IMG/VR virus record: IMGVR_UViG_3300003323_000567
Coordinates: 1 to 64,000 of that record
Length of the DNA: 64,000 bases
Strand: one strand, 5' to 3'
DNA from: a virus
Part shown: positions 1 through 64,000 of the stretch, one piece after another
How positions within the stretch are numbered: position 1 is the stretch's first letter
Layout: each line of letters starts with the position of its first letter
Program-made: the position numbers and the translations under genes
The notes under the pieces: model-generated
Database searches by the model: none
What the model saw: the letters and a program-made list of their open reading frames with translations, nothing else
Told to the model about the DNA's origin: nothing

Positions 1-3
1 ATC

Positions 4-3000
4 ATGACCTTTCTTGAGGGAGCTTATCATAACATCAAGAACAGTGAAATTTTGAGGATCGCCAGAGACCCAAAAGCAAATGATCTTGAATTTGCTGAAC
101 TGAAAGCAGAAAATGGTCAAGTGACAGTGGTTAACAGATGGAAAAATTACAATCACTATCTTCTGTCAAACAAAACTCCAGACGGAAAAACCAGAACCAA
201 CGAACCATTAGCAACCAATATTGCTGTCCCTCAGGGGAATGAGAGACCATTAGTCCAGAAATACTCTGAGATATTGAGCTTTGACTTTGATCCATCCAAG
301 TTTGCAAAGACAAAGACCATAGAGCAGCAAACTGCAGAGAGAGTCGAACAAGGAGCAGCGCGTATTACTGATGCTAAGGTGGCTGTAGCAAAAGTTGTAG
401 CAGATGCCAATAAAGTTGGTATGAGTGTGGCTAATCTACTAGAGCTAAGAGAAGCATATCAGGCTGATACAAACCTTTCTAATGAGGAGAAATCCTTATT
501 AATGGGGGCTGTAGATCGTGTAGTAGCTCACATTGAGAAGAATAATGCAGAGCAAGGAGTCAAGGAACAATCACAAGAAGAAGCAAAGCCTGTAAATAGA
601 CTTGAGGCTGTTAGAGGAGCTAAAAATAAGGAAGAATTTATAGAAGCCGCAAAAGACTGGGTAAACATAGACCCATATGATGCTTCCAGCACTCCTATGG
701 AGATAAGAGCAGCCTTAATGACTCCAGGATCCTTTGAGAGAGGTAAGGAATTATTCATTGACTTCTTTAGATCTACTGCAGAAATTGCAGATAAAAATCG
801 TAAGGAGCAAGAGGAAGTGAAACCAATAGCTCCTCCTGAAGTAGTTGCTGCGCAAGAGGCAGCACAGCAAGGGTCGATCCAATTCCTAAATGTAGGAAGT
901 AGAAAATTCGGATTCAGAGTCTTAACAAGAAATGCTGATGGACAAATCACTGATATTGAGCCAGTTGGGATAATAAATGAGGATGAAACTATAACTCCCT
1001 ATGGGAATCCTGAGGGTGTGAAGTTGACTATAATGAATATTATTCGTAAGAGTCAGATCAAGCAGGATGATACTAACTCTGATCAGACCAAGAGTACTGA
1101 GGATAAGTTCAAGGGTAGAAACTTCAGACGCGGGACTGATAGATATAGAAGATATCTACCTGGAGCTGCTAACTATACAAAAGCAGACGTAGATAAGGAA
1201 TTCGCTGAAGTAAGAGAGATGCTTCCCAACTTCTTCACTTTTGAGAAAGTGGATGAGATGCTGAAAACCACAGAGGGAGGACTAGCCTGGGGTGCTCTTC
1301 AGGATAGTATGATCTATATCTATAAGAATGCTGAGGTAGGTACAACCTACCACGAAGCATTTGAAGCTGTGTGGTATCATTTCTTAACAGGAAAAGAGCA
1401 ACAACAAATCTATAATGAATTCATAGGAAGGAAAGGTGAATTCACAACTTATGATGGTCAAAAGAAGAAATACTCTGAAGCCACTGTAAAAGAAGCAAAA
1501 GAGGAACTGGCTGAAGAATTTAGAGAATTCAAGATGACTGAGAAACTTCCAGAGCAGCCAAAGCAAAGGAGCTTCTTCAGAAGGCTATTGGATTTCATAA
1601 AATGGTTGATTGGAATGGAACCATCTGATAGGAACAGGCTATTCAAGAGAATGAATAAAGGGTACTACAGAAGCTTCTCATCTTCCCTTAGGGGGCCTAT
1701 GACTCAGCCGGAATATAGCTACTATAGGGAACCAGGGCTTGAAGGATTTAGTGAAAGAACTATCCAGGACATGCTGCAAGGTATGACTGCTGAGCTCTTT
1801 GGAGAAGTCTTTGGTGAAAACGCCTCAATTATAGACTCCCTGGAAGAGGATTTTCAAACTACAGCTAAGAGTATCTATGACAGGCTAAAAGAGAAGCTAA
1901 CTGACTATTTCGAAGATGAGGTGAAGGATGAGGGAACTCTGTTTGCTGAAACAGGATATGACTGGGAACATGCAGCAAATGATACTGAGGCAGCAGCTAT
2001 TATCAAGCAGATGGAGGATATCAGGGATATATGGAGAAACATCAAGGATAACTGGGGATCTTTTGTAAAAGAACATGAAAGATACTTAAGGATCTTTAAT
2101 GCTGAATTCGTAATAGACGATGAAGGAGAAATAGATCTGGTAGAAGGAGAAGATGAGACTCAGGCAGAAAATAAGAACATGTCTGAGTATGAAAGAGATA
2201 TCATGACAATAGATGCAAAGAGCAATTCTTCTAACAGAATGAAGCTCCTTATAGCCTCTATTGCTGATTCTGAGTGGGTTAGGGATGCTACAAGAGCAGC
2301 TGTTGATGCTGTAAGATCAAAGAGAGAGTCCTCTTCTCTAAGGCTTCCTAAGCTGGTTCAGTACGCAAAGCTATTTAACTACTTGTTACACAACACTGCA
2401 GGTATTAATGGTATTTATGATATATGGGCCAAATTAGCTACTATGACTGAAGATGAGCTTGGAAGAAAGCTTATAGATGCCAATGTAAGGAAGTTCATGG
2501 GTAGATTGAAATTTGATGCTAATGGATTTGAAGGAAAAAGTCAATCTGATGTAAGACTAATTCTGTCTGCAGAGAACACTCTGACGAAGCAGAAGCCTTC
2601 TTTCTTCAGACAGTTCACAGATTACAAAAAAAACACATACTTCAAGACCACTGTTTTAAACTCAAAGATCAATCAAGTTAAATCAGCCTGGATCGGAGGA
2701 ATAAAGGGATCTACTGTTATTACCCCTTCGGCAGAGAATAGATTCATGTTCACAAGGGCAATCCTTGGAATAAGAGACAATGTGGAGTTCCTTAACAGAC
2801 TTGGTATTGATATTAGTAGAGCAGATTTCAGAAGGCTGAGAGGAGCAAATATTGCTAAGTTCAATGATGCTGTAAACAAGATCAGAAGTCTGGTAGAGAG
2901 AGCTGCTCAGGATAGAATCTCTATCCCTATAGTCTCTTCAAGACAGCTTGACTTCAGCTCAAGACTGAATGATCTTGCAGAGCTCTATGTGGTTCAGATG

Positions 3001-6000
3001 GTAGGAGAAGATACTCAATCTCAACACCCTAATCTGGACAACCAGCCAACTTCAAACTTTGTGCTGAACAACTGGGTTTCCACAATGGCTAATGATCTGA
3101 ACAATTCAAAAGATAGAGAAGAGTTCATAAACAGAGAAGATAATGGATATTTCAATGATGTATTCCACCAAGATTCTATAATTTTGAACAGAATTGCTTT
3201 CACTAGAACAGGGGAGAAGGGTCAACGTGTTGAAATAGGAGTAGTGGAAGGAAGAGAAACATGGGATGGAAACAATAAATCAACCTCAACTCTGACAGAG
3301 GCTGAAAGGTTGCTTTATGAGATAAACAATAACTTAAATGGAGTATTTTACACTTTACTACCTGCTGACGCTAAGACAGAGTGGGCTATCTATCTTGGGA
3401 CTTACCTATCTACTGACGGTTTCTTTGGAGATGACTCTTCAAGATCTAATGAGATTACTGCCTTCGGGAACCAGATGTACAAATGGCTAGAAACAGAAGT
3501 AGCTCTGGCCAAAGACTTTGAGAACAGAAAATTCATAGATGCTCTCAATAGAAAGCCCAAAGGGGAAACAAGAGAAGTAGGTAAGTCTTTGAGATTCTTT
3601 AAGGATATCTTCGCTACAATTAACAGAAAAGAGCTTGTGGAGGAGATTAACACGAAGGTAATTGATGGTGAAACTCCTCTGGCAGAAGTAGTGAGTAGAG
3701 AGGATATGAGAGCCTACATGAGAGAATATGCTGAGAAAAAGGCTCAAGATACCTTTGATGAGCTGGTTGACTGGAAGGTTATTCAAGCTAAGTCAAATGG
3801 TGAATTCAAATTATATGGTTTTGATAAAACGATTCTTGATAGCACAATAGGAAAGAAGAATAACCATACAAAAGCTGAGTTAGATAGGTTGCTATTATTC
3901 AGAGAGATGAACTATGTGATGAACAATATTGAGATGCACAAGTTCTTCTTTGGGGATCCTGCTCAATATAAAGATGAGCTAAAGCGTATCAAATCCTTCT
4001 TGTCTGGTAGGGAATATACCCATGTGGACATGTATGGAACTTCTGAAGGGTTCAACCAGTGGGCAAATAGCACTCTTAATAAGGCAGGGGATGTACAGCT
4101 TTCCCTAGGGGATCCTGGATATCAATCACATAAGAATCACTTCAACACAGTGACTTCCTATGACGTTCTATATGAGAGTAACCAGATTGATACAATTGTT
4201 GAAGCCCTAGCTCCTACCAGAGCAAATGGAGAGAAAAATCTGGAAGAGGGTAGAAAGAGAGCTACACCTTATACAGAAGGTAATGAGGATGATGCTGGTG
4301 CATATATGATGGCTCCTGCTTATAGAGAAATGATGTGGAAGGCTGGTGGTAGATTTACTCAGAGACAAGAAAAGCAGTTTCAGTGGGAAATGGCCTGGGA
4401 GAGAGATGACAAGTCTAAAGAGGGTAAATATACCTACAGTTCTGAAGCTTTAAGAAAGCAAGATCAGGAGATCCTGAAGAGGGAGCCAGATACTGAAGTA
4501 GCCTTTCCTATCCTGAAACTGATGCACTCTGGTATCCAAACCAAGGAAGACACAGCTATTGTCTCCCTGGATAAGGCTTCATGGGCACCTCTTTTCTATC
4601 GCTGGTATAAAGGTTCGGCCCTTGGGGATATGTATGATGCGATGCAGAAAAGAGGCATTGATTACGTGAGGATGGAATCTGCTCATAAGGTAGGTATCCA
4701 AAAGCCATCTTCTTTCCAAATGTACAATGAGGAAGGAAAATTGAATGCTGCTGCCTTTGATACAATGGTACCAGAAATGATCCCCATCAAGCAGATCGGA
4801 GTTCAAGTGGAACAAGCCAAGAAGGATAAGGGACAAACAGAGGGTTCTCAGCTCAGAAAGATTGCCATAGGTGATCTTAGAGAGAATGGAGTACCTATTG
4901 ATTTTAGCAGAGGCTACAATACTAAGCAGGCAGCATTTGATGCATGGAATGCTTTGACAGAAGACAGGAAAATAGCTGCTTCTCCTATCTACACAAAAAT
5001 CAAAAGGCATAATGATGCTCTGATCAATCTAACAACCAATAGAACAGTTCTTACAATGAGAAGACTGGGAATGGAGGTTGGAGATGATGGAAGTGTGACA
5101 ATTCCTGATAAGAAGATGATCTCAGATTTTATTCTGGCCGAGTTAGAGAGGAGAGAGCTTCCAAGAAATATAGCTAGTGCTATCCAGATCTCTCCAGAGA
5201 CCAGAGATTTCTCTAATCCAATTGAGGCTAATCCTCAATATGGAAAGATCAGAGCTATTATTTATTCTATCCTGGAAAAGACCATTACCAGACCAAAGGT
5301 AAATGGTGGTCAAAAGACCATGTTGTCAGTTACAGGCATGGAGAAGGCACCAAGGGTGGTGAAAAGAATGCTGAATGGTAAGCCTGTATATACTTCAGAC
5401 ACACTACAGTTCTATACGAGAGGTAAGGATGGAACTCAAGCCTGTGAGGTAATGCTACCATACTGGTTTGGTAAGAAGCTTATGGAAGCTGGATCCAAGA
5501 AGACCAAAGAAGAGGTGCTGAAATACCTAAACAATACTGAAGAAGGTAAGAAACTCCTAAGTGGTATAGGCTTCCGTATCCCTACCCAGGGCCTGAACTC
5601 TGTGGATTTCTTCATTGTTAAGGATTTCCTTCCAGAACAGATGGGGGATGTGGTGGTATTGCCATCAGAAATCACTGCTAAAGCTGGTTCTGACTTTGAC
5701 ATTGACAAGCTTAACCTTTATCTACACAATTACTATATTGACAAGGAAACAGGACTTCCAAAGATTCTGAATTATATGGGGTCTGAAGAAAGTACAAAAG
5801 AGGAAATAAGGAGACTTCTTAGAGGAGGTAACATCACCTCAGGAGCCCTAAGAGCAGAGATAGCTGAGTACATTTCAGAGCAGCTGGAAGAAGCTGATGA
5901 ATCAGAGCTCTTTGATGATCTGAGTATCAGAGACTTCAAGCAAAGAATGGAAGATGATTTCCTGCAGAACAGAGAAAGTAATGCAATTGACCTTCTCTAT

Positions 6001-8409
6001 CAGAAGACCCTTGAGAATGAGTACTTTGACTCTATCCAGGATCTAATAGCTCTTCCAGATAACTATGCAAAGCTGATAGCTCCAAACGATGCCTCTGAGA
6101 TGAAAGGGTACAGAGACAGGATCTTGAAGCTCAAAGCCTCATCTACTCAGCCCCTAGGGGACTATGGAAAGCTGTTAAGCTCTACATTCATGATGAAGGA
6201 GAGACAAGCTTACATGTCATCTAAGCAAGTGGTAGGTATCTCAGCTGTATCTCAGACAGCCCATGCTATAGGTCAAAACCTGGAAGGAGGTTTGGTTATT
6301 GAAGATCCAGACTATATTGCCAGATTCCCACACAATACCATAAATGGCAAAGTATCTTTAAGTGGAATGACCATCCATGGCTCTGATGCTCTGATCTCAA
6401 ATATCAACTCTCAGACAACTGATGGTGGTGTGGATGTGGCTAAGGACAAATTCTTGGCTGAACAAGGTATTAACAAAGATACTCTGTCAACTTTCTTATC
6501 AATAGTTAGACAGGGAGCTGATCCATGGTGGGCAGTAGTTTATCTGAACCAGCCATCTATTCAGGAATTTCTGAAGGAAAAGGCTATTTCTCAGTCTGTA
6601 TCCCAGATAAATCCCAAGGTGAAGAAAGTTTCTGACGCAGCACTGCTGAAGACTGTACACAATAAATTTGGTGGTATTGGGAAGAGAGGAAAGAACATAG
6701 AGAACAAGCCAAGGTATTATTCTCTAAAGGAGACTTCAGAACAGCCTGGAATGGAAAACATGATTGAGAAATATGCTCAGGATCCAGGAAGTCTGACAGC
6801 ACAGGAAAAGAAGATGCAGATGATGATTCTGGATGACTTCTCTCGCTACGATCGTACTAAGGGTAAATATGCAGGATATAGTGCTATGGCATGGGAACTG
6901 TTCCACTTCTACCAAGGATACAACTGGGACACTGCTAGAATAAATGATCCTAACCTGGTGAGAATGAAGGCTTTAAAGTATGAGAAGGCTAATAACCTTG
7001 CTATAACTCAAGCCAGAAAAGTGATGGAAGACACCTTCATTGGTCCAATGATGCAAAGCACATTACAGCTTGATGAGGGTTTGAGATCCATAATAAATGT
7101 ACAGCATGGGGCTGCAGGGCAGGTTTTGGATGCTCTGGTAAGAGATATATTCCAGATGAGAGGAGGAGAAGCCCTGAAACAGCAGATGGCTCTAGCAGCA
7201 GAAATGTCAATGATAGATTTTGCTGTTCAGACACAGGCTATGATAGAAGGGAGACCCTTGAACACTATGATTCAACCATTGATCCTATCAAATAAGGGTA
7301 CAGCTTTCTATGTAGAAGCCATCAAGAAGCACACTTTAAGTGATTCTGCTGATAAAAAGCTGTCAGAAAATCCCTTAATAAGAGCTCTTACAGCAATTCC
7401 AGATAAGAGACCTGGATATCCTTCTCTGGTATTACTACAAGAGAGAGATTATGATACCTATACATCAAACATTCTTACAGACTCCTTCAGGGAACTGAGG
7501 GATGATGAAGGAGTTATGATCTCGATCAATAATAATCCTGAGGACAATAAATCCGTAGCTCAGGTATATAAAAGAATGGTAATAAGTGCCTTACTACAAG
7601 GGGGAGCCAAGTCAGGAAGAGGAGCTTATTCTCATCTAATTCCAAGTGAGACCTACTCTGAAATAGTAAGAGATGCTCTGAAGAACATGAATCTGGAAGG
7701 CTTCTATGATAACCTGGCATTCTACAGAGGAAACTGGATGAATTCCAACCTGGTTCCTAATGCTATCAAGATCATGCCTGCACAGCCAGAAGGAATCATT
7801 GATGAATTACTTGCAGAACCCTATTTCCCATGGTTTAGTAATGATTCTGTTCAAAGAGAGCTCGGTAGACTAATGAATATTCCTGCAGAGGAAGTTCCTC
7901 TAATGCTCGAGCAACCAGCCACAGAATTCAGGAGAGCTAAGGTAATCAAGATGATAGAAGAACCCAGAGGTGAATCAGGAGAGGTTATAAACAGGAGGGT
8001 AAGATTATTTAGGAGAGTAGATGTTTATGGTATGAATGGAATCGTACCTTTACAGTACAAATGGGATACAGTCTTATTTGCTGAGATCAACCCTTGGGGA
8101 GACAGCAATATAAGGGAATACTACAATGGTCAGAACCAGTCAGTTCTTCCAACCAATAATAAGGTCATGGAAGCTAATGATGATCAGATCTTGTTTGCCC
8201 TATTGAAGAATGAGATCTCAACAAATGCTGCGGAAGCTGCTATAGGAGATGTAGTGAACAAGTTCGGAGATGAGCCAGGATCTACAGATGAAGACATGGA
8301 AGATGATGGTAATCCTCCTACCCCTCCAAATCCAAGTGATCTTAGCATGTTTCAGCTAGATAGCTTTGAGGAGTTCAAGAATCAATTACAACGTAAAAAC
8401 TGCAACTAA
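4..8409 (+). CDS. Giant virion-packaged DNA-dependent RNA polymerase (crAss-like, phi14:2 gp66 type); probably 5'-truncated by the window edge
   Basis: 2801 aa. Catalytic motif AGSDFDIDK (DFDID codons 5692-5706) preceded by GFRIPTQ. Zincin-like YHEAFEAV segment in the N-terminal part. The frame is open to the window start. Confidence 0.9.
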   Translation: MTFLEGAYHNIKNSEILRIARDPKANDLEFAELKAENGQVTVVNRWKNYNHYLLSNKTPDGKTRTNEPLATNIAVPQGNERPLVQKYSEILSFDFDPSKFAKTKTIEQQTAERVEQGAARITDAKVAVAKVVADANKVGMSVANLLELREAYQADTNLSNEEKSLLMGAVDRVVAHIEKNNAEQGVKEQSQEEAKPVNRLEAVRGAKNKEEFIEAAKDWVNIDPYDASSTPMEIRAALMTPGSFERGKELFIDFFRSTAEIADKNRKEQEEVKPIAPPEVVAAQEAAQQGSIQFLNVGSRKFGFRVLTRNADGQITDIEPVGIINEDETITPYGNPEGVKLTIMNIIRKSQIKQDDTNSDQTKSTEDKFKGRNFRRGTDRYRRYLPGAANYTKADVDKEFAEVREMLPNFFTFEKVDEMLKTTEGGLAWGALQDSMIYIYKNAEVGTTYHEAFEAVWYHFLTGKEQQQIYNEFIGRKGEFTTYDGQKKKYSEATVKEAKEELAEEFREFKMTEKLPEQPKQRSFFRRLLDFIKWLIGMEPSDRNRLFKRMNKGYYRSFSSSLRGPMTQPEYSYYREPGLEGFSERTIQDMLQGMTAELFGEVFGENASIIDSLEEDFQTTAKSIYDRLKEKLTDYFEDEVKDEGTLFAETGYDWEHAANDTEAAAIIKQMEDIRDIWRNIKDNWGSFVKEHERYLRIFNAEFVIDDEGEIDLVEGEDETQAENKNMSEYERDIMTIDAKSNSSNRMKLLIASIADSEWVRDATRAAVDAVRSKRESSSLRLPKLVQYAKLFNYLLHNTAGINGIYDIWAKLATMTEDELGRKLIDANVRKFMGRLKFDANGFEGKSQSDVRLILSAENTLTKQKPSFFRQFTDYKKNTYFKTTVLNSKINQVKSAWIGGIKGSTVITPSAENRFMFTRAILGIRDNVEFLNRLGIDISRADFRRLRGANIAKFNDAVNKIRSLVERAAQDRISIPIVSSRQLDFSSRLNDLAELYVVQMVGEDTQSQHPNLDNQPTSNFVLNNWVSTMANDLNNSKDREEFINREDNGYFNDVFHQDSIILNRIAFTRTGEKGQRVEIGVVEGRETWDGNNKSTSTLTEAERLLYEINNNLNGVFYTLLPADAKTEWAIYLGTYLSTDGFFGDDSSRSNEITAFGNQMYKWLETEVALAKDFENRKFIDALNRKPKGETREVGKSLRFFKDIFATINRKELVEEINTKVIDGETPLAEVVSREDMRAYMREYAEKKAQDTFDELVDWKVIQAKSNGEFKLYGFDKTILDSTIGKKNNHTKAELDRLLLFREMNYVMNNIEMHKFFFGDPAQYKDELKRIKSFLSGREYTHVDMYGTSEGFNQWANSTLNKAGDVQLSLGDPGYQSHKNHFNTVTSYDVLYESNQIDTIVEALAPTRANGEKNLEEGRKRATPYTEGNEDDAGAYMMAPAYREMMWKAGGRFTQRQEKQFQWEMAWERDDKSKEGKYTYSSEALRKQDQEILKREPDTEVAFPILKLMHSGIQTKEDTAIVSLDKASWAPLFYRWYKGSALGDMYDAMQKRGIDYVRMESAHKVGIQKPSSFQMYNEEGKLNAAAFDTMVPEMIPIKQIGVQVEQAKKDKGQTEGSQLRKIAIGDLRENGVPIDFSRGYNTKQAAFDAWNALTEDRKIAASPIYTKIKRHNDALINLTTNRTVLTMRRLGMEVGDDGSVTIPDKKMISDFILAELERRELPRNIASAIQISPETRDFSNPIEANPQYGKIRAIIYSILEKTITRPKVNGGQKTMLSVTGMEKAPRVVKRMLNGKPVYTSDTLQFYTRGKDGTQACEVMLPYWFGKKLMEAGSKKTKEEVLKYLNNTEEGKKLLSGIGFRIPTQGLNSVDFFIVKDFLPEQMGDVVVLPSEITAKAGSDFDIDKLNLYLHNYYIDKETGLPKILNYMGSEESTKEEIRRLLRGGNITSGALRAEIAEYISEQLEEADESELFDDLSIRDFKQRMEDDFLQNRESNAIDLLYQKTLENEYFDSIQDLIALPDNYAKLIAPNDASEMKGYRDRILKLKASSTQPLGDYGKLLSSTFMMKERQAYMSSKQVVGISAVSQTAHAIGQNLEGGLVIEDPDYIARFPHNTINGKVSLSGMTIHGSDALISNINSQTTDGGVDVAKDKFLAEQGINKDTLSTFLSIVRQGADPWWAVVYLNQPSIQEFLKEKAISQSVSQINPKVKKVSDAALLKTVHNKFGGIGKRGKNIENKPRYYSLKETSEQPGMENMIEKYAQDPGSLTAQEKKMQMMILDDFSRYDRTKGKYAGYSAMAWELFHFYQGYNWDTARINDPNLVRMKALKYEKANNLAITQARKVMEDTFIGPMMQSTLQLDEGLRSIINVQHGAAGQVLDALVRDIFQMRGGEALKQQMALAAEMSMIDFAVQTQAMIEGRPLNTMIQPLILSNKGTAFYVEAIKKHTLSDSADKKLSENPLIRALTAIPDKRPGYPSLVLLQERDYDTYTSNILTDSFRELRDDEGVMISINNNPEDNKSVAQVYKRMVISALLQGGAKSGRGAYSHLIPSETYSEIVRDALKNMNLEGFYDNLAFYRGNWMNSNLVPNAIKIMPAQPEGIIDELLAEPYFPWFSNDSVQRELGRLMNIPAEEVPLMLEQPATEFRRAKVIKMIEEPRGESGEVINRRVRLFRRVDVYGMNGIVPLQYKWDTVLFAEINPWGDSNIREYYNGQNQSVLPTNNKVMEANDDQILFALLKNEISTNAAEAAIGDVVNKFGDEPGSTDEDMEDDGNPPTPPNPSDLSMFQLDSFEEFKNQLQRKNCN

Positions 8410-11400
8410 TGGCATGTGAATACCTATACAAAGGTAAATGGTACACAGAAGATGAACTCAGAGAACTATACTCCCAAAGAGGTGTGACCTCTAGGGAGAT
8501 GGTTTTCCTGAGACATGGAATTACTGATGAAGACAACGAGGGAAAGAATAGCGGACAGAATAATGAGTCTATCAATCAGGAAGGCTACAAGGAAACCAAA
8601 GAATCTCTCGAGAGAGATCTTAAAGGAGAAGGGATAGAGGTGGTTTATACCTCCCCTACGAAAAGAGCCAAACAAACCTCTCAGATCATTAGTAAAGATC
8701 TGAACATTCCTATAATTGAAGTCAAGGGGTTAGAAGCCTGGGACATTGGAAAGTTCTCTAGTCGCCCCGAGGGGGATTTTGATGAGAGATACTATGTAAA
8801 TAACCCTGATGTCAAAGTTCCCGGAGGGGAATCATTTAACCAATTCAAGAACAGGCTGTTAGATGCAATGGACCAAATCCAGCATTCTGCTCAGAAGCCT
8901 GCTATTCTTACTCATTCCAAGTCCCTTAAAGTCATAGAAGCTCTTCAGAAGACAGGAGGAGTATGGAACAAGGAAGCTATAAATGATTATTTTAGCGAGT
9001 CAGATCAACCCAATAATCAGACAAGGAAAATGGATTATCATAGCTCAGATGATCCAACAAGAAGAAGTGTTAATCCTTCCAAGGCTTCTGCAGCTACCAT
9101 GAAACTTATCAAGGAATTTCTTGATAGAATAGGTGTTGAGGTTCAATCACTTGCAAAAATCACGTATAATGGGCAATCCCTTGGGGTTAATGGTTTGGCT
9201 GATCCTCTTAATGGTCTTATTCAGGTTACTCAGGGAAAAGAAGATATAGCTCTTCCAGAAGAAGCTATGCACATGGCTGTGGAGATCCTTGAGCAGAAGA
9301 ACCCTAAGTTATTCAAAGAGATGATGGACAGGGTAGGAAGATATAATCTGACTGATCAAGTATTCCTGGAATATCAGAACAATCCCTTCTATCAGAAAGA
9401 TGGTAAGCCTGACATAAATAAGATCAAAAAAGAAGCCATTGGTAAGATTCTAGCACAAACAGTTATTGATAAGAACCAAGGTGCTCAGGAAAAACCAGAA
9501 CTCTTGAACCAGACAAGGAATTGGTGGCAGAGAATCATTGACTTTCTGAAAGACTTGTTCTTAAGGGCAGGAATGAATCCATTTGAGCAAGTAGCTCAAA
9601 AGGTTATTGAAGGTAAAGATTTTGGAAATGCAAGTGAGTTGACAGGGGCTCCTTTTGCTTCAAGAAACCCAGCTGCCCTCAATGCTACTCTTAAGCTAGT
9701 ATCTTCCCTGAGGGATCCTAGGGCAGAGAAATGGTTTAAAGAGCTGAATAAGGAGATCTTCCTTAAAAAGTTGCAGCAAGATTTACAAGCTCCTAAGGCT
9801 CAAGTAGATATGCTGAAGAAGCTAATTCAGGGAAGAAGCTATGATAACATAGGAGATCTCATTGCTGATGTATTAGCTGAGCTTTCTTATACTGTAGAGA
9901 TAAATACTACATATGATAGACATCATGATGTATATAATGACATGGATGACTATCATATAGATGTGCAGGACGATCCAAACACTCCTCGTCCTGAATTCAC
10001 CTATAGTGTGATAGACAGCAATGGTAAGACAGTATTTAATACCAATGATGAAAAAGAGGCAAAACAAAAAGTTGAAGAATTAAAAAAGCAAGGAGGAACT
10101 CCATCTTCCCACTATTCTAATTTAACAGTCCCAGGAGGGGTAAATTACAGAGAAAATGAGATAAAGACTCCTGATATCACTCCTTCTATAAAAGGTCATG
10201 CTGCTTTTGCTTCAGATAAAGGTATTGGTTGGTTTAGAAGTGACGATAAGAGAACTGATGATAACTCTGGAAAGAGGGTTTCAGACGGAGCTGGAGGTTT
10301 AGTTCAGCTTGGTCAAGTAACTGATAGAAACACAAGACGTATCCTTGAATTACAATCTGATCTATTTCAGAAAGGTAGACAACTGGATCAGCTAGTTTCA
10401 AATCCAGTAAACTTCCCTTTTGAATTTGAAGGGCATACATATACTGAGGAATCAGATGGACACAGTGATACATATTTCAAAGATGGAAAAAGAATATCAG
10501 ATGAAGAAATTCTAGGGGTAAAGACGAGATTCTGGAATTCTCACAGGGAAGATTTCAACAATCAATTCCTCCAGCTTTTAAACAAAGAGAATAACTGGGT
10601 AACCTTCTTTGTAAAAGCTATTGTCCAGGATAGCGCTAAAAAAGGATATAAGAATATCAGATTCCCTGGGGGAGATACTGCTGCAAAAGTAGAAGGGCAC
10701 GAAACTGTAGATGAATTCATAAAACAGAAGGAAGAAGCTATATCCAGGATTGAAGAGCAAATTTCTGACATGCAGAAAGAACTTGAAGACCTGGATGAAG
10801 AAAAGGGCCATGAGGATAGATATGCCTCTTACTATAAGAGAGATGGAAAATACTACCGTGCTGAGCTAGGTGTTGAAAAGGAAATAAGTAGAAGTCAGTA
10901 CACCAGTACATTTGACAACCAAAGGAGATATATTAAAGATATTATCTCAAGTCGGGAAAGAGAGATGAGCCGATTCAAAAAGGAAGTAGAAGATGCAAGG
11001 GAGGGTAGGAGCACTTTTGCAGCGATCTCCAGATTCTATGAAGATACAGTTCAAAACATCCTTAAGAAACAAGGATATTCTCCTAAGGAAGTGATTGATG
11101 AGTATGGAAATAAGTGGTTCGAGATCTCCATAAATGAAAAGAGGGATCTTGGAGACTTCTATTTTCAACTGTCCGGCCCTCAGGATCTTACAGAAAAGAT
11201 CATTCAAAAGAATAATAACATCACAAAAAGAGGTGATGAATTTGAGATTAATGGAAATAAGATAAGAAGGAGTGTTCAGGAACAGATACAGGAATTCTAT
11301 AGGAAGAGAATAGGCGCAGAGAGGGCTGATAAAGCTCTTAGGGGGTTTAAGCAGGAGACGGAAAACAAGGTTCAGATAGATATTAAAGACATTCTTAATA

Positions 11401-14400
11401 GATATATTGATGATGATAATAAGGTTAGAGTAACCCCTCTGCCTCAAAGTAATCCTTCAGCAGTAAATCCCACTGATAATAGCTTCTATCTGACCATAGA
11501 AAGTCATATAAAAGAGAGACTGGATTCATATGAGCCTGGTACTCAATTCGTTCACTCAGTAAATCTATATGATGGACTAAGTACTGCTGGGCATGCAGAT
11601 CTAATTGCTATTACCCCTCAGGGAAAGGTAGATATCTTGCAGTTCAAGGTGCCTCAATTCTCAGCAACATCTCCTGATGTACCTGTGTATAGACAGGAGG
11701 CCTATAACCTTGAAATAGAAGCCCTTAGAAAGATTCTACAGACAGGTTATGGAGTTAGCAGATCTGATTTTAGACAGACTAGAGCTATCCCTATAAAGGC
11801 AGAGTATGAAAGAGTGGCTCCTGGTATAAGTGATATGAGACTAAAGAATCTTACTATAGGTAATGTGAACGTGTCTCTTATTAAAGATGATACTCTACTT
11901 CCAATCTCTTCAGAATCTGAGGTTTCTGAAAATGAGCAATTTGATGAGTTCATTAGAAGACTGAGAGCTTTAGCTTCAAAGATAGCTTCTGAGAGAGTTC
12001 CTCCTGAACAAAGACAAGAGAGGAGTGCAAGAGTTGCAGAGCTTCTTGCTGCTATAAGAAAGCTCCAGATAAAAAGGGATGGGTCTGGCCTACTTAGATC
12101 AGGGCAAGCCCTTATCAAGAGGTCGAAGGAAAGGATATCTGCCCTTAGGGATAAGGTAGCAAATACTGATCCTAACCAAGCTACTATAAGAGAACTAAAT
12201 AAGATAGCAGATGACATTCTGAGTGACAAAGATCAGATAGAAATCTATAAGGATATGTACAGTATCTTCAGGAGTATCTTTACAGATGGAACTGTAGACT
12301 CTCAGGAGATGATAAAGGATTCCAGAGATATCTCTGATGATGCTAATGACCTTATAAACGATTACTGGAATTTGGCTGTAAAGTTCAGGACAACAAAGTT
12401 TGCAGCCAAAATAGGAATCAGGGATGAATTTACTCCAGAGAAGAAGCTTACCTGGTATAGAAGAATGATCAGATCTCTATCACAATCTTCTATCAAGGCT
12501 GGAGCTGAACTATGGGGACTAGTCAAAAGAATCAATAATGGATTCAGACTTGAGTTTCTGGATAGACTTGATGAATTAGGGAAGATAGAAAAAGAGGTGT
12601 CTGAATGGATGAGGGGAAAATCAGCACAGGACTTGTATAGAAAAATCTTCAAATATGATGATAAGGGAAGATGGACTGGAAAAATCATCCAGAAGATTGA
12701 TAGAAGATTCTATGACGAATTGGAGAAAGCCCAGGCCAATAAGGATGAAAAATGGATAAAGGAGAATATTGACACTGATGAATACAATAAGTGGTTTGCA
12801 GAACAGCATCAGAGAAGAATAGATGATTCCAAAACTGCTAGAATTGTTGCTGATGATGCTGAGAATCAAAGACTGGTTCAGCAAGATCTTCAGAATTTTG
12901 TAGACACATTCCATATTGGTTTCAAGAAGGGCATTGGATCCTATAATTGGGCTCTCAAGAACTTCCCTAAGGTAGATAAATGGAAATCAGATGCTTACAA
13001 GGAGATAGAAGCAGTTGAGCCTCTTCTGAAGCTATATGAATACTACGTAAAGAGGCTAAAGGAATCATGGGAGCTGGGAATGCTCCATGAGCACAATGGA
13101 TGGAGCTGGTTTCCTAATGTTAGAAGGAATCTTCTGGAAAAGCTTTCCACTGCTCCTGCGGGGGGTAAGCTTCAGTCTCTGTTTGGAAGTGTAAGAATAG
13201 AAGCAGAAGATCAGGAGTTTGGTAAAATTGATCCTATCACAGGTAAACCCATTGATGAGATTCATGCAAATTTCGTATCTGATCTGTTTCAATATGTTCA
13301 GGATGCTGATGGGAACTATTTTAGAGACTACTCAGAAAAATCCATGGACATATTCAAGGTTATCGCCCTTTGGGATGCTGAGATAGTGAAATATAAGCTG
13401 AGAACTGAATCCGAAGGCATGGCTAGACTATTGTATTACACAGAGTTAAGTAGAAAAGCTTATGAGAGTACCACCACAGGTAAGCTTAAGAAGACCCCTG
13501 AGGGGAAGCCTATTCCTATATCAAATGAGCTAAATGCTCAATATGTTAAGGAGCACATAGATGCTGTATACTATGGAAAGGCTAAATCAGATGAATTTGA
13601 TGTGGTCATTACTATTCCATACAAATCTGCAGTTGAGAAGATCAATAAGCTCTTTGGATCAGAAGTCCTGACAGTACCAGAGAAGAGTGAAATCAGGATC
13701 TCAGGGATCAAGACTATTGGGGTAATGAACAGATACTTTGTTACTAAAACTCTGGGTCTTAATGTAATGACCTCTTTAGCCCAGCTCTTTGGTGGTACCC
13801 TGAATACTGCTATTAATCAGGGACTCTATTTCAACAAGAAGGACATGCTTGAGGCTGAATTGAAATATGTTTCAGGTAAGTTCTATGGTAATGAACAGGA
13901 TAAGAAGCTCGCTGCTTTGGTAGGTTTTTTTCACCCTTATCTGGAAGACAGAACGAGCGCAGAGGTAAGAAAAATGTCTATGTCAAAGATGGTAGAATAC
14001 TTATCTTCTGATCAATTGTTCTATCTACAGAGAGGTTCTGACAACTGGGTAAACACAATTGTTGCCCTTGCAATGTTCAAAAATACCATGGTGGTGGATG
14101 GTAAACTAGTGAATATCAGAGACTTCGCAAGAAAGGAACTTGGACATGCCAACAAATACCAGGGAACTTATGAGGAAGCAGTTGAGTTTGACAAGAGACT
14201 TGAGGCCAGAGTGGAAGAACTACAGAAATCTCCTCAAGCCCTGGTGAACTATGCACAAGTAGTAAATGACCAAATTACCCTTCCAAATATAGATAGAAAT
14301 GGAGATGCTGTAATCAACTTGAGACAGCAGATCCTGGAGATCATCAAGGATGCCTTGGGTAATACCTCACATGAAGATCTTTCTCTATACAAGAGGAGCA

Positions 14401-15152
14401 TTATGTGGCAATCTTTCTTCATGTTTAAGAACTGGATTCCTAGAATGTTTGACGTGAGGTTTGGATCTCTGAAATATTCTCCTGGAACTGATAAGTATGA
14501 GTATGGCAGGGTTAGGATGCTGGCAAATGCTGTGACTCACCTTGGACTAAGTGCCAACGCAGGGCTCATAGCAAAGCTTGGAAACAATCCAAAGCCACTC
14601 ATAGAAGTAGCTAAAGAGCAATACGCTAAGAAGAGAGCTGCTTTTGCAGAGGAATTACAAGACTTTGATATGACAGAAGCTGAATTCGTGGATATGTACA
14701 TAAAAGGAGTAAGATCAGAAATGAGAGAATTGATGCTGGCAGCAGGACTGATGGCTCTTTTGATAGCCATGAGATTGAGTACTCCCGATAAAGATGAAGA
14801 TGAGCATACAAAGGGTGCTTACAGATGGGCCCTTAGGGGGTTAGATAAGCTAACAGATGAATTGACCTTTATGTACACTCCATCTTCTTTCACAAATATC
14901 CTGAACGGATCGGTGTTTCCTGCAGTAGGTATATTGGTAGAAGCTGAGAGACTTTTCACTAGTGTAATTAAGAAGCTATTCTTCTCCATGACTGGAGACG
15001 AGGAAGCTTCAGCTAGACAGCACCCATCCAAATATTTGTTCAGAATGCTTCCTATAACAAAAGAAGTGATAAACTACCTAGCGGTCTTTAATAATGACAT
15101 AGCTAAGGAGTATGGAATTAGGATGAACACTAACTATGGATCAGTGAGATAA
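8409..15152 (+). CDS. Giant multidomain virion (ejected) protein with N-terminal histidine phosphatase domain and a PD-(D/E)xK-like segment
   Basis: 2247 aa, coupled to the RNAP gene (TAATG). FLRHG...YTSPTKRAKQT...GGES...ILTH matches histidine phosphatases. EEAMH is zincin-like. AGHADLIAITPQGKVDILQFK is a degenerate nuclease-like motif. Confidence 0.75.
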   Translation: MACEYLYKGKWYTEDELRELYSQRGVTSREMVFLRHGITDEDNEGKNSGQNNESINQEGYKETKESLERDLKGEGIEVVYTSPTKRAKQTSQIISKDLNIPIIEVKGLEAWDIGKFSSRPEGDFDERYYVNNPDVKVPGGESFNQFKNRLLDAMDQIQHSAQKPAILTHSKSLKVIEALQKTGGVWNKEAINDYFSESDQPNNQTRKMDYHSSDDPTRRSVNPSKASAATMKLIKEFLDRIGVEVQSLAKITYNGQSLGVNGLADPLNGLIQVTQGKEDIALPEEAMHMAVEILEQKNPKLFKEMMDRVGRYNLTDQVFLEYQNNPFYQKDGKPDINKIKKEAIGKILAQTVIDKNQGAQEKPELLNQTRNWWQRIIDFLKDLFLRAGMNPFEQVAQKVIEGKDFGNASELTGAPFASRNPAALNATLKLVSSLRDPRAEKWFKELNKEIFLKKLQQDLQAPKAQVDMLKKLIQGRSYDNIGDLIADVLAELSYTVEINTTYDRHHDVYNDMDDYHIDVQDDPNTPRPEFTYSVIDSNGKTVFNTNDEKEAKQKVEELKKQGGTPSSHYSNLTVPGGVNYRENEIKTPDITPSIKGHAAFASDKGIGWFRSDDKRTDDNSGKRVSDGAGGLVQLGQVTDRNTRRILELQSDLFQKGRQLDQLVSNPVNFPFEFEGHTYTEESDGHSDTYFKDGKRISDEEILGVKTRFWNSHREDFNNQFLQLLNKENNWVTFFVKAIVQDSAKKGYKNIRFPGGDTAAKVEGHETVDEFIKQKEEAISRIEEQISDMQKELEDLDEEKGHEDRYASYYKRDGKYYRAELGVEKEISRSQYTSTFDNQRRYIKDIISSREREMSRFKKEVEDAREGRSTFAAISRFYEDTVQNILKKQGYSPKEVIDEYGNKWFEISINEKRDLGDFYFQLSGPQDLTEKIIQKNNNITKRGDEFEINGNKIRRSVQEQIQEFYRKRIGAERADKALRGFKQETENKVQIDIKDILNRYIDDDNKVRVTPLPQSNPSAVNPTDNSFYLTIESHIKERLDSYEPGTQFVHSVNLYDGLSTAGHADLIAITPQGKVDILQFKVPQFSATSPDVPVYRQEAYNLEIEALRKILQTGYGVSRSDFRQTRAIPIKAEYERVAPGISDMRLKNLTIGNVNVSLIKDDTLLPISSESEVSENEQFDEFIRRLRALASKIASERVPPEQRQERSARVAELLAAIRKLQIKRDGSGLLRSGQALIKRSKERISALRDKVANTDPNQATIRELNKIADDILSDKDQIEIYKDMYSIFRSIFTDGTVDSQEMIKDSRDISDDANDLINDYWNLAVKFRTTKFAAKIGIRDEFTPEKKLTWYRRMIRSLSQSSIKAGAELWGLVKRINNGFRLEFLDRLDELGKIEKEVSEWMRGKSAQDLYRKIFKYDDKGRWTGKIIQKIDRRFYDELEKAQANKDEKWIKENIDTDEYNKWFAEQHQRRIDDSKTARIVADDAENQRLVQQDLQNFVDTFHIGFKKGIGSYNWALKNFPKVDKWKSDAYKEIEAVEPLLKLYEYYVKRLKESWELGMLHEHNGWSWFPNVRRNLLEKLSTAPAGGKLQSLFGSVRIEAEDQEFGKIDPITGKPIDEIHANFVSDLFQYVQDADGNYFRDYSEKSMDIFKVIALWDAEIVKYKLRTESEGMARLLYYTELSRKAYESTTTGKLKKTPEGKPIPISNELNAQYVKEHIDAVYYGKAKSDEFDVVITIPYKSAVEKINKLFGSEVLTVPEKSEIRISGIKTIGVMNRYFVTKTLGLNVMTSLAQLFGGTLNTAINQGLYFNKKDMLEAELKYVSGKFYGNEQDKKLAALVGFFHPYLEDRTSAEVRKMSMSKMVEYLSSDQLFYLQRGSDNWVNTIVALAMFKNTMVVDGKLVNIRDFARKELGHANKYQGTYEEAVEFDKRLEARVEELQKSPQALVNYAQVVNDQITLPNIDRNGDAVINLRQQILEIIKDALGNTSHEDLSLYKRSIMWQSFFMFKNWIPRMFDVRFGSLKYSPGTDKYEYGRVRMLANAVTHLGLSANAGLIAKLGNNPKPLIEVAKEQYAKKRAAFAEELQDFDMTEAEFVDMYIKGVRSEMRELMLAAGLMALLIAMRLSTPDKDEDEHTKGAYRWALRGLDKLTDELTFMYTPSSFTNILNGSVFPAVGILVEAERLFTSVIKKLFFSMTGDEEASARQHPSKYLFRMLPITKEVINYLAVFNNDIAKEYGIRMNTNYGSVR

Positions 15153-15208
15153 ATGCTATATTAAGCACTAAATTTTATATATAAATCCTTCTATACCAGA
15201 ATAATAAG

Positions 15209-15216
15209 TAAATTTG
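15209..15216 (+). promoter_or_regulatory. Bacteroidota-type -7 promoter box (TAAATTTG)
   Basis: Matches TAnnTTTG, 6 nt upstream of the ATG at 15223. Confidence 0.55.
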
Positions 15217-15222
15217 TGACCC

Positions 15223-15663
15223 ATGGCAGTCTCTATTCAAGGAAACAACTGCAGATCCTCAAGATGCTGTACCCCCGTAACACCAGGATGTCAATTTAGA
15301 CTCCCAGGGGAATGCGTTTATTACTCAAGTTCTGCCATAAGTGGCCCAGGAATAAATCCTGGAGATACACTTAATAGCTTGATTGTCAAGCTGGTGAACT
15401 ATATTAACAGTCAGATAGCCTTTCCTCCTGCAGTAATTCCTGTTGTAAGTGGCGACTTTACAAATGCTACTACATATAACAATCCAGCTCTCTCAGGAGT
15501 TCAGTTTGAAATATTCCTAAATGATCTCAATAGATTCATTTATAACGAAGTAGGGAATCAAGAATGGAATTATGTGGTAGGAGGAGGATTCCAAATCCTT
15601 ATCCCTGGATTTGATTCTACAACTGTCGATTATCACTTATATGTCTTTCCAAAAAGTTCATGA
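15223..15663 (+). CDS. Hypothetical protein, probably structural
   Basis: 146 aa with a Cys-rich N-terminus, located in the virion gene block. Confidence 0.6.
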   Translation: MAVSIQGNNCRSSRCCTPVTPGCQFRLPGECVYYSSSAISGPGINPGDTLNSLIVKLVNYINSQIAFPPAVIPVVSGDFTNATTYNNPALSGVQFEIFLNDLNRFIYNEVGNQEWNYVVGGGFQILIPGFDSTTVDYHLYVFPKSS

Positions 15664-17813
15664 AGCGCCTATTAAATATATTATGTACTCTAGCCCTTCT
15701 TCTTCCTATAGGAGTATTGGGACAGGTATTCAGCCCTAGGTCAAATGGTACATTTACTCCAATTGATCCCTATCTCTCAGTGCCCAAAGCACTTTACTTA
15801 CCAAAAGCTTGTGACACCACAAGTGCTCTGAATGGTGGTAAGGACACTATTGGTGCATTATTTTATGATAAGTGTAACTCTAAGCTCTGGTTTAGAGATA
15901 CTACCCCTGGGGGCCATAGATGGACAGATGTTGGAAATAATTTAATATATACCAATGGTGTCAGAAGAGTTCCTGGAGGGATAGTAAAGTTGGGGACAGG
16001 AAATCATACCTACCTGGATTCTACAGCTATAATACAATATGTTGCCAGAAGACAGCTAGGTAGTATTAATAAGAACCTTTTATTGACTAATGTAGGTGTA
16101 GATTCCTTACCAGCAGGAGCTGCTTTTTGGGAGTATCCACAAGTTACAAGTGAAGCTTCTCAGCAGGAAAAGGGCTTGAATGTTAATATGATTTACAAAG
16201 AAGCCTGGGGGGATACAATGAACTTACAGTACGGAGGGCCTATTAATACCTATTGGTTAATGCAGTGGAATCCGAGCAGCCCAAGGTTTGCTCAGCCCGG
16301 AGGGAAAGTAATAAACCTTCCCTATACAGCAGTGAATAGTACTAATAGATTATTCTTTCCAAGAGATAGTGTAAATATATTTTCAGGTGCTAATGGATGG
16401 CAAGCTAGTATGTTTAATGGTGACTTTGCAATGGGAGACACATGTGGATATAATATATACATCCAAAATTCAGCACAACCATATCCATTAGCAGTATTTG
16501 GGTCTCGCATTGATCTTCAAAGAAATATAGCCAGACAAAGAAAGAGAAGAATGACTGGTCTAGGAATAGCTGGATACTTTGCTGACTATAAGGACTATCA
16601 AGGGGAAATTCAACCTACAACATTTCAGGACAGTTCATATCACTCCAAGATCTTTGATTATTATAGCGCAGGGGAAAGAGAAGGAGACTATTATGTAAAT
16701 CCTGCAACTCCCAAATCCTATATTCTTGGCATATCAAAGAATGACACTGTAGTTGGATTCTATTCTGCTCCAAAGTATTCTCTGACCAATAGTGTGTATA
16801 ATGGGTATGGTTTTATTCAGAATGGAGCAAGTGATGCTAACTGGTTTGGTGGAAGGTTTAGAGTAGGGGGAGTATGGCCGACTAGAGATAATGGATGGCT
16901 TAGATATAATATGGAAACAATTGGTAGCACAAGAACGGATAGTTTATTTAATTTATATCAAAAATTCGATAGTCTTGGCACCATGGTTTTTAGGTCTAAA
17001 AACAGTCCTGGGTTTGCTCCATTCCTAATAGATTTAAGAATTTTTGCCGACAGTAATTCGAATGGGGGAAATACACCCAGTGGTTTATTAGCATTCAAAA
17101 ATTATACAGACTATAAAACACCAACAATTGCAACGAGTGATGTTGTTGATGCTAGGACATATTTCAACTTATCTGCTAATAGGAGCGCGCAAGTTGGATT
17201 TTGTGAAACTTGTCCAAATCACCAGTATTATGGATACTCTCAAATGATAATGGGCTCTAGCTCAACAATGAGCAATTTAGGTGTTTTCCCAACGCAATTT
17301 CCACATACGATATACTTTGCAAGAAATGAAATATATGGAACAGGTTCAACAGCAAAGGCTAGTGGGTTAGATTTGGTGAATTTTGGTGGTATTCTTCGCG
17401 CTGGCCCAAATCTTGATAGTCTGAAGAGCTTTACTCAATTTAGGGATTATGGCGCTACCCTCAATACTGTTGGACGTATAGGTATTTATTCAGCATTCAT
17501 GGCTGATGTAATCAACCTTTCCAATGCTGATAGCACATTTGGATTCTACCAAACAAAATCAGGTGTTAGAAATAGATTTAATGGTACTATGGAGCTACCT
17601 GCTCTCACAACAGGGACCATAGTTACAGTTGGTTCAAATGGAGTATTAACTTCTGGACAAACAACAGCTCAAACACCGAAAGTTACTTCAGGAGCTGGAG
17701 CTCCAGGAACAACTCCAGAAAAAGTAGGAGACTTTTATATAGACACAACAAATTTCAAGCTTTATTTCTCCAAGGGTACTTCTTCAAGTGCTGATTGGAT
17801 AATAGCAAACTAA
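15660..17813 (+). CDS. Tail-fibre/receptor-binding-like protein with a signal-peptide-like N-terminus
   Basis: 717 aa, rich in G/S/T/N. C-terminal GAGAPGTTPEKVGDFYIDTT motif is typical of fibre proteins. N-terminus reads MKRLLNILCTLALLLPIGVLGQ. Confidence 0.55.
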   Translation: MKRLLNILCTLALLLPIGVLGQVFSPRSNGTFTPIDPYLSVPKALYLPKACDTTSALNGGKDTIGALFYDKCNSKLWFRDTTPGGHRWTDVGNNLIYTNGVRRVPGGIVKLGTGNHTYLDSTAIIQYVARRQLGSINKNLLLTNVGVDSLPAGAAFWEYPQVTSEASQQEKGLNVNMIYKEAWGDTMNLQYGGPINTYWLMQWNPSSPRFAQPGGKVINLPYTAVNSTNRLFFPRDSVNIFSGANGWQASMFNGDFAMGDTCGYNIYIQNSAQPYPLAVFGSRIDLQRNIARQRKRRMTGLGIAGYFADYKDYQGEIQPTTFQDSSYHSKIFDYYSAGEREGDYYVNPATPKSYILGISKNDTVVGFYSAPKYSLTNSVYNGYGFIQNGASDANWFGGRFRVGGVWPTRDNGWLRYNMETIGSTRTDSLFNLYQKFDSLGTMVFRSKNSPGFAPFLIDLRIFADSNSNGGNTPSGLLAFKNYTDYKTPTIATSDVVDARTYFNLSANRSAQVGFCETCPNHQYYGYSQMIMGSSSTMSNLGVFPTQFPHTIYFARNEIYGTGSTAKASGLDLVNFGGILRAGPNLDSLKSFTQFRDYGATLNTVGRIGIYSAFMADVINLSNADSTFGFYQTKSGVRNRFNGTMELPALTTGTIVTVGSNGVLTSGQTTAQTPKVTSGAGAPGTTPEKVGDFYIDTTNFKLYFSKGTSSSADWIIAN

Positions 17814-17818
17814 TTCGT

Positions 17819-18052
17819 ATGCCAGTATCTAATAATATGAACAGACCTGCTCCATTATGGTTCAGGAGACTGGAGACTGCCCTGGTTTTCCTATTTATGG
17901 GCTTGATACCCATTATAGGTTTGACAAAGAGCATTCCCGTAGACCTTAGGGATGACCTCAGCTTGGTAGTATTACCAGGTCTGGTTCTATTGACTAAATC
18001 AATAGGGATATTTCTTGGAGAAGCCCCTCCGGGAGATGAGAATAAGTCTTAG
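17819..18052 (+). CDS. Small two-TM membrane protein (holin-like)
   Basis: Two hydrophobic segments. Start placed at the ATG after the upstream stop codon. Confidence 0.5.
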   Translation: MPVSNNMNRPAPLWFRRLETALVFLFMGLIPIIGLTKSIPVDLRDDLSLVVLPGLVLLTKSIGIFLGEAPPGDENKS

Positions 18053-18074
18053 ATTTACAAAAAAAATCAATAAT

Positions 18075-18290
18075 ATGTCAATTTTCAAGAAAGAGTATGC
18101 AAAAGACTGGTTATGGGTATTCACTGCCTTTACAGCTGTGTTTGGGACAGTAATATTTCCTGGTCTTAGTGACTATGCCAACCATAGTTTTTGGTGGAAG
18201 TTTTGGGATATCCTGGCTGGGATATGTGCTGTTACTACAGTAGGAGGATGGATCTATTTCTGGACTGGAAAAGGAAAGTCCGATGAGTAG
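18075..18290 (+). CDS. Small membrane protein
   Basis: Two Trp-rich hydrophobic helices. Confidence 0.55.
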   Translation: MSIFKKEYAKDWLWVFTAFTAVFGTVIFPGLSDYANHSFWWKFWDILAGICAVTTVGGWIYFWTGKGKSDE

Positions 18291-18621
18291 CCTGATATTC
18301 TGGTTTCTGGTAGGAGTTCTGAATGCTTTCATGGATACTATTGATGAAGGGCATTTCGGAAACTCCATATTCAGAAACTGGGATCCTAAATTCTGGTATA
18401 AGTGGCAGAGCTGGAAGTATGCAAAGAAAATACTCAACTATCCCCTCGATGCATGGCACATAGCTAAAAGCTTAATGTGGACTTGTGTATCTTTAGGAGC
18501 AGTTACATATTTAAGAACCGGACCCATATTTCCCCACTGGCCATTGGATTTTGGAGCCATTGGGTTAACTATAATGCTGACATTCAACATCTTCTATAAC
18601 CATATATTCAAAAAACCATAA
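18283..18621 (+). CDS. Membrane protein
   Basis: 112 aa, hydrophobic and Trp-rich, coupled to its neighbours. Confidence 0.6.
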   Translation: MSSLIFWFLVGVLNAFMDTIDEGHFGNSIFRNWDPKFWYKWQSWKYAKKILNYPLDAWHIAKSLMWTCVSLGAVTYLRTGPIFPHWPLDFGAIGLTIMLTFNIFYNHIFKKP

Positions 18622-19424
18622 TGAAGATAACCTGTATCATGGCTACCTGTGGCAGACACAGATTAGCTGAAAGGTCTCTGAGATTATTCATGAACCAGCA
18701 ACATGATCCTGAGAAAGATCATCTTGACATATTTCATCTGCTTATCTACAACAATTCTAATGTGGATCTCAAGCTAGACCCCTCCCTCTGGGAGAATGAG
18801 GAAAATGCTGGCTACAAAAGTGTACAACTGGTTAATCAACATATAAGCAAGAGGACTGGAGAACCATATACTAATCTTGGTGATATATATAATGATGCAT
18901 TAGAATATATTCCAGATACTACTGATGTAATAGTACACTGGGATGATGATGATCTATTTCTTCCAAATCATATAATGGAAGGTGTGAAAGGGCTGCAAGC
19001 TGCAATGATAATGGGGAAAGAGGCGTACAAACCTGCTCAATCCTATTATAGACATCCCGGAGGGGTGCAGTTAATGAGCAACACATTGGAGCCTTCAATA
19101 TTTGTCACAACAGATCATTTATTGAAGCACAAATATGGGCTCAGTACAACAGACCAACATCTGCAATGGGTTAATCCCCTTGTATATGAGCAAAAGATAC
19201 TTGTGGATGACCATGGTACTCCTACATTGATTTACAACTGGGGAGATACAGACATTCCCACTTTCAAGACCTCAGGGAATGCAGGACATCCTAACAACTT
19301 CAACAATTACAGGAACTTCTCAAAAGATCATGGTGATCAAATTTTAACTCCGTGGAAAAAAGAGGAGGTTCAAAAATACTACGATCTAGTGCATGCAACA
19401 GCTACTAGCCAAGTACATATATAA
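18621..19424 (+). CDS. Glycosyltransferase (GT-A fold, GT2-like)
   Basis: N-terminal ITCIMATCGR strand and a HWDDDD DxD motif. Confidence 0.75.
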   Translation: MKITCIMATCGRHRLAERSLRLFMNQQHDPEKDHLDIFHLLIYNNSNVDLKLDPSLWENEENAGYKSVQLVNQHISKRTGEPYTNLGDIYNDALEYIPDTTDVIVHWDDDDLFLPNHIMEGVKGLQAAMIMGKEAYKPAQSYYRHPGGVQLMSNTLEPSIFVTTDHLLKHKYGLSTTDQHLQWVNPLVYEQKILVDDHGTPTLIYNWGDTDIPTFKTSGNAGHPNNFNNYRNFSKDHGDQILTPWKKEEVQKYYDLVHATATSQVHI

Positions 19425-19671
19425 GAATTATTTTGAATTACTCAAGAATGACACTCTAAACCTGGAACTGTCCAGATTGGGTTGGGTCAAGCCAGCAGAT
19501 ATTCCCAGGCAGACTGTTCTGTTCGGGAATTCTCTTATTAGAAAGTATCTCACTCGCACCCTTAGGGAGTTCATGAATGATTTTGAGTTCCAAAGAATTC
19601 TATGTCAAGTGGGTTATTATGGACCAGCTTGTACTACCACAAGTACTACCACCACTACAACTACAACATAG
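19393..19671 (+). CDS. Small protein with C-terminal poly-Thr tail
   Basis: Ends in CTTTSTTTTTTTT-stop, encoded by mixed ACN codons. Confidence 0.6.
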   Translation: MQQLLAKYIYKNYFELLKNDTLNLELSRLGWVKPADIPRQTVLFGNSLIRKYLTRTLREFMNDFEFQRILCQVGYYGPACTTTSTTTTTTTT

Positions 19672-20330
19672 TGATACCAGTTATTATAAATAACTTTAAT
19701 AGACTGACAACAACCAAAAAGCTGGCAGATGACCTCTATAAGCTGGGCTACACCGATATTCACATCCTTGACAATAAGTCGTCCTACCCACCTTTACTGG
19801 AATGGTATAATGAGTGCCCCTACAAGGTGGAGAGACTCGATGGTAACCTGGGCCAACTGGCAGTCTATAATAGTGGCTATATCAATAAGTTCCAAGGGTG
19901 GGTAGCATATTCTGATTCTGATATTGAGCTTAATTCCAGTACCCCCGAGGGCTTCATAGAGAAGATGGTTAGGGTGGCAGAAAAATACAATAAGATCAAG
20001 GCCGGACTTGCCCTTAGGGTGGATGATATACCAGATACTACATATGGTAAATATGTAAAGTGGTTAGAATCAAGGTATTGGAAGCAGGAACTAGAACCTG
20101 AAGTCTATAATGCTCATGTAGACACAACCTTTTCAGTGATCCAAGTTGGCCAACCCTTTACCTATGAGGCTGTAAGACTGGCAGGGAATTTAACTGCTCG
20201 ACATGTGCCATGGTATCTGGATTATGAGCACCTTGACCAAGAGGAAGTTTATATCCTTCAGCATTCAAGTTCTGAGTTTTCTACGACAAAAAGATTTGTA
20301 GATTCACTATCTTTACAAAAAACCAATTAA
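19671..20330 (+). CDS. Glycosyltransferase (GT2-like)
   Basis: Probable GTG start overlapping the previous stop. Motifs IPVIINNFNR, ILDNKSSYP and YSDSD (DxD). Confidence 0.7.
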   Translation: MIPVIINNFNRLTTTKKLADDLYKLGYTDIHILDNKSSYPPLLEWYNECPYKVERLDGNLGQLAVYNSGYINKFQGWVAYSDSDIELNSSTPEGFIEKMVRVAEKYNKIKAGLALRVDDIPDTTYGKYVKWLESRYWKQELEPEVYNAHVDTTFSVIQVGQPFTYEAVRLAGNLTARHVPWYLDYEHLDQEEVYILQHSSSEFSTTKRFVDSLSLQKTN

Positions 20331-20331
20331 G

Positions 20332-21000
20332 ATGAACCGCTGGGATATCATTAATCTCTTCATAGAAAAGAACAACTACAAGTCCTATCTCGAGATAGGT
20401 TATTACAAGGGCTGGTCTTTTGATCAAATCTTTTGTGAGAAAAAGCTGGCAGTAGATCCAAATCCATGCAAAAATAGCTGGCAGGAGACTTACCCATACG
20501 GAGTATCTTTCGAAGATTCAGGTCTAATTTACAAACAGACATCTGATGACTTCTTCAACCTATGGAGAGGGAGCAAATGGGATATTGTCTTCATTGATGG
20601 ACTTCACGAAGCCAAGCAAGTCGAAAAGGATATAATGAATTCCCTCAATCACCTATCCCCTGGGGGGACTATAGTTCTTCATGATTGTAATCCCCCAGAA
20701 TATCTACACACAACTACTGGAATTAATGGATGCTGGACAGGAGATGCTTACAAAGCATGGGTTAAGTTTAGATATGAACATCCTGAATATATTACATATA
20801 CTGTAGATACTGATTGGGGAGTAGGAGTTATAGAAACCCCTTATGAGATCTATAGTAATGATGGAGTAGGGAAGTTAACTAAGATTCTTGATTGGCAGGA
20901 ATTTGATAAAGAAAGAAAGGAATTACTAAATCTTATCCCAGTAGAAGAATTTAAAACCAAAATGAATGAAAGAACTACAGATAATTACAGCACAACCTAA
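20332..21000 (+). CDS. Class I SAM-dependent methyltransferase (Methyltransf_24-like)
   Basis: YLEIG, DIVFIDGLH and GGTIVLHD motifs. Confidence 0.85.
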   Translation: MNRWDIINLFIEKNNYKSYLEIGYYKGWSFDQIFCEKKLAVDPNPCKNSWQETYPYGVSFEDSGLIYKQTSDDFFNLWRGSKWDIVFIDGLHEAKQVEKDIMNSLNHLSPGGTIVLHDCNPPEYLHTTTGINGCWTGDAYKAWVKFRYEHPEYITYTVDTDWGVGVIETPYEIYSNDGVGKLTKILDWQEFDKERKELLNLIPVEEFKTKMNERTTDNYSTT

Positions 21001-22033
21001 TGATCTTTACTTCAACTGGCAATTGAGGGTTCAGCTCCACAATTTAAGAAAATATGGTCTGTCAGACAAATATACAGCATTAGTCTGGAAACACAATGAT
21101 AGAGCAAATAAAGAGACTTTTGAGAATCAGTGGAACCAATTACAGAAAGATTATCCAGAAGCTAAAATAGTGTTTTACGAAGATCCCTCAGGGGAGTTGC
21201 TAAGGATAATCAGAATGATGAAGTACATCCCTCTGTTAAGGCCATGGCTGTTAAATAAGTACTTTACGGACCATCCTGAGCTAAAAGATAAGGCTATTTT
21301 GTATATAGACTCTGATGTGGTGTTTACCAAAAAGCCTGATTTCTCTAAATTACTAGATCCATATGTCTGTTATCTAAGTGATACTAAGAGCTACATAGCA
21401 GCTTCTTATTTTGATAGTAAGGTAAAGGATGTGTTGCCAGATAAACTAGAGGCATATAAGCAAGTAGACGTGCTGGATGAGCTAATGAAGGAATTTGGTT
21501 TGAGTAGGAAAGATGCAGAGTTTAATGAAAATGGTTCAGGTGGAGCTCAATATCTATTGAAGAATATAGATGCCCACTTCTGGCAGGATGTCTTTCAAGG
21601 ATGTATCAAAGTTCTGTTAAATCTTAGATCTGTGAACAGGAGATTCTTTGAGAACGAAGATAAAGGTTTCCAATCCTGGTGTGCTGATATGTGGTCCATA
21701 TTATTCAATCTGTGGAAATTGGATTATCCCACTGCCTGCCCTAGGGAAATGGATTTCTGCTGGGCTACAGATCCAATAGGAAAGTGGGATCAAGTTCAGA
21801 TCTACCATGATGCTGGAGCCCATACAAGAGAAATAAGACCTGGACACAGGTTATTTTTGAAGAGAAGTTCTGAATATATAAATAATGAAAGAATGCCTTT
21901 TGAAGATGATCTATCCTTTGTATCTCCTGAATACTGCTCAAGAAATTATGTGAGAGAAATTGAAGAAGCATGTGGAAAAGCAGCATGGGGAGAAGGAAGG
22001 AAGACCTTTTTAAACCCTTTAGTCACTGATTAA
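20966..22033 (+). CDS. GT-A glycosyltransferase resembling peptide O-glycosyltransferases (SGT1/HPAT-like)
   Basis: YIPLLRPWLL, LYIDSDVVF (DxD), GGAQYLL and WCADMW motifs. Confidence 0.6.
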   Translation: MKELQIITAQPNDLYFNWQLRVQLHNLRKYGLSDKYTALVWKHNDRANKETFENQWNQLQKDYPEAKIVFYEDPSGELLRIIRMMKYIPLLRPWLLNKYFTDHPELKDKAILYIDSDVVFTKKPDFSKLLDPYVCYLSDTKSYIAASYFDSKVKDVLPDKLEAYKQVDVLDELMKEFGLSRKDAEFNENGSGGAQYLLKNIDAHFWQDVFQGCIKVLLNLRSVNRRFFENEDKGFQSWCADMWSILFNLWKLDYPTACPREMDFCWATDPIGKWDQVQIYHDAGAHTREIRPGHRLFLKRSSEYINNERMPFEDDLSFVSPEYCSRNYVREIEEACGKAAWGEGRKTFLNPLVTD

Positions 22034-22065
22034 TCAAATCCAATAACCATTTAAACTTTACCAAC

Positions 22066-22572
22066 ATGGCAAAGCGAAACCCTAACCTAAGGGCTTTTGT
22101 CAAATTCGACAAATTTGGACAGGTGGTGCCCGGTTCACTAATTCTAAGATATTCTCCTCCTGAAAGTGGCAGAAGCTACTTCTGGAAAGAAATAACAAAC
22201 GATGAGTGTTGTGCTCTACCAATGTCAAATTATGCATTTTTAGCACCAGACGGGAATGATGAATTCACAATCACAGTCGATGGGGCAACTATAGTAGATA
22301 GTTTCACAAGTATCTCAGGAACTTTTGCTGCAGGATCTGGACAAGTGGTGGTAGCCACTATTGTAGGAGAAGATCCTACTAAGACTCTTCTAGTTGTTGA
22401 TGACACTACAGGAGTTATCCTGTCAAATCAGACAGGTACAACAGGTACATTGACATATACTTTCACTGCTAGTGGCGATGTATATACAATTATAGCTCAC
22501 GCAGGACCAACTACAACCACAACTACTACAACAACAACAACCAGCACAACAACTACCACAACTACTACTTAA
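22066..22572 (+). CDS. Beta-rich (Ig-like) protein with C-terminal poly-Thr tail
   Basis: 168 aa, ending GPTTTTTTTTTTTSTTTTTTTT. Confidence 0.7.
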   Translation: MAKRNPNLRAFVKFDKFGQVVPGSLILRYSPPESGRSYFWKEITNDECCALPMSNYAFLAPDGNDEFTITVDGATIVDSFTSISGTFAAGSGQVVVATIVGEDPTKTLLVVDDTTGVILSNQTGTTGTLTYTFTASGDVYTIIAHAGPTTTTTTTTTTTSTTTTTTTT

Positions 22573-22580
22573 TGACACTA

Positions 22581-22610
22581 TTAGGGGAGCCGTAACTCCC
22601 CTAATCTTGT
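22581..22610 (+). terminator. Hairpin, probable intrinsic terminator
   Basis: TTAGGGGAG-ccgtaa-CTCCCCTAA followed by TCTTGT. Confidence 0.55.
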
Positions 22611-22628
22611 TAACTCAAAAACTTAAAA

Positions 22629-22814
22629 ATGATGTCTCAAGAAATAGACAAAATTTTCAGTGCTGTTCTGTGGCCCGTAACACTATTATTAAACATGGTC
22701 GCAAGCCTACCCCCATTTGGAGTTGTGTTAAGCTCAATCGTATCAATACTAGCAATCATTCACTATGGTATAGTTATAGTGAAAGCATTAAGAGGAAAGA
22801 AAGAAAAAGAATGA
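22629..22814 (+). CDS. Holin-like small membrane protein
   Basis: Two TM segments and a basic C-terminus (RGKKEKE), with adjacent Met-Met starts. Confidence 0.5.
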   Translation: MMSQEIDKIFSAVLWPVTLLLNMVASLPPFGVVLSSIVSILAIIHYGIVIVKALRGKKEKE

Positions 22815-23290
22815 GAAGAATAATAACAGGGGTTTTACTACTGCTTCTTGCATCCTGTGTTACTCAGAAAAGATGCCTGCAGAAGTTCCCTCCACAAATC
22901 GTCACAAAGGACAGTATTATTACAAAGGACACTACACTATATGTCGTTCTTCGGGATACTATTCCGGGAGACAGTATTGTTTTGCATGATAGTATTCCAT
23001 GTCCAGAGGTTCAATACCATAAGGAAGTTAAATCTCCCTCGGGGAGGACTACTGCTAGGGTCGATATAAACAAGGGCAAATTGATTGTTGACTGCAAAGT
23101 AGATAGTCTGAACAGAGTAATAGATAGCTTAAAGGTTAAAATCAAAGCCACAGAAACCTATCACTCTGAAGTAAAGATAGTAGAGAAGCCTGTTATAAAG
23201 AACAAAACACCTATATGGGCATGGGTAATGCTCGGGGCCCTAGCCTTATACTTTCTCATTCCAATTGTTGTCAAAGCACTAAAGAAGTAA
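22811..23290 (+). CDS. Lipoprotein with C-terminal TM helix (unimolecular spanin-like)
   Basis: MRRIITGVLLLLLAS-C lipobox and C-terminal IWAWVMLGALALYFLIPIVV helix. Confidence 0.65.
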   Translation: MRRIITGVLLLLLASCVTQKRCLQKFPPQIVTKDSIITKDTTLYVVLRDTIPGDSIVLHDSIPCPEVQYHKEVKSPSGRTTARVDINKGKLIVDCKVDSLNRVIDSLKVKIKATETYHSEVKIVEKPVIKNKTPIWAWVMLGALALYFLIPIVVKALKK

Positions 23291-23291
23291 T

Positions 23292-23690
23292 ATGGCAAGC
23301 TATTTACCCCCTAAGGGAATAGGGATGACTCCTGATAGAGCAATGCAAATGTTGTTCTATTTTCATGACTGGGCACATTTCAAGCATCTACAAACAACAT
23401 CTTTTGCAGAGCATAAAGCCCTGGATAAGTTGTACAAGGGACTCGTAGATTTCAAAGATGAGATTGCAGAGCTTCTCCTTGGCTATATACAGCCCAAAAG
23501 ATTCACTGACTCACCGAAGATACCAGTTGATAAGAATGCAGATCACACAAAACTACTTGATGAGCTTTGCAAGTTTGCAGATGAGCTCTATGAGTATGGA
23601 GAACAAACAAAGTGGTGGGCCTTATCTAACAAAGCAGCTGATTTGAGTGGACTTGGGTACAAAGTAAAATATTTACTAACTTTGTCCTAA
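23292..23690 (+). CDS. Ferritin/Dps-like four-helix protein
   Basis: HFKHLQTTSFAEHKALDKLY...DEIAE pattern and KYLLTL C-terminus. Confidence 0.65.
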   Translation: MASYLPPKGIGMTPDRAMQMLFYFHDWAHFKHLQTTSFAEHKALDKLYKGLVDFKDEIAELLLGYIQPKRFTDSPKIPVDKNADHTKLLDELCKFADELYEYGEQTKWWALSNKAADLSGLGYKVKYLLTLS

Positions 23691-23971
23691 TGCAAGTTCA
23701 AAAACTTAACTTTCCATCAGTAATACCTGATAATGAATCCACTTACTTAAACTATCTTACTGGACTTATAGAGTCAGTGGATTATGATTCTGACATCATG
23801 ATATATAGGAAGGAGGATGGAATCATGATGAGAATTTGTCCTTCAACCCATCAGACCTTTCTGACAATCCTTGATATTGTAAAGAAATTTCATACCATGC
23901 TGGGAATCCATGTTGAGTTTTCCAAGAGCATGAAAGCAGGTAACAACATAACATATACAATAAATTTCTAA
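23690..23971 (+). CDS. Hypothetical protein
   Basis: 93-aa ORF preceded by a TAACTTTG box (23677-23684). Confidence 0.6.
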   Translation: MQVQKLNFPSVIPDNESTYLNYLTGLIESVDYDSDIMIYRKEDGIMMRICPSTHQTFLTILDIVKKFHTMLGIHVEFSKSMKAGNNITYTINF

Positions 23972-23976
23972 AAACC

Positions 23977-24288
23977 ATGGCAAAAGTAACAGCAATGCAG
24001 GCTTCCAAGAAGCCTAGCTTTAGTCCAAATGTAAATTACAAATGGGAACCAACTGATGTATTTGAAGTGACAGGTCAGCAATTGGCATCCCTGTATCATT
24101 GTCTAACCAGGGAGGTAAATGACCCTTCAGGTTCAAGTATAGCTCTGAAATATGAAGCTTTCAACACTATAATGGACATATTCAAAAGGGGGGTAGAGCA
24201 AGGCGTGATTGTAGAAATGGATGCTCCCTTAAGTGGAGAAGATGTTCATGATCTCAGTGAGAATGTAAACAAGTTGTTCAAATCCTAA
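23977..24288 (+). CDS. Hypothetical protein
   Basis: 103-aa ORF in operon context. Confidence 0.6.
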   Translation: MAKVTAMQASKKPSFSPNVNYKWEPTDVFEVTGQQLASLYHCLTREVNDPSGSSIALKYEAFNTIMDIFKRGVEQGVIVEMDAPLSGEDVHDLSENVNKLFKS

Positions 24289-24298
24289 AACAAAGTTG

Positions 24299-24430
24299 AT
24301 GGCAAAAAAGTCTAAGAAAATGTCTGCTACACCAGTTCCCCCTAAGGGAGCTAGAAAACAGGGTACTGGGACAGGGCAGAGCCCCATGGGCTATAATACA
24401 GCTAGTGGATCTAAGAAGGGAAAGAAATAA
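24299..24430 (+). CDS. Small basic protein (43 aa)
   Basis: MAKKSKKMSATPVPPKGARKQG...SKKGKK; fills the gap before the terminator. Confidence 0.45.
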   Translation: MAKKSKKMSATPVPPKGARKQGTGTGQSPMGYNTASGSKKGKK

Positions 24431-24462
24431 AAAAGGGGGCTTATACCCCCTTTCTTCTTTTT
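24428..24462. terminator. Bidirectional intrinsic terminator at the strand convergence
   Basis: A-run, then GGGGG-cttata-CCCCC, then TTTCTTCTTTTT, between convergent gene blocks. Confidence 0.8.
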
Positions 24463-24817
24463 AGGTCAATTTGTGTCCCACGATACTCATCAATCTCTCT
24501 GCATCTTCCCTCTTTAGAGGAATCTGAGAAGCGAACCATGCTCTTTCTTTCACTCGATCTATTCTCTTCAGCTTTCCTCCTGCAAAGATTGGCTTCTCCA
24601 CGAAATCTGCCTGTTCGTGCCCATCATCTAAAAGGATGGTAAACTCATCAGGATTAGTCCAGTGACCTCTCACAACTTTGTCAATGTTAAAACAGTCCCA
24701 ATACGTTTCTACGACTTCTTGCTCCACAAAATCTGCTCCTGGTTTGTCATCAAGGTTCTCAATTGGAACCTTTACTTTTCTTTTTACTTCTCGTTGATAA
24801 AAAAACAGATTAGACAT
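24461..24817 (-). CDS. Hypothetical protein
   Basis: 118-aa ORF. Confidence 0.6.
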   Translation of the reverse strand: MSNLFFYQREVKRKVKVPIENLDDKPGADFVEQEVVETYWDCFNIDKVVRGHWTNPDEFTILLDDGHEQADFVEKPIFAGGKLKRIDRVKERAWFASQIPLKREDAERLMSIVGHKLT

Positions 24818-24821
24818 AATT

Positions 24822-25214
24822 TTAATATTGCCAGGTTATTGCTTTTACTGCCCACATTTGACTGGCTTGGGCATCGGTGATAGCTACTGAGTACATTCTC
24901 TTCTTTTCTGATCCTTCTGCTGTAGTCCTCATAGTATCCAAGAGGTCAATCAGATCTGCATATTTCTTCTTTACAAGCTCTACCTCAGGGTTCCCCCCTG
25001 GGTTGAATGTTAGACCTACAGCTTTCTGACCGAAGGTTAAAGGATGATTCTGTGCTTGCAATGTTGCAACATCTGCCATATTTAGTTTGAATTGTTTACA
25101 TATATCTCGCTCCATGAATTCATACATCTTATCCCATAACCATTGTCGATGTTCCTTATCCCCATGAGCTATCTCATCATAGAGGGCAATGAGAATCTTT
25201 TGAATGTTATCCAT
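24822..25214 (-). CDS. Acb2/Tad1-like helical-hairpin protein (candidate immune-signal sponge); possible internal start at 25079
   Basis: C-terminal RMYSVAITDAQASQMWAVKAITW resembles the Acb2/Tad1 hairpin. A TATATTTG box at 25218-25225 supports the start at 25214. Confidence 0.5.
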   Translation of the reverse strand: MDNIQKILIALYDEIAHGDKEHRQWLWDKMYEFMERDICKQFKLNMADVATLQAQNHPLTFGQKAVGLTFNPGGNPEVELVKKKYADLIDLLDTMRTTAEGSEKKRMYSVAITDAQASQMWAVKAITWQY

Positions 25215-25231
25215 ATGCAAATATATGACTT

Positions 25232-25579
25232 TTAGATCAAACCAAACCTTTCCTTAGCCTTTTCTATAGCCTTCCTATGAACTTCTGTAGGATGCCCATC
25301 AGTTTTAAGAGAATGGCATGTGAGACAGCATAAGAAGATATTATCTTTTTCGAATGCCAGATCCGGCCTCTTGCTTTTTTCTATCAAATGATCAAAATAA
25401 TAGCTTCTGGCAGGCTCATAGAGCTTCTTCCCACATGACTCACACTTCCTATTTGCCTCTGAGGTAGCCCCCCATATATCTGCAAAGAAATTAAACTCAT
25501 CAACTATCCTTTTCATGTCCCTGCCTTTAGCTTTCCTGGATAGCTTTGCCTTTCCTCTTTTAAGTGGCGTTCGCTTCAT
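25232..25579 (-). CDS. HNH-family nuclease
   Basis: CESC...FDHLIEK...NIFLCCLTCH motif. Confidence 0.75.
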   Translation of the reverse strand: MKRTPLKRGKAKLSRKAKGRDMKRIVDEFNFFADIWGATSEANRKCESCGKKLYEPARSYYFDHLIEKSKRPDLAFEKDNIFLCCLTCHSLKTDGHPTEVHRKAIEKAKERFGLI

Positions 25580-26561
25580 TGATTTTCAGAATTAATTGAT
25601 TTTCAATCTCTTGAGCTAATTCAGGGGTTCCTTCTAATATCTCCCTTAATTTGTCTTCCCCTTGGGCCTTGACAAGCCTATCTCCTTCTCCATAACTGTA
25701 CCAAGCTCCTCCTTTCTTCAAGATCTCGTGTTCTACAGCCAGATCTATCACTTCTCCTAATCTATCAATCCCTTTCCCAAAAAGTATCCTGAACTCTGCT
25801 TCCCCAAAGGGCGGTGCTAACTTGTTTTTCACAATCTTGCACCTGGTCTTATTTGCAACTGCCTCTCCATCAATCCTTTCTACACTTTTCCTTACTTCTA
25901 TTCTCATATGAGCATAGAACTTCAGAGCATTACCACCATTAGTAGTCTCAGGAGATCCAAACATCACACCGATCTTCTCCCTGAACTGGGATATGAAGAT
26001 CACCAGGCAATTTCCTACTGCAGCAGCATTCATGATCTTAGGTACTGCCATACTCATCATTCTTGCATGTAAACCTACTGCACTATCTCCCACTTCTCCT
26101 TCCATTACCTTCTTGGGCAACATAGAGGTCTGAGAATCTATAATAGCTACTCCAATCTCACCTGTCTTTATCAACCTTTCAGCTATGTTATAGCACTTCT
26201 CCCCACCCCCTTCATCTGCTTGGAAAATCATTAGATCGTCCATGTTGATCCCAAGGGAGGTTGCATACTTCTTGTCCAAGCTATGCTCACCATCCAGATA
26301 AAGGCATTTTAGACCCGTTGCCTGTGCATTTGCTACTACTTTCTGAGCTATAGTTGACTTCCCCGAGGATTCCCATCCCATCAACTCTACTATCCTTGCC
26401 CGAGGGAGTCCTCCAATCCCAGTTGCTAAGTCCAATTTAAGTGAACCAGTACTTATTACTTCAACCTTATCAGGTCTGCTTGAGGGAGAGATAATAGTGC
26501 CTTTGCCAAAGTCCTTCTCTAACCTGTCAAGCTCTTTTTGAAGCGGAGTTTTTTCTGCCAT
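25560..26561 (-). CDS. recA: RecA recombinase
   Basis: STGSLKLDLATGIGGLP, GWESSGKST (Walker A), QFREKIGVMFGSPETTNGGNALKFYA. Confidence 0.97.
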   Translation of the reverse strand: MAEKTPLQKELDRLEKDFGKGTIISPSSRPDKVEVISTGSLKLDLATGIGGLPRARIVELMGWESSGKSTIAQKVVANAQATGLKCLYLDGEHSLDKKYATSLGINMDDLMIFQADEGGGEKCYNIAERLIKTGEIGVAIIDSQTSMLPKKVMEGEVGDSAVGLHARMMSMAVPKIMNAAAVGNCLVIFISQFREKIGVMFGSPETTNGGNALKFYAHMRIEVRKSVERIDGEAVANKTRCKIVKNKLAPPFGEAEFRILFGKGIDRLGEVIDLAVEHEILKKGGAWYSYGEGDRLVKAQGEDKLREILEGTPELAQEIENQLILKINEANAT

Positions 26562-26829
26562 ATTGCGAATTTACAAAAATAAAATGGCCCTACCATGAAT
26601 AGTAGGGCCCACAAACACAACCTATCATAACTATCTGGGTCTCTCTACTTTATATATGAGCTTTCTCAGCTCCTTCTTTAGAAAGTCCTCTCTATTTTGT
26701 ACCTGTTGTAACTCTTTCATTAGAGAGTCTATTCTGTCATTTTCTTCCTGTGTTAAAGCTGGTTTGTATTCTGGCATGTTATAAAAATTTAGGTTTCAAA
26801 TATAACCCATAAACCCATAACCAGACAAG

Positions 26830-27213
26830 TTATTTGGAAGATATACATTCATCTCCAACGTTAAAATAAGAGTAGAACATACAGTTACACATAAGATGAC
26901 CAATGTGGTGTTCCTGACTCTCTGGGTCTATTTCCTGCCCGTCAATGAGAGCTGCCAAATGCCTCTGCATACTATCCAAGATCTCCTGCCTGTCTAATCC
27001 TTTTTTCCAATTGTCCCTTGCGTACTTATCAGCACCATACATGAGCACTTTAACCATAGGCTCCAGAGACTTGAAGTGAACCATTGACCACTTTGGCTTC
27101 CCCTGGTTGTACCTGAGGGCCTTCTGATTATGCTCCACAATGGATTTCTGAAGCCGTGTGAGCTCAGGATCTGAGTCATGTTCTTTTTTATACTGTCCTA
27201 ATCCGTAAGACAT
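26830..27213 (-). CDS. dATP/dGTP diphosphohydrolase-like (DUF5664-type) protein
   Basis: RYNQGKPKWS...YGADKYARDNWKKG...RHL...DPES...HIGHLMCN pattern. Confidence 0.75.
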   Translation of the reverse strand: MSYGLGQYKKEHDSDPELTRLQKSIVEHNQKALRYNQGKPKWSMVHFKSLEPMVKVLMYGADKYARDNWKKGLDRQEILDSMQRHLAALIDGQEIDPESQEHHIGHLMCNCMFYSYFNVGDECISSK

Positions 27214-27214
27214 A

Positions 27215-27592
27215 TTACAATTGTTTTTCAAGTAATTCAAATGCCTCATGGAATGCTGATACTTCAGCTGTGTGTCTACTTGGAGCAGGAAGTGTATCTG
27301 CCAAACCTTCTTTTCCTTTTTCTTCAACATAATATTGAAAACATCCAGGCATACTACATACTGACACAAAGATTCCAAGGGAATCAAAGATGTCATAAAG
27401 CTTCCTTGGATCCATCTGGATCATCAAGCCCACAAACATCTCTTTTGATTTCTCGGGGTCTTTGGGATCAATGAATTCATCTGTTACACTCTGTAACTCA
27501 GGCTGATTGAAGACCCATTCCTGGATCTTCAGTACAGCCTTTGGATATCTTGCCTTAATTTGTACAAAATCAAGGGTTGGAAATACTGCCAT
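27215..27592 (-). CDS. Hypothetical protein
   Basis: 125-aa ORF. Confidence 0.55.
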   Translation of the reverse strand: MAVFPTLDFVQIKARYPKAVLKIQEWVFNQPELQSVTDEFIDPKDPEKSKEMFVGLMIQMDPRKLYDIFDSLGIFVSVCSMPGCFQYYVEEKGKEGLADTLPAPSRHTAEVSAFHEAFELLEKQL

Positions 27593-27605
27593 ATTAAGAT
27601 TGTTT

Positions 27606-28160
27606 TTAATGAAATAATGATATATCAAGTACTTCTTTGTCCATATCAGGAGAACTCCATAATTCCATATCCTCTGGGATTTTCTCCCCTATCTTCCTCT
27701 CCCAGTAATCCTTTATCTCCTTAGTTCTATTAAAGATATGGTAGTGCAGAGATTTCTTCACTACCTTTCCTCCCTTGGGGAGATCTACAAGGATTTCCAT
27801 TGGAAACTGGGAAACATATTCAGCACTGAACCTGGAGTATTTCCCTTGCAGAAACAATTGATATTCAGGAAGATATCTATTATCTACCTTATACACAACT
27901 ACAACAAATCCTCCTCTGTAATCATAATCCTCCAATATCAAACTTGGTTTCCTATACTCCTCTTCTAAGAATTTCTGGAAAGCTGGTACATCTTCAGGTT
28001 TGAAAAGAAGGTATAATGCCTCCTCATAGTGAACCTCATGTTGTAGATCATCCAGATATGCAGCCACAAAGCCATATGGCAGTAACTCCTGTCTGGTATG
28101 CCCTATACCAGGAAGCAGAAATATGGTTGTACAATTCTTCCTATCTTTTTCTGTTATCAT
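27606..28160 (-). CDS. Hypothetical protein
   Basis: 184-aa ORF in the replication block. Confidence 0.65.
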   Translation of the reverse strand: MITEKDRKNCTTIFLLPGIGHTRQELLPYGFVAAYLDDLQHEVHYEEALYLLFKPEDVPAFQKFLEEEYRKPSLILEDYDYRGGFVVVVYKVDNRYLPEYQLFLQGKYSRFSAEYVSQFPMEILVDLPKGGKVVKKSLHYHIFNRTKEIKDYWERKIGEKIPEDMELWSSPDMDKEVLDISLFH

Positions 28161-28170
28161 TGATTAAGCT

Positions 28171-29280
28171 TTAGGTCTCAAACGGTTTTATCTTAACTAT
28201 CCCATTGTTTCTATAATTCTCTCTCGAAATGTTCCATATTCCTGTTCTCTTGTGCCAAATCATGTCCATGACTGCAGCTATGACACCAGGATAATATTTT
28301 CCTTTTATCACAAATCCCCTCATACCTTGTGTAAGGTTCATAGTATCAGTCACATATATAAGAGGACTCTTATAGTTATTACTATCTGCTACTATAAAAG
28401 CAGGCCATCTGACTGTATAGTCTGCTAACTCTGTCTGCTTCTTTTTCCATTCTACTACAAGATAGAAATACAAAGCAGCCTGAATATAGTACTTGTACTT
28501 GAAATAGTTATTCAGAAACTCTCCTTCATTGTCCCACGCAGTTTTCAGATCATAAATATGTATTTCTTTTGCACTATGATCTATTATCAGCTTATCTACC
28601 AGACACTTAGCTTTCGCCTCATCTTCTTCTACTCCTTCCCCAAGGCAATCCTTCAAGCTATCCACTATAGGGAATTGATTATAAACTGTAATTCCTTCAC
28701 TATTGACCATATTTATGATGTCTGCAGTAATTTGGTTCGTTCTGAGCTCACTAATCACATTCAGAGCATTATCTACCATAGCAGGTTCAATTACTTCTTT
28801 TCCATGCGCCTCTCTTAGTTGCCTGTAGTAGATCTCCAGATCTGACCCCATGAATTTCCTTTTTACCACATCAAAGCTATCTCTCTTGAAGTCTACAACT
28901 GTCCCATTCCTATCAAACTTCACATTATTATAGGCCTCTTCGAGCATATCCTCAAGATCTCTGGTTACTTCCCCTGCTTCATTTGCACTTCTACTAGTAA
29001 CATTCATCAACTCATCTATAAGCTTCCCGTATTGCCCCTTGGGGGCATCTGTGATAGATAGTGTAAATCTCCTATCAAACTCGTCAGGGGAGAATATTAG
29101 GCAGTCTACCAGAGATCCGAAGATAGTGCTTTGGGTATCAGAATCTCGCACTGGTTCCTTTAAAATAAACTTTCTGTAATACTTCTTTCTATCCTCAATG
29201 AATACTTTGATCGAGGAGTATGAATCTATGTCGAGCGCTCTGTACTGTGCTTCTGTCATTTTAGATGTTGTATTATCCAT
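28171..29280 (-). CDS. PD-(D/E)xK exonuclease (ExoVIII/DUF3799-like)
   Basis: SYSSIK, FGSLVDC, KCLVDKL...YDLKT and YYIQAALY motifs. A TATATTTG box lies 4 nt upstream of the start. Confidence 0.8.
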   Translation of the reverse strand: MDNTTSKMTEAQYRALDIDSYSSIKVFIEDRKKYYRKFILKEPVRDSDTQSTIFGSLVDCLIFSPDEFDRRFTLSITDAPKGQYGKLIDELMNVTSRSANEAGEVTRDLEDMLEEAYNNVKFDRNGTVVDFKRDSFDVVKRKFMGSDLEIYYRQLREAHGKEVIEPAMVDNALNVISELRTNQITADIINMVNSEGITVYNQFPIVDSLKDCLGEGVEEDEAKAKCLVDKLIIDHSAKEIHIYDLKTAWDNEGEFLNNYFKYKYYIQAALYFYLVVEWKKKQTELADYTVRWPAFIVADSNNYKSPLIYVTDTMNLTQGMRGFVIKGKYYPGVIAAVMDMIWHKRTGIWNISRENYRNNGIVKIKPFET

Positions 29281-29359
29281 AATACAAATATACACCCTCC
29301 TAGAACAAAAAGTATCAGGAGGGTGTATATAAATACCAGGACTGCAAACCTGGTCTTGG

Positions 29360-29773
29360 TTATGAGTTTTTCTTTGTCCATTTCTCAGCATTTTTTAGGT
29401 GATTCAGAATGTTTCCTGCTCCTACGGGGTTATCAGAATGGACTGCATAAGGAGGAAGCTCAAGCTTATGATCAAGACAATAGTTGACCAGCCATTTGGC
29501 ACATTCATATCCAGTCTTTTCCACATAGTCCGAATATTCTACTTGTCCAGAACTCAGGAACTTCTGATAATGCTCATCTGCCAAATCATGGTCAAAGGAA
29601 ATGAACTCTGGCAACCCCATTTCTTCAATAGTATTCACAAATGATTTATAATTTCTACATATAACCCATCCATTCTCAAGGTAGATGGGATTTTTTCTCC
29701 CTATCCTAAGGTGCATGTAGCTCACACAGTGGACAGGATTTCTCTTGTCGTCAAGAAAGAGCTTGTATCCCAT
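29360..29773 (-). CDS. Cyclic-phosphate-processing receiver-like domain protein
   Basis: LFLDDKRNP...ISFDHDL...TGYECAKWL...VHSDNPVG. Confidence 0.7.
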   Translation of the reverse strand: MGYKLFLDDKRNPVHCVSYMHLRIGRKNPIYLENGWVICRNYKSFVNTIEEMGLPEFISFDHDLADEHYQKFLSSGQVEYSDYVEKTGYECAKWLVNYCLDHKLELPPYAVHSDNPVGAGNILNHLKNAEKWTKKNS

Positions 29774-29911
29774 ATTAGTCGTCTATTAAATTATCCACTA
29801 TCTCTCCAATGAAGTCTCTGACTATTTCCTCTCCTGCCGGCCATATGGAGGCCAATATGATCAAGAAGACTATTACTCCAACTGCTCCTATGATAATGTA
29901 AGCTATTCCCA

Positions 29912-30304
29912 TTATAGATTTTTTACTTGTTTATAGGCCTTCAGGAACTCTACCCAATCTGCCCATGTCATGGTCACAAGTAGATTCTCCTCTACCAGAC
30001 CATCCAGCTTATGAATCAGTACCCTGGGGTTTTTGTGTATCCCATCTCCCGGAGGGAAGTTCTTAGCCAAAACCTCTTTCATTTCTTTAAAGAGGACATC
30101 AGCTTTTGGTCTGGCAGTCTTATAGCCAGACTTGATTTGGACATTGAGTGGGAGTCCGCTAAGATCAATTCCACAATCATCGAGTAATCTGCTTGCCTGT
30201 CTGGCAGTCTTACAGAACTCGAATCCTATATCCCTAAACTTCTTAGCAAACTCCCTCTCTGCATTATGTCCTTTTGTACGAGAGTATGATTTTGATCTTG
30301 TCAT
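29912..30304 (-). CDS. Holliday junction resolvase-like PD-(D/E)xK nuclease
   Basis: RTKGHNAERE...DDCGIDL...VQIK. Confidence 0.7.
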   Translation of the reverse strand: MTRSKSYSRTKGHNAEREFAKKFRDIGFEFCKTARQASRLLDDCGIDLSGLPLNVQIKSGYKTARPKADVLFKEMKEVLAKNFPPGDGIHKNPRVLIHKLDGLVEENLLVTMTWADWVEFLKAYKQVKNL

Positions 30305-30321
30305 TCAGCAAAGATACTGAA

Positions 30322-31173
30322 TTATTGTGGTGTCATATCACCATGAGAATCTCCCATTATGCCTCTTACTATAGCACCCGCTGCATCTGTTGCTATAGTG
30401 AGATCTGCTGTGAAGATGTCTTGAGAATTAATAGAATCATACAGCTGATTGAGGGCTCTGATAACGTCACTAGTATCCATGGAAGCTCCTGGGTCTATGA
30501 CAACATCTCCTCCAGCCTCAATGCTTACTGTTCCACGATTAGACTCTACCACCAGAGGCTGATTTACTGAGAAATCCCGCATTAGACAAGTCCTTACTAT
30601 AGCCTGCTTATACTTATTCAACTCAGATAGACTTCCCCCTCGGGGAAGGATGATTCTTTCTCCTACATAGTCCAGAATGTTATTACATTGAATTACATCA
30701 CCAGTGTGACCTTTTATTATGTCTTCTACTGCTGTTCTCACAGCTTTATGGCGATCATCAAATACATGCTTAGCTACGTAGAATTTGACCTGCTCAATGG
30801 AACTTATAGTCCTCATGCCATCTACACAGGCAATAAATAGGAGCTGATGATTCCCAGCAGGATCAAAAGTAGATAGGAATCCTTTTCCTATAAGATAAGT
30901 CCTTTGCTTTATCGTAAAATATAGAGGCAGCTTAGCAAGATTCATGATCTCCTTTATCTTCTTGGTGTTCAGTAGCCTACCTCTAAGCTGATTACTATAG
31001 GTACAATACTCTAGCTCAAACTCATCTGATAGTTCTCCTTTTAGGATAAATGGATAGTTCTGCGATTCTTTGCTAAAGTAGAGACCATATGGTTCCTTTT
31101 CTCCATATGAAAAGGAGTTAGCAAAAGAAAAGGTATTCTCTACTAGAGAATCCCCAAATTCTAATGTTGTCAT
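30322..31173 (-). CDS. Hypothetical protein coupled to the E1-like gene
   Basis: 283 aa, overlaps the ThiF stop codon. Confidence 0.65.
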   Translation of the reverse strand: MTTLEFGDSLVENTFSFANSFSYGEKEPYGLYFSKESQNYPFILKGELSDEFELEYCTYSNQLRGRLLNTKKIKEIMNLAKLPLYFTIKQRTYLIGKGFLSTFDPAGNHQLLFIACVDGMRTISSIEQVKFYVAKHVFDDRHKAVRTAVEDIIKGHTGDVIQCNNILDYVGERIILPRGGSLSELNKYKQAIVRTCLMRDFSVNQPLVVESNRGTVSIEAGGDVVIDPGASMDTSDVIRALNQLYDSINSQDIFTADLTIATDAAGAIVRGIMGDSHGDMTPQ

Positions 31174-31895
31174 GTTACAAGATTTGCGGGTATCAAATAT
31201 TCATACATGAAAGGGACTGCCCTTAGAGCAGGAAAGCCTCTTCCTATCATCTCCACATTTGCTACCCAATTAGTCAAAAATCCTACCATATGGGAGGCTA
31301 TCATGGCAGCACAGTGAGAAGTCTGCTTGAAAGTACATTCAGCTTCCTCTACCTCCTTGTCGTCAAATAGCCAGTTTCTTTCGTAATTCTCCATTCTGGC
31401 AGTATCATTACCCATCATATTGAAGATTTGTAACTGTTCTGCCAGAAGCCTCCCATCCTGAAAGAAGCAATTCCCCCTATCCCCCTCGGGAAGTGTAGAG
31501 ATGTGCCTTTTCCAGTTGTTAAAGGCTACTTTTCTTGCGACCATATTATCAAACCCACAAATCATGATATCATTTGAGAAAGAATCTTCATCATATCTAG
31601 TTGGATAGATACTTACCTGACAATTCGAGAATTCTGATATCACATCAGCCATGGCATCAACCTTAAGCATCCCTACAGCATTATGTTTCACAATTTGTCC
31701 AGTCATATTATGTACCTCATATTTATCCATATCAAATAAGTGCAAGTTACATCCAATCCTTGACAGCAAAAGAGCTGTCCAACTTCCAATTCCACCTTGC
31801 CCTAATACCATTACATCTCTTTTGTAGAGCAAGGGGAACCAACTGGCTCCCTTTACTCTACCAAACTGAGGTTCAACTGTTTCTATCTGAAACAT
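31170..31895 (-). CDS. ThiF/E1-like ubiquitin-activating enzyme
   Basis: GQGGIGS, FDMDKYEVHNMTGQ, CGFDNMVARK and DGRL motifs; candidate catalytic Cys in EAECT. Confidence 0.88.
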   Translation of the reverse strand: MFQIETVEPQFGRVKGASWFPLLYKRDVMVLGQGGIGSWTALLLSRIGCNLHLFDMDKYEVHNMTGQIVKHNAVGMLKVDAMADVISEFSNCQVSIYPTRYDEDSFSNDIMICGFDNMVARKVAFNNWKRHISTLPEGDRGNCFFQDGRLLAEQLQIFNMMGNDTARMENYERNWLFDDKEVEEAECTFKQTSHCAAMIASHMVGFLTNWVANVEMIGRGFPALRAVPFMYEYLIPANLVT

Positions 31896-31896
31896 A

Positions 31897-33189
31897 CTAA
31901 TTTCCTTTAATTTCGAGGTTTATAGCCTCCGTTAAATGACTTACCAGCTCAGGGTAGTCATTCTCATAGGTTTCCAGAATTTCAACGCACTTCTCCATAA
32001 TAGAATCGAAGAACATTAATTTCTGGCAATCTTCTGGGAAAGAGTCAATATAGAACTCTACAGCTCTGGTCTCTATTGCATCACAATAAAAGTGAAGCTG
32101 ATAAGGTGCTTTCCGAGATACATAATCCTCCTCAATAGGAAAGAACTCATTATCCAGTTTCTTCATTAGATTGCTCAGAGTTCCTTCATATAAGAAATCC
32201 AGAGACAAGAGCTTTGCTAGTAAAGTATAGACTCTAGGATCAGTCCTCATATTTCCCACTCGTTCCACCACCGAAGTTCCCTTTCCTCCTGGAACCCAGG
32301 GCTCTCTGTAGTCCTTACTTCTGATAATCTCACCATCTTTCGTTCCCTGAGGGATAGTACTTGACCCTTTAACGTCATCAAATAATCCGGCTTGCCTCCA
32401 CCTTGGATCAATGGTTGGGAGCTTATAGGACGAATTAGTCGCTGCAGCAGCTTTACGAGCCTTTTCCTTAAGCTCTTTGGCCTCTTTGAGCTCTTGAAAT
32501 CGACTCTTAAAAGAGTCCTCCACAGACTCCCCCGGCTTCAAGACCTCGCACTTGTATACATAAATAGCTTCACCTTCTTTCTTTCCCACCAGATTTTTCT
32601 CTGTCTTCTTACCTTCCTGGTTCATGAAACTTATTGTAATCTTGTTCTCAGATGTGGTCTCTGCCTTGAAGGCAATCTTGGCACACATCTCATTACGATT
32701 ATTTACGATAAGAGATACATAGAAATTGTGGAAGACACAATTATCAACCAATTCACTGTTATCTGTGCCAGAGAAGAATACTGCCATATTATTGTGGGAA
32801 TGAATATGACCTTTCTTCATGGATAAAGCCTCAGGATTTGCCATCAGGAACTTGATCAGGTCTGGGTCAGCCGGATCATATTCTGTATATGCCTGAGTAC
32901 CAATGTCTAAGAGGAATAAACCTTTGGCAATGATCTTAAAGTCTTCATTACCAAAGTCTCCTTCAGTTTCATAGAATAACATACCAGACCACTCATCGTT
33001 CCAGATTTCCTTACATAGGAAAGTTATCTGATTCTGCAGATCAGGAGTTATAAACAAGGGAACTACCTGACTTAATTCCTGCAGAGCTAAGCGCGGTTTT
33101 TGTGAGGTCTCGTGAGAGCTTTTTACAAGTCTCTTTTGTAATTTTTGGGTTTGCGAAGATTTCATTTGTGTGTGTTTGTGTTCTTTCAA
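31897..33189 (-). CDS. JAB/MPN (JAMM) metallopeptidase; start uncertain, possibly 33165
   Basis: EWSG...GHIHSHNNMAVFFSGTD fits E...HxH-x7-S-x2-D. Confidence 0.85.
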   Translation of the reverse strand: MKEHKHTQMKSSQTQKLQKRLVKSSHETSQKPRLALQELSQVVPLFITPDLQNQITFLCKEIWNDEWSGMLFYETEGDFGNEDFKIIAKGLFLLDIGTQAYTEYDPADPDLIKFLMANPEALSMKKGHIHSHNNMAVFFSGTDNSELVDNCVFHNFYVSLIVNNRNEMCAKIAFKAETTSENKITISFMNQEGKKTEKNLVGKKEGEAIYVYKCEVLKPGESVEDSFKSRFQELKEAKELKEKARKAAAATNSSYKLPTIDPRWRQAGLFDDVKGSSTIPQGTKDGEIIRSKDYREPWVPGGKGTSVVERVGNMRTDPRVYTLLAKLLSLDFLYEGTLSNLMKKLDNEFFPIEEDYVSRKAPYQLHFYCDAIETRAVEFYIDSFPEDCQKLMFFDSIMEKCVEILETYENDYPELVSHLTEAINLEIKGN

Positions 33190-34210
33190 TTACTTCAAAT
33201 TCTATGTCCCGTCCCTTAAAATTCAGAACTGGTCCTCTTTCGAAAATAATGTTTCTAGTATCCTCGGGCATAGCGTAGTACTGCCCTGCATTATCCCTTA
33301 GGGCTAGGAAGAGAGAGTTTCTATCAATATGCCTATAGCCAAATAAGGTCTGCATATTCCAATGAGCAATCTTATCTGCCATCCATTTCTCAAGATCAAG
33401 GGTTGGAATAGCAGTAATAGCTCTTTCTTCCACATTAAACCTGAACAGATTCATAATATCAGAGACACTAAGCTCTCTTGCCATATTTGAAATAATGACA
33501 CTAGCTGCCTTTTTAGCCATGTAGTCAGGAAGACTGTTATATGTACTTAATCTATCACTCCTGCTAAAGACATTTTCCATAAACATATAAGGGTGACCTT
33601 CTTTGGACTCCCATTCCAGATAGTTCTTGATATGCATCAAGAGCATCATAAAGTTTTCCGATGTGAATCTGGTATTCAGGAGAGCCAAAACCTGGTTTAT
33701 TTCACCCACCCCTGTACAGAAAGTGTGAAATGTCATCACACTAGGACTTAACCTCGGTAAGTGAGAATGAACATAGGAGGACACAAATTCTGCCTCAGTC
33801 AGTGTAGTTCTCATACCTTGTATGTAGGATGCAAGTGTTCCATTAGGTCGAAGGAATAATCTCACATACATATTTCTGATAAGATGTTGATCCTTATCAT
33901 TTTTGATGGTGATTTCTGGAAAATGGATAAGGATTTGATAACTCATGCAATCTTGAACTTGGGTACGTAGATAAGAGGCAACTCTTAGAGGTTCCAATGT
34001 TACCAGATTCCTTTCTACCCCTTGCCATAGTCCTACTTGGTTTAGCATCCTGCTAACACTAAAGTAAGTAGGTTTGGCTATCTGATTCCTCTCTTCTCCA
34101 TAGACACTATTCAATATTGCCTTCATTTCTGCAAGTACCTCAAAGTTGGTTCCTTTTTCCACTTCCAGACATGCAGCTTCTATTTTTTCTTGTACTATTG
34201 TTGAAGACAT
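33041..34210 (-). CDS. Prokaryotic E2-like conjugating enzyme (putative)
   Basis: IHFPEITI...YVHSHLP-x10-FCTG (Cys165) resembles the HPH...CxG E2 signature. Lies between the Ubl and JAB genes. Confidence 0.6.
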   Translation of the reverse strand: MSSTIVQEKIEAACLEVEKGTNFEVLAEMKAILNSVYGEERNQIAKPTYFSVSRMLNQVGLWQGVERNLVTLEPLRVASYLRTQVQDCMSYQILIHFPEITIKNDKDQHLIRNMYVRLFLRPNGTLASYIQGMRTTLTEAEFVSSYVHSHLPRLSPSVMTFHTFCTGVGEINQVLALLNTRFTSENFMMLLMHIKNYLEWESKEGHPYMFMENVFSRSDRLSTYNSLPDYMAKKAASVIISNMARELSVSDIMNLFRFNVEERAITAIPTLDLEKWMADKIAHWNMQTLFGYRHIDRNSLFLALRDNAGQYYAMPEDTRNIIFERGPVLNFKGRDIEFEVIERTQTHTNEIFANPKITKETCKKLSRDLTKTALSSAGIKSGSSLVYNS

Positions 34211-34213
34211 AAT

Positions 34214-34246
34214 AGAAAATTAGGGGAGATCCTAAGACCTCCCCTG
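34214..34246 (-). terminator. Terminator-like hairpin between the Ubl and E2 genes
   Basis: On -: AGGGGAG-loop-CTCCCCT followed by AATTTTCT. Confidence 0.5.
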
Positions 34247-34252
34247 TTTAAA

Positions 34253-34783
34253 TTAACCAAATATTTCCATATTCTTCTGCAACTTTGCAGCTTCTGCCCT
34301 TAGGGAAGCCAGGACTGGGTCGGTAGGAGTGGGTAATGGGGCTCTACCTGCTCTCTTTGTTGTACTGGTCAATACATCAATAGCCTTTTCCAGCAAAGCA
34401 AAAGCACGTTTAGCCCTAGCAATTGCCAGATCTTTGCTACTTTTAAAGATAAAATTGCCAGAATCAGGATCTTCTTCTGACCAGTCTTCATCTTCCCAAC
34501 CAGTCGTGTCTTCCATGTCTGCATCCTCATCAATCAGTTCATCATCAGAATAGCCACTTTTAACCTTTTGTGGCATTAGGAATAACTGAAATTCACCCTC
34601 AGGGAGCTCAGCCTGTAAGCTTTCCAGAGTTACCTGACCAGGATTGGTCATTGCCTTTAATCCTTCAAAACGAACTCCTGCAGATGCCAGATCAGATTGG
34701 AGATCTCCCCAGGTTGTTGCATTTGAGAAAACTTCTTTCATGTTGTCACCAAGAGTACTGTAAGTTACGATTCTACGTGCCAT
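34253..34783 (-). CDS. Ubiquitin-like (beta-grasp) protein with C-terminal extension after KVKSG77
   Basis: 77-aa N-domain with beta-grasp-like periodicity ending LFLMPQKVKSG, followed by an acidic linker and a helical tail. Confidence 0.65.
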   Translation of the reverse strand: MARRIVTYSTLGDNMKEVFSNATTWGDLQSDLASAGVRFEGLKAMTNPGQVTLESLQAELPEGEFQLFLMPQKVKSGYSDDELIDEDADMEDTTGWEDEDWSEEDPDSGNFIFKSSKDLAIARAKRAFALLEKAIDVLTSTTKRAGRAPLPTPTDPVLASLRAEAAKLQKNMEIFG

Positions 34784-34803
34784 ATTGCTTCTTTTTTTAA
34801 TGT

Positions 34804-35328
34804 TTAGCTAAATAATTGTTCTCTACTTGTCACTACTGGAGCAGGTTCTCCAGCATTTGTTACCACTACATCTTGTACAGGAGCAAAACTCCCTCTGGAG
34901 AGACCCTCTGCTATTGGAGCAGGAGTTGCCTCTCTATCCACAATATTTAACTGTATTGGAGGAATTGTTTTCTTGTTCCTCAGCTTTGAATGTTTGAAGA
35001 GCTGTACAATCTGGCCTGGGGTCAGATTATAATACTGCTGGATACTTCCATATCCCTTATCATCCTTTGCCAGCCTTGTATAGCCTCGTTTCAAAAGATC
35101 CAATACATCTTGTACCACAATCTCTGGTGCTGTGCTTGAACTCATATTACTTGAATTATTAGTGTCAGTTCTCTGATACTTTCTCCCTTGGGCTCTGTAC
35201 TCTTCACTAATCTGATCCTCCAGATCCCTTTGTACATATGTTCTAGTCTTTTCTGACCTTTCCTCCAACTCCTGTCCTTCTTTCAGGAGTCCTAACCTCC
35301 TCAGTTCTTCCAACATCAAGTTGTCCAT
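34804..35328 (-). CDS. Hypothetical protein (start may be 35145)
   Basis: ORF with a small helical core (VLDLLKRGYTR...IQQYYNLT). Confidence 0.55.
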   Translation of the reverse strand: MDNLMLEELRRLGLLKEGQELEERSEKTRTYVQRDLEDQISEEYRAQGRKYQRTDTNNSSNMSSSTAPEIVVQDVLDLLKRGYTRLAKDDKGYGSIQQYYNLTPGQIVQLFKHSKLRNKKTIPPIQLNIVDREATPAPIAEGLSRGSFAPVQDVVVTNAGEPAPVVTSREQLFS

Positions 35329-36037
35329 ATACCCAGTTTATTTGTTCCTCATTACAATTCTTCAAGATCTTATTGATCTTGGTGAAAATCTTATCATGCT
35401 CCCACTCCCTTCCCTTATGAGCAGCTGCTGCAGGATGTTCTACTTCAAAACCCCAGTGTAGAAAAGGAACAATAGTTTTTGCCATAATGTGAGCATTTTT
35501 CCCAAAAGAAACATATACAAGCCCTTTTGTATAGAAATTGATCACATTCTCAAAGAGATAGTTAATGAACTTGTCCCACCTACCCCCATGGGAAGATGGT
35601 TTGCTCATTTCCACAGTTAAGCTGGTATTAAGGAGCAGGATACCTTGTTGGGCTAAATAGGACAGATCTGGTTGTCTTGGAACCTTTACTCCCAAATCAT
35701 CTTCCATACCTTGATAGAATAGCTCAAGAGAAGGCTGACATACCCCTGTATTGCTACAGCTCATTGCCATTCCATCTGCAGTATAAATCCTCTTGCCATT
35801 ATGATCAAGTTTTACCCATGGATATGGATCCTGGAGTATAAAGACTGCCCTTAGCTTAGAAAAAGGACATTCTCTGAATGCTCTGAAAGTATTAGAATGC
35901 TCTGGGCATATAATCTTCCCTTCTCTAGCCTCAGCCTTTAGGAATTTATATATGTCATCAAAGTCTTGAGATTCAATGAATTCCCTAAATTTGGGAGCCC
36001 AATCTCCTAGCTGTGGTGCTATTTTTTCGTATTCCAT
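35243..36037 (-). CDS. ung: Uracil-DNA glycosylase (family 1)
   Basis: LQDPYP, ADGMAMS, QGILLLNTSLTV and EHPA motifs. Confidence 0.9.
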   Translation of the reverse strand: MEYEKIAPQLGDWAPKFREFIESQDFDDIYKFLKAEAREGKIICPEHSNTFRAFRECPFSKLRAVFILQDPYPWVKLDHNGKRIYTADGMAMSCSNTGVCQPSLELFYQGMEDDLGVKVPRQPDLSYLAQQGILLLNTSLTVEMSKPSSHGGRWDKFINYLFENVINFYTKGLVYVSFGKNAHIMAKTIVPFLHWGFEVEHPAAAAHKGREWEHDKIFTKINKILKNCNEEQINWVYGQLDVGRTEEVRTPERRTGVGGKVRKD

Positions 36038-36618
36038 TAGGTTAACCTCCAGACGGCTACTTGATTATTACCAATCCTGTCTACATAGAACTTCTTATCT
36101 GTGTCCATTAGAGAGACAAAGCTATTCACTCCTGCTCTAGCCATTGAGATCTTTCTTGATATATTATCCTCAGTGCAATCATCAAATATCACAATATGAT
36201 CTCCTACTTGCATGGCTTTGAGTGGTAAAGACCTGTAATTGAAATACTTTGCCTTTTTCTTCTCTACTTGTGCAGAGCTCACAGGAGCTGAAACATCTTT
36301 CTTAATCTCAAAAGATGAGCTCTTTTGCTTCTCAGAAGAAGAATTAGAGCTTTGTGTACTTTTGCGAACAACTCCTTCAACAGCATATCTTACAGGCTTA
36401 AAATAGGCTTTATCAGCAATTTCTCCTATTCTCTCAAGAGATAGTCCATCAAGTGGGATTGTGCCTGTTCCATCAGTGTGGATAATAAAGCATCTTTCTC
36501 CCCTGATCTCCATGTCTCCAGGCTTATTTCTGTAAAGCCCGCAGCTCTTTACCTTTTCTGTGATATACTTCACTGCATCCTTTTTTAAGTCTGCAATGCG
36601 AGATCCATATGAAATCAT
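36037..36618 (-). CDS. Hypothetical protein
   Basis: 193 aa, translationally coupled. Confidence 0.6.
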   Translation of the reverse strand: MISYGSRIADLKKDAVKYITEKVKSCGLYRNKPGDMEIRGERCFIIHTDGTGTIPLDGLSLERIGEIADKAYFKPVRYAVEGVVRKSTQSSNSSSEKQKSSSFEIKKDVSAPVSSAQVEKKKAKYFNYRSLPLKAMQVGDHIVIFDDCTEDNISRKISMARAGVNSFVSLMDTDKKFYVDRIGNNQVAVWRLT

Positions 36619-37613
36619 ATAACACCTTTTTGTTTAAAATGATTAATAACTGTCTCTAAACCATGATACTTTGCTAAATCAGCAAAGTCCTTTATCACTT
36701 TGCCTTCAGGTGTGATGAACCCTTTCGGACAATTTATCCATTTGAATCCAAACTGATTATAGTACTTACATGCTTGCACACCTACATCATCACTATCGAA
36801 GTTAAGATAAGTAGTCGAGCAGTTCTTGTTTATGAGATCTATATTTTCTTTTGTAATAGCTATCTCACTCTCACTCTGTACTGAGGCCACATTTGGAAGA
36901 AACTTAGCTAAGACCATCTCATCCTTCTTGGACTTGGTTATTACACCTGTCTTGCAATTGTTTATTATCTTACTTAGGTTACTAATATATCTATTCGGAA
37001 CATTAGTAAGCCATTTGTTCCTCTTATCCCCTAAGGGTCTGTAGATCTTCCACTTATCTTTATTATCCCCCATGAGATAGCCAAATACCATATCAGTAGG
37101 AGGTATCATTATCCTCTCCCTATCAAGATAGAGCTTCTTCACAGCATATACATCATTTTCCTTAAGCTCTTTCTCTGTAATATGAAAGGATTTCCAATAA
37201 GCTAATTCAGAGCTATCAAACCTTCTGGTGACAACCTGGATTAAATAATCCTTTTTTGGTAATGAGTCTGTGATAGCCACTCTCTGCTTCTTTTCCTCTG
37301 GGCAGCTATATGCCCCAAGGTCTCTGGCAATCATTTTAAGAGCGGCCCAATAGCTCATTCCCATATATAGCTGTCTGACAAAATCCACACAATCTCCTCT
37401 CTTTGTAGGGTCTCCATAATCTAGGTGATGTAATCTCCCTGATTTTGAGACTATTATAGAGAAGCTGGGATCATTCTCCTTTCTGAAAGGGGAGCAGAAT
37501 GTTCTTCCAAGCACAAAGTCATGGCCAACATAGTACCTATATATCTCATAGTCGCTCACCTTCTCAAGTATAGCTTCGATAGTAAGATCTACTTTCTTTG
37601 CTCCTTTTACCAT
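36615..37613 (-). CDS. DNA primase (Zn-finger-like + TOPRIM)
   Basis: CSPFRKENDPSF...GDCVDFV N-domain, plus ITKSKKD, FDSDDVG and KDFAD motifs. Confidence 0.85.
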   Translation of the reverse strand: MVKGAKKVDLTIEAILEKVSDYEIYRYYVGHDFVLGRTFCSPFRKENDPSFSIIVSKSGRLHHLDYGDPTKRGDCVDFVRQLYMGMSYWAALKMIARDLGAYSCPEEKKQRVAITDSLPKKDYLIQVVTRRFDSSELAYWKSFHITEKELKENDVYAVKKLYLDRERIMIPPTDMVFGYLMGDNKDKWKIYRPLGDKRNKWLTNVPNRYISNLSKIINNCKTGVITKSKKDEMVLAKFLPNVASVQSESEIAITKENIDLINKNCSTTYLNFDSDDVGVQACKYYNQFGFKWINCPKGFITPEGKVIKDFADLAKYHGLETVINHFKQKGVI

Positions 37614-37682
37614 GATACGAAGTTAAAATAAAAAGCCCAGAGGTGGACACCTCCAGGCTAAATGAAAACAACACGAATATAA

Positions 37683-38531
37683 TTAGTAACTTGTATCATC
37701 CTCAGAAATCACAGCACTTCCAGCTGTAATGTTCTTAGAAGGATCATATGGAGTTAATTCTCCAAGTGTAAAATGATCCTTGATTCCATACTGAGGATCA
37801 GTGATGTTCAGAACAAACTTCTGAAGCTTGCTCCTTTTCTTCTTCTCAGTAGCCTTAGCTCCTTCAATGAAGTTGTCATCAATTTTCCTCAATCTGATCT
37901 GCTTCATGGCATATCCAGGCAGGAATTCCTTATTATACACCTGTTCATACTCCATCGGTTGACCTTCTTTGTCAACAGTCCTCATTGTAACAAGGCAGCA
38001 AATTGTGCCGCTATATTCACCATTTATCTCCTGAGAGATCTCTTTAACATTTCCTTTCATCAGTTTAGACCAGTCAAAGGCTAAGACTGTCTCGGCATCT
38101 CTGGTATCAAGCTTGTTCAGCCAGGTAACAGCAAAATTATAGAGCTCTTCCTCACCTTCATGGGCCACTCTATATGGTCTGGATGCAAACCATTCAGCAA
38201 GATTCTTGGGGTTATCTGCCCAAGTAGTCATACCAACATCATTGATATACTGCTTCTTGGTTTTATCCTTATTCTCCTTCTCCACATCTTTCAAAAAGAA
38301 TCTGATATTCCTAAGTTCTCCACTTTTCACATCTTTTACCCATGCCACAACATTAACCTTTGTTTTCCCACTTTCATCCTTACTTAAGTATTCTGGATCT
38401 TTCTCCAGGGTAGTACTGAGAATCTTCTCCAATTTCTCCCGATCGGGATTAATAGCTATTACTTCCCCTTCGAAGAACCCAGTTTTCTTTACAAACTCCT
38501 TTTGCTCTCTTGCTTTACCTTTGATACTCAT
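37683..38531 (-). CDS. Putative ssDNA-binding/replication protein
   Basis: 282 aa with acidic C-terminal tail (SEDDTSY), located between the primase and the AAA ATPase. Confidence 0.5.
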   Translation of the reverse strand: MSIKGKAREQKEFVKKTGFFEGEVIAINPDREKLEKILSTTLEKDPEYLSKDESGKTKVNVVAWVKDVKSGELRNIRFFLKDVEKENKDKTKKQYINDVGMTTWADNPKNLAEWFASRPYRVAHEGEEELYNFAVTWLNKLDTRDAETVLAFDWSKLMKGNVKEISQEINGEYSGTICCLVTMRTVDKEGQPMEYEQVYNKEFLPGYAMKQIRLRKIDDNFIEGAKATEKKKRSKLQKFVLNITDPQYGIKDHFTLGELTPYDPSKNITAGSAVISEDDTSY

Positions 38532-38535
38532 ATTC

Positions 38536-39099
38536 TTATTTTGTTTTATACTTGATACCCCTGATGATCATCCAGTTTATGGTTCTTGGATCCACCTGCC
38601 TTGTTCTGGAGTCATAGTCTGGCTTGGTCTCGTCTTTGGCAATCTCCATATCAATAAAGCTTACCCGGCCAAATTCATTTTGAGAACCGTAATGCCTTCC
38701 TACCATTGTTCTCTCTTTACCTGTAATAACAGAAGAGATGATGTCTTTTACCTTGGTCTTATAATCGGCCTCACTGAGCATTTTTCCACCTTTGTTCGGG
38801 TAGATCTGAGCTAACTGGTCAACAGCATCCTTTTCTTTTACCTGGGTGTTGAAGTTAACAGTCATAGCCACCCCTGGGGAAGCTAGGAATATGGCTGCGG
38901 CTTCAGTTCTAGTAATTACTTGCTCCTTTTCGAACTGTGTTGCTGAGGTAAGTAGACTTTCTACATAACCCCTGTTCAACACAATATCCTCTCCACTATC
39001 TGCCTTTAATTGAACCCTGTCCCCAGCAATCTTAACTACAGAATAGTACTGAGTTTCACTCAGTTTCTCTCCTACTTTTAGGTCTTTGAATTTTGTCAT
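38536..39099 (-). CDS. Hypothetical protein
   Basis: 187 aa with C-terminal RQVDPRTINW motif. Confidence 0.65.
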   Translation of the reverse strand: MTKFKDLKVGEKLSETQYYSVVKIAGDRVQLKADSGEDIVLNRGYVESLLTSATQFEKEQVITRTEAAAIFLASPGVAMTVNFNTQVKEKDAVDQLAQIYPNKGGKMLSEADYKTKVKDIISSVITGKERTMVGRHYGSQNEFGRVSFIDMEIAKDETKPDYDSRTRQVDPRTINWMIIRGIKYKTK

Positions 39100-39109
39100 A
39101 TGTGAGTTT

Positions 39110-39946
39110 TTATAATGTACCTGTTTCTTTTGAGAAGAATCCTATTGTAACATCTTCTCCACGAGAAGCTGCTACTCTATACTTGGCAGTTGCCTTAGTA
39201 GACATCATATAGGTATGCCCAATACTCTCAGCAGTATTCTTGTGAGCCAATGTATTACTTGTATCAATAGACAGAAGCCTAATAACATAAGCAACATCTT
39301 CCTCTGTACCAACAAAGGTTACAGTAAAGCCTTTAGCTTCACATTGTTTGATGAGATCAGATATTGCTTTAGGATTTTTCCACGGAGAATCAAATGAGGT
39401 TGAGTTCTCCTGACCATCTGTGAAGATTTTAACAAGAACTTTGTCTTTGCCATTGGCTTCAGAAAGGAGCTTGGTAAGAGTGTCCCCCAAGGTCTGAAGC
39501 AGGGCTGTAGTACCCCTTGTTCTTCCACTAAATGGCTTAGCCTCTCCCAGAGGGGTCTTCCAGCAGAATGTCTGGATATCATATGGATCAGAGAAGTGAA
39601 CAATTGTCTGAGTTACCTCAGTGCTATTATCTTTCTTCATTTCATCCATTTCTGAATTGATACCTTCTATTGCAGTGTTGAACTTGGCTCCTTGCATTGA
39701 GCCTGAGGCATCTAGGATATGAACATTATGTACAGTGATACGTTCTATCACCTGAGCCTTTTTTGAGGCTTTTTTTCTCGTTTTCTTAACAGTAGCCACT
39801 GGTTCAGTAGGTCCAGCTATCATAGACTTTAAATAAGTCTCATATTTTTCTACTGTAGAGAAGCCAAATTTGACTGCCAGTTTTTCTCTGGCAGTCGTAT
39901 TGGCCTTCTTGAAATCCTCTAAGAGTCTCTCGAAGATCTTACTCAT
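39110..39946 (-). CDS. vWA-domain protein
   Basis: ILDASGSM MIDAS motif, GTTAL and FTDGQEN. Confidence 0.85.
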   Translation of the reverse strand: MSKIFERLLEDFKKANTTAREKLAVKFGFSTVEKYETYLKSMIAGPTEPVATVKKTRKKASKKAQVIERITVHNVHILDASGSMQGAKFNTAIEGINSEMDEMKKDNSTEVTQTIVHFSDPYDIQTFCWKTPLGEAKPFSGRTRGTTALLQTLGDTLTKLLSEANGKDKVLVKIFTDGQENSTSFDSPWKNPKAISDLIKQCEAKGFTVTFVGTEEDVAYVIRLLSIDTSNTLAHKNTAESIGHTYMMSTKATAKYRVAASRGEDVTIGFFSKETGTL

Positions 39947-39961
39947 ATTTGATTTTTTTTA

Positions 39962-40657
39962 TTAATTGAACAATGCTTCTGTATCAGCCACTTGTCTCTC
40001 GGACTTCTTTGCAAATTCTATTACTTTTGTCAGTACTTCATTGCTATCATTAGGTATCTTGTACACATCTTCTCCAAATATACCTGGAGGACATTTTGCA
40101 CTTGTACCTTCTGCAGCCAGCTTAAAGAAGTACTTTGGCTTCTCATTCTCAAACTTACTATCAGCATACAGGACTATGGTAAATTCTTTCTCTATCATTC
40201 CTTCCCACTCTTTACCCTTAGTCTTAATCCGTTTCTCAGGCTCTCCCTCAATATTGATCACTTCATAGTGACCAGTGAGGAACATTTCCTTTTCCACAGA
40301 CTTGATCAGATTCATAAATTTACTAATACCCCTGTTGTAATTATCCCACACGTCAAACCCCCTGAAATTAGCTCTCATTTCATCCAGCAACATCTCAAAT
40401 ATTGCTGACATGCTATCAACCACAATGCAATTGATCTCAGGATTCTTGTTGTAATCCTCGATAGCCTTCAAAGCTCCTGCGAACTTCTTTGGCTTTGCAT
40501 AGTGTTTAAAGCTCTTCTCGAAAGGGAGAGGCTTATTCTCAGCATTCACATAACCAGTAGTTGTCTCTGGCATGTTTCTGAAGCTGTGAGTCTTACCTTT
40601 CCCTGGGGGGCTTACCAAGCAAATCTTGTGATAATCTCTGATAGTTTTTGTAGCCAT
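39962..40657 (-). CDS. AAA_24/Sak4-like P-loop ATPase
   Basis: SPPGKGKT Walker A and IVVDSMS Walker B. Confidence 0.8.
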   Translation of the reverse strand: MATKTIRDYHKICLVSPPGKGKTHSFRNMPETTTGYVNAENKPLPFEKSFKHYAKPKKFAGALKAIEDYNKNPEINCIVVDSMSAIFEMLLDEMRANFRGFDVWDNYNRGISKFMNLIKSVEKEMFLTGHYEVINIEGEPEKRIKTKGKEWEGMIEKEFTIVLYADSKFENEKPKYFFKLAAEGTSAKCPPGIFGEDVYKIPNDSNEVLTKVIEFAKKSERQVADTEALFN

Positions 40658-40665
40658 ATTTAGAA

Positions 40666-40857
40666 TTACAATTTAACATCTTCAAGAGTATCCCATCTCC
40701 ACATCTGATTGACATTTTTTAGCTTGAAACCCAAGAAGAATTGATTAGAAATATCAGGTGAAAAAGGTATCAAATTTACTTCTTTTTCCTGAGATTTCCT
40801 AATCTTTTCAAGGATTTCAGCCTTCCTTTTGCGGATTTTCTCCAATGTTTCTGTCAT
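40666..40857 (-). CDS. Hypothetical protein
   Basis: 63-aa ORF. Confidence 0.45.
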   Translation of the reverse strand: MTETLEKIRKRKAEILEKIRKSQEKEVNLIPFSPDISNQFFLGFKLKNVNQMWRWDTLEDVKL

Positions 40858-41065
40858 CTTTTAAAAGCATTTCGTGTCTAGTAATTACCTTTCCATAAAG
40901 TATACTTATGCTCACAAGATCCCTAAGAGCCTTGTTGAGGAATGCAGTGTTATATTCAGTTGTACCATAGACGCAGCAGATGTCTTCGATTATCTTTTCT
41001 GTCTGTTCTTCTGTGAATTGAATGGCTTCTATTGCAGAAAGTTGGGTTTCAAGTAAGCTTCTCAT
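40817..41065 (-). CDS. Hypothetical protein
   Basis: 82-aa ORF coupled to the NAMPT-family stop codon. Confidence 0.5.
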   Translation of the reverse strand: MRSLLETQLSAIEAIQFTEEQTEKIIEDICCVYGTTEYNTAFLNKALRDLVSISILYGKVITRHEMLLKDDRNIGENPQKEG

Positions 41066-42594
41066 AAAGATTGCTTTATTCTTTTCCGAATGTTAGCAAG
41101 GTTGTCATTTACCAATAATTTTCCATCTCTGAAGACTGTCTCTAAATCACAATTCATGACATGCTGCCAATTGGTCTGATCATACATCACATAAGTCCCT
41201 TTCTCTGGATCATAATCAACTGCTATTAACCCTCTGGCTGATTTCTTTTCACCTGAATCAGTAATAGGATCCTTGAAGATCTCTCTACTTTCAATTTCTG
41301 TGGTCAAAAATCCAACAGAATCATCTTTATGTTCCACTTCTACTTCTCCATAGGTAGCTTTCATTGCCCAACCCTGAGTGTCTCGTGTATTGTACTGATA
41401 AGTAAAACTACCAATACCCAACACAATGTTAGTTGAAGCGAACCCTTTGGCTTCCAATCTTTTACAAATGGAATTGGCCCTATCCAGGTTAATGGAATCC
41501 CCATAGATAGCACCAATATGAGAATCAAGTTCTTTGTATCCATTTGCATTGATTTTACCTCCGAAAATGTCCCATAGAAGTTCTATTACTCCTTTTTTCT
41601 CAGCTTCAGTAGATTCTACCCATTGACCTTTCACTAACCTCCTTTCACAACCACAGATAATATCTACTGGATCTCCTGAGTCTGGTCTAATAACCAGCTT
41701 GCCATCTCTGGACATTATCTCCTCCCTGAGGGCAGGTAAGTACTCAAGAATCAGTTTCCAAAGATCCCATGTATCAGCTACTGCTGAAAAGGGGCCTGTA
41801 GGATAGAGTTTTAGAAGTCTCCTAAGAGTCTCTAATTCACCATTTTGCATCCCCATACACATTACAGAGTGTTCAGTAGCTGGTATAGAACCACCTATTA
41901 GCTCCTTCTCTGCATCTGCATTGTAGTACTCCTCAAGGAAGTCTATGGCTGGAACTGTATCTGTGCCTGTAAAGGATAATAAATGACCTGCACCAGACAT
42001 TGCTGCTGACTCAATGCTACTCATACCCCTAAAGGAGAAGTCATGTCCCTGCCATGGAACAAAATCCATTGGACCTCCTGTTTTCTCAGCCCAGCTATCC
42101 AGTAGCTTCCTGTACTCTGCAGCTATAGTAGCTGAGGTACACATCTGCCAGAGGGAAGCTGACATGCAGGTCTCCAGGTAGTTAACCAGCCAGAAGAAAT
42201 CTGGATCGGTATTCCACATTACGAGAGGAGGCACTTTAATTGGAACTCTCGATCCTTCAGGAAGAGCCATAATCTGTAAAGGAAGATAGCCCAGATCATG
42301 AAGATCAGAAATGTGTTTACTACCAATGGCATTGGGTCCAAGGGCAGTGTCTTTGCGGCGGTTGAAAGACTTAATAACATCATCTTTTGATTTGTCAAAG
42401 AAGTTCTCATTCCATTGTTTGATCAAGTATTCCTTTATAAAGTATTGAAGACCAAAGAATATTACATGATCAACGTTTGGAATTCTACTCTTCCTTGGAG
42501 TGAAGTTAGAAAATACCAGTTTAGTTCCTTCTGGATACTGCCTTCTATGGTCAGCTTTATACCAGTCTATTAGGTGAAGTGGATTAATATGCAT
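41062..42594 (-). CDS. Nicotinamide phosphoribosyltransferase family (NAMPT/Namat-like)
   Basis: DWYKADH, HDFSFRG, PATEHSVM, VIRPDSGDP, IYGDSI and KKSARG motifs. Confidence 0.93.
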   Translation of the reverse strand: MHINPLHLIDWYKADHRRQYPEGTKLVFSNFTPRKSRIPNVDHVIFFGLQYFIKEYLIKQWNENFFDKSKDDVIKSFNRRKDTALGPNAIGSKHISDLHDLGYLPLQIMALPEGSRVPIKVPPLVMWNTDPDFFWLVNYLETCMSASLWQMCTSATIAAEYRKLLDSWAEKTGGPMDFVPWQGHDFSFRGMSSIESAAMSGAGHLLSFTGTDTVPAIDFLEEYYNADAEKELIGGSIPATEHSVMCMGMQNGELETLRRLLKLYPTGPFSAVADTWDLWKLILEYLPALREEIMSRDGKLVIRPDSGDPVDIICGCERRLVKGQWVESTEAEKKGVIELLWDIFGGKINANGYKELDSHIGAIYGDSINLDRANSICKRLEAKGFASTNIVLGIGSFTYQYNTRDTQGWAMKATYGEVEVEHKDDSVGFLTTEIESREIFKDPITDSGEKKSARGLIAVDYDPEKGTYVMYDQTNWQHVMNCDLETVFRDGKLLVNDNLANIRKRIKQSL

Positions 42595-43084
42595 ATTTGC
42601 AACTTGCTCTGGTTTTAGTGCGTTTAATAATAAGTTTCACTGCCTCCCTGAGATCCCCCTTCTGGGCAATCCTGTTGGCATCACAGAATATATCCACATT
42701 GCCCTTCTTCTCATACCCCTCGGGACATACAACAACCATCTTGTGGGCAAAAGCTCCGAGTTCAAGAAGGGTAATGGGAGAAACTGTACCAGGATCAAAG
42801 TAGGTAAGAACCAAATCTGATTCTCTTAAACCTCTTAGTTCCCAGTTAACCTGCTGGCTGAACACTGGATCTTCAAAGTCATTGAGCACAGTGTTATCCC
42901 AGTCATCCCTACGAGGATTGAGAATCTGGTATTTACCATTGAGCCTTTTTGGAATAAGCTCTTCAAAGAGCTCAATGGCCTCTTGCTGCCATTCAGAAGC
43001 TGCTCCCATCTCAATTGAACCTGCCAAAAATATGGTAACTGGAGCTTTCCAGTCTACCCGGTGTGGTGCTTGTATTACTTTCAT
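42584..43084 (-). CDS. Nucleoside 2-deoxyribosyltransferase-like protein
   Basis: IFLAGSI...WQ...NPRR...QVNWE...SPITLLELG. Confidence 0.85.
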   Translation of the reverse strand: MKVIQAPHRVDWKAPVTIFLAGSIEMGAASEWQQEAIELFEELIPKRLNGKYQILNPRRDDWDNTVLNDFEDPVFSQQVNWELRGLRESDLVLTYFDPGTVSPITLLELGAFAHKMVVVCPEGYEKKGNVDIFCDANRIAQKGDLREAVKLIIKRTKTRASCKYAY

Positions 43085-43086
43085 AA

Positions 43087-43386
43087 TTAAAATTTAGAAT
43101 ACTTTTTTGTTTCAATGTATGTTCGGAACTTGTCCATCTTGAACTTGATCCTTTTGTTTACCTTATCCTTCGGAAATAACTCCTTAAGAACTTCCATCCT
43201 GATTATCACATCGCCTATCTCATCAATAATCTCTTGCTCTTCTGGAGCTCCAGATATCGGTTTGTTGAGCTTTTGCATCAGAACAAGGGCCAATTCCATC
43301 AGTTCTTCTACTGTTTTCTTGAAATTGTGATCTCCATTATTCTTCACCATGTAATCAACCACATTCTGATCTATCATAATTACCAA
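43087..43386 (-). CDS. MazG-like nucleotide pyrophosphohydrolase
   Basis: KTVEELMEL...IIDEIGDV. Confidence 0.7.
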   Translation of the reverse strand: MVIMIDQNVVDYMVKNNGDHNFKKTVEELMELALVLMQKLNKPISGAPEEQEIIDEIGDVIIRMEVLKELFPKDKVNKRIKFKMDKFRTYIETKKYSKF

Positions 43387-43798
43387 GTTTTACTGTTCTG
43401 ACAAGCTCTGTGAGCTCATCATAGACTTGAATCAATCCTGCTCTATCATCTAAAAGAGCACTGAAAAATGGCTTCCTGGACTCCCAGGGGAGGCTGATAC
43501 CATCAGTATTCACACCATCAAAAGGTATTTTATTATCTTCCAGAAACTTAATGACATAAGAATGATCTTTGTAAGCAGTCCAGCATACAAGTTTACATCC
43601 TATCTCTTTAAGATCTCTTAATAGTTGAATAACCTGATGGTAGGTAGCTCCTTTAGCATGATAATCATGGACTGTACCATCAAAATCGAAGCCTATACAC
43701 AGGCTCTTATGCTTGTAATACTCTGCAAGGAGCCTATTGTAAGAGGCGTTCTTTGCAAGATACTCATCACAAAGAAATTCCGTATTTGTCTGGGTCAT
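43355..43798 (-). CDS. HAD-superfamily hydrolase
   Basis: FDFDGTV, WTA and KP...LLDDRA motifs. Confidence 0.8.
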   Translation of the reverse strand: MTQTNTEFLCDEYLAKNASYNRLLAEYYKHKSLCIGFDFDGTVHDYHAKGATYHQVIQLLRDLKEIGCKLVCWTAYKDHSYVIKFLEDNKIPFDGVNTDGISLPWESRKPFFSALLDDRAGLIQVYDELTELVRTVKLGNYDRSECG

Positions 43799-44609
43799 AA
43801 GCTATTTGTTTTATTGGAACATCGGGATTTACATACACCCCTAGGGAATCTGAGCAAATGACTTGATCAAAGTAGGGTGCCAGAACACCAGTTCCCTTTG
43901 AAAAGATTCCATGAGTGACTATGAGAGTCATGGATAGAGGATTCCACCCTTGATCTCTCAGTTGTTTAGCAATGGCAATAAAGGTTCCTCCTCCATCACA
44001 AATATCATCAATAATAACACAGTGTCTCCCAGCACAAGTGGCAGGATTCAGAACTCCCAGAGTTATCTTCCCTGTGGAAAGATCCCTGTGCTTAATGCAT
44101 TGAACAGTATCTGTGATATTGGAGTTCCATTCTGCATATTTGTATGCCTTTTTAGCAGCCCCAGCATCTGGTACAATTAGCACCGCATTTTCCTTATCAT
44201 AGATCTGTACCAGATCCTTATTATCCACTACTATTGAACCCTTTATCAAAGCAGGGGCTACATCTGAATGGGGGTCATAGAGATACACATCCAAGAACTC
44301 AAGTGAGTTGATAATATCTGCTACTACTTTAAGACCAAAGCTGCTCCCCAGGGGAAGATCATGATTCCTATCTGAGCGAGCGCCTAATAAATATGTAATG
44401 TGCAACTCACTTTTTGATATAGCTTTGTGATGATCCAGGGCACTTGAGACCATACAAAGGTCAAGGAGCTTAGCTGGGCTATCCAGAGATACTATCACTC
44501 TTGCCAGGTATTCTTCAAGTGCTACATCAACATGGATATGAGGCTGAGAATCTGGGAAGACTGTCTTTTTATAGCCTTCTCCTGTGTTCAAATTGATGGT
44601 TTTTATCAT
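43767..44609 (-). CDS. Ribose-phosphate pyrophosphokinase family (PRPS/Adps-like)
   Basis: FPDSQ, YLLGARSDR, DPHS, VPDAGA and IIDDICDGGGTF motifs. Confidence 0.9.
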   Translation of the reverse strand: MIKTINLNTGEGYKKTVFPDSQPHIHVDVALEEYLARVIVSLDSPAKLLDLCMVSSALDHHKAISKSELHITYLLGARSDRNHDLPLGSSFGLKVVADIINSLEFLDVYLYDPHSDVAPALIKGSIVVDNKDLVQIYDKENAVLIVPDAGAAKKAYKYAEWNSNITDTVQCIKHRDLSTGKITLGVLNPATCAGRHCVIIDDICDGGGTFIAIAKQLRDQGWNPLSMTLIVTHGIFSKGTGVLAPYFDQVICSDSLGVYVNPDVPIKQIAYDPDKYGISL

Positions 44610-44610
44610 A

Positions 44611-45693
44611 CTATCTGTTTTCAGGTAAAAAGAATGTGTTGTTCAGAATTGATTCATAAACCTCAGGAGTCATGTCTGCTATCTTTGGCATCTCCTTGAA
44701 CATACCTATTACAGGCTGGAATGCCAGACCTATCCTAATGTCATCTGACCCATAGGAATTCTTAAGGATCTTCAGAGACCTATACATCTTCATACCCTCT
44801 CTGCTCCTCAGCATTGACAAATCATATCCAGAAGGGTCTGGAACTTTGTATCGCATAGGATCAAACAAGGATAGAACAATGTCAGCATCCTCCTGAGTTG
44901 CTCCAGTGTCTTTAAAATCCTCCAGCATAGGCTCTACATCCCCTGCCTTCAGTCTTATCGGACTAGAAATATCCCTATTGAACTGAGAGACCTCTACAAT
45001 AGACCCCCCATAATAATCCCTCTCCATTCGATCATCCTCAGAGGCCTTGTCTATTACATCCTTTTTGGTTGCCAGACCAGACTCCTTCTTTAGAAGACCG
45101 GAGTGATCCTTGATCTTCATAATGATCAGGTTAGGATCATTTGGAATATAAACCCTTTTGTGTTCAGTTACTTGTTCCTCTCTACCATGCCTTAAATATA
45201 ACTCCCTCATGTATTTTCTCATCCCTGTGGGGTTTTCTGGCCCATCCATAATGATTACCACATCCATAAGGGCTTCTATATAGTCCCTGTACATAAGAAA
45301 GAGATCATGTTCATCAGGAGTCAATCTTTGATCTCTCGGGCACCAACCCATTAGCCTTGTTACAGGTATAATTACACCATGATCCAGAAAGATTTTCCTC
45401 GAAATCCATTTAGCCAGTTTAAAGTTCTTCCTTCGCTCCATAGACCAATAAGGTATAAGGAGTCTTATTCTCGTAGTGCTGTAATTTTGAAGATACCAAT
45501 CAACAGGATTTAATACAAAGGCATCATCTAGTATAGCAGTCTTGCCACTACCAGTATACCCTCCTATTAGATACTTGGTTGATTTCCTGATACTTATGTG
45601 ATTGTTCAGTCTCTGAAAACCCATTGGTACTCCAGCATTATTGCCCTCTATACCTCCCTGAACTTCTCCTGCCAAATCATCGAATTCACTCAT
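44611..45693 (-). CDS. Replicative helicase (DnaB-like SF4)
   Basis: GYTGSGKT, WSME, SQFNR and DFKDTGATQEDADIV motifs. Confidence 0.85.
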   Translation of the reverse strand: MSEFDDLAGEVQGGIEGNNAGVPMGFQRLNNHISIRKSTKYLIGGYTGSGKTAILDDAFVLNPVDWYLQNYSTTRIRLLIPYWSMERRKNFKLAKWISRKIFLDHGVIIPVTRLMGWCPRDQRLTPDEHDLFLMYRDYIEALMDVVIIMDGPENPTGMRKYMRELYLRHGREEQVTEHKRVYIPNDPNLIIMKIKDHSGLLKKESGLATKKDVIDKASEDDRMERDYYGGSIVEVSQFNRDISSPIRLKAGDVEPMLEDFKDTGATQEDADIVLSLFDPMRYKVPDPSGYDLSMLRSREGMKMYRSLKILKNSYGSDDIRIGLAFQPVIGMFKEMPKIADMTPEVYESILNNTFFLPENR

Positions 45694-45865
45694 CTGAATC
45701 TGTAACAATTATGGTAATTATTTTCTTCGAGCCATCTTCAAGTTCTACTTGAAAAGCATCGCTCAGATCTTTGACTGCTACTATACTATTTAGTTCAGTC
45801 ACTCCTATTTCTGACAACAGAAAGTCCATAAGAAACTTACGTGCCAGCTTCTCAGCATTTGTCAT
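45686..45865 (-). CDS. Hypothetical protein (59 aa)
   Basis: MTNAEKLARKFLMDF...; fills the gap and overlaps the helicase start. Confidence 0.5.
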   Translation of the reverse strand: MTNAEKLARKFLMDFLLSEIGVTELNSIVAVKDLSDAFQVELEDGSKKIITIIVTDSDE

Positions 45866-45868
45866 GTG

Positions 45869-46873
45869 TTAAATTTTCCAATGTTCGTACATTCCTTTTG
45901 TGATCTCATAAGTAGGGCCTTCTTGAGGTTGTCTTTTAGGCTGTTTCTGTACCCACTCCCACATTTTGCTCATGCCAGCCTGCAAGGTAGTCTGATCATA
46001 TTTGAAACTAGAATTGTACTTTTCCACACTACACACTGCTCTCTTGACCTCATGTCTGGCAGGAAGATACTGCACTTCACAGTCCCCTACTGTAGCTTTG
46101 AAGATAGTAGCCAGCTCATTCAGGGTATATGGAATACTGCTTCCAATATTAAAGGTTTCCCTTGAATAGAGAGTGCTTGTTCCAAGCTCCCGTAGGGGGT
46201 CCATGATATCCTGTACATAAGTAAAGCTTCTTTGCTGCTGTCCGTCCCCATAGATCTGTATAGGCTTGTCATTCAGATAGTTGTACATCCAGATACCCAG
46301 TACATTTCTGTATCTGTCCCAGATATTCTGTCTCTCGCCATACACATTAAAGGGTCTCACAATAACATAGTCCAGGTTATGCTGTACCCCTGCAACAAAC
46401 AAGTCTCTCTCACAGGCATACTTTGCTATCCCATAGGGGTCTGCTGGCCTTGGTATATAGAATTCCTTGAATGTGTCACCCCCTCCTCCATGTCCATAGA
46501 CTGCTATGGAAGAGAAGAAGACAAGTCTCTTTATATCCCAGTTGATACATTCATTAACAATGTTCATGGTACCAACCAGGTTATTTGTGTAATTGAACTT
46601 GCGAATAAATGGTGACAATCCTTCTGCTGCATAGGCTGCAGCGTGATAGACTATATCTGGATTCTTTGCTTTGAATATGATATTCATGAGTTGAGTATCT
46701 GTGACATCCCCAACAAGAAAATGCAACCTTTTATTGTCCAGAGGAAGATTTTCACTATATCCTCCACTCATGTCATCAAGTCCAACTATCTCATAATCAG
46801 TATTATCCAAGAGATAATGAACCAGGTTAGAACCTATCATGCCAGCAGCTCCTGTGATTAAAACAGTCTTCAT
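45869..46873 (-). CDS. NAD-dependent nucleotide-sugar epimerase/dehydratase
   Basis: TGAAGMIGS, SSIAVYG, YGIAK (YxxxK) and RPFNVYG motifs. Confidence 0.92.
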   Translation of the reverse strand: MKTVLITGAAGMIGSNLVHYLLDNTDYEIVGLDDMSGGYSENLPLDNKRLHFLVGDVTDTQLMNIIFKAKNPDIVYHAAAYAAEGLSPFIRKFNYTNNLVGTMNIVNECINWDIKRLVFFSSIAVYGHGGGGDTFKEFYIPRPADPYGIAKYACERDLFVAGVQHNLDYVIVRPFNVYGERQNIWDRYRNVLGIWMYNYLNDKPIQIYGDGQQQRSFTYVQDIMDPLRELGTSTLYSRETFNIGSSIPYTLNELATIFKATVGDCEVQYLPARHEVKRAVCSVEKYNSSFKYDQTTLQAGMSKMWEWVQKQPKRQPQEGPTYEITKGMYEHWKI

Positions 46874-46874
46874 A

Positions 46875-47069
46875 TTAGTTTTTTGTAAGTAAATACCCAA
46901 TACCAACAACTATCAAAAGGATTATCAATATCCCTAAGGGGATCCAGATGGGTGAGGTAATCCACCACCAAGACCAATCTACTGTGTGGGTCAGTTTGAG
47001 GATCAGGAATACGATGAATACTAAAGTGCTTGTGCTATAGCCTGTTTTTACTACTTTCTCTTTTGCCAT
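46875..47069 (-). CDS. Small membrane protein
   Basis: FIVFLILKL...WSWWWITSPIW. Confidence 0.7.
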   Translation of the reverse strand: MAKEKVVKTGYSTSTLVFIVFLILKLTHTVDWSWWWITSPIWIPLGILIILLIVVGIGYLLTKN

Positions 47070-47082
47070 AATGAATTGATTT

Positions 47083-47769
47083 TTAAAGTGATATAATCTT
47101 GTTTACATCCTCAGACATTTTACCAGTGAGTCTATATTGGTCCCAGGCAGTTCTATCTTCCCCTATTAGCCTCTCAGCCTCTGTGTAAATAGTATCCTTT
47201 TCCTGCTTCTTGTTACTCCAGTGTCTGTGCTCTATTACCACTTCAGGGAAGTAGTGAATCTTGCCTATAGAGACACCAAGTTCTCTCCAGTAATTGTCTA
47301 TAAAGTAATGCTTTAGTTCAGGAGGAGCCATGAACCCAAGGGCAGCTATAATATCCACATGAATAAAGACATTGTTTGGTAGAGCTTCTCCCTGTAGGAG
47401 ATCATTCCCATAGCAAATTCCCTTATTCTCTTCCAGCCACTGGATAATAGGTGCCTCCCACCCAGGGGTCATAAAGACGCAATCATCTCCCATAAACCCT
47501 ACTCCAATGGATCCTTCTTTCTCCCAATCACTACAAAAAGCATTTAACTTGGAGGTAAGCATTTGCCTCTCTCCGAATAGAATTGCCAGCTCTACCCCAG
47601 ATTCCTTCATGTACTTGTCATGGACCTCATTGTAGTGATACTGATCATCTCCATCCAAGACCATGACAATTCTTGAATACCCTGAGGTAGTTCTTTTCCA
47701 GCTTTCCAATAACCTTTCCATAAGGTGAGGTCTTCCTCTGGAAGGCACAATAACGGTCAGTTTTTTCAT
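47083..47769 (-). CDS. Glycosyltransferase (GT2-like)
   Basis: IVPSRGRP, FMGDD and HYFIDN motifs. Confidence 0.8.
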   Translation of the reverse strand: MKKLTVIVPSRGRPHLMERLLESWKRTTSGYSRIVMVLDGDDQYHYNEVHDKYMKESGVELAILFGERQMLTSKLNAFCSDWEKEGSIGVGFMGDDCVFMTPGWEAPIIQWLEENKGICYGNDLLQGEALPNNVFIHVDIIAALGFMAPPELKHYFIDNYWRELGVSIGKIHYFPEVVIEHRHWSNKKQEKDTIYTEAERLIGEDRTAWDQYRLTGKMSEDVNKIISL

Positions 47770-47900
47770 TTTAATTCTTTGTACATTTTGTAAATGAGGC
47801 TCTCGTCTCCATAGCTCACTCCATCAATAACCAGGATTAAAAGAGGAATGAAGGTTATGGTAGCTGCCACTAGTAGTAATAGGAAAAGAATCAATTTCAT
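47766..47900 (-). CDS. Small membrane peptide (44 aa)
   Basis: MKLILFLLLLVAATITFIPLLILV...; ATGA overlap with the glycosyltransferase gene. Confidence 0.45.
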   Translation of the reverse strand: MKLILFLLLLVAATITFIPLLILVIDGVSYGDESLIYKMYKELK

Positions 47901-48265
47901 ACACATTACGATTTAAAATATCTGATGAAAGTACTCAGAATCTCACAGGAATGGCTTTTTATCACCGTGCCTCTAGTTAATAGTCTGAACGAAAGAGTCC
48001 GCTGGAGTCTTTACACTTCTATCTATCTAACCTTTGGAGCTTAGTTTAAAAAGGGTACCTTACCGAACTTTTCCCTCCATCAGATATAATTAGTTAAAAA
48101 TCAGCCTAACAGTAAGCAGAGCTATCCCCTTAGTAATATCCTTAAAAACCTAAGGAGATTATGTTAGAGCATAGTATAAATAGCTCTCTGGGTCTTGGGT
48201 ATATACTCCCGCAGGGTCTCTGGTTTGCTGATTGCTACTATAGCCCCTTTTTCGCTGGATAAGGT

Positions 48266-48940
48266 TTAGATGTCTACTGCCCCTGTCGAAGCAACATTAC
48301 TGGTAGAGCTCAGTTTTATATCTTCCTTAGGATAAATAAAGTTCTCATATGTCCTTTGGTTGAGATATGTTGCGGAGTTCTGCATATATTTCAATTTGTT
48401 CTCATTGTCCTTCAGAGATTGCTCCTTTTTTAGAGTTATTTCCCTATTCAAAGCTCTAATGAGATCCTCAGCACTGTGCTCCCCTTCAAGAAGTATATCA
48501 TTGAATTTCTTTCTACACTCCTCTTTTCTCAGCCTTAAACCTCTTGATCCACCATAAATTAAGCCTTTTATCACTATATAATCTGTGGAAGGATAGGTTT
48601 TCCACCACTTCTCAAATTGGTAATCTATCTCCTTCATGGTCTCTGCTATCACATCTCCCTTAGGGTCAAGGGGTGACCCGAGAGACTGAAGAAGGTTCTT
48701 TCCCAAAGTGGTAACCTCTCCTTTCTCTGTTATAAGACTCTTCCTATACAAATTTTGCTTCCATGCGGCAATCTTGGAAGAACTCATATGCTTTGCTACA
48801 TCAGTGCCCTCAAAAAGGCATTCCAGAATGAACAGGTGGTTCAAGTCTATTCCAAAAGTCTGTAGCTGTTTGAATCCTTCTATTGTTAGATTGAACACGG
48901 AGGAACCTTGGGCTCTTTGTTCTTGTTGTAACTGTTGCAT
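48266..48940 (-). CDS. Putative replication initiator-like protein
   Basis: wHTH-like N-terminus, FEKWWKTYP and YMQNSATYLNQRTYE. Confidence 0.55.
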   Translation of the reverse strand: MQQLQQEQRAQGSSVFNLTIEGFKQLQTFGIDLNHLFILECLFEGTDVAKHMSSSKIAAWKQNLYRKSLITEKGEVTTLGKNLLQSLGSPLDPKGDVIAETMKEIDYQFEKWWKTYPSTDYIVIKGLIYGGSRGLRLRKEECRKKFNDILLEGEHSAEDLIRALNREITLKKEQSLKDNENKLKYMQNSATYLNQRTYENFIYPKEDIKLSSTSNVASTGAVDI

Positions 48941-49115
48941 ATTGAAGCGATTTAGTGCGTTTTCTCACTTTACCAATCACTACTTTCACACGTCTATTCT
49001 TTTCGAAAAGCTCCCATATAAGCTCAGTTTCCCTTTCATATCTTTCAGTTTCAATAAGAGCCTTGTCCCTGAGGTATTCGAACTCCTCATCTGCTATTTG
49101 GGTAGTAGTCTTCAT
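48810..49115 (-). CDS. Hypothetical protein
   Basis: 101-aa ORF. Confidence 0.45.
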   Translation of the reverse strand: MKTTTQIADEEFEYLRDKALIETERYERETELIWELFEKNRRVKVVIGKVRKRTKSLQYATVTTRTKSPRFLRVQSNNRRIQTATDFWNRLEPPVHSGMPF

Positions 49116-49117
49116 TA

Positions 49118-49573
49118 CTAAAGATTTGATACAGGAGGGATTGTTTCCTGTATACTCTCCAATCCTCTAGGAGGATCAGTATTGGCACGATTAGCACCGT
49201 TGCCAGTAGGATAATTGTGAGGCCCTGAATCCATTTCATATTCTTGGTTTTGTTTTCTACGTTCTTCCCTTTCAAGTTGTTCCGCTTTTTCACGCTCATC
49301 ATGGATAGCTTTGGCCTGAACCATGGCTTCCCGGAACTTTGTTAACTCTCTGATAAGAGTGTCAACTTTGAAAAGGCTATTCTCATATGATCTATCACCA
49401 TCCTCGTTTAAACCAATAGCATAGTGAATAGAGTTCCCACAATCACGCATTTTCAGGGTAGCATCATGACTTGAGCTCTCCTCTGAATAGAACATGATTT
49501 GGGTAAAAATGGAGGCATCGGAATTATGCCCAGGCAAATTCACGAACTCCTTGGATGAATAAAATGGTTTCAT
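49118..49573 (-). CDS. Hypothetical protein
   Basis: 151 aa from MKPFYSSKEF. Confidence 0.55.
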   Translation of the reverse strand: MKPFYSSKEFVNLPGHNSDASIFTQIMFYSEESSSHDATLKMRDCGNSIHYAIGLNEDGDRSYENSLFKVDTLIRELTKFREAMVQAKAIHDEREKAEQLEREERRKQNQEYEMDSGPHNYPTGNGANRANTDPPRGLESIQETIPPVSNL

Positions 49574-49574
49574 A

Positions 49575-49925
49575 TCACACTGGTTTGTAATAGATAGTTT
49601 CTGGATACCTGCCTTCAAAAAGCCACAGAGTGACTGAACATAGCCACATAAGCGTCTCTGATTCAGTATCAAAATAATACCTACCAGAGATAGTAGGTAT
49701 TTCGTCCACTCGTTTAAGCTCATAAAATGGGTTTGGGTAAGTACTTATTTTTTGTTCAGAGATTTGAAGTTTCATCTCTTCTTTATCTTCTGATAGAAAA
49801 TCTAAGAAATCATCTGCCCCAGCTACCATCTGTAGATCTGCTGGATTACCTCCTTGAGCAACATAGCCATCCAAGTCTATCCACCATGTGCCATTCTTTT
49901 CTTTGTAAAACCTAAACTCTCTCAT
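49575..49925 (-). CDS. Conserved phage hypothetical protein
   Basis: WWIDL...LQMVAGADDFLD...WLC...F...YP..IY pattern. Confidence 0.65.
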   Translation of the reverse strand: MREFRFYKEKNGTWWIDLDGYVAQGGNPADLQMVAGADDFLDFLSEDKEEMKLQISEQKISTYPNPFYELKRVDEIPTISGRYYFDTESETLMWLCSVTLWLFEGRYPETIYYKPV

Positions 49926-49951
49926 TTAACACCTCCACTTCTTTTCTAGCC

Positions 49952-51958
49952 TTAAAACAGGCTAATTTGGTTAGGATCTGGCTTTCCACCTTTTCTTTTC
50001 CTCCCTTTTTCGATTGCAAATATTCTTTCTTCTGCTTTGTCAATGTAATACTGATAGTTGATACCATAGTTCCCTATGGGAAGACCCTTGTTTACTTTGT
50101 TAATTACCATGCACTTCCATTCTCCCGCCTCACACTGGGTCACATCATTACCATCAGATTCAACATCGGGATTCTTGACCTTCAGGAGCTTTCTGCCTTC
50201 TTTAGAGACATAATAGCGTATCATTCGATCATAGATCTCCTTTCCTCCTTCCTTGTCAATACCTTCATAATGATATTCTCTGGAAGCCTTAACTCCAATG
50301 CAGAAATCAAAGATGTTATCATGGTTTCTGATAGTTTCTTCAACAGGCTTTCCTTCAACAAAGTACTTTTCCAGAGCCAGATTGATTATCCTTCTGCTCT
50401 TGTTCTTTTCCAATAAGAAGCTTGTCAGGAAGTCCCCTTTCTTCTTTATTTCCCCATCTGGCTTTATGGCCAGATAATCATTCACAGTAGCCTGGATAAG
50501 CTTTCTATACTCAGTATATTCCAGCTTCCCCTGCTCAGAATTACCCACCTTTTTCTCCCATGCGTAGCATGTATTATAGTACTTCTCCAGCATAGACTTG
50601 TCAAAGAGACATACTATACCATCAGTATTAGCACTTATGGTTTGTATCCCCTCGATCAGTAAATCCTCAATTAACATCAGGATCTCAAACTGGTTTCCTA
50701 TAGTACAGCTAAACTGTACAAAGGGATCATACTGCCAGGAGTTCTTCTCATTAGTCTTACCAAACCCCCCTCCATTCAGGGCTAATTTGTACATCTCAGA
50801 TAGACCTTTCATCTTCCTCTTCTCTTCTTCCCTTAGGGCCTTCTTGATCATCTGCTTGAAGGCTATTCTCTTCTCAAATCTGTCCTTGTATCCAATCAGC
50901 CATGCTTTGCTCAAATGGGATGGAAACAATCCTCTTTTGATAATAGACCATGGATACTGAGATCCAATGTCTGCATCCATAAGGACTTCATTCCATTTGG
51001 GCTCTACGATCCTGTTCTTTTCACTAGAATGAATGCCGCCCTTAGCAATCAATAGGTTTAACCCATTGATACTGAATGGATATTCTTCCTTTTTTGCTAA
51101 GTTTACCCTGACTTTCTTCATCCTTTCATGGAATTCCTGGAAGGGTTTTGTTCTGAACTTCACATAATCAGGGATACATTCTCCATAGGTAAACCTTTTG
51201 GTAGGCTTCCTATTTTTCTTCAGATCATATAACTGTCTGGTAGTTATACCCACGCTATCACAATATACCTTCTTGTTAATTTCATCCCCGATTTTCACAT
51301 CACTCCATGAGAGGGCTTTGGTAGGAAATTTCATCTCTTCAATTACATCCAGCCTGTCCTGTACCTTGTTTCTCCCCTTGTAATCTTCATGCTCAACTTC
51401 CCCTAGGGTGTATTTCCAGAACTCATAAGTAGCCTCCACATCATTTCTACAATAATCCTTGATCTCCTGGATCTCAGCCTCTGTAAATACCTCTTGAGTG
51501 TGTGCATAAGGCATTTCCTCTACATTGTAGAAATCCATAGAAAACTCCAGCCATTTCAAAGATGTCCTCTTATTCTCATTGTCATAATGATGTATCTTCA
51601 AAAGATCAATCTGTTGATTGTACAGATCCTCTTCCCTATAGGGAGGAAATAGATCATAGTTCTGATCATCAATGATCTTATTAGAGAACTTTTTAATAAT
51701 ATTCAGAATTCTCCTATTGTCATAATCAATCCATCTCTGATGGTTATCCAGAATAAATTGCAAAATTTGAGCATCATAACTTAACCCATTATAGGATATA
51801 GAATATCCCTTATGGGAGTACAGATGCTTAACCAAACCGTAAAGATCATTTCTATACTCAGAAATCTCGAATTCTACCCATTTATTAGTAGTAGGATTAA
51901 ACCCACAATAGAGGAACATTCCTCCAAGTACCTCTATATCATAGACTTCTACATTCAT
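49952..51958 (-). CDS. Family B DNA polymerase with 3'-5' exonuclease
   Basis: YDIE, YNGLSYD, YCRNDV (exonuclease); DIGSQYP, YKLALNGGGFGK, ANTDG (polymerase). Confidence 0.92.
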   Translation of the reverse strand: MNVEVYDIEVLGGMFLYCGFNPTTNKWVEFEISEYRNDLYGLVKHLYSHKGYSISYNGLSYDAQILQFILDNHQRWIDYDNRRILNIIKKFSNKIIDDQNYDLFPPYREEDLYNQQIDLLKIHHYDNENKRTSLKWLEFSMDFYNVEEMPYAHTQEVFTEAEIQEIKDYCRNDVEATYEFWKYTLGEVEHEDYKGRNKVQDRLDVIEEMKFPTKALSWSDVKIGDEINKKVYCDSVGITTRQLYDLKKNRKPTKRFTYGECIPDYVKFRTKPFQEFHERMKKVRVNLAKKEEYPFSINGLNLLIAKGGIHSSEKNRIVEPKWNEVLMDADIGSQYPWSIIKRGLFPSHLSKAWLIGYKDRFEKRIAFKQMIKKALREEEKRKMKGLSEMYKLALNGGGFGKTNEKNSWQYDPFVQFSCTIGNQFEILMLIEDLLIEGIQTISANTDGIVCLFDKSMLEKYYNTCYAWEKKVGNSEQGKLEYTEYRKLIQATVNDYLAIKPDGEIKKKGDFLTSFLLEKNKSRRIINLALEKYFVEGKPVEETIRNHDNIFDFCIGVKASREYHYEGIDKEGGKEIYDRMIRYYVSKEGRKLLKVKNPDVESDGNDVTQCEAGEWKCMVINKVNKGLPIGNYGINYQYYIDKAEERIFAIEKGRKRKGGKPDPNQISLF

Positions 51959-51960
51959 TG

Positions 51961-52018
51961 TTGGGGGAGGAAGAATCGAACTTCCGACAAGAATACTCTA
52001 CCACTGAGCTATCCCCCA
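51961..52018 (-). ncRNA. Anticodon-less mini-tRNA (58 nt)
   Basis: UGGGGGA UA GCUC-AGUGGUA-GAGU AUUCUUGUC GGAAG-UUCGAUU-CUUCC UCCCCCA A. Acceptor, D and T arms are intact; there is no anticodon arm. Confidence 0.75.
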
Positions 52019-52030
52019 CAGGTTAAACTA

Positions 52031-52270
52031 TTAACAATCACCATTGCAAGGCCATTCACATGTGCCACCCATTTCACAATGATGAATCCATCTGCCATTC
52101 TCAAACCAAGGTTGATGTTTCCTATCTCTTTTTCTCTGTAGCCATTTCTCGAATCTTTTTCTCCTCCTTGCCCGCATTCTATCAATCCTTATTTGACCAT
52201 ACATACCTTGTTTGTTCCAGAAGGTAACATAGTCCAGTTTGTACCTTAGGTTTCTGCTTTTCTTTTTCAT
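52031..52270 (-). CDS. Small basic protein with Cys-rich C-terminus
   Basis: 79 aa ending CEMGGTCEWPCNGDC. Confidence 0.5.
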   Translation of the reverse strand: MKKKSRNLRYKLDYVTFWNKQGMYGQIRIDRMRARRRKRFEKWLQRKRDRKHQPWFENGRWIHHCEMGGTCEWPCNGDC

Positions 52271-52450
52271 GTTTGTAACTTTACAACATTAATTTACTAG
52301 TAGAGCTGCTAACTATTTACTTACCTAATGCTTCTATTAAGCACCATACGGATTTGCACCGGGAAATATAAGGGTGTCACTAGCCCTTGAAGGTTTACCT
52401 ACCATAAATAGTATATCGCACACAGAATATTGTCTCTGTGAAACATTTAG

Positions 52451-52521
52451 TGGAGCATAGGGGATTCGAACCCCTGATAACCATCTGAGGAGGGCCGGCA
52501 ACCAACTCCTACATATGCCCC
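52451..52521 (-). ncRNA. Degenerate tRNA-like RNA
   Basis: Acceptor GGGGCAU/AUGCUCC-A and T arm AGGGG-UUCGAAU-CCCCU. The D/anticodon region is replaced by a single AGGAG/CUCCU hairpin. Confidence 0.6.
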
Positions 52522-52528
52522 AACCAGT

Positions 52529-52840
52529 TTATCCATCATATCTCTTGGCAGCTTTTAGCATATCAATATGACATGCTACAGCTTCTAAGAGATCGCTCGA
52601 ATAAACTAAGTTATTAGTTTCTCTGTCCATTAGGACTCTTGTAAGTGATTTTTCATCCTTCCTGAGAATGAAACCAACTATGTTCTTAAGGGAAGTACCT
52701 TGCGAATCTTCCCTATGGGCCCACTCTGTAGTATCCTTGTCAACCCACCACTCAACACCTTCTTCATTTGTGAAAAAGGGTTTTGCATTTTCATCATTCC
52801 AGGGCCATAGTTTAAAGTTGAGTTCTTGTTTTTCTTCCAT
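52529..52840 (-). CDS. Hypothetical protein
   Basis: 103-aa ORF. Confidence 0.55.
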   Translation of the reverse strand: MEEKQELNFKLWPWNDENAKPFFTNEEGVEWWVDKDTTEWAHREDSQGTSLKNIVGFILRKDEKSLTRVLMDRETNNLVYSSDLLEAVACHIDMLKAAKRYDG

Positions 52841-52841
52841 A

Positions 52842-53234
52842 TTACTGTCTTAGTTTGGTACCCGAATACCCAGGCACCTCTTCTACTTCCTTTAGGGGAA
52901 GCCTCCCCACATAGTGCTCTTTGAAACTATCCCTGGAGTAATACAGGATTGGATTTACATAATTAGAAACCGAAATGAAGTTATCCACTTGCTCTGACCA
53001 CCCTTGATCATTTTCATCCATATCCCAGAGGGGATATATTTCAATGTGGGGAAAGATCTTGCGGATCATTTGAGCTCTGTAGTGTACTCCATAGGGATTT
53101 CTCTCATCAATATCATTTCTTGATCCAAGTAAGATAATAGTTTGATCACATTCCCTTAGGGATGTGGCAATTAGGTGTAGATGACCTGGATGAAGAAAGG
53201 GGACTTGAAATCTTCCGATTATAATTCCTGTCAT
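52842..53234 (-). CDS. Cytidylyltransferase-family nucleotidyltransferase (NMNAT/NadM-like)
   Basis: IIGRFQVPFLHPGH (HxGH), RNP and SGTKLR motifs. Confidence 0.8.
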   Translation of the reverse strand: MTGIIIGRFQVPFLHPGHLHLIATSLRECDQTIILLGSRNDIDERNPYGVHYRAQMIRKIFPHIEIYPLWDMDENDQGWSEQVDNFISVSNYVNPILYYSRDSFKEHYVGRLPLKEVEEVPGYSGTKLRQ

Positions 53235-53341
53235 GTTACGGATTTTAGTAAGGTGAAAAGTCATCACCATCATTGATATCCATTCCTAGTATGCAAACAA
53301 CTAGTAAAAGTACACCTATTACTATGATAAAATGTGCCATA

Positions 53342-53764
53342 CTAGAAGTATTTTTCAATGAAGGGAATTACATCTGAGAAGTCCTCCTTTGTAGAAGCAT
53401 CATTAATCTCAGCAAGTGCCGTTCTTTCGCCTGAAAACCTTCCCCCGAAACTGGACAGCCTTTTCTTATCTGCTTCATCAGGATTGAACATTCCGTTGGA
53501 ATAATCTATTCCTGCCCATTTTCTCACACCTATGGGTAATACTCTGGCACTCGTATTTATCTGATCAGTATAACTCATCCCATCAATAGAGTTATCCTCC
53601 CAGTATCCTTCTCCTGTGATCTCTTTGTGAATGTCACATAACACTCCAAGGCAGCAGTGGGCAACCGGCGTTTCTCCTTCCCTAGTAACCAGTCTTCCGG
53701 TTGCTCTCCTGTATTTGCCGCTCTTTAGGGCAGCTATCCATTTTTCCTTAATTTCTGGATTCAT
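53342..53764 (-). CDS. Conserved phage hypothetical protein
   Basis: KWIAALKSGKY...HCCLGVLC...LAEIND. Confidence 0.65.
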   Translation of the reverse strand: MNPEIKEKWIAALKSGKYRRATGRLVTREGETPVAHCCLGVLCDIHKEITGEGYWEDNSIDGMSYTDQINTSARVLPIGVRKWAGIDYSNGMFNPDEADKKRLSSFGGRFSGERTALAEINDASTKEDFSDVIPFIEKYF

Positions 53765-53784
53765 TAGAATTTAATTTAAGAGTT

Positions 53785-54177
53785 TTAGTGAATGTCTTGA
53801 TCAATTTCGAACATTACAATCTGGTACTTGAGCTTCACCAAGGGATAAACCAGATACATATTCTTTTCCCCTATGGTAACATAGTTCCCATTCTTAAGCT
53901 TGTAATGGTGAAAGACTGAATTAGCATCCCCATTCTTTCTGTAGCTTTCTACAGCAAAGGATCCATAACCATCAATCATCACTGACTTTTGGGTAAACGT
54001 TACTTCAAAAGGAACATTATACCTGATCGTGTCAAGAGTGTAGCTCTTTAAGGTGGAGTCTGCCTTAAGATACTTAGTGTAGACAATCTTTGTCTTGTAG
54101 GTAACTCTGCCAAGAAATTGACTAAATCCCATTTGGCTCAGAAATAACAGTAATACCAGGAGTTTTGCTTGCTTCAT
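53785..54177 (-). CDS. Secreted protein
   Basis: Bacteroidota-style signal peptide MKQAKLLVLLLFLSQMGFS-Q. Confidence 0.6.
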   Translation of the reverse strand: MKQAKLLVLLLFLSQMGFSQFLGRVTYKTKIVYTKYLKADSTLKSYTLDTIRYNVPFEVTFTQKSVMIDGYGSFAVESYRKNGDANSVFHHYKLKNGNYVTIGEKNMYLVYPLVKLKYQIVMFEIDQDIH

Positions 54178-54184
54178 ATATTGG

Positions 54185-54442
54185 TTAATTTAGTACTCTT
54201 TTTAGTAAATAATCAAGATTACTGTTGATGTTTTCTATCTCAGTGGGATTTAAGGTTCTTCCCATACCATATCTCCATTTGAATGGATTAGGTTTGGATT
54301 GATGAGAAGTGATATAATGAATGTTGTAATTATAAGTGGAGTACTTTCCTCTGCAGTCCAGCCACTCTGCAGGAGTCATTAGAGACTCTACGTACATAGG
54401 CTTCCCTAAGGTGCTTTGTTGTTCCTGTTTCTGGTCACTCAT
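54185..54442 (-). CDS. Hypothetical protein
   Basis: 85-aa ORF. Confidence 0.5.
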   Translation of the reverse strand: MSDQKQEQQSTLGKPMYVESLMTPAEWLDCRGKYSTYNYNIHYITSHQSKPNPFKWRYGMGRTLNPTEIENINSNLDYLLKRVLN

Positions 54443-54668
54443 TTTTCACTACTTTTTTTGGAAATACAACAATAGTAATGTCTCCTTTCTTGTACCTTTC
54501 TTGAAGCTCCTTAAAGCTCATAGAAGGTATAATCTCAGTGGATCCGAGAGATGTTCCCCAGGTTACCTTTTTGTCTTCCTCTTTTGTAGAAACTGTGGAA
54601 TAACCGTCTGGACAAGAACAATCTGCTCTATTTTCTCCGCAGTTTCCACATGGGTCTGTCCAACTCAT
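54435..54668 (-). CDS. Small Cys-containing protein
   Basis: CGNCGENRADCSC. Confidence 0.5.
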   Translation of the reverse strand: MSWTDPCGNCGENRADCSCPDGYSTVSTKEEDKKVTWGTSLGSTEIIPSMSFKELQERYKKGDITIVVFPKKVVKNE

Positions 54669-54868
54669 AAGATTTCTTTTGTTTGTGATTTAAAATAGCC
54701 CCTTAGGCGCTTAATCCATTTTTTCTTCTCGTATTTTGTGTAAGCTGTTCCCTTAGGGGACATGCTGGTAATGGGGCGTGTGAGATGTGTCAACCAACCT
54801 TTTGCATCCAGGATACCCGACATATTCTCATCTCTGCCAGCCTTATGTCTTCTTCCTTTGTTTCTCAT
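54665..54868 (-). CDS. Small basic protein
   Basis: 67 aa, coupled to its neighbours. Confidence 0.45.
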   Translation of the reverse strand: MRNKGRRHKAGRDENMSGILDAKGWLTHLTRPITSMSPKGTAYTKYEKKKWIKRLRGYFKSQTKEIL

Positions 54869-55296
54869 ATTGCTAAAGTTGGGGTTAAAAGGTGAGAAAA
54901 TTTGTGCTCAAAGACAATATTGTCAGGAATAGGAGCACAAGAGAACATATCTGCCATCTCCTGAGGGGTATAGGCATTAAGATTAGGCTTAATACCATAG
55001 GCTATATAGAAATCCAGCTTAGGGTGAACCTCTGCAAAATAATACAGAGATTTTATCTGAATCTCTATGTAAACTCTTGGGACAGAAGGATGTATCCTTT
55101 GCCTAAGATCTTTCGTGGTTATTGCATAACTCCTCCCTTGGAGGCCTTGGGGGTTACCATACTCTGCATCAAACTCTCTGTAGGCAATTAGGGCTGCTCC
55201 TTTCCCATGTCTGCCTTCAGTATTGGCCCCAAAAACAAATATCCCATTATCTGGGATATCGAACTTGTTGAGAATCAATCCATCATAGATTTTCAT
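54865..55296 (-). CDS. A1S_2505-like phage protein (macro-like fold)
   Basis: IFVFGANTEGRHGKGAA...GLQGRSYAI. Confidence 0.7.
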   Translation of the reverse strand: MKIYDGLILNKFDIPDNGIFVFGANTEGRHGKGAALIAYREFDAEYGNPQGLQGRSYAITTKDLRQRIHPSVPRVYIEIQIKSLYYFAEVHPKLDFYIAYGIKPNLNAYTPQEMADMFSCAPIPDNIVFEHKFSHLLTPTLAI

Positions 55297-55297
55297 A

Positions 55298-55525
55298 TTA
55301 CTGTTTTTTCATGTACATCCAACAATCTCCTGTTGATAAAGTAATTGATGTATTGTCAGTAAAGAGTATCATAATCTCAGTACCATGCATTGATGGTAAA
55401 GCTTGATATATGGTTTTACCTCTTAAGAATCCCATATCTATCTCATCAACAGATTTTCTACCATCAGAGTTTTCACATCCCCAAAGGGAGAAAGAAATAA
55501 GAAATACAATTAATAGTCTTTTCAT
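55298..55525 (-). CDS. Small lipoprotein
   Basis: MKRLLIVFLISFSLWG-C lipobox. Confidence 0.6.
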   Translation of the reverse strand: MKRLLIVFLISFSLWGCENSDGRKSVDEIDMGFLRGKTIYQALPSMHGTEIMILFTDNTSITLSTGDCWMYMKKQ

Positions 55526-55541
55526 ATTAAATAAATTTATG

Positions 55542-55636
55542 TAGCGAGGGAAGGACTCGAACCTCCACGAGCTGTACCCAGAATTTAGCTCTCCACCGAG
55601 TTAGGATAGATGCTTTACCAATTTGCATACCTCGCT
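55542..55636 (-). tRNA. Atypical class II tRNA-like gene with aberrant anticodon loop (CUAACUC)
   Basis: Acceptor AGCGAGG/CCUCGCU, D arm UGC/GCA with UUGGUAAA, 6-bp anticodon stem, long variable arm GAGCU/AGCUC, T arm GGAGG-UUCGAGU-CCUUC. Confidence 0.65.
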
Positions 55637-55650
55637 GTGTGATAGATAAG

Positions 55651-55687
55651 AAAAAAAGAGAGGGGGAATCTATCCTATCCCCCTCCC
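55651..55687 (-). terminator. Intrinsic terminator
   Basis: GGGAGGGGGA-loop-UCCCCCUCUC followed by U7. Confidence 0.75.
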
Positions 55688-55756
55688 GTGTTTTGCTTTA
55701 CACATTAAAAAGTGTGTTGCTCTTTGTGTTTTCAAGTAGCCTCAAGCTAACATTAT

Positions 55757-56224
55757 TCCATTGTTCTGTCAACTGAACTACCCCGCCTTAAATTGCCAGG
55801 GACGGGAGTGGAAACTCAGTTCCCTGGACTTTCTTTCATCGAATGCAAATTATGCAGCCTTCTTTTCGCTTGATACTTTAGAAGACTGACCAGTCAATTC
55901 CCAATACTTATGAGCAGTAATCTTGCTCTTCACGAAAAGGGAGATAGGACTTCCTTTTCTTTCATTCTTCCTCTTGTTCCTGCCGTACTTCTTGTTTCCT
56001 TTACCTCCAGATTTATTTGCCATATGATAGTTTTATTTGATAATGACCCAGTATAGAGGATACCAGGTCTTAAACATGATACGTAAACAAAGTTTATTTT
56101 TTGGTCACTTCAAACCCATGATTTTCAAGGACTTCTTTACAAAGCTGAACGTAAAGAGGGTTTGAAGTACCAAAATTATTCTTCAAACGAGGCGGGGACA
56201 GGATTCAAACCTGCGACTTATGGA
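55757..56224 (-). ncRNA. Circularly permuted tRNA-like RNA with a 403-nt insert (3' half 56191-56224 precedes 5' half 55757-55787)
   Basis: UCCAU AAGUC GCAGG-UUUGAAU-CCUGU CCCCGCC ... GGCGGGG UA GUUC-AGUUGACA-GAAC A AUGGA. Acceptor (7 bp) and anticodon (5 bp) stems are complementary. Confidence 0.75.
55850..56023 (-). CDS. Small basic protein (57 aa) nested inside the permuted tRNA insert
   Basis: MANKSGGKGNKKYGRNKRKNERKGSPISLFVKSKITAHKYWELTGQSSKVSSEKKAA. Confidence 0.6.
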   Translation of the reverse strand: MANKSGGKGNKKYGRNKRKNERKGSPISLFVKSKITAHKYWELTGQSSKVSSEKKAA

Positions 56225-56238
56225 TTTGGTTAACTACC

Positions 56239-56337
56239 TGACACGAGCGAATTTGAACTTTAACCTGAGTCTTTTGACACGAATCTAAGTCTAACTTGTC
56301 TGGGGACTAAATAAACCTAAATCTAAGTCTAAGTCTC
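56239..56337 (-). repeat. Degenerate hexamer repeats (about HAGAYT) with two TCGTGTCA boxes
   Basis: GAGACT TAGACT TAGATT TAGGTT ... TAGACT TAGATT CGTGTCA ... AGACT CAGGTT AAAGTT CAAATT ... TCGTGTCA. Confidence 0.7.
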
Positions 56338-56347
56338 GGTCAAATAT

Positions 56348-56770
56348 TTAAAAGGGCTCAGAGACTTTTCCTATCTCTTCCCATATAGCTTCACCTCTTT
56401 TGGTTTCTATAATGAGGTTTGCTTCCTCAACAGCCTCATCTTGCTGCTCAAGGCTCTGTATGTCCCTTAGGGCAGCTAGGATTCTTTGTTTGGGAGTAGG
56501 TTGCCAATACTCTGGGCAATTTCCATCATTTATGTCTACTACTGACATATGAAGCTTATCCATCATTAAGTCTATAAGCTCTTCCCCTTCATCGGTGAAT
56601 TTGATACGTATCTCACTGCAGGATCCCACACTCACTCCGGGAAAAGAATCTAACTGTGGAATGCAGTGTCCTAATGCACATCTTGTATTGTCCTCGGCTT
56701 GCAAAACACCTACTCCCCATCTTTCCTCAGGAATAGCTTCGAACTTATCTATAAAGTGCTGAACGTTCAT
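56348..56770 (-). CDS. Hypothetical protein
   Basis: 140 aa. RCALGHC...DINDG resembles motifs in 53342-53764. Confidence 0.6.
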   Translation of the reverse strand: MNVQHFIDKFEAIPEERWGVGVLQAEDNTRCALGHCIPQLDSFPGVSVGSCSEIRIKFTDEGEELIDLMMDKLHMSVVDINDGNCPEYWQPTPKQRILAALRDIQSLEQQDEAVEEANLIIETKRGEAIWEEIGKVSEPF

Positions 56771-56780
56771 AGAATTGTTT

Positions 56781-56984
56781 TTATTTTTGTTTATGTGTCC
56801 TTCCAGGGCTCCATGGACAAGCAACTCTCTGTCCAGGATCATCTTTTGTACCCTTTCCACCTACTGTCCACCAGATCTTAAACGGATTCACAGGTTTCAT
56901 TCTGGCATGATAACCGTGCTTATGTGGAGGTTTCCCTCGATTTGTGGCCACTTTGCCACTCTCAGTCTGATGCTCTCTTGCCAT
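56781..56984 (-). CDS. Small basic hypothetical protein
   Basis: 67-aa ORF filling the intergenic gap. Confidence 0.45.
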   Translation of the reverse strand: MAREHQTESGKVATNRGKPPHKHGYHARMKPVNPFKIWWTVGGKGTKDDPGQRVACPWSPGRTHKQK

Positions 56985-56993
56985 AAAAAGGTT

Positions 56994-57782
56994 TTATTCC
57001 ACTCCGTGAAGGTACTCAAAAAATCTCTTAGCGTCAAATTCTGATCTCACTGCAGCTACATCATTAGCTTCTTTTAAAGCACCTTCAATTGCTTTAATAA
57101 GAGCACTTCTCCTAGCCAATACTCCAGCCCTGTAGGTATGAGTAGTTTCTCCTGAGAAGGACTGGAGTGTATAATCCCCAAGGGTGACAACAGTGCTTCG
57201 AACAGATTTGACAGGTGTGTACCTGGAAGTATCTGTCATATTCTTGAGATTTGGATCTTCAAGAATATACTCCTCTTTTTCAATTGTTTTGCTCTCACCT
57301 TTGAGCATAGGAGTCTCATATATGTCCCTCCCTGCATACATTGGGTCTGTGGTAGGATCCCAAATCTCAGCATCACTCCTCACAGGCATCTGAGAATACA
57401 TACTCTCTAGGCCTTCCTTCTCAAGAATTGATCTGAGCTTCATAAGCTCCAGTGAACCAAGCTTTCCAAAGCTGAAATTCTCTACCTTTAGCTCCACTTT
57501 GTTACCAGAAGCATTTGTAGCTTCTATAGCCATCACTTGATCAATATGCTCGGATGCTACTTGCTCGAGGTATTTGAGCTTTTCAGGCACAGTAGTAACT
57601 ACTCTGGTGAACTGGTGCATGGAGGGCTCATCTTTTGTTCCTTCCCTCGGGGCATAGGTCTTTCTGATACCCTTGAATTCACCTTGTTTCTTTTCAAAGA
57701 AATTCTTGTATTCAGCAATAAGCTTCCTGAATACAGGGGTAGACGATTCTACCAAGGCCAGTAATTTATTTAACTTTAACAT
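56994..57782 (-). CDS. Conserved uncharacterised helical protein (DUF7873-like, from memory)
   Basis: MLKLNKLLAL...FKGIRKTYAPREG...IEATNA...ELMKLRS...ALKEAN. Confidence 0.6.
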   Translation of the reverse strand: MLKLNKLLALVESSTPVFRKLIAEYKNFFEKKQGEFKGIRKTYAPREGTKDEPSMHQFTRVVTTVPEKLKYLEQVASEHIDQVMAIEATNASGNKVELKVENFSFGKLGSLELMKLRSILEKEGLESMYSQMPVRSDAEIWDPTTDPMYAGRDIYETPMLKGESKTIEKEEYILEDPNLKNMTDTSRYTPVKSVRSTVVTLGDYTLQSFSGETTHTYRAGVLARRSALIKAIEGALKEANDVAAVRSEFDAKRFFEYLHGVE

Positions 57783-57796
57783 AAATCTAAAAGGTT

Positions 57797-58039
57797 TTAA
57801 TGACTGTGAAATTTAGCAATTACTTCCTGGTATGCTTTAGATGGTGTATATCTATAGAACGTTCCCCTCTTATTAACTTTTACTCTTTTCTTAGCCTCTT
57901 CCATACCTCCTTTGAACAGAAATATGGCTCTCACAAGCTTCTCAGCAGGTGTATACAGCTCCTCAGGGGATCTATATACTCTAGTATCAAAAGGGGGCCT
58001 GTTAGAATAAACCAACCTATACCTTCTTCCTTTTACCAT
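57797..58039 (-). CDS. Hypothetical protein
   Basis: 80-aa ORF. Confidence 0.5.
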   Translation of the reverse strand: MVKGRRYRLVYSNRPPFDTRVYRSPEELYTPAEKLVRAIFLFKGGMEEAKKRVKVNKRGTFYRYTPSKAYQEVIAKFHSH

Positions 58040-58329
58040 GGTCAGGGATTTTGTGGTTTAAGCCCTAAATGCCTTCACAATTGAACCCTGTTTCATAATT
58101 AGTCTCCAATACACATTTTAAAGAGGATCATAAGCAAGATAATGACTATCAATGTTATGCATCCCCCCTGCTCCCCATCGGGGCCTTTCTGAACACTTGC
58201 TGTTCTCATGGCAGATCAATTATTGTCTTCAGTATCTTCAGTATCTTCATTCTCTGTTTTTTCTGCGGTTTCAGAGAGATCAAGGAGGGTAAGTGTGCCC
58301 CCTCCTTGAAATACGTAAGTGTTGTTCTC

Positions 58330-58626
58330 CTAGAACAGCTCTGCCTTTAAGGCATTGAGAGCACTCAGACCTTCTTTCAGGTCATTCAGGTTCTGTGTCT
58401 CATTTAAGATATTGCCGATTTCCAGAGGGAATTTACCCTTCAGATCAGCCAATCTCCTTTCAGAAGCCAGAATTGCCTTTTTAGAGCGAAGAATTTCGCC
58501 TTCCAGATCCTGAGCTGCCTCATCTACCTGCAATTGGCGAGTTGCTTCATCTTTTTGTTCCTTGGATCTTGATAACAGGTCTGCGTATTTTAATTGCGCC
58601 TGTTCTGTCTGTGTTTGAGTTTCCAT
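58330..58626 (-). CDS. Coiled-coil protein
   Basis: 98 aa, heptad-rich. Confidence 0.6.
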   Translation of the reverse strand: METQTQTEQAQLKYADLLSRSKEQKDEATRQLQVDEAAQDLEGEILRSKKAILASERRLADLKGKFPLEIGNILNETQNLNDLKEGLSALNALKAELF

Positions 58627-58975
58627 GTTTCGTATTTGATTTTTCGATTAAAGAATTAGCCCTTTCGATGCTTTGAGACATAGCTTTTCTTGCCTCTTGT
58701 ACCTTTTGCTGCTTATTGGTAAGGCTCAGACCTGTACTTTTGAAAGGACTGTACATTGCAAGATCATATCTTCCTTCTCCTCCAACTCTGTAGGTATAGG
58801 TTTGACCTGTATCCCAGCAAACACTAACCCAGCCATCATCAGGTTCACTTGCAATAGTGCCTATGCCCCCCTTTCCTCCATCCTGATTACCCCACTCCCA
58901 TCCAGGGCCTCTTACAACCCTCAGCCCAGGGGCAGCTAGATCTTCATTCACAATAATTTGGTTCATAGTTGCCAT
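58547..58975 (-). CDS. MIB/HERC2 (Mib_herc2) domain protein
   Basis: GLRVVRGPGWEWGNQDGGKGGIGTI...VSVCWDTGQTYTYRVGGEGRYDL matches the Mind-bomb/HERC2 domain consensus. Confidence 0.85.
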   Translation of the reverse strand: MATMNQIIVNEDLAAPGLRVVRGPGWEWGNQDGGKGGIGTIASEPDDGWVSVCWDTGQTYTYRVGGEGRYDLAMYSPFKSTGLSLTNKQQKVQEARKAMSQSIERANSLIEKSNTKHGNSNTDRTGAIKIRRPVIKIQGTKR

Positions 58976-58978
58976 TTT

Positions 58979-59350
58979 TTAATCTGCTCTTCTCACTTCC
59001 CTTGGGGAAATGTCAAGAAGTTCAGTGTAATTTACATGTGGGTTAAATAAGATCTTCCCGTTCACATGAAATCCTTCCATAATCTCATGTTCGACAGAGA
59101 GTTTAAAGGCTAAGTAGGCAGTCTTTATCACTTCGTCTTCTGTCATATGATCAGATAAGTAGAATTTCCTTCCATGCCAGATCCCAGCAAAACCAGTTTT
59201 TACACAGGGAGCCTCATATGTAATCTGCATAAAGATTCTACCATCTACAGGCTGCTTATTGTCCCTTTCTACTCTGAGCCTGAAGGAAGAATTACCCAAA
59301 CACTTCATCTCAATCCCCCTGCACAAATTTTCTACTTGTTCAAGTGTCAT
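58979..59350 (-). CDS. Conserved phage hypothetical protein
   Basis: WHGRKFYLSDHMTEDEVIKTAY...EHE..E.F...FNPH. Confidence 0.65.
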   Translation of the reverse strand: MTLEQVENLCRGIEMKCLGNSSFRLRVERDNKQPVDGRIFMQITYEAPCVKTGFAGIWHGRKFYLSDHMTEDEVIKTAYLAFKLSVEHEIMEGFHVNGKILFNPHVNYTELLDISPREVRRAD

Positions 59351-59366
59351 TGTGATGCAGTTTAGT

Positions 59367-59505
59367 ACATACCCTCACTACTGTCAATCAAACAGGAGAG
59401 CTCTCCTAACAATGAATTTGCCTCAGTCGAAGCTTTGAGGAACCCATATGTCAAAAAGCTTTGGCGCAAGGGGATAGAAATCCCAAGCCTGTAGTGAGGA
59501 TATGT
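59367..59505 (-). ncRNA. Candidate structured RNA closed by a 15-bp stem
   Basis: ACAUAUCCUCACUAC/GUAGUGAGGGUAUGU (one U-G pair on -) encloses several short hairpins. Intergenic. Confidence 0.5.
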
Positions 59506-59516
59506 AGGTTAATGTT

Positions 59517-59750
59517 TTATTCATCAGGAACTACGAACTCTACTGTATCCCTTTGCCTCAAAATCCTTACTCTGGACGCGTAGTTCCCCCTTCCCTGAGG
59601 GAGTATATCTTTGTTCTTATCACAGAACTCCCCTACTCTCTCAACTGCTCTAGTACCCCCTTGGGCAGTAACTGAAAAGGTTCTTTTAACATCGGCATCT
59701 TCGTCATAAATGTATTGGACGAAGTACTGTTTCTTTGCATTTCTGTCCAT
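59517..59750 (-). CDS. Hypothetical protein
   Basis: 77-aa ORF. Confidence 0.5.
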   Translation of the reverse strand: MDRNAKKQYFVQYIYDEDADVKRTFSVTAQGGTRAVERVGEFCDKNKDILPQGRGNYASRVRILRQRDTVEFVVPDE

Positions 59751-59767
59751 TACTTTTGCTTTTTAGG

Positions 59768-59920
59768 TTAATCCCATGATTCCCCTGCTGCTATACCAGC
59801 TTTTTCAAACTCGATAGCTTTCTCTAGGCACTTATTCATCATCGTCGCATTGTTCTCCTCCTCTTTCTTAACAGCTCTCTCGAACCATTCGAGGGCTTTT
59901 TTCAGGTTTTCTCCAACCAT
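59768..59920 (-). CDS. Small helical protein (50 aa)
   Basis: MVGENLKKALEWFERAVKKEEENNATMMNKCLEKAIEFEKAGIAAGESWD. Confidence 0.5.
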   Translation of the reverse strand: MVGENLKKALEWFERAVKKEEENNATMMNKCLEKAIEFEKAGIAAGESWD

Positions 59921-59949
59921 GTTTAGTGTTTTTAATGTTTAAAAATAAC

Positions 59950-60006
59950 AGATCCCAGTTTTGATTCTAAAGAGTAAGAATTGTTTGTATTTGCTGTATG
60001 GGATCT
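59950..60006 (-). ncRNA. ACAGCAA-array RNA unit 1
   Basis: Stem AGAUCCCA/UGGGAUCU, then U-ACAGCAAA and an internal AUUCU/AGAAU hairpin; followed by GUUA. Confidence 0.8.
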
Positions 60007-60010
60007 TATC

Positions 60011-60068
60011 AGGTCACGACTTTTCCATTACAAGTGGATTGCTTTTAGCTTTTTGCTGTGTGTGACCT
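60011..60068 (-). ncRNA. ACAGCAA-array RNA unit 2 (Thr-UGU anticodon-loop mimic)
   Basis: Stem AGGUCAC/GUGACCU, ACAGCAAA, UCCA-CUUGUAA-UGGA; followed by GAUA. Confidence 0.8.
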
Positions 60069-60072
60069 TATC

Positions 60073-60164
60073 AAGTGCCAATGGAGAATCGAACTCCTTT
60101 AGGTTCCTTCCCACCAGGGCCAGGTCTTTTTTCAGAAGAATTTAATGTTTGCTGTGTGGCACTT
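60073..60164 (-). ncRNA. ACAGCAA-array RNA unit 3 (tRNA-Phe-like, no D arm)
   Basis: Stem AAGUGCCA/UGGCACUU, ACAGCAAA, UCUU-CUGAAAA-AAGA, T arm GGAG-UUCGAUU-CUCC; followed by GAUA. Confidence 0.8.
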
Positions 60165-60168
60165 TATC

Positions 60169-60395
60169 AGGGTTCTCTTTTTTGCTTTTTACGTGTGCTA
60201 CCATTACACCATCTCCAGGTTTGTACCCTTTTGTTTGGGGGCGTCAAGTACCATGGGCCGCCCATGTCCCAGGTATAACTACGGGGAGGGTACTTAACCG
60301 ATTGTCTGGAGAAGGGGATTCGAACCTAAGCAAGTCTGACTTGCCCCTACCACGTCCTCCTGATGGATTTTGCTAATATTTGCTGTAAGAACCCT
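60169..60395 (-). ncRNA. ACAGCAA-array RNA unit 4 (permuted tRNA fold, YrlA-like)
   Basis: Stem AGGGUUCU/AGAACCCU, ACAGCAAA, then T arm, acceptor UCUCCAG/CUGGAGA and D arm GUGU-AAUGGUA-GCAC; followed by GAUA. Confidence 0.8.
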
Positions 60396-60399
60396 TAAC

Positions 60400-60454
60400 G
60401 GGTGACTGTTTTTAACTTATTTGCCAAAAGTTTAATATTTGCTGTAAGTCACCC
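60400..60454 (-). ncRNA. ACAGCAA-array RNA unit 5
   Basis: Stem GGGUGACU/AGUCACCC, ACAGCAAA, AACUU/AAGUU hairpin; followed by GUUA. Confidence 0.8.
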
Positions 60455-60458
60455 TAGC

Positions 60459-60684
60459 AGATGCTGTTTTGTTGCTTTACGCATTCTAGCCATTAAACTA
60501 ACCCCCTGTAATACCTTCCTATTAGCTTTCAGTCCAGTTTGAAGGTAGTCTGTCTTCTTCTCCTGAAATCAGCTTAACCCAGTACAGACACATGAGGTAA
60601 GGAAGATATTGCAGGGGGCGGGGGGATTCGAACACCCCCATCTCGTCCGTGAAAAGGATTGCTAATGTTTGCAGTTCAGCATCT
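60459..60684 (-). ncRNA. ACAGCAA-array RNA unit 6 (permuted tRNA fold, YrlA-like; Glu-UUC loop)
   Basis: Stem AGAUGCUG/CAGCAUCU, ACUGCAAA, UCC-UUUUCAC-GGA, T arm GGGGG-UGUUCGAAU-CCCCC, acceptor CCCCCUG/CAGGGGG, D arm GUUU-AAUGGCUA-GAAU; followed by GCUA. Confidence 0.8.
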
Positions 60685-60688
60685 TAAC

Positions 60689-60838
60689 AGGTAAGTGTTT
60701 CCTATACGGCCTCCAGTACCCCTTAGGGCCTTTGGAACTCCCTTTTTCGCATCAGCCTAATCAAGGGAAATCGTTGTGTCATTTCTGACCTGAACTACCT
60801 TAGGGCCATTATTCGGCTTTAGTTGCTGTTACTTACCT
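60689..60838 (-). ncRNA. ACAGCAA-array RNA unit 7
   Basis: Stem AGGUAAGU/ACUUACCU, ACAGCAAC, multi-hairpin cargo; followed by GUUA. Confidence 0.78.
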
Positions 60839-60842
60839 TAGC

Positions 60843-60895
60843 AGGTGTCAGTATGACTCTAATAAAAATAGAATAGTATTTGCTGTGTGACACCT
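60843..60895 (-). ncRNA. ACAGCAA-array RNA unit 8 (Lys-UUU-like loop)
   Basis: Stem AGGUGUCA/UGACACCU, ACAGCAAA, AUUCUA-UUUUUAU-UAGAGU; followed by GCUA. Confidence 0.8.
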
Positions 60896-60897
60896 TC

Positions 60898-60936
60898 AAA
60901 AAAGAGCAGGGGATCTCAATTTTCACCCCTGCCCTC
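60898..60936 (-). terminator. Terminator-like hairpin between array units 9 and 8
   Basis: GGGCAGGGG-loop-CCCCUGCUC followed by U6. Confidence 0.6.
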
Positions 60937-60984
60937 AAGATCCCTTTAATCGTTCAGTTCTTCCAGAGGCTTTAGAGAGTATAC

Positions 60985-61080
60985 GGGGCACCTTTCGCTT
61001 ATTCTGGATTCCCTTACTAGACACTCAGGATTTGTCATTCTTGATTTTAGACTATAATTATTGTTTGCTGTAGGTGACCC
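60985..61080 (-). ncRNA. ACAGCAA-array RNA unit 9
   Basis: Stem GGGUCACC/GGUGCCCC (one mismatch), U-ACAGCAAA, followed by G. Confidence 0.65.
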
Positions 61081-61081
61081 C

Positions 61082-61228
61082 TTATTTTCCTTCATAATAC
61101 CAGCCTTGTCCAAAGATATTTAAGATGTCTATCAGGGGCATTGCAAGAAGTCTAACGAAGTCTACACGATATCCCTTTGAATCCTTCACGTCTAATCTGT
61201 TTTGGACAATGTAGACGAGATCTGACAT
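61082..61228 (-). CDS. Small hypothetical protein (48 aa)
   Basis: MSDLVYIVQNRLDVKDSKGYRVDFVRLLAMPLIDILNIFGQGWYYEGK, between the TROVE-like gene and the array. Confidence 0.45.
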   Translation of the reverse strand: MSDLVYIVQNRLDVKDSKGYRVDFVRLLAMPLIDILNIFGQGWYYEGK

Positions 61229-61242
61229 GCATGTTATCTCTT

Positions 61243-63039
61243 TCATACTTTAACCAGGTTTAAGATTTCCTGATCCAGAGCTACATCCACAAGCTCTGCT
61301 GCATTTTTGATTCTGGAAGTTAAGAAGGCTACTGTAGAAGCTGAATAGCCACTAAAGTAGTACACGTTTGGAACATCCCCAAATGTCTCGAACTTTGTAC
61401 CGGAATTACCTCTGTAGTACCCATTAGGTATATTCCACAGAGCTATTACAAAATCATTGACATACTCAGGAGTGAACCCAGCATTCCTAAGGGCTAGGCG
61501 AGAAGATTCCACATTTGTTCTACCCAACATGCCAGGATTAAACTCACCATCAGAGATACATAGTATCCCCTTCGGGAAGTGGGTTTCGGGGACTCCTTGG
61601 TTCTTAATCTTGATGAAAAGCTGTATAACACTCTGGAAATCAGTGCTTCCATAATAACTTGCATTATCATTGAACCACTTTTCCACGGGGGTAGATCCTA
61701 CCCATGTATGCATCTTTGCATCAGTATTAAACTCTATCCAGCTATCAGCAAATTCACCCTCTAAGAACTCTGAGAAGTACAGTGCAAGTGCCTTCGCAAT
61801 AGCATTAGAAGACATATTTGTACCAATAGCCTGTGAAGCCATTGAGCCAGAAGTGTCCCTTACAACAATCAATGAGGTGGTATGATCCTCGGATTTGCCT
61901 TTAGCAACGAGGGTCACAAATTGCTTGTTGACAGTTTCCCTTACATGCTCTGGAACCTGGTGCAGTGTCTTATATTTCCCACCATTTCCTTGCCAGAACC
62001 CAAAGTCTTCAAAGAGCTCATGTACATATCCAGTGTACTTTACAGCCTCTGTAGTAGGCTTCTTAACCCATTGTGTGTATTTTTCCTGTAAGCCTTGACG
62101 CTTCAGGAATTTGCTCCTTACAAGGAGTGATAAAGCACGTCCATGAATTTTGCTAAAGTCTATGCGATCCATCTTCTTTTGGGAGATGAGCTTTTGCCAT
62201 TCATGGGCAGTGCCTGAACTTTTTAGCTTCCTGTACTTTTTGTAGCTGCGACCATTTGTGTTATAATACTCCTTATCTGACCCAAACGTGATGGGGCTCT
62301 TACCTTCCATAAAATCCTCCTTAGTTCCAAACAGCAAAGAGCATATCCACTTGGCTACCATGTTGTCAGCTTGTGCTTCCACAGTAGTACATTTTGCATT
62401 TGTCTGGATACTTGGGAGATACTTTTTCACCAATTCACAGGTGTTCTTATCCCCAAGGGCAGATAGTAGGAATTTACCAATTACATCCCAAGGAAGTACT
62501 CTACCATTCCATCCATGATACATCAGGTCAGTTTGGAGCATTGTAATAATGTCCTTCCATGATCCGAGTATCGGAATTATCCAAAGGTTCTCAACAAAAG
62601 CCTGACGATCTTTATGAGACAGCCATAGCAACCTCATTATACCTTCATGCTTAAGCTCAGCACCCCTTTGGGTAATGGAGGTAGTTCTACCTAAAAAGTC
62701 AGTTGGTCTTGTAATTGTACGTATGTAGAAGGCCATTTTAACTGCCTTCAGTGGGTCTTCAGCCCATAAAGCCTCACAGTCCCTTGCTATTTCAGCAAAG
62801 GTTCTGGGTTTCTTATATTCACCCAATTTGCCAAACTGGTCCACAAAGGAATTTCCTGTTGTAGAATATTTAAGGGCATTGTTCCCAGAACGGGTCTCTG
62901 CTGCCTTTTTAAGCCCAGCCTGAACAAAAGCTTGGTTTTTCTGAGCTTCTAAAGTACCATCAAGTACTTTATTAACTCCAGATGTCTTTCTGCTCCCCGA
63001 ACGTGGGGAGAATAATTGAGTCTTTTTGCTGTCAAACAT
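61243..63039 (-). CDS. Ro60/TROVE-like helical + vWA protein (DUF2828-like)
   Basis: N-terminal SGNNALKYSTTGN...VDQF, helical body (GSWKDI, KKYLP, YKKYRK), and C-terminal vWA with VRDTSGSM MIDAS, STDF, ISDGEFN, LWN and SGYS. Confidence 0.8.
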   Translation of the reverse strand: MFDSKKTQLFSPRSGSRKTSGVNKVLDGTLEAQKNQAFVQAGLKKAAETRSGNNALKYSTTGNSFVDQFGKLGEYKKPRTFAEIARDCEALWAEDPLKAVKMAFYIRTITRPTDFLGRTTSITQRGAELKHEGIMRLLWLSHKDRQAFVENLWIIPILGSWKDIITMLQTDLMYHGWNGRVLPWDVIGKFLLSALGDKNTCELVKKYLPSIQTNAKCTTVEAQADNMVAKWICSLLFGTKEDFMEGKSPITFGSDKEYYNTNGRSYKKYRKLKSSGTAHEWQKLISQKKMDRIDFSKIHGRALSLLVRSKFLKRQGLQEKYTQWVKKPTTEAVKYTGYVHELFEDFGFWQGNGGKYKTLHQVPEHVRETVNKQFVTLVAKGKSEDHTTSLIVVRDTSGSMASQAIGTNMSSNAIAKALALYFSEFLEGEFADSWIEFNTDAKMHTWVGSTPVEKWFNDNASYYGSTDFQSVIQLFIKIKNQGVPETHFPKGILCISDGEFNPGMLGRTNVESSRLALRNAGFTPEYVNDFVIALWNIPNGYYRGNSGTKFETFGDVPNVYYFSGYSASTVAFLTSRIKNAAELVDVALDQEILNLVKV

Positions 63040-63048
63040 CTTCTTGGT

Positions 63049-63375
63049 TTAAAATGTCCCCAAAGTTAGGGAAACTGTTGGAATTCCTTCCAAAGATTCT
63101 TTGGCCAATCGAGATAGGCGATTTATTTCATCAGCAGGGTATCTTGAGGACATGCCTCCCCAATCCTCTATAACGTTTATATTATAACTTCTTTGATTAG
63201 GAGGAGTACCAATACTGAGCTTGTGCGAAGATACCTGTACATAGGTATCAGGAAACATTCTCATTAATGCCTGCTGAAGAACACATCCCCTTTTTCCTGT
63301 ACCGGCTCTAAAGCCATTGGGAGCATCCCTGAAATCCTCAGGGATGATCTCCACTTCTAATACATTGCTGCCCAT
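63049..63375 (-). CDS. Hypothetical protein
   Basis: 108-aa ORF. Confidence 0.55.
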   Translation of the reverse strand: MGSNVLEVEIIPEDFRDAPNGFRAGTGKRGCVLQQALMRMFPDTYVQVSSHKLSIGTPPNQRSYNINVIEDWGGMSSRYPADEINRLSRLAKESLEGIPTVSLTLGTF

Positions 63376-63683
63376 ACCTTTTGCATTTCAGCTTGCTTAA
63401 TGCGATCTTCTTCCTTCTCTTTGAGAAGCTCTGTAAGGTCAGGTTCTCCTGCCTTCAGAACTACTGTGAAGTGCCCGGGCACAAAGGTCACTCCAGGAAT
63501 CTCTTCGAATTGCACTACGTTATAAAGTGTACAGCATACCCTCTCCTGTCCTGTCCAGCTTACTGTGAGATTTGAGGGTGCATCCGGGTATACATGCCTT
63601 ACTATCCTAGCTCCTCTTTCCCAGAAAGCAGCATTTACCAACGTATACCTTTCTCTCAGTTGAACAATGTCTCCCTTTTTCAT
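63357..63683 (-). CDS. Hypothetical protein
   Basis: 108-aa ORF. Confidence 0.55.
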   Translation of the reverse strand: MKKGDIVQLRERYTLVNAAFWERGARIVRHVYPDAPSNLTVSWTGQERVCCTLYNVVQFEEIPGVTFVPGHFTVVLKAGEPDLTELLKEKEEDRIKQAEMQKVWAAMY

Positions 63684-63715
63684 AATTGATTGATTTTGAG
63701 TGTGTTTTGATAAAT

Positions 63716-64000
63716 TTAGGCTGATCTTCTATGATCAGTAATAAGAATATCCCTAAGGGACATGAGAGATGATATAGTGCCAAAAGATAATGGGTAATAA
63801 TCCCTTATATTAATCCCCACATCAATGCTCTTCCCCCAAGGGACTTTATCAAGGGTTCCATGAGAATGCCCATGTATGTTCCAAGACCCATGAGGGGAAT
63901 TTGGCCATGCATACATTCTGCAGTGATTCAGAATGATCTTTTGCCCATCTATAACAATGGTCAGCTGTTCTCCATGGTAGATACCACATCTATGATACAA
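63716..64000 (-). CDS. Calcineurin-like metallophosphoesterase (C-terminal part; truncated by the window)
   Basis: ILNHC...W...IHGHSHG...IDVG...YPLS. Confidence 0.75.
   Translation of the reverse strand: MYHRCGIYHGEQLTIVIDGQKIILNHCRMYAWPNSPHGSWNIHGHSHGTLDKVPWGKSIDVGINIRDYYPLSFGTISSLMSLRDILITDHRRSA

What the first reader, a model, noticed from the sequence alone, without database searches (positions are those of the whole stretch)
55732..56241. Permuted tRNA whose halves enclose a 403-nt insert containing a small ORF
Seen: the tRNA 3' half (UCCAU-AAGUC-T arm-CCCCGCC) lies upstream of the 5' half (GGCGGGG-D arm-AUGGA). Acceptor and anticodon stems are perfectly complementary across 403 nt. There is no anticodon loop; the flanks extend the helix instead (AGUUAAC/GUUAGCU or UCAGGUAGU/GCUACUUGA). 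The insert encodes a 57-aa Lys/Arg-rich protein ending KKAA. The topology is the same as array units 4 and 6 and YrlA, and the acceptor/T sequence resembles initiator tRNA. Inference: this is a large tRNA-mimic RNA, or RNase P/Z cleavage excises the mini-mRNA and leaves a two-piece tRNA mimic.
Basis: partly seen in the sequence, partly recalled or inferred. Interest (0 to 1): 0.78.

Follow-up and report, generated by a model that had tools for sequence, protein, structure and literature searches.

The report
Protein gene inside a back-to-front tRNA mimic
A phage RNA that folds like a tRNA with its two halves in swapped order carries a whole small protein gene in the loop that closes its acceptor arm, which suggests that this loop can be lengthened freely and is probably cut out.

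Summary
On the minus strand a tRNA 3' half (56224-56191) lies 403 nt upstream of its 5' half (55787-55757). The native 511-nt RNA folds into the full permuted cloverleaf. Two relatives keep every helix through compensatory changes: 13 of 47 pairs changed on both sides, 4 of 7 in the long-range acceptor stem.

It is not an isolated oddity, and probably not a Ro60 partner. It is the first domain of a larger RNA: hexamer-repeat leader, permuted tRNA mimic, closing helix, hairpin, second tRNA-like. This RNA follows DUF7873 protein genes. 60 of 75 other DUF7873 loci carry such a domain, with acceptor loops of 16-245 nt. This scan had noted that family before on other DNA; 'DUF7873' occurs in no searched paper.

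What is special here is that a real, conserved 57-aa basic protein gene and a covarying hairpin sit in the acceptor loop. The gene occurs without any tRNA mimic in more distant phages. It is absent from the other 75 DUF7873 loci, so it was captured.

Cutting by RNase P and a 3' nuclease would release the mRNA and leave a two-piece mimic. This is inferred, not shown. No RNA data were available.

The parts
56994..57782 (-). DUF7873 protein gene (262 aa), the usual upstream partner of this RNA family. Here it lies about 640 nt upstream, with two small ORFs (56984-56781 and 56769-56348) in between.
   Evidence: Pfam PF25283, E 3.3e-31. 159 homologues, the 120 listed all with PF25283. The intervening ORFs were read.
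56242..56337 (-). Leader with phased hexamer repeats (UUAG every 6 nt at 56332/56326/56320 and at 56294/56288) and two direct repeats (UUAGACUUAGAUU x2, UCGUGUCA x2). It is probably a protein-binding track, not a folded domain.
   Evidence: No covariation for any fold (0 of 31 predicted pairs changed on both sides). Leader plus 3' half aligns to L168 directly after its DUF7873 stop (E 2e-11).
56233..56241 (-). Outer closing helix, 5' strand (UCAGGUAGU). It pairs with 55740-55732.
   Evidence: 9 of 9 pairs kept in 3 sequences, 3 of them through one-sided changes. A closing helix of at least 7 bp occurs in 23 of 32 distinct family modules, with a different sequence in each clade.
56225..56232 (-). 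5' side of the internal loop that replaces the anticodon loop (UAACCAAA). It varies among relatives.
   Evidence: A soil contig reads A for C at 56229.
56191..56224 (-). tRNA 3' half: anticodon-stem 3' strand, variable region, T arm and acceptor 3' strand.
   Evidence: T stem: 2 pairs changed on both sides. Acceptor: 4 of 7.
56189..56190 (-). U73-C74 directly after the acceptor 3' strand. This is a family signature.
   Evidence: In 60 of 60 family modules the second nucleotide is C (45 UC, 14 GC, 1 AC). The window, L002 and L010 all read UC.
56024..56188 (-). Variable part of the acceptor-loop insert ahead of the ORF. It is about 165 nt here, 17 nt in L002 and about 75 nt in L010.
   Evidence: Soil contigs of relatives skip 163-169 or 114 nt here. 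It holds a TAATTTTG match at 56178-56171, which is not more than chance.
55850..56023 (-). ORF57: a 57-aa Lys/Arg-rich protein with three predicted helices and unknown function.
   Evidence: 18 homologues of 50-59 aa. Conserved core PISLFV..KI.A..YW. About 20 of the 22 listed base differences within the ORF fall at third codon positions (my hand count from the table). AlphaFold pLDDT 75. No Pfam, PHROG, Atlas or PDB match.
55796..55827 (-). Conserved hairpin (CCAGGGA...UCCCUGG) without a U tract, ending 8 nt before G1. It is probably the 3' protector of the ORF57 message.
   Evidence: 7 of 7 pairs kept, 4 changed on both sides. The spacer CAAUUYAA is kept in 3 sequences.
55757..55787 (-). tRNA 5' half: acceptor 5' strand, U8-A9, D arm, A26 and anticodon-stem 5' strand.
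55741..55756 (-). 3' side of the internal loop, with the conserved UUAGCUU(R)AG motif.
   Evidence: 13 of 16 positions are invariant in 3 sequences. A near-identical motif follows the module in a Cytophagales genome (L103) and in L139 and L156.
55732..55740 (-). Outer closing helix, 3' strand (GCUACUUGA).
55651..55687 (-). 10-bp hairpin with a UAGGAUAGAU loop, followed here by a U run. It is a terminator by pattern, but a conserved internal hairpin in other family members.
   Evidence: Terminator-like site. 3 pairs changed on both sides. Hairpins with AGGA.AUUGA-type loops stand at the same place in L103, L107, L159 and L160.
55542..55636 (-). Second, normal-order tRNA-like domain. Its 'anticodon' hairpin covaries but is not canonical: ARAGORN calls it Val(aac) here, Leu(tag) in L002 and Gln(ttg) in L010.
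   Evidence: The same D arm UAUGCAAAUUGGUAAAGCA is seen in L159. The part from the 5' half to the end hits 25 of 75 DUF7873 loci.

Best explanation
The two halves are one structure: the first, circularly permuted tRNA-like domain of the structured RNA that accompanies DUF7873 protein genes in phages and Bacteroidota. The transcript reads as follows: a track of phased hexamer repeats; an outer helix; the anticodon-stem 3' strand, T arm and acceptor 3' strand; U-C; the acceptor loop; the acceptor 5' strand, D arm and anticodon-stem 5' strand; a conserved UUAGCUU loop; the outer helix; a hairpin; and a second tRNA-like domain.

In most family members the acceptor loop is 16-30 nt. In this phage clade a gene cassette has been captured in that loop. 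The cassette is a small basic protein gene plus its hairpin, which has no U tract, so that transcription can run on into the 5' half. 21 inter-half base pairs (7 + 5 + 9) close the fold around 256-403 nt.

Inferred mechanism: the domain keeps a 7-bp acceptor stem, a T arm, the elbow and a U73-C74 tail, so host RNase P cuts 5' of G1 (55787) and a 3' tRNA-processing nuclease cuts after U73 (56190). This frees the ORF57 message with a hairpin-protected 3' end. It leaves a two-piece tRNA mimic held by the anticodon stem and outer helix, as reported for Mycobacterium smegmatis YrlA. The loop would therefore be a safe place for a gene.

Shown: the structure, the family membership and the insertion. 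Inferred: the cutting, and the DUF7873 protein as the RNA's partner.
For: Structure: the MFE of the native 511 nt contains all helices, z -3.36. 47 pairs are 99.3% paired in 3 sequences and 13 changed on both sides. No shuffle of 500 reached this, and slid controls gave 41-57% paired.

Family: 60 of 75 other DUF7873 loci have a permuted module 60-520 nt after the gene, with loops of 16-245 nt, and 60 of 60 have C as the second nucleotide after the acceptor. The leader plus 3' half aligns to L168 right after its DUF7873 stop (E 2e-11). The part from the 5' half to the end hits 25 of 75 loci. The insert hits 0 of 75. The motifs and the order of parts are shared.

Insertion: ORF57 homologues are in 0 of 75 other DUF7873 loci, and DUF7873 is in 0 of 9 distant ORF57 loci. 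Those 9 loci show no permuted tRNA; several show a GC-rich hairpin and T run after the gene, by my reading. The loop length varies: 403, 313 and 256 nt, and soil contigs skip 114-169 nt.

Gene.

Cutting, by analogy only: M. smegmatis YrlA has a 7-bp acceptor stem, is cut by RNase P RNA in vitro, and is cut and CCA-tailed in vivo (PMC4201824, passages read). The hairpin lies at a fixed 7-8 nt before G1 and covaries.
Against: There are no RNA data at all, so co-transcription, cutting and translation are untested.

Only three distinct sequences carry the gene-bearing form, so the covariation rests on few events.

The window-specific leader holds a TAnnTTTG match (56178-56171) that could start a separate ORF57 message. 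Such matches are no more frequent than chance, and L002 lacks that stretch.

A-1 can pair with U73 and lengthen the acceptor helix to 8 bp, which may slow RNase P.

The RNA lies 640 nt from DUF7873 here, against about 100-250 nt elsewhere.

15 of 75 DUF7873 loci, among them two Lak megaphage records, show no module with my scanner. An earlier check in this scan (e1-2703945) also found the gene-RNA pairing not to be a rule.

The scanner is my own and crude. Some of its hits with long loops are false.
Confidence: 0.6

Rival explanations
1. Same RNA and same insertion, but the acceptor loop is never cut. The RNA stays in one piece, the tRNA-like clamp ties both ends of the ORF57 message together, and the gene is translated from the loop of a stable, protein-bound RNA. 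The clamp then stabilises or gates the message.
For: S. Typhimurium YrlA and D. radiodurans Yrn1 are not cut at the analogous site (PMC4201824). The possible A-1:U73 pair gives an 8-bp helix in the MFE. Non-coding loops of up to 245 nt are tolerated in other members.
Against: The 7-bp acceptor stem, the intact elbow and the family-wide N73-C74 (60 of 60) are what pre-tRNA processing enzymes read. A covarying hairpin 8 nt before G1 has an obvious use only if an end is made there.
Confidence: 0.28
2. It is a further Y RNA of the phage's Ro60/TROVE-like protein (61243-63039), like units 4 and 6 of the nearby array, and works by tethering that protein.
For: It has the same permuted topology as YrlA. 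A Ro60-like gene lies about 5 kb upstream in the window and in the L010 genome (74% identity).
Against: There is no Rfam YrlA match at E up to 10. ACAGCAA and GNCGAAN0-1G are both absent. The L002 contig keeps the element but has other genes in the syntenic slot and no tblastn match to the Ro60-like protein; that contig is only 27% complete. The family follows DUF7873 in loci where I looked for no Ro60 gene. In Pfam the 598-aa protein matches only DUF7788 and, below cut-off, DUF2828.
Confidence: 0.07
3. It is a true circularly permuted tRNA gene. The flanks are trimmed and joined to make an anticodon loop (N-U from the 3' flank, then CCA-A-A from the 5' flank), and RNase P/Z then open the circle, as in Cyanidioschyzon merolae.
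For: The gene order matches. The nucleotides next to the anticodon stem would give N-U-NNN-A-A in all three relatives, with CCA, CUA and UUA as the triplet.
Against: No bulge-helix-bulge motif can be drawn at the junction (my reading). A soil relative reads ACA at the triplet, so it simply varies. No RtcB or Rnl2-type ligase is encoded, and the Rnl1 search had no working control. The phage has its own tRNA-Trp. Family members close the stem with a helix instead of a loop. Known permuted tRNA genes are algal or archaeal, with 1-74-bp spacers (PMC3978253, passages read).
Confidence: 0.02
4. Two independent, decaying tRNA gene fragments that happen to flank a gene.
For: A tandem tRNA-gene-tRNA arrangement could leave such remnants. 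ORF57 homologues do sit in tRNA clusters in L019 and L022.
Against: 4 of 7 acceptor pairs changed on both sides while staying paired across 256-403 nt. The expectation is 0.02 per shuffled window. All core tRNA contacts are intact. The same domain with a short loop is found in 60 of 75 DUF7873 loci.
Confidence: 0.01

Closest known systems
YrlA-type bacterial and phage Y RNAs (Rfam RF02553; Chen et al. 2014, PMC4201824), especially the M. smegmatis YrlA
   Same: A tRNA mimic in the order T arm, acceptor stem closed by a loop, D arm. The RNA ends lie on the anticodon side. The M. smegmatis form has a 7-bp acceptor stem and is cut by RNase P and CCA-tailed into two pieces (passages read).
   Different: No Rfam match, no GNCGAAN0-1G and no dependence on a Ro60 gene. 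It follows DUF7873 instead, has a hexamer-repeat leader and a second tRNA-like domain, and its acceptor loop holds a protein gene.
DUF7873-associated double tRNA-mimic RNA. It is not in print as far as searched and was noted earlier by this scan on other DNA (e1-2703945, e1-5821219, e1-6097092).
   Same: The order of parts, the motifs, the U/G73-C74 tail, the closing helix and an upstream DUF7873 gene on the same strand.
   Different: The acceptor loop is 256-403 nt with a translated gene, against 16-245 nt without one. Two small ORFs lie between DUF7873 and the RNA. The second domain here is in normal order, whereas earlier notes speak of two permuted domains; I did not test that point in the other loci.
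Circularly permuted tRNA genes of Cyanidioschyzon merolae, green algae and Thermofilum pendens (Soma 2014, PMC3978253)
   Same: The 3' half lies upstream of the 5' half. [quoted passage not shown]
   Different: Those genes give real tRNAs through a BHB-dependent circular intermediate and have spacers of 1-74 bp. Here there is no anticodon loop and no BHB, the host is presumably bacterial, and the spacer is 256-403 nt and codes for a protein.
Two-piece (permuted) tmRNA genes of Alphaproteobacteria and some phages
   Same: A permuted gene whose intervening segment at the acceptor end is cut out, leaving two base-paired pieces (recalled; named in PMC3978253). Earlier notes of this scan report protein genes in that spacer (e1-5728520, e1-5645053).
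   Different: No G3-U70 (C3-G70 or G3-C70 here), a full D arm, no tag reading frame after the 5' strand, and no detection by ARAGORN or Rfam.
tRNA-like end-formation signals: plant mitochondrial t-elements and the MALAT1-mascRNA junction (recalled, not read here)
   Same: A tRNA-shaped fold next to a message lets RNase P, and RNase Z, define the message's ends. A stable structure just upstream protects the new 3' end.
   Different: Those folds are in normal order and mark one end. Here one permuted fold would mark both ends of the same message. Cutting is not shown.

Membership tests
DUF7873-associated tRNA-mimic RNA | DUF7873 gene upstream on the same strand | tested here: met
   PF25283, E 3.3e-31, at 57782-56994. 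The gap is about 640 nt with two ORFs, against 60-520 nt in 60 of 75 loci.
DUF7873-associated tRNA-mimic RNA | Permuted tRNA-like domain: T arm, 7-bp acceptor, D arm, 5-bp anticodon stem and a closing helix | tested here: met
DUF7873-associated tRNA-mimic RNA | Hexamer-repeat leader homologous to that of other members | tested here: met
   Phased UUAG. blastn to L168 3284-3435, E 2e-11, and to 6 further loci out of 75.
DUF7873-associated tRNA-mimic RNA | N73-C74 after the acceptor 3' strand | tested here: met
   UC in the window, L002 and L010. 60 of 60 family modules have C74.
DUF7873-associated tRNA-mimic RNA | Downstream hairpin and second tRNA-like domain | tested here: met
   25 of 75 loci hit by the part from the 5' half to the end. 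Shared D arm and hairpin loop type.
DUF7873-associated tRNA-mimic RNA | Short non-coding acceptor loop | tested here: not met
   403 nt with a gene, against 16-245 nt. This is the variant feature.
YrlA Y RNA (RF02553) | Match to the Rfam covariance model | tested here: not met
   No match at E up to 10 in 50000-58000. A 403-nt insert would hinder a match.
YrlA Y RNA (RF02553) | Ro60-binding motif GNCGAAN0-1G on the 5' strand | tested here: not met
   Absent from 56345-55540 on the minus strand.
YrlA Y RNA (RF02553) | Encoded beside a Ro60/TROVE gene | tested here: inconclusive
   A Ro60-like gene lies about 5 kb away in the window and in G002. It is absent from the syntenic slot of G001, a fragment.
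YrlA Y RNA (RF02553) | Order T arm, capped acceptor stem, D arm | tested here: met
Circularly permuted tRNA gene | Joining of the ends restores a 7-nt anticodon loop with a stable anticodon; BHB motif at the junction | tested here: not met
   The triplet varies (CCA, CUA, UUA, ACA). No BHB can be drawn. A closing helix replaces the loop in 23 of 32 modules.
Circularly permuted tRNA gene | 3' half upstream of 5' half, with the spacer at the acceptor end | tested here: met
Two-piece tmRNA | G3-U70, a reduced D arm, and a tag frame after the 5' acceptor strand | tested here: not met
   C3-G70 or G3-C70 and a 4-bp D stem. No conserved frame downstream. ARAGORN finds no tmRNA.
RNase P / RNase Z substrate (works like a pre-tRNA) | Cleavage at -1/+1 and after the discriminator | not testable with these tools
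   No RNA run holds the stretch. The structural requirements are met.

The most novel reading that the evidence does not exclude
One permuted tRNA-shaped fold acts as a built-in excision cassette. Host RNase P and a 3' tRNA nuclease cut a complete, translatable message out of the acceptor loop of a stable ribonucleoprotein RNA, and so define both of its ends. The two remaining pieces stay paired as a working, perhaps CCA-tailed, tRNA mimic for the DUF7873 protein. The acceptor loop of such RNAs would then be a general landing pad where phages can park genes at no cost to the RNA. It would act like an intron without any splicing machinery.
Probability: 0.35. Interest if true: 0.8.

Novelty: new variant of a known kind. 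Interest (0 to 1): 0.64.

Why it matters
Known tRNA mimics of this shape (YrlA Y RNAs) are small and non-coding, and known permuted tRNA genes have spacers of at most 74 bp. Here a protein gene sits inside a tRNA-shaped RNA, and the two halves still co-evolve across as much as 403 nt.

This is a natural experiment on an open question for the whole DUF7873-linked RNA family and for YrlA-type RNAs: is the acceptor loop cut out, so that the working RNA is in two pieces? If it is, one fold makes both ends of a message. That would be a new route of gene expression in bacteria and phages, and an explanation of why genes collect in such loops and in tmRNA spacers.

The cassette is short, about 0.8 kb, and could be tested in a laboratory Bacteroides or E. 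coli strain with standard RNA end mapping.

Tried and rejected
1. blastn of the region against 50,697 phage records gave no match.
2. The 170-aa upstream ORF gave no relatives in viral contigs. An exact 21-nt search of viral contigs gave none. The same strings with 3 mismatches gave none in L002; the relative had diverged more than that.
The Logan contigs behind P0002-P0014, which would give more covariation, could therefore not be fetched.
4. No RNA holder was listed. The contigs laid are DNA only.
5. Leader fold: RNAalifold found no pair with a change on both sides, so the reading as a folded domain was dropped in favour of a repeat track.
6. True permuted tRNA or suppressor reading (CCA/CUA/UUA): rejected after the ACA variant, the lack of ligase genes (the Rnl1 control did not ring, so that one says nothing) and the family-wide closing helix.
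7. tmRNA reading: rejected.
8. Ro60 partnership: weakened.
9. ORF57 function: Pfam, PHROGs, ESM Atlas (best score 0.82, in the chance range) and Foldseek against the PDB (E 9.5) gave nothing.
10. ORF57 in 185,579 species genomes: none.
11. Lak megaphages have DUF7873 followed by a terminator and no Rfam or scanner hit.
12. DUF7873 has no relative of solved structure.
13. The tRNA-like 52018-51961 abuts the DNA polymerase start here, which suggested general 'tRNA punctuation'. In L002 the same element lies 214 nt from the start, so this was not used.
14. Supplementary tables of PMC4201824 (phage YrlA lists) were not opened; they might list relatives of this RNA.
Full report
**What is there.** The window is the first 64 kb of a 126,034-bp virus record. 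All genes around the finding lie on the minus strand. Read on that strand, the sequence gives, in this order:
- an outer helix strand, UCAGGUAGU (56241-56233)
- eight loop nucleotides
- UCCAU-AAGUC-GCAGG-UUUGAAU-CCUGU-CCCCGCC (56224-56191)
- U-C, then the rest of a 403-nt spacer
- GGCGGGG-U-A-GUUC-AGUUGACA-GAAC-A-AUGGA (55787-55757)
- sixteen loop nucleotides
- GCUACUUGA (55740-55732)

This is a complete class-I tRNA body with the 3' half first and no anticodon loop. ARAGORN and Rfam do not report it. The elbow has A19-U56 where tRNAs usually have G19-C56. Two of the phage's own tRNAs, Arg(tct) and Gly(tcc), also have UUUGAUU T loops.

**Is it more than chance?** My scanner for permuted cloverleaves finds this single perfect site in the whole genome. 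It finds 0.02 per shuffled 64-kb window, with a hit in 2 of 100 shuffles. The native 511-nt stretch folds to -139.6 kcal/mol (z -3.36). Its minimum-energy structure contains the outer helix, anticodon stem, T arm, long-range acceptor stem and D arm.

**Relatives.** Close relatives were hard to find. A DNA polymerase search gave L002, at 79% protein identity. A search with the nested protein gave L010 and metagenome copies of both. Both keep the permuted element, with spacers of 256 and 313 nt.

I counted the structure on the three-way alignment A3:
- 47 pairs are 99.3% paired, and 13 pairs changed on both sides. None of 500 shuffles reached this.
- With the partners slid by 1-3 columns, only 41-57% of cells pair.
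- The acceptor stem, which spans the spacer, has 4 of 7 pairs changed on both sides. The T stem has 2.
- The outer helix has 3 one-sided changes that keep pairing.

The 'decayed fragments' reading is therefore contradicted. The caveat is that only three sequences are involved.

**The insert.** The 57-aa ORF (56023-55850) has 18 homologues of 50-59 aa with a conserved core. Soil contigs of relatives differ from the window mostly at third codon positions: about 20 of the 22 listed differences within the ORF, by my hand count from the table. It is a real gene. It is predicted to form three helices, and no known family or fold matches it.

A hairpin (55827-55796) ends 8 nt before G1. It covaries, with 4 of 7 pairs changed on both sides, and has no U tract.

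The stretch between the acceptor 3' strand and the start codon is about 165 nt here, 17 nt in L002 and about 75 nt in L010. Soil contigs skip 114-169 nt there.

In nine more distant loci the ORF57 homologue stands alone. My scanner finds no credible permuted tRNA around it, and several of these genes are followed by a hairpin and a T run. Three of the loci have ordinary tRNA genes nearby.

**What it belongs to.** Earlier notes of this scan describe a structured RNA with permuted tRNA-like domains that follows DUF7873 genes. The window has a DUF7873 gene at 57782-56994, so I tested this lead. An alignment of 16 DUF7873 proteins fetched 7 Bacteroidota genome loci and 68 viral loci.
- Outside the window's clade, 60 of 75 loci have a permuted tRNA-like module starting 60-520 nt after the gene (this count includes the two Lak records). 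Their acceptor loops are 16-245 nt, most of them 16-30 nt. All 60 have C as the second nucleotide after the acceptor 3' strand.
- The window's leader plus 3' half aligns to L168 directly after its DUF7873 stop (E 2e-11). The part from the 5' half to the end of the second tRNA-like hits 25 of 75 loci. The insert hits none.
- These parts are shared, in the same order: phased NNNUUA-type hexamers, GUGUCRAAAG, the UUAGCUUAAG loop, a closing helix whose sequence differs by clade (at least 7 bp in 23 of 32 distinct modules), a hairpin with an AGGAUA-type loop, and a normal-order tRNA-like with the D arm UAUGCAAAUUGGUAAAGCA.

So the 'terminator' at 55687-55651 and the odd 'tRNA' at 55636-55542 are parts of the same RNA family. 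The 'anticodon' of that tRNA differs in each relative.

ORF57 is found in none of the other 75 DUF7873 loci, and DUF7873 in none of the nine distant ORF57 loci. The gene was captured in this clade.

**Relation to the Ro60-like system.** A 598-aa gene about 5 kb upstream was read by the first stage as Ro60-like. In Pfam it matches only DUF7788 and, below cut-off, DUF2828. The L010 genome has it. The L002 contig keeps synteny on both sides but has 2.1 kb of other genes in its place and no match. That contig is a fragment. The element lacks the array's ACAGCAA and YrlA's GNCGAAN0-1G. A Ro60 partnership is therefore unlikely but not excluded.

**How it most likely works.**
- *Shown:* one co-evolving fold, family membership, and an inserted gene.
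- *Inferred:* the acceptor end looks like a pre-tRNA, with a 7-bp stem, T arm, elbow and U73-C74. M. smegmatis YrlA, with the same topology and a 7-bp stem, is cut by RNase P RNA in vitro and is cut and CCA-tailed in vivo (PMC4201824, passages read). RNase P and a 3' nuclease would then release the ORF57 message, with the hairpin guarding its new 3' end. They would leave a two-piece mimic held by 14 further pairs.

I put this step at about 0.4 on its own. The main rival is that the RNA stays whole. No RNA run holds the stretch, so neither reading is tested.

**What is known.** I searched the paper library for the following:
- 'YrlA' with 'tRNA-like' and 'Rsr'
- 'permuted tRNA' with 'bacteriophage'
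- 'tRNA-like' with 'RNase P', 'bacteriophage' and 'mRNA processing'
- 'circularly permuted tRNA' with 'bacteria'
- 'DUF7873', which occurs in 0 papers
- 'RNA repair systems' with 'Y RNA', 'tRNA-like' and 'Aravind'

I read passages of PMC4201824, PMC3978253 and PMC7824862. None of these passages describes a protein gene inside a tRNA-mimic acceptor loop. Permuted tRNA genes are reported from algae and one archaeon, with spacers of 1-74 bp.

This scan had noted the DUF7873 RNA family before on other DNA, and also the same gene-bearing element in the sister genome (e1-6159524, e1-6161851).

**Verdict.** This is a new variant of the tRNA-mimic (Y-RNA-like) kind, and the gene-in-loop is its notable feature.

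Noticed in passing
window 51961-52018 (-): A 58-nt tRNA-like with acceptor, D and T arms but only 4 nt in place of the anticodon arm (Rfam tRNA 46.3 bits). It ends 2 nt before the DNA polymerase start codon. It is conserved in L002 (9729-9786), but there it lies 214 nt from the polymerase start.
   Followed up: partly
window 52448-52521 (-): A 74-nt element that matches only the tRNA-like ends of the tmRNA model (31.3 bits, below the gathering score of 47). It starts about 7 nt after the stop of ORF 52529-52840.
   Followed up: no
60 DUF7873 loci (L103-L172), about 100-500 nt after the gene: The second nucleotide after the acceptor 3' strand of the permuted module is C in 60 of 60 modules (45 UC, 14 GC, 1 AC), often followed by N-A. 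This is a near-CCA tail built into the loop.
   Followed up: partly
L109-L129 group and others; L156 3492-3736: Sixteen loci have acceptor loops of 114-131 nt, and L156 has one of 245 nt without a convincing ORF. The loop also takes up non-coding inserts.
   Followed up: partly
window 59946-63039 compared with L095 (G001:C1:26000-33985): The Ro60-like gene and its array of Y-like RNA units are replaced in the L002 phage by about 2.1 kb with other small genes (one is UPF0114). Synteny is kept on both sides.
   Followed up: partly
L097 and L098 (Prevotella phages Lak-B5 and Lak-C1): Lak megaphages encode a DUF7873 protein (44% identity). It is followed by a terminator and antisense coding sequence, with no tRNA-mimic RNA found downstream.
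   Followed up: partly
L011, L012, L018, L022, just upstream of the ORF57 homologues: Distant ORF57 genes are preceded by a short hairpin with an A-rich loop (AACAAA type) about 10-15 nt before the start codon. It may be a shared translational control element.
   Followed up: no
window 56769-56348 (-) and 56984-56781 (-): Two small ORFs (about 140 aa and 67 aa) lie between DUF7873 and the RNA in this clade only. The 140-aa protein shares a C-terminal block (ILAALRDIQ) with L010. No family match was found for the 170-aa reading of 56860-56348 that contains the 140-aa ORF; the 67-aa ORF was not searched.
   Followed up: partly
genome 83257-83329 and 83912-83983 (beyond the window): The phage's own tRNA-Arg(tct) and tRNA-Gly(tcc) have UUUGAUU T loops, with U at position 56, like the permuted mimic.
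   Followed up: no
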